From a virus (lineage: Duplodnaviria; Caudoviricetes), in IMG/VR virus record IMGVR_UViG_3300006193_000016, positions 1-40,959 of that record: a DNA stretch of 40,959 nucleotides; one strand, written 5' to 3'. Within the stretch, counting starts at the first letter, position 1. Every line of letters starts with the position of its first letter. The position numbers and the translations under genes were made by a program. The notes below the pieces were generated by a model. The model saw nothing but the letters and a program-made list of their open reading frames with translations. It was not told where the DNA came from and made no database searches. Shown here piece after piece: positions 1 through 40,959 of this stretch.

Positions 1-1
1 C

Positions 2-583
2 AACAAGATCAATATTCATATAGGTGCCGCTTACAATGATAAGCCCACTACGATTACACGATGGATCAAGAATTATTATCGACTATCAGAATCGGTTCGA
101 GCTCGGCTTGTTATTGAGAACGACGACAAAGGATCTATGTATTCAGTTCGCGATTTATATGAGATGGTTCATACCCATACTGGTATTCCTATTACCTTTG
201 ACTATTGGCATCATACTTTTAATACCGGTGACTTATCCGAGGAGGAGGCATTCTTTATGGCGCGTTGGACTTGGCAGAAGCATGGTGTTACTCAATGCAC
301 TCATTACTCCGAGTCTCGCAGACGTGAGCAGCAACGACTTATAGAAAATATTTGCGACAAACATAATATTGCTTGGGAGGACTTGCCGGAATGGCCTACC
401 TTTGCTAAGGCATATAAAGAATTCAGCAAGATCAAAGAGCAAGCCCATGCAGATTATATATTGACTACTCCTAATACATATGGTGTAGATAGTCTAGATG
501 TTGTTGTCGAAGCCAAGGCAAAAGAAAAGGCATTGCAAAATATCAATGTAAAGTGTTGTCAAACGCCATTAATTCTAGATTAA
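2..583 (+). CDS. uvsE: UV DNA damage endonuclease (UvsE/UVDE), 5'-truncated
   Basis: The frame of ORF 137..583 is open back to the window edge: NKINIHIG...RLVIENDDK...PITFDYWHH...HYSESR...AHADY...VEAKAKE. These are UvsE TIM-barrel motifs. Confidence 0.92.
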   Translation, partial: NKINIHIGAAYNDKPTTITRWIKNYYRLSESVRARLVIENDDKGSMYSVRDLYEMVHTHTGIPITFDYWHHTFNTGDLSEEEAFFMARWTWQKHGVTQCTHYSESRRREQQRLIENICDKHNIAWEDLPEWPTFAKAYKEFSKIKEQAHADYILTTPNTYGVDSLDVVVEAKAKEKALQNINVKCCQTPLILD

Positions 584-584
584 C

Positions 585-598
585 ATATTTATATTAAA
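585..598 (+). promoter_or_regulatory. Putative late promoter, class B (ATATTTAT)
   Basis: ATATTTATATTAAA; the same core recurs in 14 intergenic gaps. Confidence 0.65.
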
Positions 599-626
599 TA
601 GTAATTAAATTAAAAAAAAGGTCACA

Positions 627-806
627 ATGGCACAATATCGTTACAAAGCAAAACTAACCGATGACATCGAAGATGCAAAGGATATAGTACGAACTACGGG
701 TAAAATGTTGATGGAAGGTAAAATTGATAAACAATCAGCAATAGACAATTTAGCTCGAGCTTTCCGAAAACTAGAATCGGCAAAATATTATATTGACCGA
801 GAATAA
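627..806 (+). CDS. Small helical hypothetical protein (59 aa), not in the ORF track
   Basis: ATG627 to TAA806, MAQYRYKAKLTDDIEDAKDIVRTTGKMLMEGKIDKQSAIDNLARAFRKLESAKYYIDRE. It fills the gap, abuts the next GTG and has AAGG upstream. Confidence 0.8.
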   Translation: MAQYRYKAKLTDDIEDAKDIVRTTGKMLMEGKIDKQSAIDNLARAFRKLESAKYYIDRE

Positions 807-1760
807 GTGAATCGACTTTTTCCATACATCGTATTATCGGCATCTTTAAGTTTAGCTGGAATTGCTGCATATTACAGTGTGTTTGGATTAAGCAAATTAT
901 TCTCAGCTCAAGCTACCGCGGTTATCGTAATGGCTTCTGTATTAGAAGTTAGTAAACTAATAACCGCTTCTTATCTACATCGACAATGGAAAGCCATATC
1001 TGTGCTTCTAAAGGGCTATTTACTTACAGCTGTATTCATATTGATGTGTATTACTTCATTAGGTATATATGGATTCTTAGTTTCAGCATATCAAGAAACG
1101 GCATATGAACTTGCAAACCAAGAATCAAAAATTTCTGTTTTAGAATTAAAGAAACAAAGATACCAAACTGCTGGCATTGATATTAGAACTGAAAAAGAAT
1201 CATTAAATAAAAATATTACAGAATTGACATCTGGATTATCTAACAACGTTATACAATATACTAATGCCGATGGTGAAGTTATAACGACAACTAGTTCGGC
1301 AACTAGACGAGTATTAGAAAAACAGTTAGACCAAACAATATCTAGAAGAGACACCTTATACAGCCGAGAAATTGCATATTCTGACTCGGTAAGTAATCTA
1401 GATCAACGGATGCTCAAAATACAAACTCAGAGCAAAGTTTCGGCCGAAGTAGGCCCTATTAAATATGTAGCACAACAAGTAAACCAGTCAGTTGATAGTG
1501 TTGTGAATTGGTTTATACTGCTTTTTATATTTGTATTCGACCCATTGGCAGTCATGTTATTGATTGCTGCAAATCGATTATTTGAAACTAAAGACCCCCT
1601 GACTGAGGTGATACCAGAAGTTGATGAGGAGGAGAGTAAAGCCAAGCGGGTTAAAGCCCCAACTCCTCCAACTTCACCACTACCAGATACATCAGAAGAC
1701 ATATATCAAGAAGAAAAACAAAAACCAAAACGAGTTATATTAAAATCAGAAATCTTATGA
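807..1760 (+). CDS. Membrane protein with about 3 N-terminal TM helices, a coiled coil and a C-terminal TM helix
   Basis: Hydrophobic segments near aa 5-95 and 235-255 flank a heptad-rich region; Pro-rich tail. Confidence 0.8.
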   Translation: MNRLFPYIVLSASLSLAGIAAYYSVFGLSKLFSAQATAVIVMASVLEVSKLITASYLHRQWKAISVLLKGYLLTAVFILMCITSLGIYGFLVSAYQETAYELANQESKISVLELKKQRYQTAGIDIRTEKESLNKNITELTSGLSNNVIQYTNADGEVITTTSSATRRVLEKQLDQTISRRDTLYSREIAYSDSVSNLDQRMLKIQTQSKVSAEVGPIKYVAQQVNQSVDSVVNWFILLFIFVFDPLAVMLLIAANRLFETKDPLTEVIPEVDEEESKAKRVKAPTPPTSPLPDTSEDIYQEEKQKPKRVILKSEIL

Positions 1761-1921
1761 GAAAAACAAAAGTTACAAAATCTAGATCCGGGTATAAAAA
1801 AATGCAATGTAAATACTGCGATCGCATTTCGGAAAGAGTGGATAATAATGCTACAGGAATTACATGTTGGAAATGCACTCAAGACTCAGTGAATGGCAAA
1901 GTATTGGAATTACGAAAATAA
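1757..1921 (+). CDS. Small basic zinc-ribbon protein (54 aa), not in the ORF track
   Basis: ATGA overlap with the upstream stop; MRKTKVTKSRSGYKKMQCKYCDRISERVDNNATGITCWKCTQDSVNGKVLELRK has two CxxC pairs. Confidence 0.75.
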   Translation: MRKTKVTKSRSGYKKMQCKYCDRISERVDNNATGITCWKCTQDSVNGKVLELRK

Positions 1922-1932
1922 TTTAATATAAT
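1904..1932 (+). promoter_or_regulatory. Putative early/middle promoter, class A (TTGGAA-17-TATAAT)
   Basis: -35 at 1904-1909, 17-nt spacer, TATAAT at 1927-1932, ATG 6 nt later. Confidence 0.65.
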
Positions 1933-1938
1933 AATATT

Positions 1939-2709
1939 ATGTTAGAAGCAAAAGAAATAAAAGAAAATTGGGATTCATTTCGAGCAGAGATTGATTTACA
2001 ATTCCCAACCAGAGCCAAACAAATTCATAAAATGTATGATGACTTTGAAGATCGTATTGCAATGATGCCAGCATCTTCAATGGCACACTTTCACAACGCA
2101 TTTGCAGGAGGTTATATAGACCACGTAATTCGTGTAATGGGTTGCACTCATGAATTATATAATTTATGGACTAAATTGGGTGCCGATATGTCGGGATACA
2201 CATTAGAAGAATTAATGTTCGCAGCAATGCATCATGATTTAGGTAAAGTAGGATTTCCAGGAGATGGCAAGGAAGTTTATCAAGTAGAAACATCGGATTG
2301 GCATAGAAAGAATATGGGAAGGCTATATAAGCACAATGAAAATATTCCTTTTACTATGGTGCCAGATTTATCTATTTGGTTATTACAAAAATATGAAATA
2401 TCAATGTCTTGGAATGAATACCAAGCTATTAAAATTCATGATGGAATGTATGATGATTCAAATAAACCATATTTTGTAGCTCGATCAGAAAAAGCTAAAT
2501 TAAAAACTAATATGGCTATTGTTTTACATCATGGTGATCATATGGCTGCGCAAATAGAATATGAGCGTTGGAGAAACCATAAGGCAGGATCACCTAATCC
2601 AGTTTCAGAAAAAAGCAAAGCAACTAAAAGTACCGCTATGAAAAACTTAGCAGAAAATAATCCAAATATAGGTAATTCTATTGCGGATATCTTTAAGGAT
2701 ATGTCATGA
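1939..2709 (+). CDS. HD-domain phosphohydrolase (YhaM-like HD)
   Basis: PASSMAHFHNAFAGGYIDH...MHHDLGK...IHDG...LHHGD metal-binding pattern. Confidence 0.85.
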   Translation: MLEAKEIKENWDSFRAEIDLQFPTRAKQIHKMYDDFEDRIAMMPASSMAHFHNAFAGGYIDHVIRVMGCTHELYNLWTKLGADMSGYTLEELMFAAMHHDLGKVGFPGDGKEVYQVETSDWHRKNMGRLYKHNENIPFTMVPDLSIWLLQKYEISMSWNEYQAIKIHDGMYDDSNKPYFVARSEKAKLKTNMAIVLHHGDHMAAQIEYERWRNHKAGSPNPVSEKSKATKSTAMKNLAENNPNIGNSIADIFKDMS

Positions 2710-3002
2710 TAGTATTAATTATATTAAGCGTATTGTTTTTAGGAACAACTGTTTATTTCATATCTCGAGCATATGTATTAGCTGGAGTCTTAGCAGATCA
2801 AGAAGAATACTATGAATCGGTTGCTAATACAAATGAATACATGTATCATAAAATTAAGCAATCATATGACGCAATGCAGAATATTGATCGTTTAGAAGCA
2901 TTTGAAAAAGACGATGAGGCAGGAACTACATTTGCAATGTTAAAACAAGTTATAGACGAATTAAAAGAGGAATTTGATGCCGAGGAAAAAGAAGAAAAGT
3001 AA
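2706..3002 (+). CDS. Membrane-anchored hypothetical protein
   Basis: N-terminal hydrophobic helix; ATGA coupling to the HD gene. Confidence 0.75.
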   Translation: MIVLIILSVLFLGTTVYFISRAYVLAGVLADQEEYYESVANTNEYMYHKIKQSYDAMQNIDRLEAFEKDDEAGTTFAMLKQVIDELKEEFDAEEKEEK

Positions 3003-3681
3003 TAACTATTATACTAGAATACAAGACGTAGCTATTTGTGCATATAATAAATCAGATAGTCCGGTACAACGAGAACGAATATATAGACGATTTATATATC
3101 CACCGTTTATGAAACTTGCAGAAAATTTAATTAATTCATTTAAACCTACATACATTTTAGGTAAATGTTCATTTCAAGATTTACAAACAGATTTGGTTAC
3201 ATATCTAACTGCTCGTCTAGACAAATTTAAACCCGAAAGTGGAAAGTCATATTCGTATTATACTCGAACGTCATTTAATTATTTAATAGCAGAAAATCAA
3301 AAAGCATATGTTAAAGTAAAACAAAATCGAGAGCCAATTGATATTGATGAACAGCGAAATATCCCAACGGAAATGCACAATAACGATATGAGAGAAACTC
3401 TAAAATATTTTATGGATGAATATATTGAGTATTGTTATGACAATTTAAATTCAATTTTTACGAATCCCACCGATATACACGTTGCCGATTCAATTTTACA
3501 TATATTTGAAACTCGTATCAATATTGAAAACTTTAACAAAAAAGCATTATACATATATATTCGAGAACGTACCGGTCTACCTACTACAAATATTACCAAG
3601 GCAATTAAAGTTTTAAAAAACATATACGAAACTAAATTTTCCGAGTATGCCAATTCAGACTTCATGAAATTACCTTTTTAA
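2977..3681 (+). CDS. Phage RNA polymerase sigma factor (gp55-like / sigma70 region 2)
   Basis: DLQTDLVTYLTARLDKFKPESGKSYSYYTRTSFNYLI resembles sigma region 2.2-2.4; HTH-like C-terminal YIRERTGLPTTNITKAIK. ATG2977 preferred over TTG2974. Confidence 0.75.
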   Translation: MPRKKKKSNNYYTRIQDVAICAYNKSDSPVQRERIYRRFIYPPFMKLAENLINSFKPTYILGKCSFQDLQTDLVTYLTARLDKFKPESGKSYSYYTRTSFNYLIAENQKAYVKVKQNREPIDIDEQRNIPTEMHNNDMRETLKYFMDEYIEYCYDNLNSIFTNPTDIHVADSILHIFETRINIENFNKKALYIYIRERTGLPTTNITKAIKVLKNIYETKFSEYANSDFMKLPF

Positions 3682-3699
3682 TATTTATTATTAAAGGAG
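3681..3699 (+). promoter_or_regulatory. Class B promoter plus SD-like AAGGAG
   Basis: ATATTTATTATTAAAGGAG directly after the sigma stop codon. Confidence 0.6.
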
Positions 3700-3705
3700 T
3701 CATGT

Positions 3706-4143
3706 ATGGATAAGAATGAAGAGATATTCAAAGGAACTAGTTTTGCAGATCTTATGCATGATGTTTATCATAATTCAAAAAAGAAAGACCGACAAATAAA
3801 TCAACTTATATCTCAACTTCAACCGTTGATTCGTAATGCATCTGACGCTACGATTATAGTTCCACTTATTAAAGAGTATCTAGATGTTGCAGTAAGAAAT
3901 GATGATCATCTAGTTAAATTAACTGCTATAGTCCAACGTTATATATCTACAAGTCAAACTATTTCTGGGGCCGATTCTTTATTATCTGATGATGAAAAAC
4001 AACAACTTATTGCGATTGCTCAAACTACATTAACGCATGAGCTTGAAGATGAGATTGAAAAAATTGACGAGGAAGACAAAGAAATCAAACAAAAAATTCT
4101 TGCTGCTAAATCTAAGTTAAAGGATACAAATGCCAAGTCATAA
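3706..4143 (+). CDS. Helical hypothetical protein, first gene of the baseplate block
   Basis: 145-aa ORF with a promoter motif and SD upstream. Confidence 0.8.
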   Translation: MDKNEEIFKGTSFADLMHDVYHNSKKKDRQINQLISQLQPLIRNASDATIIVPLIKEYLDVAVRNDDHLVKLTAIVQRYISTSQTISGADSLLSDDEKQQLIAIAQTTLTHELEDEIEKIDEEDKEIKQKILAAKSKLKDTNAKS

Positions 4144-5191
4144 TAATGTAGAATTTGATGTAGCAGAAGTTCTAGGATATGATTATACATATGATTGGGT
4201 ACCATATTCAGAATCATCTAATGAATTTAATAATAATAATTTATTTGCAATAAAAGTACGATCATGTAGTGGTTATATCGATAGTAAAACATATATAGCT
4301 CGGCCTGCGAATAATAATATTAAAAAGATTCCATTAATAGGAGAAATTGTTTTATTATTTAAATCATATAACCAATATTCTACAAATAAAAAAACTAGAG
4401 AAATCTGGTATTATTTAGATATTATTAATATACAATCAGCAATTAATGAAAATCGGTTACCAGGATTATCTCTTTCTAGAAGATATAAAACAACCGGGGT
4501 GCAACGAAACCCGGCCGGATTAACTTTTGATGAAACTAAAAAAATATCGCCATTGCAGCCGTATGAGGGTGATATGTTATTAGAAGGAAGATTTGGAAAT
4601 AGTATACGATTTGGTAGCACTATATCAACAGTCCCGGAAGATTATTATCACAAATCGCCAACATGGTTAGGAGATAAATCCGGAGATCCTATTACAATAT
4701 TATCAAATGGAAGAACTAACTTAGACAATAAAGAATTAGTTGTCGAAGATATAAATATAGATAATAGTTCAATATATTTAACTAGCACTCAAAAAATACC
4801 TATAGTATTAGGAAGTGATAATAAACCTAATTCATTAACTGGATGTATTACGTTAGGGGGTAATGAATCTCAATATATTGGGTCTCAATTATTAGGGGTA
4901 TCGGATAGGGTTATATTAAAAGCCCGTAAAGACCTAGTAGTTATTGATTCTCCATTGGGTATTGTTTTAAATTCTACGGGAGAAATTAAATTAGGAAGTG
5001 AAGATGCAACTGAATCTATGGTACATGGAGATGTTTTACTAGATATATTATCACTTATAATCAATCAATTTAACACCGTAATTGACCCTAACACTTATGA
5101 CTACATAAATAAATCAAACGCTATTAAAGCACAACAAAAATTAAAGGAACTTTTAAGTTCTAAATACTTTATAAATAAAAATACATATTAA
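4130..5191 (+). CDS. Baseplate hub/central spike protein (gp5/gpV-like)
   Basis: OB-fold-like KIPLIGEIVLL, EGRFGNSIRFGST, beta-rich C-terminal region and LGSEDATESMVHGD; lies upstream of gp25/gp6. Confidence 0.65.
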   Translation: MPSHNNVEFDVAEVLGYDYTYDWVPYSESSNEFNNNNLFAIKVRSCSGYIDSKTYIARPANNNIKKIPLIGEIVLLFKSYNQYSTNKKTREIWYYLDIINIQSAINENRLPGLSLSRRYKTTGVQRNPAGLTFDETKKISPLQPYEGDMLLEGRFGNSIRFGSTISTVPEDYYHKSPTWLGDKSGDPITILSNGRTNLDNKELVVEDINIDNSSIYLTSTQKIPIVLGSDNKPNSLTGCITLGGNESQYIGSQLLGVSDRVILKARKDLVVIDSPLGIVLNSTGEIKLGSEDATESMVHGDVLLDILSLIINQFNTVIDPNTYDYINKSNAIKAQQKLKELLSSKYFINKNTY

Positions 5192-5192
5192 T

Positions 5193-6023
5193 ATGGCAAT
5201 ACCACCACCATTAGATAAAATAACAACATTACCAGCTCTAGGAGTTGATAAAATACAACAACAATTTAATAAATTAATTGATGAGATTCTAGATAAAACT
5301 AAAACGGTTATTACTGATTCTATAAAACTTCCAGCTGGAACTAAATGCAATGATCCTAGTATTCAAAAAATGAAAGCTGATTTAAATGATGTAAAAGATG
5401 GAATTCAAAAAATACAAGAATCAATTCCAAAAATCCAACCAGTTATAACAGGAGTTAAAACAATAATAACTACGGCACAATCAATTCGAGCTGCAATTAC
5501 TATTGCTCAACTTTCTAATCCATTAACTGCTGCCGGGTTTATCGCAGCAACTGCTAATGCATTACAAGAGGAATTAATTGTAAATGCAATTGCCGCAATT
5601 GAACCATTAACTGCAGTTCCGACACAGACACTATCTAAATTAGAAACACTCATTCCACCACTAACCACAGCAATTGCGAAACTAGCTGACGCTGGTTGTG
5701 TTGATGGTGAATTAACTATACCAACATTAAATGATTCTGACTCTAATAACTTCCCAGATGGATTTGATTACAACGATTTATTGCCATCTGAATTTTATGA
5801 GGAAGTAAATGTATCTGAATCTGATATAGATCAACGTAGTGATGTAATACAACAATTGGTAGAACAACAGCAAAACTTATTAGCATCAATATTAGAAGCT
5901 CCTAGCCAAGTCTATAGACAACAAGGGTCACCGCCGGCAGAATTAGGTAAAATTGGAGATTATTATGTAGATACTGAAAATAATATAGCATATGGTCCAA
6001 AACAATCTAATACCAATTGGTAA
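5193..6023 (+). CDS. Hypothetical virion-associated protein
   Basis: Ala/Ile-rich helices; C-terminal GSPPAELGKIGDYYVDTENNIAYGPK motif of the type seen in fibre/collagen-like phage proteins. Confidence 0.7.
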   Translation: MAIPPPLDKITTLPALGVDKIQQQFNKLIDEILDKTKTVITDSIKLPAGTKCNDPSIQKMKADLNDVKDGIQKIQESIPKIQPVITGVKTIITTAQSIRAAITIAQLSNPLTAAGFIAATANALQEELIVNAIAAIEPLTAVPTQTLSKLETLIPPLTTAIAKLADAGCVDGELTIPTLNDSDSNNFPDGFDYNDLLPSEFYEEVNVSESDIDQRSDVIQQLVEQQQNLLASILEAPSQVYRQQGSPPAELGKIGDYYVDTENNIAYGPKQSNTNW

Positions 6024-6046
6024 ACCCTACTTAATTAACATTATAC

Positions 6047-6060
6047 ATATTTATATAAAA
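6047..6060 (+). promoter_or_regulatory. Class B promoter
   Basis: ATATTTATATAAAA. Confidence 0.65.
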
Positions 6061-6070
6061 AAGAATACAT

Positions 6071-6532
6071 ATGAACTCTAAAACACTTGTACATGCACTT
6101 AAAGTAGCCGTGCGTGAAGTTATTAAAGAAGAATTAACAGACATTCTTCGAGAAGGATTACAATCCACCGTTACAGAATTACAAACAGAAACAAAACAAC
6201 CATTTAATAATGGAGGTGTAACAAAATCAAAAAAGCGTAAATCAACTATGTATACTACAAACAAGTATGCCGATGTTTTAAATGATACGGATGGATTGCG
6301 CGAACAAGGAACTCCATCATATTCCGAACTAATGCAAGAAGGAATGCCTGATTTGGCATTGACATCTAATGACGCTCAAGGATTTGGAATGATGCGTAAT
6401 AATACAGCAGCTCAAATAATGGAAGATCCGGAAACTGGTAAAAATATGAGTGTTGATCCACTTATTGCCGATGTGATGAATCGTGATTATCGAGGCCTAA
6501 TGAAAGCAATTGATAAAAAGAAAGGTAAATAA
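6071..6532 (+). CDS. Hypothetical protein
   Basis: 153-aa ORF, TAATG-coupled to the gp25-like gene. Confidence 0.8.
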   Translation: MNSKTLVHALKVAVREVIKEELTDILREGLQSTVTELQTETKQPFNNGGVTKSKKRKSTMYTTNKYADVLNDTDGLREQGTPSYSELMQEGMPDLALTSNDAQGFGMMRNNTAAQIMEDPETGKNMSVDPLIADVMNRDYRGLMKAIDKKKGK

Positions 6533-6957
6533 TGGGATACCAAATTGTATCGTCTCCTAATATTAATGTACTTACTGGTACTGCTTTAGGTATCGGATAC
6601 AATTCGTTTGATTCAATTTATATAACAATAGATCAAGCTCTAGAAAATTTTAAAAATTTATTATTTACTAGAAAAGGCGAACGATTACTACACGTAACAT
6701 TTGGTTGTGACTTATTAGATGTATTATTTGAACCAAATGTATCCGAATTAAAAGAAGATATTGAAACTATTATTACAGATGCAGTATCATATTGGTTGCC
6801 ATATATTAATATTGATACTCTTAATATTGTAACCGCGGAAGACGATCCAACATTACCACATCATGTAAAACTGACACTTACAATATCAATCAATGATTTT
6901 GAAACAAAAACAATAACATTTAATGTTACTGAAACCGGACAATTGGAAATAGAATAA
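6532..6957 (+). CDS. Baseplate wedge subunit, gp25-like
   Basis: NLLFTRKGERLLHVTFGCDLLDVLFEP...WLPYINI is the gp25/GPW signature. Confidence 0.9.
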   Translation: MGYQIVSSPNINVLTGTALGIGYNSFDSIYITIDQALENFKNLLFTRKGERLLHVTFGCDLLDVLFEPNVSELKEDIETIITDAVSYWLPYINIDTLNIVTAEDDPTLPHHVKLTLTISINDFETKTITFNVTETGQLEIE

Positions 6958-8837
6958 TGAAACAAGTTAAAGATATATCGTATTTAGGAAAAGACTTTCA
7001 ACAAATTAGAAAAAATCTAATAGATTTTAGTAAACAATATTTTCCTGATTCATATACTGATTTTAATGAATCATCTCCCGGTATGTTATTTATAGAAATG
7101 GCAGCATATGTTGGGGATGTTTTATCGTATTATGCGGATAATAATTTAAAAGAATCATTATTAGAACAGGCTTCCGAAAGTGGTAATATTTTTGATTTAG
7201 CAAAAACATTAGGATATACAGCTAAAAATTCAGTTCCAGCATACGTAGATTTAGACGTATACCAATTGGTACCATCTATAGGTACTGGCGATGATATACG
7301 TCCCGATTATGATTATGCATTATCTATTAAATCGGGTATGCGTGTGAAGCAAGAAACTGGAAACTCGATTTTTAGAACATTAACTGATATTAATTTTAAT
7401 TTTTCTTCTTCTATAGATACAACCGAAGTTACCATATATGAAACGGATGTGTCTACTAATTTACCTACATATTATTTATTAAAGAAAAAAATTAAATCAG
7501 TATCTGGGGATGTAAAAACAAAAAAATTTACATTTAATCAACCAATTGCATATGATAAAATAGCACTTACTGATTCGAATATAATTAATATTATATCAGT
7601 AACTGAATCTGATGGAGACGCGTGGTATGAGGTACCATATTTAGCCCAAGATACAATTTTTGAAACTGTACCAAATCTATTAGAAAATGATCCAGAATTT
7701 GTACAATATCGGTCTAGTTCGCCTAGTTTATTAAAATTAAGAAAAACATCAAAACGATTTATTACTAGATTCAGATCGGATCGTAAATTAGAATTACAAT
7801 TTGGCTCAGGAACTTCCGATAATAATGACGAAGAAATTGTACCAAATCCAGATAATGTAGGAAATGGGTTAGCCGGGTTTAGACGTAGCATCGATGTAGA
7901 TATAGACCCATCAAATTTTTTATATACTAGAACGTATGGCCAAGCTCCGTCTAATACTACATTAACAGTAACGTATACGATTGGTAATGGTATACAGGAT
8001 AATGTTACATCTAATGTTCTCACTAAAATAGATTTTATAGAATATAATGACAATGTAAATTCTATTAATAGTGCCGGGGTTGTTAATTTTGTCAAAAATT
8101 CGGTTAGTGTTACTAATATTAATCCAGCAGCTGGTGCTAAATCTTTTGACTCGCTACAAGACATAAAAAATAATGCATTAGCTAATTTTGCAACTCAAAA
8201 TCGTTTGGTAACGAGGGAAGACTATATAATTAGAACATATTCTATGCCAGCAAAATTTGGTAGTATTGCAAAAGCATATATTGTACCAGATGATCAAATA
8301 TCTCAACAGGATTTAATTGAAACAAGAGTAGCTAATCCATTAGCAATGAATATGTATGTTTTAGGATTCAATTCATCGAAACAATTGGTTGCATTAAATG
8401 ATGCAATTAAAACCAATCTAAAAACATATTTAGGATATTATCGAATGATGACTGATGCTATTAATATTAAAGATGCATTTATAATTAATATGGCATTACG
8501 ATTCGAAATTTCAGTATTATCAAATTATAATAGTAATGAAGTATTATTACAATGTATTAGTTCAATTAAAAATTATTTTAATATCGACAGTTGGCAAATA
8601 AATCAACCGATAGTTAAATCAGCCGTACAAAATTTAATCGGAAATATACCAGGCGTATTGTCAGTAGTTAATGTTAATTTCGAAAATAAATATGACTCGG
8701 CACAAGGATATTCAGGAAATACATATGATTTAGCGTCTGCAACTAGAAATGGAGTAATTTATCCTTCATTGGATCCTAGTATATTCGAAGTAAAATTTCC
8801 TAATCAAGACATCCGCGGTAGAGTAGTAAGTTCTTAA
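6957..8837 (+). CDS. Baseplate wedge protein, gp6-like
   Basis: KDFQQIRKNL...YTDFNESSPGMLFIEMAAYVGDVLSYY...LAKTLGY, and FATQNRLVTREDY. Confidence 0.9.
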   Translation: MKQVKDISYLGKDFQQIRKNLIDFSKQYFPDSYTDFNESSPGMLFIEMAAYVGDVLSYYADNNLKESLLEQASESGNIFDLAKTLGYTAKNSVPAYVDLDVYQLVPSIGTGDDIRPDYDYALSIKSGMRVKQETGNSIFRTLTDINFNFSSSIDTTEVTIYETDVSTNLPTYYLLKKKIKSVSGDVKTKKFTFNQPIAYDKIALTDSNIINIISVTESDGDAWYEVPYLAQDTIFETVPNLLENDPEFVQYRSSSPSLLKLRKTSKRFITRFRSDRKLELQFGSGTSDNNDEEIVPNPDNVGNGLAGFRRSIDVDIDPSNFLYTRTYGQAPSNTTLTVTYTIGNGIQDNVTSNVLTKIDFIEYNDNVNSINSAGVVNFVKNSVSVTNINPAAGAKSFDSLQDIKNNALANFATQNRLVTREDYIIRTYSMPAKFGSIAKAYIVPDDQISQQDLIETRVANPLAMNMYVLGFNSSKQLVALNDAIKTNLKTYLGYYRMMTDAINIKDAFIINMALRFEISVLSNYNSNEVLLQCISSIKNYFNIDSWQINQPIVKSAVQNLIGNIPGVLSVVNVNFENKYDSAQGYSGNTYDLASATRNGVIYPSLDPSIFEVKFPNQDIRGRVVSS

Positions 8838-8844
8838 CCTATTC

Positions 8845-8858
8845 ATATTTATAATAAA
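8845..8858 (+). promoter_or_regulatory. Class B promoter
   Basis: ATATTTATAATAAA. Confidence 0.65.
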
Positions 8859-8869
8859 GGAACTATAAA

Positions 8870-9322
8870 ATGGGCGTAATACGAAATAATCGCACAAGTA
8901 TTGTTGCCGGTGGACTTATCTCAGCAAGTTACGTTTCAGATGTATATGATGTATTAACTGCTAATGCCGTTGAAGATATTGTGTTATCAGGATCATTAGG
9001 TGTTAGTGGAAGTTTAACTGCAAATTTAACTGGTACTGCTGATACTGCTAGTTATGTAATGAATGCACAAAGTGCATCATATGTAACCACAGCAGCCACT
9101 GCATCATATGTTGTTAATGCAATTTCATCTTCATATATGAGTGGATCTAGTATTACAGCTGAATCTGCGTCTATAAAATATGTATCTGTTACTTCTAATT
9201 TTATTTCACAAGGAACAGCATTTATTTATACCGCGTCATTACCTATTGCAAATCCAGGAACACAAGGACAACTTTGGAGAAGTGGTAGTTATTTGATGAT
9301 TAGCACCGGATCAGGAAGTTAA
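8870..9322 (+). CDS. Short fibre-like virion protein with 9-aa (T/S)ASYV repeats
   Basis: ADTASYVMN-AQSASYVTT-AATASYVVN-AISSSY repeats; position within the tail block. Confidence 0.7.
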   Translation: MGVIRNNRTSIVAGGLISASYVSDVYDVLTANAVEDIVLSGSLGVSGSLTANLTGTADTASYVMNAQSASYVTTAATASYVVNAISSSYMSGSSITAESASIKYVSVTSNFISQGTAFIYTASLPIANPGTQGQLWRSGSYLMISTGSGS

Positions 9323-9324
9323 TT

Positions 9325-10527
9325 ATGTTTAGAATATTTTATGCAAATAGTGATGCAACGATGTATGAGGCAACTAGTCTTATAAATTATAATACTGGAT
9401 TAGACGAAATACTCGAAGTTGGTAAGCAATTAGACACTGATGGTGAAACATTAGTTAAGTCTAGATTTGTTGTAAAATTTGATATGTCTGAAATTCAAAA
9501 CACACTTGCAAAATATTCTGCAGAATTAAATTCATGTAAATTTGTACTTCAATTATTTACTACCCACGCAAAAAATTTACCGGCAGATTATACCTTGGAT
9601 TCTAAAATAATGGCACAACCATGGATTAATGGAACTGGGTTTGAAAATGATAGTGCTGCTACTACGGATGGTATATCGTGGGCTACTCCATTTGACTCAT
9701 GGTCATTTTCACCATCAGGATCTGCGACGGTTTCTGGATCATCGTGGATATCTAGTAGTCAAGTAATCAATACCGGAGCTCCGAGTTTATATATATCTGG
9801 AAGTGGAGCTGGTGGTAGTTGGTTGTGGCAGTCTGGAAGTGGATATTTTAACACATCATCATTTGACTCAGTATATTTTTATCAACCAGGTTTAAATGAA
9901 TCAGAAGCATTCTCATATAGACCAACTGATATTAACATGGATGTTACTGGTGCTGTAAAAACATGGATATCTGGTAGTGGCGGGGTTGATGTCGAAAATA
10001 ATGGATTCTTAATTAAGTTTTCCGATACCGATGAAGCCGATGTTACTAAAACCGGGATCATTAGATTTTTTAGTCGAGAAACACATACTATATATGTTCC
10101 TAGATTAACGATGTACTGGGATAACAGCACTTTTACAACAGGATCAATGTCGTCTGTGGATCTTGAGTCATATTTAACTTATAGCAAGACAAAACCAACG
10201 TATAAAGATACTGAGATAACTAAAGTTAGGATATATGCTCGCGATAAATATCCACAAAAGTCACCGACAAATTTATTTCCTACCCAAACAGTTAAACATT
10301 TACCGTCGACTACATATTACGCAATACGAGATGCCGCTACAGATGAGTACATTATTCCGTTTGATAATATTTATAATAAAGTAAGTTGTGATACTACTAG
10401 TAATTTTATCTATGTAGATATGAATAGTTTTATGCCGGAACGATATTACCGCATTGAATTAAAAGTAATAGATGGATTTACCGAAGAGTATATTGACGAC
10501 CAAATTTATTTTAAAGTAGTTAGATAA
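9325..10527 (+). CDS. Virion structural protein (DNRLRE-like beta domain)
   Basis: DATMYE...NTGLDEILEV...SRFVVKFD...DVTGAVKTW...NNGFLIK...FFSRET...PRL pattern. Confidence 0.6.
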   Translation: MFRIFYANSDATMYEATSLINYNTGLDEILEVGKQLDTDGETLVKSRFVVKFDMSEIQNTLAKYSAELNSCKFVLQLFTTHAKNLPADYTLDSKIMAQPWINGTGFENDSAATTDGISWATPFDSWSFSPSGSATVSGSSWISSSQVINTGAPSLYISGSGAGGSWLWQSGSGYFNTSSFDSVYFYQPGLNESEAFSYRPTDINMDVTGAVKTWISGSGGVDVENNGFLIKFSDTDEADVTKTGIIRFFSRETHTIYVPRLTMYWDNSTFTTGSMSSVDLESYLTYSKTKPTYKDTEITKVRIYARDKYPQKSPTNLFPTQTVKHLPSTTYYAIRDAATDEYIIPFDNIYNKVSCDTTSNFIYVDMNSFMPERYYRIELKVIDGFTEEYIDDQIYFKVVR

Positions 10528-11330
10528 TGGCAATCGATAAACAAAAATTATTAGATCCAATTGATTTAGAGTTACAATCAAAGTATCAAGAACTAGGTAT
10601 TACTTATTTGTCAAATAATAATTCCGTAGTGAATAGAGACAGTGCAGGCAATGTAGTGTTAATAGAAAATGAATCAAATCCATTATTAATAATACAACCC
10701 GTTGTAAAACAATTAATTAATCGATCGGTAATAAAAGTTATTGACACACAGTTTAATTATTTTAAATTTCCAGTTCGAGTTATACAATCTCCTATTGATT
10801 TAGATTTAGATGTTGAATTCGGTACCGATGCATCGTATGCAAGATACAAACCACCATATGGATATGGCGAAGGAGAAATACCATTTAATGCTACATCATA
10901 TGACCCGGTCGATTTTAGTGAAGTAGTAGAAGGATTACCACAGATTTCACCTAGTAGTTATACTATATCTAAAGAAATTAAAAACTCCGGAATTGATTTA
11001 AGATTTAGAATAAAAATTAATTATAGAGTCGATTCTGATTTGCCAGAACAATTTGCTGGATTTTCTATTATAAAGTCAGGCCCCGACCTTACGCCACAAC
11101 CGCAATTTAGAAAATTCCCAGATCAAGAAAGTTTAAACCAATATGCAGTTCGTAACGCTGAATTAGATATAGTTATCTTAAATTCACAATTTGAAATTGG
11201 CACTGAGTTTCAAATTGGTGCTCAGTCTAAACCAATTGATGCAAATCATAGTATCAATGGCGGACAAAGTTATTGGGTAATTACCGATGCTGCAAAAAAT
11301 GTAGATTTGTGGAATCAGGAAATTGAATAA
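10527..11330 (+). CDS. Hypothetical virion protein
   Basis: 267-aa ORF, TAATG-coupled on both sides within the structural operon. Confidence 0.75.
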   Translation: MAIDKQKLLDPIDLELQSKYQELGITYLSNNNSVVNRDSAGNVVLIENESNPLLIIQPVVKQLINRSVIKVIDTQFNYFKFPVRVIQSPIDLDLDVEFGTDASYARYKPPYGYGEGEIPFNATSYDPVDFSEVVEGLPQISPSSYTISKEIKNSGIDLRFRIKINYRVDSDLPEQFAGFSIIKSGPDLTPQPQFRKFPDQESLNQYAVRNAELDIVILNSQFEIGTEFQIGAQSKPIDANHSINGGQSYWVITDAAKNVDLWNQEIE

Positions 11331-14300
11331 TGTTAACACAATATAAAAATATCGACCGAATTAATACCGCTGCAAAATCAGTGGCAGCAAATAGATTTGT
11401 AAAATCTAAATCTGATTTATTTTCATATATTGCAAATCAAACAGTAATTCCCAATACTGATATTTTAACCGGCACTGTAGATAATAGAATTGAATTTCAT
11501 GTTTATTCAAATGATACATGGATTTCTGGAAATCATAAAATTTCATTTCAAAATCAAATCCCAGAATTTAAAGATTCTATAACCAATCAGAGTATCAATG
11601 TTAATACGGCAATTGGATTTGATATTTATAATGAATTTGAAAAATTAAATATTACATCTGGTAATTTTCGTATTGTTTTAAATTTCTTTAAGAATTTAAT
11701 TGGTAGTTTTGAACAACAACATTTACGTATAGATGAAATTTCGCCAGATAGGAAAGAAATACGATTAAGAGCGATTGACGATACAAATCCTGAATTTTTA
11801 ACTCAAATTACAAATTATATTCAATCTGTTAATCAAACATCAGATAAAGGTATATATAAATCATATCTATTAAATTTTAGTAGAAATCAATGTGTTCATT
11901 TTGTTAATAGTGTTGTTATTGGCGAATATGTTTATGTTAAACTGCAAGATGCATTACCAGAACAATTTGATACTGATTTTAAATGTTGGATTGTAGAAGA
12001 GCAGAAAGATGCATATATCGATCGAATTAATATATTAGCATCTCAAGTTAAAAAAACATTTACTGCATTGTCAAATCCAAATTGGCAAGCAAATTATTCA
12101 TATGATACTTCTGCAGAAACTGGACTTAAAAATTGGACGGACCTATTAGGATCATCAATACAAACATCACAACAAGTAGTCGATCATTATTTTTCAGGTA
12201 GTTTATCTGGAATGTCATTAAATATTGATTATTCTGATTTTAATAATTTTGTATTTTATAGTTCGGCAGTTGAACGATTAGAAAATTTTAAATATAAACT
12301 AGAATTAATTGAATATTATACATCACAAAGCATTGTAATATCTGGTATATCAGGTAGTGTTGCTACTACAAATCAGTCTGATTTTAATACACTCAAAACT
12401 AATCTAATCGGTGGATTTGATAAATTTGAACATTATCTTTACTATGAATCATCGTCTAAATTAACTACACATGAAATTCCAGTAATTGATGCAACCGTGC
12501 CACAAGTAACCGGCAGTTATATACAACCAGTACCAAAATTAAATAATACAATTCCATATGCGTTAACGTCTATTACTAGTAGTCAATTTACATCTTGGTA
12601 TAATATAATTTATGAAAGTGCATCATTATATGATAATTTAAATAATAATGCATTGATATATGCTGTCCCGGAACATATAAAATTAAACCCAGGATATTCA
12701 CAAGTTAGTACATTTGTTTATATGTTAGCACAACATTATGATGTGTTATATACATATATTAATAATATGACTCGAATTAATAATCGGGAAGAAAATCCTA
12801 AATTAGGAATGCCTAATGAATTATTATATTCTGTAGCAAAGCAATTTGGTTGGAATTTAACAGATGGCAATCAATATCAAGAATTATGGGAATATGCTTT
12901 AGGTGTAAGTGAAACCGGTACTCCGTTAACTGGATCAAACTCTGTTGGAGATCCATCCGTCCCAGGTCAGAATATGACATATACTGTATGGCGTCGTATT
13001 GTAAATAATTTACCATTATTATTAAAGTCTAAGGGAACTAAGCGAAGTATAAGAGCATTATTATCTTGTTATGGCATACCTGAGTCATTTATTACAATTA
13101 ATGAATATGGTGGACCTAGATTAGACAGAGCTCCTATATATGAAAAATTAAATTTCGATTATGCATTAGATTTAATTACAAATACAGCAGGAACTGTTAC
13201 TGTAAATTATTCACAATCAATTGATACTGTACAATTACGTTTCCGTACAGATGATGTAATAAAGACTCCAACATTACCAAGCACAATGAATTTATTTACA
13301 ATTGGTAGTAATACGGTAACATTAGATTATACAAGTGGCACATTAGGTACGGTTCAAATTAATGGTACTAGTAGTGCAAATATTGAATTATTCGATGGTG
13401 GATATTTAACTACCATGTTACGCACAAATGGCGATAAATTAGAAGCTGTTACTAAAAAATCTAAATATGGAAAAATTGTAGCAGCGGTATCATCCTCAGC
13501 GACTGCTTCTTTTGATTTTGAAAGTACATTAACATTAGGTGGCACTACTGGCGGAAGCAGATTACAAGGACAATTACAAGAATTAAGATTTTGGAGTTCT
13601 AGTCTTGGAGATTCGGCATTTAATAATCATGTAACTGCCCCGGCTGCATATGATGGTAATATAAATGCATATGATGAATTGGTATTTCGATTACCATTAA
13701 CACAAAAAATTGATCATGCAACTACAAGTAGTTTAATTGGGGTAGAGCCAAATGCATCTGGTATATCTGCATCATTTGCTAGTTGGACTAATAATACTCC
13801 ATATGATTCAATTGAAGAAACATATTATTATGACGGTATATCATTAGGTGCTGGAACATTTGATGATAATAAAATTCGTTTGGAAGATAATGATTTAATA
13901 GGAAGTTTAGACGTTAAAACTAGAGCAGAGCGTAGTCAATTTGATAAAGCTCCATTAGATAGTAAAAAACTAGGAGTATATTTTTCTCCACAAACAATGG
14001 TTGATGAAGATATTATTGCTCAATTAGGATTTACGAGTCTAGATGAATATATAGGAGATCCTGGCAGTGTAAATAAAAATGCATATCCAGAATTAATACA
14101 ACAAGCAGAAGAATATTGGAAAAAATATGCAGATAAAAATGACATTAATGCATATATTAATATGTTTACATTATTTGATTTATCATTCTTTAAACAATTA
14201 GACCAGTTATTACCTGCTCGTGTTGATAAATTAACTGGTATATTAATTCAACCAAATATACTTGAACGTAATAAAGATACAATATTACCTACCATTCAAA

Positions 14301-14872
14301 AATTTAATGATGCATATTCAGTTACTATTGCTAATATGGATCCTACCGCATCTGCTAATTATTTACAATATACTGGCAGTGTCGATGGCAAAATTTTAAC
14401 TTTATCTGCAAATGATGACGATCAATGGCAAGGATATTTAACTTCATCGGTTGCGTCAAAATACGGTGGAACGACCTATATATATGAAAATTTAATTAGA
14501 TCTGGTAGTACTTATATAACATCATCTACTCCATATTGGAGAAGTGAAGGAGACTTGCCTGTAATTATATCAGCAAGTTTATCTGAATTTAAAATGGTTA
14601 CATTGGTACCGCCTGGAGATTATGGTGGATATGCATATGGGGCTGGATCGTATGATATAACTGGATCGTTAGCATTTGCTCAAACGCAAGATTATTTACC
14701 AACGGGAATATTTCGACAAAAATACGATGGATCTAAGTTAACGAGTGCAGATTTTAATATAGCATCAAGACAAACTGTTGATGGTGGTGCACCGGTAGAA
14801 TATCGCTCAGCTAATCCAAATCAATTGATATATCAAGATAATGGCGAACAAGGCAGTTTTGTGTTAGTATAA
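11330..14872 (+). CDS. Large baseplate protein (gp7 / P2 gpI-like region plus LamG-like domain)
   Basis: LLYSVAKQFGW...LLLKSKGTKRSIRALLSCYG resembles tail protein I; LTLGG...LQGQLQELRFW resembles a LamG C-terminus. Confidence 0.6.
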   Translation: MLTQYKNIDRINTAAKSVAANRFVKSKSDLFSYIANQTVIPNTDILTGTVDNRIEFHVYSNDTWISGNHKISFQNQIPEFKDSITNQSINVNTAIGFDIYNEFEKLNITSGNFRIVLNFFKNLIGSFEQQHLRIDEISPDRKEIRLRAIDDTNPEFLTQITNYIQSVNQTSDKGIYKSYLLNFSRNQCVHFVNSVVIGEYVYVKLQDALPEQFDTDFKCWIVEEQKDAYIDRINILASQVKKTFTALSNPNWQANYSYDTSAETGLKNWTDLLGSSIQTSQQVVDHYFSGSLSGMSLNIDYSDFNNFVFYSSAVERLENFKYKLELIEYYTSQSIVISGISGSVATTNQSDFNTLKTNLIGGFDKFEHYLYYESSSKLTTHEIPVIDATVPQVTGSYIQPVPKLNNTIPYALTSITSSQFTSWYNIIYESASLYDNLNNNALIYAVPEHIKLNPGYSQVSTFVYMLAQHYDVLYTYINNMTRINNREENPKLGMPNELLYSVAKQFGWNLTDGNQYQELWEYALGVSETGTPLTGSNSVGDPSVPGQNMTYTVWRRIVNNLPLLLKSKGTKRSIRALLSCYGIPESFITINEYGGPRLDRAPIYEKLNFDYALDLITNTAGTVTVNYSQSIDTVQLRFRTDDVIKTPTLPSTMNLFTIGSNTVTLDYTSGTLGTVQINGTSSANIELFDGGYLTTMLRTNGDKLEAVTKKSKYGKIVAAVSSSATASFDFESTLTLGGTTGGSRLQGQLQELRFWSSSLGDSAFNNHVTAPAAYDGNINAYDELVFRLPLTQKIDHATTSSLIGVEPNASGISASFASWTNNTPYDSIEETYYYDGISLGAGTFDDNKIRLEDNDLIGSLDVKTRAERSQFDKAPLDSKKLGVYFSPQTMVDEDIIAQLGFTSLDEYIGDPGSVNKNAYPELIQQAEEYWKKYADKNDINAYINMFTLFDLSFFKQLDQLLPARVDKLTGILIQPNILERNKDTILPTIQKFNDAYSVTIANMDPTASANYLQYTGSVDGKILTLSANDDDQWQGYLTSSVASKYGGTTYIYENLIRSGSTYITSSTPYWRSEGDLPVIISASLSEFKMVTLVPPGDYGGYAYGAGSYDITGSLAFAQTQDYLPTGIFRQKYDGSKLTSADFNIASRQTVDGGAPVEYRSANPNQLIYQDNGEQGSFVLV

Positions 14873-14895
14873 AACACCAGAAAATAACATTAGTT

Positions 14896-14909
14896 ATATT
14901 TATATAAAA
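14896..14909 (+). promoter_or_regulatory. Class B promoter
   Basis: ATATTTATATAAAA. Confidence 0.65.
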
Positions 14910-14924
14910 TTAAGGTAAAACAAT

Positions 14925-15584
14925 ATGGGATATTTAAATAATTCAACGGTAACGGTTGATGCGATATTAACTCTTAAAGGACGAGAATTATTAGCAAAGG
15001 GTGGTAATTCATTTAATATTACACAATTTGCAGTAGGAGATGATGAAATAGATTATTCATTATGGAATCCAGATCATCCATTGGGTACAAACTATTATGG
15101 TACTATTATAGAAAATATGCCTATAACAGAAGCAATACCTGATGAAACACAAGCATTAAAATATAAATTAGTAACACTACCAAAACAAACTACTAATTTA
15201 CCGGTTGTTAGTGTAGGTAATACATCTATTATATTAACCGGAGGACAAAGCTCTGTTATTTCTCCTGATACAACAAATATAAAAGGTGGTAATTCTAATT
15301 TAGGATATACATTTATATTATCCGATTCTACCGCAGCAACTTTACAGATAGATCAAGCGTTGCAAAATTCAGTACTACCTACGACTCCTAGATTTATTGG
15401 AGATAATGAAGATGCTCAAAGTGTTGCAGTCGCAGGATTCTCAATTAGAGTTGTAGCAAAAGATTTATTAAATACTGATAAAACTGCTACTATAACTGTT
15501 ATTGGAAATGAAACTGGTGGTAGTATTACTATAAATTTAACTGTGAATAGGATAACTGCCGTGAATGCTTTATCGGCATCATAA
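14925..15584 (+). CDS. Baseplate/tail-collar protein
   Basis: ILTLKGRELLAKGGNSFNITQFAVGDD resembles the N-terminal half of the P2 gpH/DUF3751 collar domain; Ig-like C-terminus. Confidence 0.6.
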   Translation: MGYLNNSTVTVDAILTLKGRELLAKGGNSFNITQFAVGDDEIDYSLWNPDHPLGTNYYGTIIENMPITEAIPDETQALKYKLVTLPKQTTNLPVVSVGNTSIILTGGQSSVISPDTTNIKGGNSNLGYTFILSDSTAATLQIDQALQNSVLPTTPRFIGDNEDAQSVAVAGFSIRVVAKDLLNTDKTATITVIGNETGGSITINLTVNRITAVNALSAS

Positions 15585-15588
15585 AAAG

Positions 15589-16866
15589 ATGAATATGAAA
15601 ACAATTATACAATTAAAAAAACAACAACGACTAGGTGGGGTTCCTCCGCGAAGTGAACGTCAGCCTGATCGAACAAGTATTCCTCAAAATACCGTCGGGG
15701 CAGATGCAATTAATCAGCAAGTACAACAATTGGCTCAACAATTAGCTAATGAAATTATTGCTGAACAACAACAAGCACAAATTATTGCAAGGAATGGTAG
15801 AACGTTTACAAAATTCGATACTGTTAATGATATTGTAGACAATCAAACTGAAACTGTTACTGCTGGGTTATGGAGTGGTAATACCGCAAGTTTAACTACA
15901 TATTTTACCAGTTCAATTGAAACTACATCACAACGTAGATATTATATAGACACATATGATGGCGCACCTAGTTTAACAGATTCAGCAGTTCAATTTTCAT
16001 TGGCATTCGGTCATGCATTAGGAAGTGGTTCGGATTCACAAGGGCAACTTAATGACTCTCCATCTAAAGCAATATATTCTCAATACCGACAATTATTATT
16101 AAATCCAAATGATAGTAGATTTACTACTGCCGGCTCTGGAAGTACTGATTATTTTTATGCGGTTAATTTTAAACGTAATAGATTGAAAGAACGATTAGAT
16201 GCTGGTAATTTTGAATTACCGTTACGATTTATGTCTGCTTCATTAGACACGAATGCTACCGGTAGTAATGTTGCTGTTAGTAGTAGTGTTGTATATTCTT
16301 TAATTGACGATTCATCTCTTGCAAGTGCAACGGTTGGAGATTCTGGTAGAGTTTATAATATAGTATCTGGATCTATTAATAGTGGAGTATTTAATCCTAC
16401 CGCACCAGTATATTATGGATTAGCATATCCAGATTTTGGGACATTGATATTAGACGGTAAAATGTTAGATCAACAACTTAATTTTCAAACAAATACTGGT
16501 TCTAGTTCTGAAGGAAATAATCATTTCCGTTTATTCCATTCTGTATCTGGATCGGCTTTATTAACAAATCCCGAAACAAGTGACCCATATGGCTTCCTAG
16601 CTAGGAATTCTGAAAAAATAACAAGTACACATTATTTTGTAAGGATTAAAAATGCAGAATATAACTTCTCAAACAACCCATCATATGTTACTGGTAGTGT
16701 TGGAGAATTATCACAAACTACATTTGTAGGCGATCCTAAAACATATATCACAACAGTAGGCTTATATAATGGCTCACAAGAATTATTAGCAGTTGCTAAA
16801 TTATCTAAACCGTTATTAAAATCATTTCAACGAGAAGCATTGATACGTGTTAAGTTAGATTTCTAA
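15589..16866 (+). CDS. Baseplate/tail structural protein
   Basis: C-terminal YITTVGLYNGSQELLAVAKLSKPLLK. The start is probably ATG15589 or ATG15595, not 15565, which overlaps the upstream gene. Confidence 0.7.
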   Translation: MNMKTIIQLKKQQRLGGVPPRSERQPDRTSIPQNTVGADAINQQVQQLAQQLANEIIAEQQQAQIIARNGRTFTKFDTVNDIVDNQTETVTAGLWSGNTASLTTYFTSSIETTSQRRYYIDTYDGAPSLTDSAVQFSLAFGHALGSGSDSQGQLNDSPSKAIYSQYRQLLLNPNDSRFTTAGSGSTDYFYAVNFKRNRLKERLDAGNFELPLRFMSASLDTNATGSNVAVSSSVVYSLIDDSSLASATVGDSGRVYNIVSGSINSGVFNPTAPVYYGLAYPDFGTLILDGKMLDQQLNFQTNTGSSSEGNNHFRLFHSVSGSALLTNPETSDPYGFLARNSEKITSTHYFVRIKNAEYNFSNNPSYVTGSVGELSQTTFVGDPKTYITTVGLYNGSQELLAVAKLSKPLLKSFQREALIRVKLDF

Positions 16867-16883
16867 ATTAAACCATAAGATTT

Positions 16884-16923
16884 AAGCCCCGGTATATTTA
16901 TATTAAATGTCTCGGGGCTTTTT
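16884..16923 (+). terminator. Intrinsic terminator with a nested class B promoter
   Basis: AAGCCCCG/CGGGGCTT stem, T-tract at 16919-16923, ATATTTATATTAAA at 16894-16907 inside the hairpin. Confidence 0.75.
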
Positions 16924-16929
16924 ACTATT

Positions 16930-18504
16930 ATGTCAGAAATAAAAATAAAAAATACAGAAAACCCATATCAAGGAGCATACCCAACCGTTTTTAAAAAAAT
17001 TGATCAGTCGGATGTAAAACTTAATCCATTTCAAGTTTTTAAAACGTTTCAATTTGTTTCAGGGAGTGCTACTAGTAGCGCGTTACCATTACAAGGTATA
17101 TATTCTGACTTAACTAATTTACCGGCTATTGGATCTGGATTAGTATATAATGATGCATCGAATATAGACAGCAGTTTGCAGAGTGTTATGTATTTTTCAA
17201 TTAATCATTTATATTATAAACGTAAATCACAACCAGCAAATACATTCGGCCCAACTAATTTAAATCGAACAAAAAAATTCTTATTTGAATCAGCTTCGGT
17301 TTTTTCTATTCCACAAAATAAAATTGGTGAAAGAATTAAACCTGCATCGTTTCAATTTACAAGTAGCGTATCAGGATCATACCACTCTGACAGATATGGT
17401 AATATTTTAGATTCTGGAATTAATACTTCATCTATTATTAGCGACGTTAAATTTTACGAAGGATTTAATGAGTATTTTGACCCTAGTAGAATTCACAATG
17501 AAACTGCCGGTGTTACATATGTCGATGGAATTCCAACTTCAAATGTTAAACAATTACCATTAGGATTATCGGGTAAATTTAGTGGTGCTGGTTATATTGA
17601 ATCTAATTTAGACGGTCAATATAATCGTGACTCAGATTACTCGATCTCAATGTTTATCAGTGGTACAAATTCAACGTCTAACGATCAATTAGTAGCAACT
17701 AAAGCAACGAGTTCATTGACCCAACAATACCCGTTTAGATTAGAACTAAGTGGTAGTAATCAATTAAAATTTAGTGCACAAGGAAGTAAAAATTTCAATA
17801 CAATGATTACATCATCGGCTGATGTGTCTAGTTCATGGACTCATGTAGTTTGTCAAAAAACAGGTAGTGAATTACAAATGTATATTGATGGTACATTACA
17901 TGCATCACAATCTAGTATATTGTTACAAGATATTCAATCTCCATTAACGGCTAGCTCTAGAATAGATAATTTACAAAATTTATCAATAGGCGGATTTGGT
18001 AGTTCTAGTATGAATTTACAAGGACAATTGGATGAAATACGAATATATAACAAAGCATTAACTGCAACTGAGGTTGGTTACTTAGCAAATCGAACTGAAG
18101 GTGGTACTACACTACAAACACAATTTGTCGGCAATGTATTTGGAAAACAAGGAATTGTTGTTTTATCGTCAGTCGATTACCGTATTAATGATCTATTAAA
18201 TACACCATATACTGCCTCATATAAAAGTACAGTTACGATACATGAATTGAGTACTATAACTAAATTAGACGCTGGTGATTTTAATATGTCGACAAATTTA
18301 ACACTAACAAAAGATAATAATGAAACATATCGAAGTTTTGTTTCCGGCAGTGATTTTTCACCTTATATAACTACAATTGGATTATATAATGAAGCAGGAC
18401 AATTGTTAGCTATTGGTAAATTAGCTCAACCAATTAAAAAACGTAGTGATGTTGATATGAATTTTTTAATCCGTTTAGATTTAGATAAAAATATAACAAA
18501 ATGA
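16930..18504 (+). CDS. LamG/concanavalin-like domain tail protein, C-terminal paralogue of the upstream gene
   Basis: WTHVVC...MYIDG...LSIGG...GQLDEIRIYNKALT (LamG); C-terminal YITTIGLYNEAGQLLAIGKLAQPIKK. Confidence 0.8.
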   Translation: MSEIKIKNTENPYQGAYPTVFKKIDQSDVKLNPFQVFKTFQFVSGSATSSALPLQGIYSDLTNLPAIGSGLVYNDASNIDSSLQSVMYFSINHLYYKRKSQPANTFGPTNLNRTKKFLFESASVFSIPQNKIGERIKPASFQFTSSVSGSYHSDRYGNILDSGINTSSIISDVKFYEGFNEYFDPSRIHNETAGVTYVDGIPTSNVKQLPLGLSGKFSGAGYIESNLDGQYNRDSDYSISMFISGTNSTSNDQLVATKATSSLTQQYPFRLELSGSNQLKFSAQGSKNFNTMITSSADVSSSWTHVVCQKTGSELQMYIDGTLHASQSSILLQDIQSPLTASSRIDNLQNLSIGGFGSSSMNLQGQLDEIRIYNKALTATEVGYLANRTEGGTTLQTQFVGNVFGKQGIVVLSSVDYRINDLLNTPYTASYKSTVTIHELSTITKLDAGDFNMSTNLTLTKDNNETYRSFVSGSDFSPYITTIGLYNEAGQLLAIGKLAQPIKKRSDVDMNFLIRLDLDKNITK

Positions 18505-19046
18505 TACGACTTAAAAACATATTAAATGAATTATCAGACAATGAATTATCTGTGTTATTAAGTAAAATAAAGAATGATGAATTCCGGTTTCTTGCACAAG
18601 GTGATAATGGTCGTGTATATGAAATTAATGGCGAAGACAAAGTTTTTAAAATTACTACCGAAACAGAAGAATTTGAAGTAGCAAGTGTAATTGTTGGACG
18701 TAAAGGTGAATTTAGTGCATTTATTCCAATTTATTATATCAATGAAAAAAAATTACTATATATAATGTCTAAAGCAGATCAATTATCAAACATAGACAAA
18801 CAAAATATAGAACAATTCTTGCAAGGATATAAAACATATGCTCATGGCCAAGGTGGGGAAATTTCTATATTTGATTATTTAAGTGATGATGGTGCTCGAG
18901 ATTTAGATCAGGAAGTAGTTTCATTTTTAAAATCATTGCAAACTGATGTTGGTAAAATGGGTATTTCAGAATTAGAATTAAATTTAGATTTTAAAACTGA
19001 TAATGTTATGAGATGGCAAGGAAAATTAGTATTAATAGATTGGTAG
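18501..19046 (+). CDS. Minimal protein-kinase-like fold protein
   Basis: LAQGDNGRVY (Gly loop), VFKIT (Lys), EEFE (alphaC), LDFKTDNVM (catalytic loop), LVLIDW (DFG equivalent). Confidence 0.8.
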   Translation: MIRLKNILNELSDNELSVLLSKIKNDEFRFLAQGDNGRVYEINGEDKVFKITTETEEFEVASVIVGRKGEFSAFIPIYYINEKKLLYIMSKADQLSNIDKQNIEQFLQGYKTYAHGQGGEISIFDYLSDDGARDLDQEVVSFLKSLQTDVGKMGISELELNLDFKTDNVMRWQGKLVLIDW

Positions 19047-19058
19047 ATATTTATATAT
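19047..19058 (+). promoter_or_regulatory. Class B promoter
   Basis: ATATTTATATAT nearly fills the 15-nt gap. Confidence 0.6.
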
Positions 19059-19061
19059 AGA

Positions 19062-20774
19062 ATGAGTAAATTAATAGAAAATATTATACGTAGTGTTTTA
19101 TATGAAAGTATTACAAGTGGTTGGTACTTTACAATTTTAGGTGGTGGAACAATTCGTACGAAGTTAGCACATCAATTGGCTCTACAATTGGGAGCGTTTC
19201 AAGGTGTTATTGTTATTGCGACGGCAATGCCGGATAGTACACCTTCACAAGATATAGAGACAATTATATCAGATGTCGTATCAACTACGTTTAAACGTAC
19301 CCCAGTGTATAGTAAATTTTATGATGACAATCAATATTCATATATATTTCAAGTATTAAAATCAAAAAAGAGACGAAAGAAATTTTTATTTTTAATTGAA
19401 CGAAAATCTAAATATGCAAAATTAATCAATCAGATTAAAACTGCAGAAGCAGGGGATGGTTATTTTATAACTTCTCCTAATCAAGATATAGATAAAATTG
19501 GGACTATACCTGTTATGTCAGGTGATGAATATCGGTTATGGAAATCAGGTATAGATAAAACTATACAAAATATAGAATCTAGATCTAAACAAAGTGATAG
19601 TAATATTACTCCGAGTATGGTTGATGCTATTAAAAAAACATATAATAGTATTAAATTTTTAGACGTGTCCAAGATGAAAGTTAAAGTTGATATTCCAGAC
19701 GTAGAAGCAACAGAAACAATTGAAACTATAGATCAAGACGGATTTAGAGGTACGGCTCGAAAAACAATAGATGCTACAGGTAAAGTAAAATATATTCCAG
19801 TTGAGGGAATACAGCGTGTTGCACACAGAGATGATGAAGGAAATGTAATACCAGGTTCAGATAGTGGACAATTTGATGGAAAGTTTGCTGAAAATGGTAT
19901 GCTACAAACAGGAACAGTAACATGGTCCAGACCACGTGGTTCTGCAGGCAGTATATTAGGAGGCATAGAAAAATTTACCGGGGAATTATTTACATATAAA
20001 GAAGCTTCGATGGGTGATATTGACATAGAAAATCCTGGTTTCAGTTTCCAATATGATACTGGATATTTTAAATATTGGTCTGGAAACGAATTCCGTGGGT
20101 CATATAAATCAGTAAAAAGTCAACAATGGGATGGCGATGGAAGCCTTGGACAGAAAACCAATCAATTAAGTCGTGATTTAATATCTAAAAATTGGACGAA
20201 TGGTGACATGGTCACATGGATTGAAAACTCATTGAAAAAACAAAATATATCATATACAATTGTACTTTTATTATATACAATTGGAAAACAAATAATATTT
20301 AAAGGAGATTTTTCTCCTCGTCCTAATAATGGTGTACTTTTAATAAATAGTAGCGTTAATGCATTTGGAAGTAATCAAATAGGTACAATTAGTAATGGCC
20401 AGGTCAATAAAATAGAATTTACAGAAGACTTTTTAACTAAATTAGAAAATGCAAAGCAAGAAATTGATGCAATAAAAATATTCGAAGATGAAACTGGAGA
20501 TTTAAAATTTATAAGTATTAAATCAGGTGCAGAGTTAGCTTCTGAAGTTTCTATTCCCAAATCAGAAGTGAAAGATTTAATATTGATTAAAGCAGTAGGA
20601 AATCAAGGTGAATATCAATTTTCATATATGAATACCAATTTAAATAAACGTTATCCAACGCCGGGAAAATATATATATCAGTTAAATATTACAGACGAAA
20701 TTGACCCAAGCAAAAATGTAGGATTAACTCCAGAATTTATCGAATTACAAAAAACATTAGGAAATATAAAATAG
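19062..20774 (+). CDS. Hypothetical protein with MORN-like Gly/aromatic beta repeats
   Basis: FDGKFAENGMLQTGTVTW, FTGEL, YWSGNEFRGSY, FKGDF. Confidence 0.6.
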   Translation: MSKLIENIIRSVLYESITSGWYFTILGGGTIRTKLAHQLALQLGAFQGVIVIATAMPDSTPSQDIETIISDVVSTTFKRTPVYSKFYDDNQYSYIFQVLKSKKRRKKFLFLIERKSKYAKLINQIKTAEAGDGYFITSPNQDIDKIGTIPVMSGDEYRLWKSGIDKTIQNIESRSKQSDSNITPSMVDAIKKTYNSIKFLDVSKMKVKVDIPDVEATETIETIDQDGFRGTARKTIDATGKVKYIPVEGIQRVAHRDDEGNVIPGSDSGQFDGKFAENGMLQTGTVTWSRPRGSAGSILGGIEKFTGELFTYKEASMGDIDIENPGFSFQYDTGYFKYWSGNEFRGSYKSVKSQQWDGDGSLGQKTNQLSRDLISKNWTNGDMVTWIENSLKKQNISYTIVLLLYTIGKQIIFKGDFSPRPNNGVLLINSSVNAFGSNQIGTISNGQVNKIEFTEDFLTKLENAKQEIDAIKIFEDETGDLKFISIKSGAELASEVSIPKSEVKDLILIKAVGNQGEYQFSYMNTNLNKRYPTPGKYIYQLNITDEIDPSKNVGLTPEFIELQKTLGNIK

Positions 20775-20776
20775 TT

Positions 20777-21259
20777 ATGAAACGAAATCATTGGCATACT
20801 GCCGGCAGCAAAAAACGACAGGCAGCTTATAAATACGGTTATAAATCAGGATTGGAATTAACTGTAGCAGAACAAATCAAATCAAACAATTACGATGTAA
20901 ATTACGAAACTGAAACGATTCATTATACCGTTCCAGAATCAAAACATAAATATACACCAGACTTTGTGTTTACAAAAAAGAATGGCGAATTAATGTATAT
21001 AGAAACAAAAGGTCGGTGGACTGCAATTGATCGTAAAAAAATGAAACATGTATTAAATTCTAATCCTGACAAAGATATACGATTAGTATTTCAAAATCCA
21101 AATCAAAAAATATCAAAAGGTAGTAAAACTACATATGAAATCTATGCAACTAAGTTAGGTATTGAATATGTTGCAAAAAAAGATATTCCATTGGAATGGA
21201 TGGCGGAATGTTTGAAACCAGGCGAAGAAGCACATGATCCGAAACGTTTTTTCGTATAA
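20777..21259 (+). CDS. Holliday junction resolvase, T7 endonuclease I family
   Basis: YKSGLE...YTPDF...IETKGRW...DIRLVFQ. Confidence 0.9.
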   Translation: MKRNHWHTAGSKKRQAAYKYGYKSGLELTVAEQIKSNNYDVNYETETIHYTVPESKHKYTPDFVFTKKNGELMYIETKGRWTAIDRKKMKHVLNSNPDKDIRLVFQNPNQKISKGSKTTYEIYATKLGIEYVAKKDIPLEWMAECLKPGEEAHDPKRFFV

Positions 21260-21297
21260 GGTTTGATTTGTGAAAAAAAAATAATATATTCATTAAA

Positions 21298-21380
21298 ATG
21301 ATGTTAATTATTTAAAATGATTGATTCAGTCTTGAGTCGATCGTTAGACCATATATGTGTCTGACTATAATTAATTATAA
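21298..21380 (+). ncRNA. Candidate structured small RNA (three-way junction)
   Basis: Stems 21304-11/21367-74, 21319-28/21333-42 and 21343-49/21359-65, with G-U pairs; TTTGAT-17-TATATT upstream at 21262-21290. Confidence 0.35.
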
Positions 21381-21391
21381 TATATATAAAT

Positions 21392-21416
21392 ATTAATTGG
21401 ATTAATTGGATTAATT
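21392..21416. repeat. Tandem repeat (ATTAATTGG) x2.8
   Basis: ATTAATTGG ATTAATTGG ATTAATT. Confidence 0.85.
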
Positions 21417-21434
21417 ACAGTTATTTCTTATTAT
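21406..21434 (+). promoter_or_regulatory. Class A promoter (TTGGAT-17-TATTAT)
   Basis: Exact 17-nt spacer; primase ATG 7 nt downstream. Confidence 0.6.
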
Positions 21435-21441
21435 ATAGTAT

Positions 21442-22386
21442 ATGCAAAATATAAAATTACTACAGTTGCTGGAATCGGTATTAGGTAAAGGTAAATCTAC
21501 ATCTGGTAATAACATTGCATTCTTCTCTCCATTTACTTCACATTATAAACCTAAATTAGAAATTGATATTAATACAACATCAGAAGGCCAAAATGCTTGG
21601 CACTGTTGGATATCTGATAAAAAAGGAAGAAGTATAAACAGTTTATTTAAACAAATGAACTTAGGCAAACAATATTTTGAACAGTTATCTCGTATAATTC
21701 AATCAGCAAAATATAAAACCTTTGATACTGACACTACTCCAGTTGAAACAATATCATTGCCCGAAGAATATATTCCATTATGGAAACCTAAAATGACTCC
21801 TGACTTTCGTAATGCAATGTCATATTTAAAACGACGAGGAGTAACAATATTTGATATATTAAAATATCGAATTGGATATTGTGAACGTGGCGCTTATAAT
21901 GGCAAGATAGTTATTCCTAGTTATGATTGCAACGGCCAATTAAATTATTTTGTAAGTAGAGCATTTTATAATGCAGATAAATATAAACACAAGAATCCTA
22001 AAGTTAGCAAAGACATCATTGGATTTGATTTAACAATTAATTGGGCGGAACCAATAATATTATGCGAAGGGGCATTTGATGCAATTGCAATTAAACGAAA
22101 TGCAATACCATTATTTGGTAAAATTATACAACCACAATTACAGAAAAAACTTATTGAAAATAGAGTCAAGGACATTTATATATGTTTAGATGCGGATGCA
22201 ATACGTAATGCGTTAAGTATAGCAGAAAAATTTATGGGTGAAGGATTAAATGTATATTTTATAGAATTAAAAGATCAAGACGCATCCGATTTAGGATTTC
22301 ATCGTATATCGGAAATTATAGAACAAACGGGAGTAATGACATTTGAACGATTAATGCAACTCCGAATGGGTATTATATGGAAATAA
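21442..22386 (+). CDS. dnaG: DNA primase (DnaG-type, TOPRIM)
   Basis: YLKRRGV, IVIPSYD..G.LNYFVSR, CEGAFDA, CLDADA, DASD. Confidence 0.9.
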   Translation: MQNIKLLQLLESVLGKGKSTSGNNIAFFSPFTSHYKPKLEIDINTTSEGQNAWHCWISDKKGRSINSLFKQMNLGKQYFEQLSRIIQSAKYKTFDTDTTPVETISLPEEYIPLWKPKMTPDFRNAMSYLKRRGVTIFDILKYRIGYCERGAYNGKIVIPSYDCNGQLNYFVSRAFYNADKYKHKNPKVSKDIIGFDLTINWAEPIILCEGAFDAIAIKRNAIPLFGKIIQPQLQKKLIENRVKDIYICLDADAIRNALSIAEKFMGEGLNVYFIELKDQDASDLGFHRISEIIEQTGVMTFERLMQLRMGIIWK

Positions 22387-25300
22387 AACAAATACAAAGT
22401 AAGATACAACAAGCAGATCGTATCTATCATATATCAGACGTACATATTCGTACATTGAAACGACATAAAGAATACCGAGATGTTTTTCAAAACATGTTTG
22501 CATATATTAATCAATCTAAAACAGCAAACAGTATAGCAGTAGTTACTGGAGATATTGTTCATAGTAAATTGGATATGTCCCCCGAATTGATTAGAATGCT
22601 TACTGATTTCTTTCGTGGATTTAATATTCCTACAATTGTTATTCTTGGTAATCATGACATGAATTTAAACAATTTATATCGTGAAGATGCATTGTCTCCG
22701 GTATTGGATATGATTGCTAACGACAATATTGTTTTTATTAAAGACAACGGCGTATTTGATTTTGCTGGATTAACATGGAACCATATGGCGGTTGATGTAG
22801 AGCCTACTCAATATGTAAAAGGCAAAGACATTGTTACTGATAAAATAAAAATTGCATTACACCATGGAGCCGTTCATAGTGCAAAAACAGATATAGGATA
22901 TGAAATTTCCAATGAACATGTTACTACAGAATTATTTGCCGGACATGACATGACTCTATTAGGAGATATACATAAACCAGCACAATTCTTAACTGATACG
23001 ATTGCATACCCTGGATCTTTAATACAACAAAATCATGGTGAAGCATTAGACCATGGTATACTTGTCTGGGACGTAAAAACACAAACTGCTGAATTTGTAG
23101 AAATACACAATGATTATGGTTATGTGACAATCGAAACCGAAGGAGCTCAAATTGTTAAGTCTCCACATCGTATGCCTGATAAACCTAGAATACGAATTAA
23201 ATTTAACGAAACCAGTGCCTCCGATATGAAACGATTGGTTACTATGATTCGTAAAAAATACAATGTCCAAGACATTACTATACAACGAACTATATCCGCA
23301 CAAAATAATGTAGAGTCAAGTGCAATTACAATTGGCAATGTTCGAGACGTTGAATATCAAAATACTTTGTTAACTGAATTTATTAACACTAAATTTCCAC
23401 AAGCAACCACAAATGAATTAGACGCAATACGACACATTAACCGATCTATCAATTCTAAACTTCCTGCAGTAGAATCAGTTAGACATATAACATGGCATCC
23501 GGTATCATTTGAATTTGATAACATGTTTTCATATGGAGAAGATAATCGTGTAGACTTCAATAAAATGAATGATGTCTGTGGTTTATTCGCAGCAAATACA
23601 TCTGGTAAATCTAGTTTATTAGACGCAATAACATATACTATATTTGATAAATGTAGTAAGACCTCCAAAGCCCATGAAGTTTTAAACAACAAGAAATCGG
23701 CATTTCGTGGAGTATTTAAATTTAAAATGAATGATACCATTTATACAATTGAACGAGTAGGCACTAAGAAAAAAGACAATCATGTAAAAGTAGACGTTAA
23801 TTTTTATACTGAAACAGAAAATTTAAACGGTGATGAACGAAGTGACACAAACAATAGTATACGTCGTTATTTAGGAACATACAATGACTTTATATTAACT
23901 GCATTTTCACTTCAAGCAGATAATAATAATTTTATAGAAAAGTCACAACGTGAAAGAAAAGACTTATTATCACAATTTTTAGATATAACTGTATTTGAAC
24001 AACTATATCATTTAGCAACTGACGAAATAAAAGAAACTGCAGGACGACTCAAAGCATTTAAAAAAACTGATTTTGCAGAAACTATAACGAGTGCAGACGC
24101 AATTATACAAAACAATGAAAAATTAATTGGCAATACAAATAAAACTGAATCAGATAAACAAATTGAAAGAAACCAATTACAAGATTCTATAATAGAATTA
24201 ATTGAAACAAAGAAACCTACAAGTTATGACGGTGACGGTATTGAGTCTTTACGAGAAACTGAAATTGACTTAACTGGCAAAATAGAAACATTACAAACAA
24301 CAATTGAAGAAACAGAACAAACAATATTGCAATATCAAAGTAAAATTAATATAATTGAAACTGCATTAAAGGTACAAAATTATGATGTTGTAGATCTAAA
24401 AGACAAAGTACAACAATTAACAACCGCAGAATTTGTTCTTAAAGATCTTAAAGAAGAACAAAAAAAACAACAAGGAATAGTAAATGATAAGCAAAAGAAG
24501 ATTGAACATCTTGAGACGCACAAACATGACCCGGATTGTGAATACTGTGTGTCTAACGTTTTCGTACAAGACGCAATACAAGCCAAGAACGAGATTAATC
24601 AAGATAGAAAAATATTAAAATCTAAAGATAAAAATATTGAATATAAAAACGATGAAATACGCGAATTAATAAAACATGAAATGCGTCTTGATGAATTTAA
24701 TCAATCTAATGATAATATTGATTTATATAAAAATAAAATAGAGCGCAACGAACTACAACTTCAAATTCATGAAAATGATTTACAAACTAAAGAAACCGAA
24801 CTAGAAAATAACATAGAACGACAAGACTTATTTAAAAGAAATGAATCTGCAATAATATGGAATGTAGATGTTGATAAATTAATTAGTGAATGTAAAGGTA
24901 AAATTGATACAATTACCGGTCAGATAAAAACACTGCAAGATCAAATAAAAACTAATCATGGAGAAATACAAGTTGCAAAAACTAAACGTAAAACTGCATT
25001 AGAACAATTAGAAACATATCAGCAATTAGAAATAGAATATAAAGCATATGAATATTATTTAAAATCAGTTAAACGGGATGGTATTCCATATGAATTAATA
25101 TCCAAGGCAATTCCTAAAATTGAATCTGAAATAAACAATGTGTTAAATCAAGTAGTAGATTTTAATATGGTTATAAATACAGATGGTAAAAATATTAATG
25201 GATATATCATATATGATCAAGACAATTTTTGGCCGTTAGAATTAACAAGTGGTATGGAACGATTTATATCTAGTTTAGCAATTCGTATAGCACTTATCAA

Positions 25301-25520
25301 TGTATCAGCATTGCCACGTCCTAATTTCATAGCAATAGATGAGGGATGGGGTAGTTTAGATGCCGAACACATATCATCAGTCGCAAATTTATTTGATTAT
25401 TTCCGAACCAAATTTGATTTTTCAATTATTATATCACACGTAGATACAATGCGTGATATGGTAGACAATTTAATCGAAGTAAATAAAATAAACGGATTTA
25501 GCCAGATTTCCCATGTTTGA
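22377..25520 (+). CDS. Fused SbcD/Mre11 nuclease and SbcC/Rad50 ATPase (gp47-gp46-like)
   Basis: SDVH, GDIVH, GNHD, GDIH; Walker A NTSGKSS; coiled coil with CEYC hook; SGMERF; IDEGWGSLD; ISH. Confidence 0.93.
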   Translation: MEIKQIQSKIQQADRIYHISDVHIRTLKRHKEYRDVFQNMFAYINQSKTANSIAVVTGDIVHSKLDMSPELIRMLTDFFRGFNIPTIVILGNHDMNLNNLYREDALSPVLDMIANDNIVFIKDNGVFDFAGLTWNHMAVDVEPTQYVKGKDIVTDKIKIALHHGAVHSAKTDIGYEISNEHVTTELFAGHDMTLLGDIHKPAQFLTDTIAYPGSLIQQNHGEALDHGILVWDVKTQTAEFVEIHNDYGYVTIETEGAQIVKSPHRMPDKPRIRIKFNETSASDMKRLVTMIRKKYNVQDITIQRTISAQNNVESSAITIGNVRDVEYQNTLLTEFINTKFPQATTNELDAIRHINRSINSKLPAVESVRHITWHPVSFEFDNMFSYGEDNRVDFNKMNDVCGLFAANTSGKSSLLDAITYTIFDKCSKTSKAHEVLNNKKSAFRGVFKFKMNDTIYTIERVGTKKKDNHVKVDVNFYTETENLNGDERSDTNNSIRRYLGTYNDFILTAFSLQADNNNFIEKSQRERKDLLSQFLDITVFEQLYHLATDEIKETAGRLKAFKKTDFAETITSADAIIQNNEKLIGNTNKTESDKQIERNQLQDSIIELIETKKPTSYDGDGIESLRETEIDLTGKIETLQTTIEETEQTILQYQSKINIIETALKVQNYDVVDLKDKVQQLTTAEFVLKDLKEEQKKQQGIVNDKQKKIEHLETHKHDPDCEYCVSNVFVQDAIQAKNEINQDRKILKSKDKNIEYKNDEIRELIKHEMRLDEFNQSNDNIDLYKNKIERNELQLQIHENDLQTKETELENNIERQDLFKRNESAIIWNVDVDKLISECKGKIDTITGQIKTLQDQIKTNHGEIQVAKTKRKTALEQLETYQQLEIEYKAYEYYLKSVKRDGIPYELISKAIPKIESEINNVLNQVVDFNMVINTDGKNINGYIIYDQDNFWPLELTSGMERFISSLAIRIALINVSALPRPNFIAIDEGWGSLDAEHISSVANLFDYFRTKFDFSIIISHVDTMRDMVDNLIEVNKINGFSQISHV

Positions 25521-25533
25521 TATTTATATAAAA
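25520..25533 (+). promoter_or_regulatory. Class B promoter
   Basis: ATATTTATATAAAA. Confidence 0.65.
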
Positions 25534-25546
25534 AGTATACTTGTCA

Positions 25547-28258
25547 ATGGAACGCAAAGATGTAGTTTATAAAGGTTTAGAATTTATTCCAGTTTTTTAT
25601 GAAGATAATTCTTTAACATCACCGGACTATTTTCAAATATCAGAATTTCCTATACGACTCACAGCAGGAAAAAATTTATTTAAACTTCGTGGCCATCCTA
25701 CCAATTTACGTGTAGGCGGCGGATTGGGTATCGAAGTTTTAGATTATAACGGCGATCCTATATATACCGAAGTAGTAGATTTTATCGATGAAGATAAAAG
25801 TCGTGTTATTGCAATTTATATTTACGATGATACATCACCTGGTGATTGTACTATAACGTTAGTAGCAGAAGCATCGAATATACAAGGTACACCTACTCCG
25901 ACAGATTGGCAAAATAAAGTTAATACCCGTTGGAAACGAACTGTGCCTGTAAACCCAATGGTAGCAAATGTTTCAGAAATAATATTTGAGAAATTACCAA
26001 CGGTAACCGTAGCAGAACAAATTGGTGTTCAATTAGATCGGCAGTATGCAACTACACAATTTCCTACATATAATACCGGTACCATAAGATTCTTTTCATT
26101 TAATGGGCAACCAGCAATTGAATTAACAGGCGGTACATTTATTACTGATATGAAAACTGGGACTGTAACAGTAGCGTCCCCCGTAAATCCTTCGCCTACG
26201 CCGGCTTACCCGGTTGTTACAACGCCTTACGTGTCTACGGTAAGCAAGATATTAACTCCAACTACGGCTTTATTAGATAAAGAGTATACGGTGTATAGTA
26301 GCGAAAGTATATTTCCACATACATTTAATGCATTTGACAATAGTTCATATTCATTAACATATGAAGCAACACCAACATATGTTGAAACTGAAAACTCACA
26401 ATCATTTGCATATATACAAATTGAAGGATTAGAACCAGCAACTGGAGATGTTAGTCGAACAAAAGTTTATACTAATAATAAAGGAACTGTTGGTACTTGG
26501 GAATTAGTTAACGATGTAGAATTAGAAGAAACAGAAATATTAGTTCCAAGCACATCTTCATTGCGGCCTGATGTTAGCATAGGAGAATTAAAATCACAAA
26601 CTACAATTGACACATATTGGGAAGGTCATGTATATACTGGAAATATTGAAACTACAGCACCGTTAACTGCATCGAGTGTAACTGAATTAGATGCCGCTGT
26701 AAAAATTAGCAGTGGTGTAGATATTAGTCCTAATAATTATGTTGTAACATTTCAAAACAAAGATGCATACAACGGAGTGTTTATAAAAGACTCAGCATAT
26801 AAAGTTACATTTGATGCATATGGAATAAAACAATCTTCAGATGATTTTGCAGACCCAGTTATTGCTGTATATATGTCAGGAAGTGCTTTTGATTATGATA
26901 CAACTGATTTGTTCAATCAAGACCTACCAAAACAGTTAGGAAAACGTGTTGGTGAACTTCGGGTATCTGGCGAATCACAAATATTTGACAATCAAACATT
27001 TAGTTTTGATACAGACGCAACTGGCCATGGTAGCCTAATATTTGTAATAGAATCAGGACAATGGCAATTAGCAGACATACACGTAACAACAGATAATGAT
27101 GTCGGATATACTCCTAATTATACCAGAATAAAAACATTTATAGAAACAACACATAAAATAGACAATCAGATATCGTTCAAAGTAGAATATTATAATGTCG
27201 ATGGTGTTGCTAGCAAACAAATAACATATGTATATGACAAAGATTGGCTAGGTGGTAACCGTTATGTAGATGGTGATTTTTCCATGCTTACCGGATCTTT
27301 GTACATCGCTGACTCTTTGAATAGCGGTATAGCTTTAACAGGTAATGCCAGTACTGGATTTGTTAGATCATTGGGATATGATGGATTCGAATCAGGGTTC
27401 CCAGGGTTCTTGTTATGGAGTGGATCGGCACTAGCCGGACAAAATACTAAAGGTGGAGTTGCATATAGTGGCGTAGGATTAGAAATGTATGCCAATACTG
27501 CAAGTTATTTTAGATATGCAACCAATCCATCAGAAATAGATATTCGAACCGATAAATTCTTTTTTGGTAATCCTAGCTCGTCTTATATAAGTGGTAGTAA
27601 TGGATTGATAGAAATTTCATCTAGTAATTTTATATTAACAGCAGAAGGAGATATTACAGCATCTAGCTTTATTGCAGTTCAAGGCGGAAACACATTGTTT
27701 GATACTAACAATGAATTTGTAGATGGGCAAAACATCGGCCGAATAGTTTATTTTGATCGCGATGAATATACATTTACTGGTAATTTAGAAACATCACCAC
27801 AAACTGCATCACTATTTGAAACATTTATATTACCAGGCGAAACTAAATTGCAATTTTCATATACAACTGAATATGATAATAACGACGCTTCAACTGCCGA
27901 GGTACGAGGATATTTTTATATACAATCGTCAAGTATAAGTGCATCAAATTCTGCAGGTAATAATTATTATGATTCATGGAGTAATCCACACCTATTGAAT
28001 ACAAATTTTAAAACTTTAATTTCAAGTGTAGCATCAATCGGAAATCCTCCAGAAGGAGTTAGTAATACAATAGATATAACTGGGGCTAATTTAGAATTAG
28101 GTAACAATCAAGGTCGCTATGTTCGTGTTAGTTTAATTATAACAACAAATACTGGAGGCGGCGCTGGAAGTAGTGTGTTTAAACTGAAAGGCCAAGTTTG
28201 GAGAACGAGTAGATTAGTCGGAGGGGCTACAAGTCCACCGGCAAATATAGTAAGATAA
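25547..28258 (+). CDS. Large beta-rich virion/tail protein
   Basis: About 900 aa, Thr/Ser/Gly-rich, with fibre-like YISGSNGLIEISSSNF. ATG25547 preferred over TTG25541. Confidence 0.65.
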   Translation: MERKDVVYKGLEFIPVFYEDNSLTSPDYFQISEFPIRLTAGKNLFKLRGHPTNLRVGGGLGIEVLDYNGDPIYTEVVDFIDEDKSRVIAIYIYDDTSPGDCTITLVAEASNIQGTPTPTDWQNKVNTRWKRTVPVNPMVANVSEIIFEKLPTVTVAEQIGVQLDRQYATTQFPTYNTGTIRFFSFNGQPAIELTGGTFITDMKTGTVTVASPVNPSPTPAYPVVTTPYVSTVSKILTPTTALLDKEYTVYSSESIFPHTFNAFDNSSYSLTYEATPTYVETENSQSFAYIQIEGLEPATGDVSRTKVYTNNKGTVGTWELVNDVELEETEILVPSTSSLRPDVSIGELKSQTTIDTYWEGHVYTGNIETTAPLTASSVTELDAAVKISSGVDISPNNYVVTFQNKDAYNGVFIKDSAYKVTFDAYGIKQSSDDFADPVIAVYMSGSAFDYDTTDLFNQDLPKQLGKRVGELRVSGESQIFDNQTFSFDTDATGHGSLIFVIESGQWQLADIHVTTDNDVGYTPNYTRIKTFIETTHKIDNQISFKVEYYNVDGVASKQITYVYDKDWLGGNRYVDGDFSMLTGSLYIADSLNSGIALTGNASTGFVRSLGYDGFESGFPGFLLWSGSALAGQNTKGGVAYSGVGLEMYANTASYFRYATNPSEIDIRTDKFFFGNPSSSYISGSNGLIEISSSNFILTAEGDITASSFIAVQGGNTLFDTNNEFVDGQNIGRIVYFDRDEYTFTGNLETSPQTASLFETFILPGETKLQFSYTTEYDNNDASTAEVRGYFYIQSSSISASNSAGNNYYDSWSNPHLLNTNFKTLISSVASIGNPPEGVSNTIDITGANLELGNNQGRYVRVSLIITTNTGGGAGSSVFKLKGQVWRTSRLVGGATSPPANIVR

Positions 28259-28270
28259 TATTTATATAAA
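28258..28270 (+). promoter_or_regulatory. Class B promoter abutting the start codon
   Basis: ATATTTATATAAA followed directly by ATG. Confidence 0.6.
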
Positions 28271-30748
28271 ATGAAAGAAACTACAGTACTATTTCCAGGC
28301 GGGTTTAAACCAATTACCGGTGCCCATTTAGCATTAGCTCAACGCTATGCAGAATCACCCAATGTAGAACGAGTAATTATGCTCATCGGTCCAAAAGAAC
28401 GAGATAGTGTAAGTCGTGAAGATAGTGATGAAATATTCCGATTAATCAACACCAATCCTAAAATCGAACTTCGGCCAACCGATTTTAATAGTCCAATAAT
28501 GGCCGCATATGAATTCTTATTTGCATTACCGCAAGATGAACAAGGAACATATGCGATGGCTGCATCTCGTAAAGGAGATGATTATGCCCGAACTATGAGT
28601 TTTGGGCCAAATGTAGAAAAATATAAAACTGTCGGAGATAAGAAAGGCCGAAAAATACCACCCGGAGTTGATATTAATCCAATGGAGGTTGATGTTGAAC
28701 CATTAACATATGCAGATGGCCAACCAATATCTGCTAGCACAATTCGACAAGCGATTGTAAACAATGACTATGAAACATTCGCAGCATCATATCCTGGAAC
28801 AAAAGAAGCCATATTAAAAAATATATGGCAAATGTTAAACGGAGTACAAGAAGCAACTTTTAGTAAAGAATGGTGGGGCAATGCATTAGCAGAAGATATA
28901 GAAGAAGTTATTGAAGGATATCAAACTCCAGACTTAGCAAATGCACATACTGCTAAAATGAAAAAATTAAGAAAATATCTAGATGCATCACAAGGTAAAG
29001 AATTTGCATATGATTTTAAGAAATTTAAAAAAACTGTGTTCGGCGTTAAATTAACCGAATCGGTATTACAAGAAAATTATATTACCAGATCAGAGTTATC
29101 ACAAATTGAAGCAGCAGCAGATTCATTCTTTTCACAATATGGTATCGATATAGATATGCAAGGTCAATTTACACATTTCTTTGAACGATTAAATGACCCT
29201 AGAAATGACTCACCTATTAGTATGGATCAGTTGGAAGATATGTTTAGAAAATTAGCTCAAGAACATGGATCTAGAATACAAAGACAAATTGAACTAGAAA
29301 GACCGACAGCAGTAGCATCTGATTTAGAATCTGATATACATATGCCATTTATGTTAAAATGGGACGTTAAAAATAAAACTATAGATTTAATTCCTAGAAC
29401 AATAAAAAAACAACGCAGAGATTGGCGAGTAAATAATCCTAATGATATACATTATAAATTATATGCAGAAGGAATGTTAACAGAAGGAGGAGCAGCCGGC
29501 CACATGAATCACCCATATGACTCTCACGGCTTAACTTTCAATGACATGAAAGAAATAGTCTCTAGAGCATTAGAAGGCCGTCTAGACATGGAACAAGCTG
29601 TTACTGAAAAGACAGACGGTCAAAACATTCAAGTAACATGGAAAAATGGACAACCTGGATTTGCTCGAGGAATGAAAACTAGAAAAGAACCACTTACACC
29701 TGCAGAAATTGTTGCAGAATTTGAAGCAAAATATCAAAAAGCAGTTGAATCAAATGGCGTTAAGGGAGCCGAAGGATATAAATTAGTAGTAAATGCATTC
29801 CGAGCGACTGCTGAAGATTTGACTGCATCATTAAATAAATTATCTGCAGAAACATTGCAACGAGTATTTAAAAATGGTCGTGTATTTGCTAACATGGAAA
29901 TTATATATCCTGCTACAACCAATGTTATTGCTTATGAACAAGCCGTTCTTCAATTTCACAATTTAGTAGAATATGACGAAAACGGCAAAGTAATAGAAAC
30001 TGATGTTACCGGTGGTACTATGCTTCAGAAAATTATACAAGATGCAAATGCACATATGCAAAATACATTTTCATTTATTCCACCCAATAAACTAAAATTA
30101 GGACGCATTGAAGATTTCGAAGATAAACAGTCTGCATTCTTTGCTGAAATAGATAGTTTAAAAAATCAATTCGGATTAAAAGAAACTGATGTTGTTTCCG
30201 AATATCATAAAGCATGGTGGAAAGATGTAATAAGTAAAAAAGCATCACAAATGGATTATGCAATCCCTGAAGATGTATTAGATTTGTTAACATACCGATG
30301 GGCTTTAAATGATAAATCTACTAATATTACTAAAATTAAAAAACTAATAGATAACGAACAATTTTCAGAATGGGTTGCTGCATTCGATAAAAAGGATTTC
30401 AGAGTATTTCAAAAACAAAACATAGAACCATTCGAATCTATATTTTTACGACTTGGCGCGGTAGTTTTGAAAAACATTAAAAATTATTTAGCAGTTTCAC
30501 CCGATACCGCAGTAAAAAAAATTAAACAAGATTTATTAGCATTAATAAAAGAATTACAAACATCAGACAATCCTGCCACGCTTAAAAAATTAGAAACTGA
30601 ACTTAAAAAAATAGAACGCATCGGTGGATTTGATAGTATAGTACCTATAGAAGGTATAGTATTTACTTATGGTGGCAATACTTATAAGTTAACTGGATCA
30701 TTTGCACCAGTAAATCAAATATTAGGAGTGTTAAAATACGCAAGGTAA
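28271..30748 (+). CDS. Multidomain protein: HIGH-family nucleotidyltransferase, possible BECR-like RNase, and RNA-ligase-like nucleotidyltransferase
   Basis: FPGGFKPITGAH and ISASTIR; THFFERLNDPRN; TEKTDGQN...MEII...FHNL...EGIVF...YKL. Confidence 0.7.
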   Translation: MKETTVLFPGGFKPITGAHLALAQRYAESPNVERVIMLIGPKERDSVSREDSDEIFRLINTNPKIELRPTDFNSPIMAAYEFLFALPQDEQGTYAMAASRKGDDYARTMSFGPNVEKYKTVGDKKGRKIPPGVDINPMEVDVEPLTYADGQPISASTIRQAIVNNDYETFAASYPGTKEAILKNIWQMLNGVQEATFSKEWWGNALAEDIEEVIEGYQTPDLANAHTAKMKKLRKYLDASQGKEFAYDFKKFKKTVFGVKLTESVLQENYITRSELSQIEAAADSFFSQYGIDIDMQGQFTHFFERLNDPRNDSPISMDQLEDMFRKLAQEHGSRIQRQIELERPTAVASDLESDIHMPFMLKWDVKNKTIDLIPRTIKKQRRDWRVNNPNDIHYKLYAEGMLTEGGAAGHMNHPYDSHGLTFNDMKEIVSRALEGRLDMEQAVTEKTDGQNIQVTWKNGQPGFARGMKTRKEPLTPAEIVAEFEAKYQKAVESNGVKGAEGYKLVVNAFRATAEDLTASLNKLSAETLQRVFKNGRVFANMEIIYPATTNVIAYEQAVLQFHNLVEYDENGKVIETDVTGGTMLQKIIQDANAHMQNTFSFIPPNKLKLGRIEDFEDKQSAFFAEIDSLKNQFGLKETDVVSEYHKAWWKDVISKKASQMDYAIPEDVLDLLTYRWALNDKSTNITKIKKLIDNEQFSEWVAAFDKKDFRVFQKQNIEPFESIFLRLGAVVLKNIKNYLAVSPDTAVKKIKQDLLALIKELQTSDNPATLKKLETELKKIERIGGFDSIVPIEGIVFTYGGNTYKLTGSFAPVNQILGVLKYAR

Positions 30749-30764
30749 TATTTATATATAAATA
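30748..30764 (+). promoter_or_regulatory. Class B promoter within a 16-bp palindrome
   Basis: TATTTATATATAAATA (30749-30764) is its own reverse complement. Confidence 0.6.
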
Positions 30765-30777
30765 AAACGGATACACA

Positions 30778-31587
30778 ATGGCAGAATCAAAACATAAGAG
30801 TAAGTGGAAAGCACCAAAAGACGATAAAAAGTCACAAAAACCTGATGCACGAAAAGATATCAAAGATTACGTTGGAAAAGATGACGTGCATGGTATGGTA
30901 CCCGATCTAGTAAAAGGAGTACAACCATTGGTAGCAAGAAATATCAACGGTGAAGTGATTGACGATGTAGAAAACATGGTTCCTAAAATTAAAGATCGTA
31001 TATATAAAGATGTAGAAGAAGGTAAATATTCTCCTGCAGATGCTCTTAAATTATTTAAAAAACTACAAATTGAAGATAGTGAAGGATATTTAAAAGCCAT
31101 GGAAGATGGTGTATATGAAATATCAGAATCTATTAGTAAATTATCAGAATCACAAAAAGAAAAACTTGTAAGAAAATATATTCGAAATAAAATTGTTAAA
31201 GTATTACAAGAACAAGAAACCCCACCTGCAGAAGAACCATTACCTGCAACTGAGCTACCAACAGAAGCCCCTCCTGCAGAGCCAGTAGCCCCAATAGAAC
31301 CAGCACCTGAGGCTGACGTAGATATTGATAGTGATGATGCTAAAACTGAAAAATTAAAAAACATAAAACAATCACCAGAATTATTTAGAGATTATCTAGA
31401 AATACACAAAGACAAAATGAATATTACTAAATTAGTAAAAGTTGGGTTAGATCCATTATTAGATTCATTGCAGTCATTAGACACAAAAGAACAACAATTG
31501 GCAATGCGAATGATGATTCAATCAATACAGCATTCAAAAAAAGATTATGCCAAAGCTGATTTAGACGACGATAAACAAACAACATAA
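30778..31587 (+). CDS. Hypothetical protein with a Pro/Glu/Ala linker, possible internal head protein
   Basis: KIVKVLQE followed by ETPPAEEPLPATELPTEAPPAEP. Confidence 0.75.
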   Translation: MAESKHKSKWKAPKDDKKSQKPDARKDIKDYVGKDDVHGMVPDLVKGVQPLVARNINGEVIDDVENMVPKIKDRIYKDVEEGKYSPADALKLFKKLQIEDSEGYLKAMEDGVYEISESISKLSESQKEKLVRKYIRNKIVKVLQEQETPPAEEPLPATELPTEAPPAEPVAPIEPAPEADVDIDSDDAKTEKLKNIKQSPELFRDYLEIHKDKMNITKLVKVGLDPLLDSLQSLDTKEQQLAMRMMIQSIQHSKKDYAKADLDDDKQTT

Positions 31588-31590
31588 CAT

Positions 31591-32259
31591 ATGGGAAAAA
31601 ACAAGTTACAAAACATTAAAGCCGTTCAACAAATGATTGACGGCAAACACAAGTTCCAAACCAAAAAAACAATTGGATTTACTGACGCCGATGCAACCAA
31701 GAAACGTAATGAAACTCACGATATTGGAGACGTCTGGGAAGATGTCGATGCCATTGGCAACATACACATCGTAGAACAATTTGATGGGTTTAGAACACGC
31801 AAACCAAAAAATTCAGAAGTACTAAGTAATGTTCGAGAAGAATTAAAATCATTTGCCAATTGTCCAAATGAAATATGTACGTGTGATCCGACATATCATC
31901 TAAATAAAAAGATGCGAGCAATCCACGGAATGTGTTTTGATTGTGTTATTGACATGGAACATGAATTAAAAAAACAAGGCAAATTTGAAGACTATGCTCA
32001 CGAAAAGGTACGAGCAAATGCATTAGCATGGTTGAAAAAAGCAGAGCAAGACGTCGATATGTTACGAGAAGTATATACCACAACATCTAAATTAGTTATT
32101 AATGGCGATGGTGAAACTGATTCTTATGCCGCACAAATGACGCCGGAAGAATTTGATAAAAAAGTTACAACAGAATTTGAAAAATATAAAACAGATTTTT
32201 TAAATAAATTAAATAAACAGACAAATGGAGAAAACGATGAAACTTTGGAACATGATTAA
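31591..32259 (+). CDS. Hypothetical Cys-containing protein
   Basis: CPNEICTC...HGMCFDC putative metal site. Confidence 0.8.
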   Translation: MGKNKLQNIKAVQQMIDGKHKFQTKKTIGFTDADATKKRNETHDIGDVWEDVDAIGNIHIVEQFDGFRTRKPKNSEVLSNVREELKSFANCPNEICTCDPTYHLNKKMRAIHGMCFDCVIDMEHELKKQGKFEDYAHEKVRANALAWLKKAEQDVDMLREVYTTTSKLVINGDGETDSYAAQMTPEEFDKKVTTEFEKYKTDFLNKLNKQTNGENDETLEHD

Positions 32260-32575
32260 ACCGTATTGGAAATGGCTAGTAGGAGGCATACTTGGATTGG
32301 TTGCTATAATATCAGCAATCGGTAGTTTATTCACAAAACACACCAATAAAAAAATTCAAGAAAAAATTGATGGAAATGATAGAAAGCTTAATCGAGCAAA
32401 AGGTCAAGAAGATCAAATCAAACGACAAACTCGCCAAGTTAAATCAGAATTAAATGATCTTAAAGAGATAGTTAAAAAAACAAAAACAACAAAGCGAAAG
32501 CCAGCACCAAAAAAAGCAAAAAAGACAAGCACCGCAAAGAAAAATATTGTCTCCAAGACGAAAAGAACAAAATGA
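32237..32575 (+). CDS. Membrane-anchored coiled-coil protein with a Lys-rich tail
   Basis: TM helix WLVGGILGLVAIISAIGSLF; GGAG 6 nt before ATG32237. Confidence 0.75.
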   Translation: MKLWNMIKPYWKWLVGGILGLVAIISAIGSLFTKHTNKKIQEKIDGNDRKLNRAKGQEDQIKRQTRQVKSELNDLKEIVKKTKTTKRKPAPKKAKKTSTAKKNIVSKTKRTK

Positions 32576-32952
32576 AAACGTTAATTTTTATATTATGTTT
32601 TCCAATACTTGGATTCGCCCAAACGTTAAATGATACATGTTTTACCAAACAACAAATACATAATATATCAGAAACATTGGATGAATTATATTATAGAGAC
32701 TCTGTTAATAATGCTTTAATAATACAACAAGAATCAGTTATTATAAAACAAGATGAGGTCATTCGGTTAGATTCATTACACCTAGTATTCAAACAACAAC
32801 AAGTAGAATTATTAGAATCTAACATAGAGTTATATGTTAAACAACAAAAGAAGCTACAACCTAAATGGTATAATCATAAAGTATTGTGGTTTGGTAGTGG
32901 AATCTTGACAACAATATTAACCGGTAAATTTATAGTAGAAGTAATTCAATAA
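32572..32952 (+). CDS. Exported coiled-coil protein with a signal peptide and C-terminal TM helix
   Basis: MKTLIFILCFPILGFA|Q signal; C-terminal VLWFGSGILTTILTGKFIV. Confidence 0.75.
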   Translation: MKTLIFILCFPILGFAQTLNDTCFTKQQIHNISETLDELYYRDSVNNALIIQQESVIIKQDEVIRLDSLHLVFKQQQVELLESNIELYVKQQKKLQPKWYNHKVLWFGSGILTTILTGKFIVEVIQ

Positions 32953-34532
32953 TGTCAAATCCGAGTATAAAAGAAATCATTCAACAACAGTACCAAATGT
33001 GTGCTGCTGATCCAGTTTTCTTTATGCGTCAATATTGTTATATTCAACATCCTAAACAAGGAAAGATTAAATTTAATCTATATGATTTTCAAGAGCAATC
33101 ATTAACACAACTCAGAGACAATAGATACAGTGTTATTCTAAAATCTAGACAGTTAGGTATCTCAACACTATCAGCCGGCTTTGCTTTGTGGAGTATGTTG
33201 TTTCAAGAAGACTTTAACGTACTTGTTATTGCGACTACACAGGAAGTAGCAAAAAATCTTGTAACCAAAGTACGGGTAATGCATGATAATCTTCCTAGTT
33301 GGTTAAAGGGGACAATTGAAGCTGATAACAAATTATCTTTAAAATTTAAAAATGGTTCGCAAATTAAAGCTGTATCGTCTGCCACAACGGGAGCTCGATC
33401 AGAAGCATTATCATTATTAATAATAGATGAAGCCGCGTTTATACGAAACATTGAAGAAATATGGATAGCATCTCAAGCAACCCTATCAACTGGTGGTGGT
33501 GCTATAGTTTTATCAACTCCAAATGGAATTGGTAATTGGTTTCATAAAACTTGGGTAGATTCAGAAACCAATCCGCAAACTCAATGGTACAATATAAAGT
33601 TACATTGGACGGTACACCCAGACCGTACTCCAGTATGGCGTAACGAGCAAACCCAATTGTTGGGAGAACGAGGTGCCGCCCAAGAATGTGATTGTGATTT
33701 TGTTAGTTCAGGACATACAGTAGTCGACGGTAAAATACTTACGGAATACGAAGAAAAATGTATAGATCCTATAGAAAAACGAGGATTTGATAATGGGTAT
33801 TGGATATGGGATTACCCAGACTACTCAAAAAATTATATGGTAATAGCTGATGTTGCCCGAGGCGATAGTGCTGACTGGTCCGCATTCCACGTTATCGAAG
33901 TAGAAACAATTACGCAGGTAGCTGAGTATAAAGGTAAAATTCCACCTAAAGATTTTGGAAATATGTTAGTTACAGTTGCCACGGAATGGAACAATGCATT
34001 ACTAGCAATTGAAAATGCAAATATAGGCTGGGCTGCAATTCAACCGGCATTAGACAGAAACTATGAAAATTTGTTTTACACATATAAAGACGATGGTTAT
34101 GTAGATGTTGATATCCAATTACAAAAAGGATATGACATGAAAGATAAATCTAAAATGGTTCCTGGCGTGTCGACAACTACTAGAACTAGACCATTAATGA
34201 TCTCGGCACTAGAAATGTATATGCGTGAAAATACGCCTATTATACGCAGTAAACGACTCATACAAGAACTATATGTCTTTATCTGGTTAAATGGTAAAGC
34301 ACAATCACAAAATGGTTATAACGACGATTTAGTAATGGCATTCTGTATCGGATTATGGCTACGAGATACATCGTTAAAATTAAGACAACAAGGAATTGAT
34401 TTAAATAAACGAGCATTATCGCAATTTCAAAAAACTGACAATGTTATATATACCGGAAACAACCGACCTAGAGATAGCGGGTGGGATTGGCATAATGGCC
34501 AAAATGATGAAGGTTTAACCTGGCTATTGTAA
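32952..34532 (+). CDS. terL: Terminase large subunit (T4 gp17-like)
   Basis: KSRQLGIST, LLIIDEAAF, STPNG, ADVARG, DDLVMA. Confidence 0.96.
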   Translation: MSNPSIKEIIQQQYQMCAADPVFFMRQYCYIQHPKQGKIKFNLYDFQEQSLTQLRDNRYSVILKSRQLGISTLSAGFALWSMLFQEDFNVLVIATTQEVAKNLVTKVRVMHDNLPSWLKGTIEADNKLSLKFKNGSQIKAVSSATTGARSEALSLLIIDEAAFIRNIEEIWIASQATLSTGGGAIVLSTPNGIGNWFHKTWVDSETNPQTQWYNIKLHWTVHPDRTPVWRNEQTQLLGERGAAQECDCDFVSSGHTVVDGKILTEYEEKCIDPIEKRGFDNGYWIWDYPDYSKNYMVIADVARGDSADWSAFHVIEVETITQVAEYKGKIPPKDFGNMLVTVATEWNNALLAIENANIGWAAIQPALDRNYENLFYTYKDDGYVDVDIQLQKGYDMKDKSKMVPGVSTTTRTRPLMISALEMYMRENTPIIRSKRLIQELYVFIWLNGKAQSQNGYNDDLVMAFCIGLWLRDTSLKLRQQGIDLNKRALSQFQKTDNVIYTGNNRPRDSGWDWHNGQNDEGLTWLL

Positions 34533-34539
34533 AATTTGC

Positions 34540-34571
34540 TTGGATCTTTAACATGTTATATTTATAATAAA
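34540..34571 (+). promoter_or_regulatory. Overlapping class A (TTGGAT-17-TATAAT) and class B promoters
   Basis: -35 at 34540-45, -10 at 34563-68, ATATTTAT at 34558-65. Confidence 0.6.
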
Positions 34572-34582
34572 AGAAATACTAT

Positions 34583-36418
34583 ATGGCTTCTTTAAGAAAA
34601 CGTCTGCAAAATCTATTTAGCACCAATGTAATTGTTCGTGTTATTGGTAAAGACAGACTAAAAATAATTGATACTAATAAATTACAATCAGTTGGAAATT
34701 TATCTCATACTAAATTAACAGACAGATATACTCGATTACATGGGTCGAATAAACATAAAATCGGTGGTATGACCGGTGGGTATGACTCTAACTATTATAT
34801 GCATCAAAATCGTATACAATTGTATACTGATTATGAAATGATGGATCGAGACCCAATTATACATTCGGCATTAGATATATATTCAGATGAATCTACATTG
34901 GAAGATCAGTTCGGTGATATATTAACTATTAAAACTAATAACACCAAGATACAAAAAATACTTTATAATTTATATTACGACATATTAAACATTGACTTTA
35001 ATATGTGGGCATGGATTCGTAACATAACAAAGTATGGTGATTTCTTTTTAAAGCTCGATATTGCCGACGAAATTGGAATAATCAATGCTCGACCACTATC
35101 AAGTTATGAAATTGAACGTTATGAAGAATATGACGAAGCTACTGGGGAGTATGATATTAAATTTAAACATATTGCTGGCTATGATGAGCACTATGAGGTA
35201 TTTGAAATTGCACATTTTCGATTATTATCCGACTCAAACTTTTTACCATATGGTCGTTCAATGCTTGAAGGTGCACGGCAAGAATTTCAAAAGTTAACAA
35301 TGCTTGAGGACGCTATGCTTATTCACAGAATAATGCGAGCTCCAGAAAAACGAATTTTTAAGATTGATATTGGTAATATACCACCAAATGAAGTCGACAC
35401 GTTTATGGAACAAATCATTAACAAAATGAAAAAAATTCCACACGTTGATCAGCAAACTGGTAATTACAATCTCAAGTTTAATCTTAATAATATGCTTGAA
35501 GATTACTTCTTACCAGTGCGTGGCGGTAACTCAACAACAGAGATAGACACACTGCCTGGTATGACCTGGACTGGTACTGATGATATTGAATATGTTAAAA
35601 ATAAAATGATGGCAGCACTTAAGATACCAAAGCCATTTTTAGGATTTGGAGAAGGTGTAGAAGGTAAAACTACATTGGCTTCAATGGATATCCGATTTGC
35701 TAGAACAATTGAAAGAATTCAAAAAATAGTAGTTAGTGAATTATATAAAATTGGAATTATTCATTTAGCAACACAAGGCTATGAAGGCGAAGATTTAGTT
35801 GGTTTTGACCTAGCATTGACGTCACCATCTATAATTTACGATCAGCAAAAGGTAGCATTATTGAATGAAAAAATCAATTTGGCTAACACAATGAAAGACA
35901 GTAAATTAGTCTCTGATAAATACATATACGAGTTTATATTTAATATGTCCGAAGAACAATGGCTTCAAGAGCGAGTCAATGTGATTGAAGATCTTAAATT
36001 AAGATTCCGTCAAAATCAAATTGAACAAGAAGGCAATGACCCTACGATAACTGGTGCGTCATATGGTACTCCACACGACTTAGCATCGATGCATATGAGC
36101 TCCGATGAAGTTGAAGAAAAAGACCCAGGCGGCCGTCCTAAGGAAGGAATAAAGTTCGGCCAACATGCAAATGCATTTGGATGGGATCCAACCGGCAAGA
36201 AAACAATAGACCAGGAATTTAACCCAGAAAATTTAAAAACAGCATTCCAACCTGATCCTACTAAACGTAGACAGATGACAATGACAACTGAATCACAATC
36301 TGTTTTAAACCATTTTAAAAAACTAAACAAATCTAAAAAAATTATAACGGAAACATTAAAATCAGCATCATCTGATACTGATTCAGGAACAATGTTAGAT
36401 GAAAACAATATTTTATAG
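34583..36418 (+). CDS. Portal protein (T4 gp20-like)
   Basis: LEDAMLIHRIMRAPEKRIFKIDIGNIP, EDYFLPVRG, EIDTLPG, ALKIP. Confidence 0.95.
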   Translation: MASLRKRLQNLFSTNVIVRVIGKDRLKIIDTNKLQSVGNLSHTKLTDRYTRLHGSNKHKIGGMTGGYDSNYYMHQNRIQLYTDYEMMDRDPIIHSALDIYSDESTLEDQFGDILTIKTNNTKIQKILYNLYYDILNIDFNMWAWIRNITKYGDFFLKLDIADEIGIINARPLSSYEIERYEEYDEATGEYDIKFKHIAGYDEHYEVFEIAHFRLLSDSNFLPYGRSMLEGARQEFQKLTMLEDAMLIHRIMRAPEKRIFKIDIGNIPPNEVDTFMEQIINKMKKIPHVDQQTGNYNLKFNLNNMLEDYFLPVRGGNSTTEIDTLPGMTWTGTDDIEYVKNKMMAALKIPKPFLGFGEGVEGKTTLASMDIRFARTIERIQKIVVSELYKIGIIHLATQGYEGEDLVGFDLALTSPSIIYDQQKVALLNEKINLANTMKDSKLVSDKYIYEFIFNMSEEQWLQERVNVIEDLKLRFRQNQIEQEGNDPTITGASYGTPHDLASMHMSSDEVEEKDPGGRPKEGIKFGQHANAFGWDPTGKKTIDQEFNPENLKTAFQPDPTKRRQMTMTTESQSVLNHFKKLNKSKKIITETLKSASSDTDSGTMLDENNIL

Positions 36419-36426
36419 ATTCGTCC

Positions 36427-36460
36427 ATATTTATTAATAAAAAAACTACTGGCGCCAGTA
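36427..36460 (+). promoter_or_regulatory. Class B promoter plus a 14-bp palindrome touching the ATG
   Basis: ATATTTATTAATAAA; TACTGGCGCCAGTA at 36447-36460. Confidence 0.55.
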
Positions 36461-37311
36461 TGAAAAAATTAAAACATTCTAAATATAAAAACACCGGCAT
36501 AATTTTCGAGATGCTTATAAGAAAATTAACATCGGAAACAATGTCGTCTGACAAAACCGTGACCATTGATATAATTAAAAAATATTTTGGCAAGAATACA
36601 GAGTTAGCCAAAGAACTTCAATTATATAACACGATAATCAAAGAACAATATAAATCAGAAGCCCGGGCATTAGATTATATTAGAACTGTTAGAGAATCAT
36701 ATCAACATCTAAATCAAAGTGTATTAAAACGACAACGGTATAATCTTATTAAAGAGATCTCCGAAAATTTTGTTTTTGAACATGTATCAAAAATACATAT
36801 TAATAATTACAAAGCGTTGGCATCGATATACATGTTATTTGAATATAAAGATTCAGATAATCCTAAACGATTAATGGAATGTAAAAATGTAGTATTAGAA
36901 CATACTCTAGCAATTGAGAAAAACGTTCCCGTACAAGATACCGTTATTGAAACGTTTTCTAAACAAGAAAAAGATATTAGATTATTAACATATAAAATAA
37001 TGATTGATAAATTTAATAATAAGTATTCAGTCTTATCTGAATCACAAAAACAATTGTTAAATAAATATATTACCAATGTTAATGATACTGAAGCATTGCG
37101 AGAATATGTTAGTGATGTTATCCCAACGTTGAAATCCCGGTTAGCTGAACAATCTAAACACATAACAGATAAAGTAACAAAAATTAAAGTACAACGACTT
37201 TCAGAAATGCTTTGTAATGTTGAAACCATGAAACGATTAAATGAATCTCACATTGTATCTTTAATGCGGTACATGGATTTAGTAGACGAATTAAATAGGG
37301 TACATAAATGA
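36460..37311 (+). CDS. Helical head-module hypothetical protein
   Basis: 283-aa ORF between the portal and protease genes. Confidence 0.85.
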   Translation: MKKLKHSKYKNTGIIFEMLIRKLTSETMSSDKTVTIDIIKKYFGKNTELAKELQLYNTIIKEQYKSEARALDYIRTVRESYQHLNQSVLKRQRYNLIKEISENFVFEHVSKIHINNYKALASIYMLFEYKDSDNPKRLMECKNVVLEHTLAIEKNVPVQDTVIETFSKQEKDIRLLTYKIMIDKFNNKYSVLSESQKQLLNKYITNVNDTEALREYVSDVIPTLKSRLAEQSKHITDKVTKIKVQRLSEMLCNVETMKRLNESHIVSLMRYMDLVDELNRVHK

Positions 37312-38177
37312 AATCATTCTTAAAACAAATAGACGAAAATTTTAAACGCCTAGACGAAAAAGATTGGGATGGTGATGGCAATCAAGAATCTGATACTGAC
37401 GAATATATGGGGGTAAAAGATAAAGCCATTAAAAATTCATTGAAAATGGAGGACAGTGATTTCGAATTTAAAACTTGTGATAATTGTTCAGGTAAATTAA
37501 CACCACACGTTAAAGAAGACTGTCAACGATGTGCAAAACATGAATCAGCAAAACCTGATTATTTAGATTTCGATAAAGATGGAGATACCGATGAACCAAT
37601 GAAAGATGCATTAGCAGAAGATGGTGAAATTGTTGAACATACAATTACATTTACTGACGCCGATATGAAATCGTTCCACAAAACGGGTAAAGTAATAAAA
37701 AAAGATCCAGACGGCAAAGAGCATACATATGTATACAAGAATAAAGATATAGACGAAATGTCAACATCTGCAGGAGCTGGGTCATATAACACCCCAAAAG
37801 CTTTTGCCCCAACAACAAACAATAAAAATGCTACTGCCAGTACTGGAATGAATATAGCACCGAAAACATCACTTCATACCGAATATGATCTTGTACAAGA
37901 AGCTATGGATAGTAAATATGAACACCTTATTGAAGGGTATCGTACATTTGCTTTAGGAAAGTCGAATTCAACTCCTAATCAAACTGTTAATTCATCTATT
38001 CGAGAAGTAGCTAAAAAATTAAAAGAAATTGAAGAGACTATTAGATATACAGGACGATTAAAAACCGAATCAGGTATATCACATTCTGGATTTACGGAAG
38101 GAACTAGATCGGCTTTAAATAAAATATCACATAGATTAATAAAAATATCAGAGCGCGTTAGAGCATTAGGAGAGTAG
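37308..38177 (+). CDS. Modular head-associated protein (two DxDxDG loops, CxxC-CxxC)
   Basis: DWDGDGNQESD, DFDKDGDTDE, CDNC...CQRC. Confidence 0.75.
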   Translation: MKSFLKQIDENFKRLDEKDWDGDGNQESDTDEYMGVKDKAIKNSLKMEDSDFEFKTCDNCSGKLTPHVKEDCQRCAKHESAKPDYLDFDKDGDTDEPMKDALAEDGEIVEHTITFTDADMKSFHKTGKVIKKDPDGKEHTYVYKNKDIDEMSTSAGAGSYNTPKAFAPTTNNKNATASTGMNIAPKTSLHTEYDLVQEAMDSKYEHLIEGYRTFALGKSNSTPNQTVNSSIREVAKKLKEIEETIRYTGRLKTESGISHSGFTEGTRSALNKISHRLIKISERVRALGE

Positions 38178-38180
38178 GAT

Positions 38181-38801
38181 ATGTCAAAGCCATTATTAGT
38201 AGAATATATGCAATTTAATCCAATTGGTTCACTTAACGAATCCAATGGTGCAAAATATGGAATACCAGGCGGATTTGTAGTGCAAGGTATATTGCAACGG
38301 TCCGAAGCTAAAAACCACAACGGTAGAGTATATCCTAAAAGTATTTTAATGCGGGAATGTCAACGTTACCAAAAAGAATATATAGATCAAAACCGAGCAC
38401 TCGGCGAATTAGATCATCCAGAGTCTAGTGTTGTTAACTTAAACAATGTATCCCATAATGTTTTAAAAATATGGTGGGAAGGTGATGATTTAAAAGGCGT
38501 AGTACAAGTATTAGATACACCATCGGGTAAAATATTAAAGTCATTGTTTAAGGAAGGTATCACATTAGGAATATCTAGTAGAGGCTTAGGCAGTGTAAAA
38601 GAGCTGCGTAACGAAGGCGTAGTTGAAGTTCAAGATGATTTTGAATTGATTTGTTGGGACTTTGTTAGTAATCCATCGACGCAAGGTGCATTTATGGGAA
38701 TGATGAAAGAATCAGTTAATAAAACAATAACAAATAAATACGGTAATGTAAATGACATAATCACATCGATACTATGTGAAGATGGAAAATGTAGGATATA
38801 A
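38181..38801 (+). CDS. Prohead core protease (T4 gp21-like)
   Basis: NHNGRVYP, GELDHP, VSH, GISSRGLGS, WDFVSNPS. Confidence 0.95.
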   Translation: MSKPLLVEYMQFNPIGSLNESNGAKYGIPGGFVVQGILQRSEAKNHNGRVYPKSILMRECQRYQKEYIDQNRALGELDHPESSVVNLNNVSHNVLKIWWEGDDLKGVVQVLDTPSGKILKSLFKEGITLGISSRGLGSVKELRNEGVVEVQDDFELICWDFVSNPSTQGAFMGMMKESVNKTITNKYGNVNDIITSILCEDGKCRI

Positions 38802-38804
38802 ATT

Positions 38805-39221
38805 ATGATGAAATTTGAAGCAAAAAATTTAAATGCAATACGAGATTTACTCTATGAGCAAAACATAAAAAAAGAAACTGTGTTTGGAGATGAACCAACA
38901 CCATTGACGACTGAACAAAAAAGACAATTTGTAGAAGCATGTAAAACATTTTCACATATGGGTGAATCTGTATATGGATCCGGTAAACTTACCGAGATTG
39001 TAGAACGAATTTCAAGCATAGTAGAAACAGCATCTCAACTTGTAACAGAAGAAGGCGAAATGGTAGACAGCATAAGCGCTACTCGTCAAATGAAAGGAAC
39101 AAAAGAAGCTTTAAAGGAATTTCAAAAGTCTGCAAATGAAGTAATGATCCACGAACGTAGAATGGCAGCAGCATTTGAAGATATCGCAGAAGGTATTCAA
39201 AAATATTTCGACGTAGGATAA
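38805..39221 (+). CDS. Hypothetical head-module protein
   Basis: 138-aa helical ORF. Confidence 0.8.
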   Translation: MMKFEAKNLNAIRDLLYEQNIKKETVFGDEPTPLTTEQKRQFVEACKTFSHMGESVYGSGKLTEIVERISSIVETASQLVTEEGEMVDSISATRQMKGTKEALKEFQKSANEVMIHERRMAAAFEDIAEGIQKYFDVG

Positions 39222-39222
39222 T

Positions 39223-39251
39223 TTGGACGTTTGAATATTTATTTATATAAT
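39223..39251 (+). promoter_or_regulatory. Class A promoter (TTGGAC-17-TATAAT) overlapping a class B motif
   Basis: -35 at 39223-28, -10 at 39246-51, ATATTTAT at 39235-42. Confidence 0.6.
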
Positions 39252-39259
39252 ATAAAAGA

Positions 39260-39757
39260 ATGATAATGAGTAAGTTTAAAAAATTGTATCGAGACTTTTT
39301 TAGTTTAAAAGAAGCTTCTGCAGAACAACAAGCTGACTATAATGTTGAATTAGAAAAAACTAAAGAACTAATGCAACAAGTAAGTGATACAGCAAAAGAC
39401 GCTGGTTTAACAGAAACTGAACTAGACGAAGCTCAATTAGTAAATAACCTAACAGATTATAATGGACATGTTATATATCAATTACGTGACCCACAAGAAT
39501 CTAATGCCGTAGCCAAAGACATTCAACGATGGACTACTAAAAAAGGATTTACTATCATTGCTCACAAAAAATCAAAAACAGGACGCACCGGATATTTTTA
39601 TTTCCGCATAGGAGAAGACCCAGGCAGCGAATCACAAAAGATTCAAGGCTATTTTGCACAACTTCCAGAATTAACTAAGTTTGCATTTAAAAAACCAGGA
39701 GCATCTGCACCAGCTCCACAAATGGCACCACGCAGAAAACAATTTAGAAAAATTTAA
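39260..39757 (+). CDS. Hypothetical protein (start 39260 or 39266)
   Basis: 165-aa ORF upstream of bS21. Confidence 0.8.
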   Translation: MIMSKFKKLYRDFFSLKEASAEQQADYNVELEKTKELMQQVSDTAKDAGLTETELDEAQLVNNLTDYNGHVIYQLRDPQESNAVAKDIQRWTTKKGFTIIAHKKSKTGRTGYFYFRIGEDPGSESQKIQGYFAQLPELTKFAFKKPGASAPAPQMAPRRKQFRKI

Positions 39758-39767
39758 AACCAGTTAT

Positions 39768-40007
39768 ATGAACAAAAAAGAAAAACACCACAACAGCATC
39801 ATTAGCGGTGCATCATCGTCTATTAGAGTAGTAGGCAAAGACATTGGATTTGCATTACGAGCATTTAAAGCAAAAGTAAAACACATGGGTGTTTTAGACT
39901 CAATTAAAGAAAATCGAACATTTTCGAAACCTAGTGTAAAACGACGAGCTCAACTTATCAATGCAAAATATATGCAAAAGATTCGAGATATACATCAATA
40001 CGATTAA
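39768..40007 (+). CDS. rpsU: Phage-encoded 30S ribosomal protein bS21 (79 aa)
   Basis: IRVVGKDIGFALRAFKAKVKHMGVLDSIKENRTFSKPSVKRRAQ is the S21 signature. ATG39768 follows the upstream stop; the track's 39681 start overlaps the previous gene. Confidence 0.9.
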   Translation: MNKKEKHHNSIISGASSSIRVVGKDIGFALRAFKAKVKHMGVLDSIKENRTFSKPSVKRRAQLINAKYMQKIRDIHQYD

Positions 40008-40027
40008 TATATAAATAACATTAATTT

Positions 40028-40057
40028 AAGTCCTAGCAGAAATGTTAGGGCTTTTTT
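40028..40057 (+). terminator. Intrinsic terminator after bS21
   Basis: AAGTCCTAGCA-GAAA-TGTTAGGGCTT stem with a GNRA loop, then TTTT. Confidence 0.85.
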
Positions 40058-40077
40058 ACTGTTTTTATACTAGCCTT

Positions 40078-40185
40078 ATATTTATATTGGAAATACGCTA
40101 TTTTATATATAGTGTCTATAAAAAACAAATTCTATTAAGATTTCAAATAATCTTATTTCCAAAAACAAATTTAAGGAGAAAACAA
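40078..40185 (+). promoter_or_regulatory. Class B promoter, structured 5' leader and SD of the scaffold operon
   Basis: ATATTTAT at 40078; three stems in 40087-40162; AAGGAG at 40173-78. Confidence 0.55.
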
Positions 40186-40959
40186 ATGGCAAAATCAGAT
40201 TTGCTAAAAGAAGCAATTGCGGATGCTAAAGCTGTTAAAGAAACTGCATTAGCCAACGCAAAAATTGCATTACAAGAAGCTTTCCATCCTAGAATGCAAA
40301 GTATGATGTCAGCTAAGATATCCGAAGAACTCGATGAGCAAGACGATGAAATGGACTTAGATGCAGAATTAGCCGGCGATGAAATGCCAGTTGATGACAT
40401 GGCACCAGCAGGTGACGACATGGCAATGGATGATATGGGTGACGAAGGCGAAGCGATGGATGTTGGTGATCTAGAACTAGATACCGATATGGATGGGGAA
40501 ATTGACTTTACTGGTGACATTATGTCAAAACCAGGAATGGAAGCAGAACCAGAAATGGAACCGGGTATGGATGATATGGGTGATGTACCTGTAGATGACA
40601 TGGAAGGCGACGCAGGAATGGGTGACGATATGGGTGACGATTTAGGCATCGAAGAAATCATTAGAGAGTTAGAAGAAGATTTAGAAGCAGAAGGTATGCG
40701 AGGAAATCCTATTAACGCTGAAGAAGACGAACCAGTAATGGAAAATTATTCCGAAGAAGATACTGGTATCGACAAAGGCGAAGTTTTAGAAAACAAATCT
40801 ATTGACGAACTTATCGAAGCAATCTTAGCTGAAGAGGAAGACGAAGAAGAAAAAGAAGACGACAAAAAAGAAGAAAAAGAAGAAATTAGCGAAGTAAAAG
40901 CTGATCTCGAAGAAGCTTACCGTACGGTTAAACATCTTCAATCAGTAATCAACGAAGTT
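40186..40959 (+). CDS. Prohead scaffold/core protein (gp22-like), 3'-truncated, not in the ORF track
   Basis: Open frame from ATG40186 to the window end: MAKSDLLKEAIADAKAVKETALANAKIALQEAF, then an extremely Asp/Glu/Met-rich region; lies downstream of the protease. Confidence 0.8.
   Translation, partial: MAKSDLLKEAIADAKAVKETALANAKIALQEAFHPRMQSMMSAKISEELDEQDDEMDLDAELAGDEMPVDDMAPAGDDMAMDDMGDEGEAMDVGDLELDTDMDGEIDFTGDIMSKPGMEAEPEMEPGMDDMGDVPVDDMEGDAGMGDDMGDDLGIEEIIRELEEDLEAEGMRGNPINAEEDEPVMENYSEEDTGIDKGEVLENKSIDELIEAILAEEEDEEEKEDDKKEEKEEISEVKADLEEAYRTVKHLQSVINEV

What the first reader, a model, noticed from the sequence alone, without database searches (positions are those of the whole stretch)
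28271..30748. Tripartite nucleotidyltransferase / RNase-like / RNA-ligase-like polyprotein under a late-type promoter
Seen: aa 1-190 carry HIGH-superfamily motifs (GGFKPITGAH, ISASTIR). Aa ~269-398 form a compact domain with THFFERLNDPRN...PF...LIPRTI. Aa ~406-825 carry ligase motifs in order (TEKTDGQN, MEII, FHNL, EGIVF, YKL). Each domain boundary has hydrophobic-x-Glu sites (GVQE/ALAE/VIE; LTESVLQE; GMLTE). Established: KxDG/EGxV/K define the ATP-dependent ligase/capping superfamily, and T4 gp21 cleaves after [I/L]-x-E. Inference: a virion-packaged precursor is cut into three injected enzymes. They could form an RNA cut-and-reseal or tRNA-repair module, or counter NAD/nucleotide depletion. 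The RNase call on the middle domain is the weakest part.
Basis: partly seen in the sequence, partly recalled or inferred. Interest (0 to 1): 0.85.

Follow-up and report, generated by a model that had tools for sequence, protein, structure and literature searches.

The report
Protease-cut phage head enzyme polyprotein
A T4-like phage encodes one 825-residue protein that strings together a nucleotide-transferring domain, a predicted RNA-cutting domain and a predicted RNA-joining domain of an unstudied family, with head-protease cut motifs at the joints, so it is likely packed into the virus head, cut into separate enzymes and injected to repair and trim RNA at the start of infection.

Summary
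The ORF and every motif are real. D1 is a HIGH nucleotidyltransferase (nearest solved kin NadD/NadM). D2 folds most like T4 RegB (Z 7.4; H302/R306 over H48/R52, second His missing). D3 folds like RNA ligases (Rnl5 Z 9.3), has no OB domain and is a likely sister of DUF6267, common in T4-like cyanophages. The polyprotein idea passes real tests: across 150 distant relatives, [LI]xE marks shuffling breakpoints (156 of 403 starts against 52 expected; controls flat), 44 of 44 readable RNase-less junctions end in [LI]xE, 107 of 142 relatives begin with a propeptide-like [LI]xE, and D1 homologues appear in three cyanophage virion proteomes. Against: this clade has no N-terminal propeptide, 31 of 135 relatives lack Glu before the ligase, one DUF6267 ligase was missing from its virion, and nothing is shown by experiment. 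Corrections: the upstream motif is TATTTATA, not T4's TATAAATA; cut-and-reseal is unlikely (optional RNase, no end-healing domain); no Nampt partner for NAD salvage in 5 relatives. The constant core is transferase plus ligase. This scan noted the family before on other DNA (e1-5348817). New variant of a known kind; interest 0.6.

The parts
28258..28266 (+). ATATTTATA, conserved upstream motif of structural genes of this phage group; candidate late promoter (reverse complement of T4 TATAAATA), possibly giving a leaderless mRNA
   Evidence: function inferred
28271..30748 (+). 825-aa polyprotein gene (P0001)
28271..28846 (+). D1, aa 1-192: HIGH-superfamily nucleotidyltransferase (GGFKPITGAH, SASTIR); substrate unknown, nearest solved kin NadD/NadM/archaeal NMNAT, then PPAT
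28847..29074 (+). Linker, aa 193-268, with VQE194, LAE208, IEE212, VIE215, LTE263, LQE268; aa 257-268 score best against a profile of relatives' N-terminal propeptides (candidate internal targeting element)
29075..29464 (+). D2, aa 269-398: RegB-like (BECR/RelE fold) predicted endoribonuclease, H302 and R306 invariant; optional, swapped as a unit
29477..29485 (+). LTE405, predicted prohead-protease site that would free the ligase domain at G406
29486..30745 (+). D3, aa 406-825: RNA-ligase-fold covalent nucleotidyltransferase; invariant N-terminal GHMxH, motifs I (K447), Ia (R466), III (E543), IIIa (F562-H563), IV (E794), V (K806, second Lys replaced by Thr); large helical insert; no OB domain; likely sister of DUF6267
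38181..38801 (+). S77 (T4 gp21-type) prohead protease, the inferred processing enzyme; in the same gene run as terminase (32952) and portal (34583)

Best explanation
The gene encodes a three-domain protein with [LI]xE motifs at its joints that is likely a head-core precursor: likely made late, likely built into the prohead, predicted to be cut by the phage's gp21-type protease into a HIGH nucleotidyltransferase, a RegB-like RNase and an RNA-ligase-fold enzyme, and likely ejected with the DNA. The ligase would seal RNA (most likely tRNA or mRNA) broken by host anti-phage RNases before any phage gene is expressed. The transferase, its near-constant partner, would supply an adenylated cofactor for that first-minutes response (most likely NMN + ATP to NAD+). 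The RNase is an optional passenger that would cut mRNA in a RegB-like way to free ribosomes. Shown: domains, folds (by prediction), motif enrichment at shuffling breakpoints, module gain, loss and swap. Inferred: late timing, packaging, cleavage, ejection and all substrates.
For: Folds: D3 model pLDDT 95, the six rows with Z of 8 or more are all RNA ligases, Z 9.3-8.1, DNA ligases 6.9 or less; D2 pLDDT 90, RegB Z 7.4 over 116 residues, then RelE 5.9. Cleavage signature: [LI]xE at 156 of 403 domain starts (null mean 51.7, max 75) and 146 of 493 ends (61.7, max 80), while [LI]xD, [LI]xQ and [AGS]xE stay within the null; 18 of 52 cargo-family boundaries against 3 of 52 for [LI]xD; 44 of 44 readable RNase-less junctions end in [LI]xE; P0001 has 5 [LI]xE in 83 linker residues, none in D1 or D2; head-core proteins of the same loci are enriched 2.2-3.1-fold, portal 0.63. 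107 of 142 relatives start with [LI]xE at residues 5-30 against 22% background; stand-alone RNase homologues begin like T4's IPII/IPIII targeting peptide. T4 gp21 cuts after L/I-x-E (PMC9026906). D1 homologues were found in virion proteomes of S-CREM2, S-SZBM1 and S-SCSM1. Pairing: 107 of 122 long relatives carry the transferase; DUF6267 lies next to or fused with it in cyanophages, in the reverse order. Optional cargo is RNA-repair-rich: CCA-type polymerase 5, P-loop kinase 5, 2H 1, Pol-beta-type 1 of 88 proteins scanned.
Against: No experiment on any D3-bearing phage. All 116 close homologues start directly with D1, without a propeptide. 31 of 135 distant relatives have C, M, A or N in place of E405, so release at that site is not universal. 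Breakpoints are not independent of one another, and primase is also enriched in [LI]xE (1.76). Four [LI]xE sites lie inside D3. The DUF6267 ligase of S-SZBM1 (gp141) is absent from its virion table though gp140 is present, and those authors and others warn of co-purification. RegB's second catalytic His (H68) aligns to R326, the profile match is weak (E 0.1), Z 7.4 is within the range of chance folds, and Foldseek found nothing for D2. Motif V lacks its second lysine. No Nampt in 0 of 5 related genomes; a kinase above cut-off in only 1 of 5; tRNA genes vary from 0 to 22.
Confidence: 0.5

Rival explanations
1. Uncut, non-virion late enzyme: a cytoplasmic multi-domain RNA-repair protein whose xxE motifs are relics or recombination-prone linkers, in this clade at least.
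For: No N-terminal propeptide in 116 of 116 close homologues; 31 of 135 non-Glu boundaries; S-SZBM1 gp141 not in the virion table; in-frame HNH domains tolerated next to the ligase.
Against: E194, E215 and E405 are kept in 114-116 of 116 close homologues although the linker is only 51-70% identical in most of the 19 compared; all 44 deletions leave a site; gp141 itself has no propeptide, so its absence fits the targeting rule; the gene sits 2-10 kb upstream of terminase, portal and protease, in the same order in the related loci that reach those genes.
Confidence: 0.2
2. Transferase and ligase form one new pathway on nucleic-acid ends or proteins: the HIGH domain adds NMN or another unit to an RNA 5' end (or makes the activated donor), and the ligase-fold domain transfers AMP, a cap or an RNA to a target, not repairing tRNA at all.
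For: The pair is far more constant than any healing enzyme (107 of 122) and fused in both orders; D3 has family-specific invariant H411, H414, H563 and lacks the second motif V lysine; no Nampt partner; no link with tRNA gene number. That HIGH adenylyltransferases can cap RNA and that ligases accept pre-adenylated caps is recalled, from no call.
Against: No direct evidence; nearest solved kin of D1 are ordinary NMN/NaMN adenylyltransferases; some phages carry the transferase without an adjacent ligase (S-CREM2, 121Q, Deifobo).
Confidence: 0.15
3. Three-part cut-and-reseal module: the RNase cuts an RNA and the ligase rejoins or edits it.
For: RNase and ligase are adjacent in one chain in 117 of 162 close sequences.
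Against: RegB-type enzymes leave 5'-OH and 2',3'-cyclic phosphate (PMC3014915), which ATP ligases cannot join without a kinase and phosphatase; P0001 has neither. D2 is in 22 of 150 distant relatives, changes state 8 times on a 48-leaf tree and stands alone in phages.
Confidence: 0.07
4. D3 is a DNA nick-sealing ligase delivered with or acting on the phage genome.
For: DUF6267 genes lie near helicase and MazG genes in cyanophages; 3 of 5 related genomes show no other ATP DNA ligase and none an NAD ligase.
Against: No OB domain: the chain ends 19 residues after K806; RNA ligases outrank DNA ligases; 2 of 5 relatives, one complete, carry a normal DNA ligase as well.
Confidence: 0.08

Closest known systems
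Polyvalent proteins of phages (Iyer et al. 2017, PMC5512222; passages read)
   Same: Shuffled multi-domain chains of conflict enzymes (BECR RNase, 2H, ART, ParB-like, Pol-beta transferase, zincin), proposed to be head-packaged and processed into units.
   Different: There the proposed processor is an in-chain MPTase; here the boundaries carry gp21-type [LI]xE sites and the anchor is a HIGH transferase plus a ligase-fold domain. 'RNA ligase' had 0 whole-word hits in that paper's main text; its supplements were not seen.
T4 internal head proteins IPI-III and Alt, processed by gp21 (PMC9026906; passages read)
   Same: L/I-x-E sites, a gp21-type protease nearby, propeptides in relatives, ejected enzymes.
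   Different: T4's mature proteins lose terminal propeptides; here several enzymes would be released from one chain by internal cuts. P0001 lacks an N-terminal targeting peptide.
ATP-dependent RNA ligases: Naegleria Rnl5 (5cot), fungal Trl1, REL1, T4 Rnl2 and Rnl1
   Same: Nucleotidyltransferase fold and motifs I, Ia, III, IIIa, IV, V; no OB domain after motif V.
   Different: 12-16% identity; about 180-aa helical insert between IIIa and IV; invariant GHMxH and FH; single lysine in motif V; no Pfam ligase hit.
DUF6267 (PF19782) and the 'cytidyltransferase/NMNAT' of T4-like cyanophages
   Same: HxxH start, KxDG, EG(F/I)V, KL motifs; next to or fused with the same transferase; Atlas score 0.96; Foldseek E 7e-5 to the S-PM2 protein.
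   Different: No Pfam hit for P0001; profile match weak (E 0.03-0.05); in cyanophages the ligase comes first and often has no propeptide.
T4 RegB endoribonuclease (PMC3014915; passages read)
   Same: Best fold match over the whole domain, extra N-terminal helix included; H48 and R52 positions kept.
   Different: H68 position is Arg; RegB is an early stand-alone gene, this one is a module in a late structural cluster.
Phage NAD salvage (NadV-NadM; NARP2, recalled)
   Same: NMNAT-like HIGH domain.
   Different: No Nampt/NAPRTase in 5 related genomes; no Nudix or kinase fusion.

Membership tests
Covalent nucleotidyltransferase (ATP ligase/capping) superfamily | Fold and motifs I, Ia, III, IIIa, IV in order | tested here: met
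Covalent nucleotidyltransferase (ATP ligase/capping) superfamily | Motif V with two lysines (KxK; recalled for ATP ligases) | tested here: not met
   K806 in 135 of 135, position 808 Thr in 134 of 135
Covalent nucleotidyltransferase (ATP ligase/capping) superfamily | Lysyl-AMP intermediate on K447 | not testable with these tools
   needs an adenylylation assay
DNA ligases and capping enzymes | OB domain after motif V | tested here: not met
   chain ends 19 residues after K806 in one helix
Rnl1, Rnl2, Rnl5 families | Family profile match | tested here: inconclusive
   no Pfam hit for P0001 at E 0.01; one relative PF09414 E 0.009; fold Z 7.8-9.3
DUF6267 (PF19782) | Pfam score above cut-off | tested here: not met
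   no hit
DUF6267 (PF19782) | Common ancestry by structure and features | tested here: inconclusive
   Atlas 0.96, family on 24-28% of cluster members; Foldseek viral E 7e-5; hhalign E 0.034 and 0.052
RegB endoribonucleases | RegB/RelE fold with extra N-terminal helix | tested here: met
   Z 7.4, rmsd 3.8, 116 aligned; PF10715 in 4 of 28 members, best E 4.4e-4
RegB endoribonucleases | Catalytic His48 | tested here: met
   H302 invariant, aligned to H48
RegB endoribonucleases | Catalytic His68 | tested here: not met
   aligned residue is R326, in a weak alignment
RegB endoribonucleases | S1-stimulated cleavage of GGAG | not testable with these tools
   needs an assay
HIGH nucleotidyltransferases | (H/T)xGH and SxS/T motifs, profile match | tested here: met
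   TGAH and SAS; PF01467 in relatives; NadD E 3.6e-5
NMNAT of phage NAD salvage | Nampt/NadV partner in the genome | tested here: not met
   0 of 5 related records, 0 of 2 at least 90% complete; the window's own genome is only 41 kb
NMNAT of phage NAD salvage | NMN + ATP to NAD+ activity | not testable with these tools
   NadD, NadM and PPAT all match weakly
T4-type internal head proteins | N-terminal capsid targeting propeptide | tested here: not met
   absent in 116 of 116 close homologues; propeptide-like start in 107 of 142 distant ones
T4-type internal head proteins | L/I-x-E sites outside folded domains, and a gp21-type protease | tested here: met
T4-type internal head proteins | Presence and processing in the virion | not testable with these tools
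   only D1 homologues have proteomics
Polyvalent proteins | Several shuffled conflict domains in one chain | tested here: met
Polyvalent proteins | In-chain MPTase as processor | tested here: not met
   no peptidase domain in P0001; an HExxH module in 11 relatives, read by motif

The most novel reading that the evidence does not exclude
T4-like phages use the prohead protease as a general polyprotein processor for a shuffled, injected enzyme kit anchored on a new two-enzyme pathway: a HIGH adenylyltransferase and a new ligase family (this clade plus DUF6267, found in 462 phage records) that together cap, activate or join RNA ends, or attach RNA or AMP to host targets, in the first minutes of infection, with a virion-delivered RegB-like RNase as optional cargo.
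Probability: 0.17. Interest if true: 0.85.

Novelty: new variant of a known kind. Interest (0 to 1): 0.6.

Why it matters
It gives a fold and a testable activity to DUF6267, a gene of unknown function in hundreds of T4-like cyanophage records, and ties it to the 'cytidyltransferase' that keeps turning up unexplained in cyanophage virions. It also shows, with statistics, a route to polyvalent proteins that needs no in-chain protease: any domain flanked by [LI]xE can be dropped into a head protein. The family is large (1,746 clusters at 50% identity), so its cargo slots are a ready list of candidate first-minute counter-defence enzymes. A virion-delivered RNA ligase or RegB-like RNase was not found in the papers searched.

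Tried and rejected
Single-sequence searches of P0001 gave nothing in Pfam or the PDB; PHROGs hit only two unnamed families over D2. Foldseek against the PDB gave no match at E 0.001 for D3 and nothing meaningful for D2; the A2 profile found no solved relative; the Atlas search with D2 gave unnamed clusters at 0.86 or less. A search for short stand-alone D2 proteins returned one chimeric fragment. T4's TATAAATA as promoter was rejected (wrong strand). My idea that the FSKEWW...LAE208 segment is an internal targeting peptide was not supported (1.8 bits); aa 257-268 scored instead. Rnl1 search in relatives was uninformative because no control rang. No cellular family: 13 loci among 185,579 species genomes, all bins from mixed taxa, 7 of them with neighbours that match this phage's genes. 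Guesses that S-CREM2 gp6 or gp112 were the ligase were wrong. The PANV1 paper has no proteomics. Paper searches: DUF6267 0 papers, Mel-JY01 0, TATTTATA promoter and phiM12 proteome nothing relevant, off target. A D1-D3 complex prediction was not obtained because the queue was full, so binding of the two domains is open.
Full report
Observation. The window is a T4-like myophage fragment: baseplate genes, endonuclease, primase and a fused SbcD-SbcC lie upstream; terminase (32952), T4-type portal (34583) and an S77 prohead protease (38181) lie downstream. The same gene order holds in the related viral loci that reach these genes (80 loci, many partial). The host is unknown.

Promoter. T4's late consensus TATAAATA is not on the coding strand upstream. 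Its reverse complement TATTTATA lies 4 nt before the ATG. It precedes 10 of 36 window ORFs within 40 nt, against 0.46 expected, and 55 of 63 related copies of this gene, with TATAAATA in 0 of 63. In five related genomes ATATTTATA-N2-20-ATG occurs 18-26 times, always on the coding strand; the reversed control occurs 9-13 times. It goes with structural genes, so 'late' is a fair inference, but it is a different motif and untested. One paper search for it gave nothing relevant.

D1. P0001 alone has no Pfam hit. Relatives match PF01467, and a family profile finds NadD (E 3.6e-5), NadM (1.4e-4), archaeal NMNAT (1.2e-3) and PPAT (0.02) in the PDB. The fold class is safe; the substrate is not.

D2. 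A 28-sequence alignment gave a model at pLDDT 90. Among 48,161 chains the best match is T4 RegB (Z 7.4, rmsd 3.8, 116 aligned), then RelE (5.9, 5.6) and many RelE/ParE/CdiA toxins. Independently, Pfam REGB_T4 matches 4 of 28 members (best E 4.4e-4). A weak profile alignment (E 0.1) puts invariant H302 and R306 on RegB H48 and R52, but R326 on H68; a review names H48 and H68 as catalytic and the products as 5'-OH and cyclic phosphate (PMC3014915, passages). Foldseek found nothing and Z 7.4 is middling. An RNase is likely, not shown.

D3. With 90 sequences the model reaches pLDDT 95. The six chains with Z of 8 or more are RNA ligases (Naegleria Rnl5 9.3, Trl1 8.7, 8.7 and 8.1, REL1 8.4, Rnl2 8.1); DNA ligases score 6.9 or less and a capping enzyme 5.2. 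Foldseek ranks RNA ligases first, at E 0.002. Motifs I, Ia, III, IIIa, IV and the first motif V lysine are 99-100% conserved in 135 distant sequences; family marks are invariant H411 and H414, H563, and Thr where a second motif V lysine is usual. The chain ends 19 residues after K806, leaving no OB domain. D3 is a likely sister of DUF6267: Atlas clusters with PF19782 score 0.96, Foldseek matches the 591-aa S-PM2 'cytidyltransferase' (E 7e-5), and that locus holds DUF6267 followed by the transferase (that the 591-aa entry joins p141 and p142 is my inference). Profile matches are weak (E 0.034, 0.052). DUF6267 homologues occur in 462 phage records; the term gave 0 papers.

Family. D3 finds 1,746 clusters at 50% identity; the best 150 run from 228 to 1,985 aa, with D3 nearly always last. 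Of 122 that are 580 aa or longer, 107 carry the HIGH domain; 22 of 150 carry D2. Pfam scans of 88 proteins (86 of the 150, chosen for length, plus 2 close ones) show cargo: CCA-type polymerase 5, P-loop kinase 5, DUF5661 8, ROS/MucR-like zinc finger 6, and one each of 2H, ART, Pol-beta-type and intein. HAD-like, HExxH, ParB-like, HNH and Ntn-hydrolase-like modules were read by motif. Only one cultured phage has D3 itself, Microcystis phage Mel-JY01 (35.6%, transferase plus ligase, upstream of terminase), and no paper on it was found. The 13 hits in species genomes look like phage contigs in bins.

Test of the cleavage idea. I took internal ends of all-against-all alignments among the 150 as shuffling breakpoints, leaving out D3. 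[LI]xE lies at 156 of 403 starts (null mean 51.7, maximum 75 in 300 draws) and 146 of 493 ends (61.7, 80). [LI]xD (36, 62), [LI]xQ and [AGS]xE (66, 91) stay within the null; [LI]xK ends just exceed it (140 against a maximum of 138), and the reversed motif is also raised (1.9, 1.6), as tandem sites would cause. Breakpoints share ancestry, so I counted by family: 18 of 52 boundaries of 26 cargo families carry [LI]xE in 40% of members or more, against 3 of 52 for [LI]xD (counted; boundaries are rough). [LIV]xE precedes 23 of 27 internal transferase domains (background 23%) and follows 94 of 105 (33%); for D2, 17 of 22 before and 9 of 22 after. Among 162 close sequences 46 were labelled as lacking D2; one (L056) holds a decayed D2 and one junction could not be read; the other 44 junctions are 5-10 aa and all end in [LI]xE. 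The label changes 8 times on a 48-leaf tree, one change being L056. Identity by domain shows whole-module swaps: six relatives are 78-88% identical in D1 and D3 but 53-54% in D2. P0001 has no [LI]xE in D1 or D2, five in 83 linker residues and four in D3. Predicted core proteins and the protease are enriched 2.2-3.1-fold, portal is depleted (0.63), but primase is also raised (1.76). T4 gp21 cuts after L/I-x-E (PMC9026906, passages).

Test of packaging. 107 of 142 Met-starting relatives have [LI]xE at residues 5-30 (background 22%), typically an amphipathic 15-20-mer just ahead of the first domain. Stand-alone D2 proteins of PANV1 and Melnitz, and the DUF6267 proteins of Melnitz and DLP6, begin like T4's IPII/IPIII targeting peptide. 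S-CREM2 gp154, which matches my D1 profile (E 4.7e-10 among 7 proteins), is in its virion table with 3 peptides (PMC10665884, passages and section 18); so are S-SZBM1 gp140 (PMC9146016, passages) and the S-SCSM1 NMNAT (PMC9602691, passages and one supplement part). Two of these papers warn of co-purification. Against: S-SZBM1's DUF6267 gp141 is not in the table, though it has no propeptide; all 116 close homologues of P0001 begin directly with D1. A profile of 40 propeptides scores aa 257-268 of P0001 at 15.5 bits, the next window 5.0, which may be an internal targeting element or just a double site. And 31 of 135 relatives have C, M, A or N in place of E405, 9 of the 18 C/A cases with an HNH-like domain just upstream.

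Function. The RNase is a passenger, and its expected ends cannot be joined by an ATP ligase without healing, so cut-and-reseal is unlikely. In five related genomes (two at least 90% complete) there is no Nampt, no NAD ligase, an ATP DNA ligase in two, a kinase above cut-off in one, and 0-22 tRNA genes. The constant pair is transferase plus ligase, fused here in one order and adjacent or fused in the other order in cyanophages, though some phages have the transferase without a neighbouring ligase. With CCA-type, kinase and 2H cargo in relatives, early RNA repair is the most likely job of the ligase; the role of the transferase (NAD+ supply, or work on RNA ends) is the open point. Whether D1 and D3 bind is untested.

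Known systems. It works like a polyvalent protein (PMC5512222, passages) processed like a T4 internal head protein. Passages of two surveys of jumbo-phage RNA repair and viral NAD systems (PMC7824862, PMC9503650) describe phage ligases, NadM/NadR and head-packaged enzymes but not this pair; their supplements were not seen. PMC12801897, PMC12379486 and PMC9239159 (passages) added nothing. Ten searches of an open-access library found no description; subscription journals were not covered.

Verdict. Observation partly confirmed, interpretation partly supported. Odds: folds 0.9 (D2 as an active RNase 0.65), protease-processed 0.7, virion-delivered 0.6, whole mechanism 0.5. New variant of a known kind; interest 0.6.

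Noticed in passing
window 6048, 8846, 14897, 16895, 19048, 25521, 28259, 30749, 34559, 39240: TATTTATA motif 4-27 nt before structural genes; strictly coding-strand in five related genomes; a candidate late promoter unlike T4's, at times too close to the ATG for a leader.
   Followed up: partly
P0064, L048, L056 and 9 distant relatives: An HNH-like endonuclease domain sits in frame just before the ligase domain, and the boundary Glu is then Cys or Ala; L056 also has a decayed RNase motif.
   Followed up: partly
window 36460-37311, 37308-38177, 38805-39221, 39260-39757: Four unannotated proteins around the protease with 2.4-4.1-fold excess of [LI]xE; likely prohead core proteins (gp67/68/22 analogues).
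   Followed up: partly
window 22377-25520: SbcD-like and SbcC-like (gp47/gp46) domains fused in one 1047-aa protein, conserved in related loci.
   Followed up: no
window 21442-22386: Primase shows an unexplained excess of [LI]xE (1.76 in the family, 2.1 here).
   Followed up: no
P0184 aa ~440: Ntn-hydrolase-like cargo whose first Cys directly follows TSE, as if a cut after Glu exposed the nucleophile (read by motif; 3 relatives).
   Followed up: no
P0164 aa 737-878: An intein inside the ligase domain of a relative.
   Followed up: no
L191:3526-5305 (S-PM2 p141-p142): DUF6267 is split over two ORFs in this record, the second fused to the transferase; UniProt's 591-aa entry seems to be the joined form.
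   Followed up: partly
L028: The polyprotein is split into a 370-aa transferase-RNase ORF and a 414-aa ligase ORF; natural split or assembly error not checked.
   Followed up: no
L175:3837-5081 and L163:6013-6726 (S-CREM2 gp6, gp156): Virion proteins: gp6, annotated SAM hydrolase, starts with a targeting-like peptide; gp156 is a Pol-beta-type nucleotidyltransferase next to the HIGH transferase.
   Followed up: no
L160:2540-4348 (phiM12 gp458): 602-aa acidic chain ending in the RegB-like domain after a hydrophobic-x-E; its N-terminal part looks by eye like a decayed HIGH domain.
   Followed up: no
reps, cargo family 0 (50 of 150; e.g. P0164 319-454): The commonest optional module (~135 aa) has no Pfam match; a good next target.
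   Followed up: no
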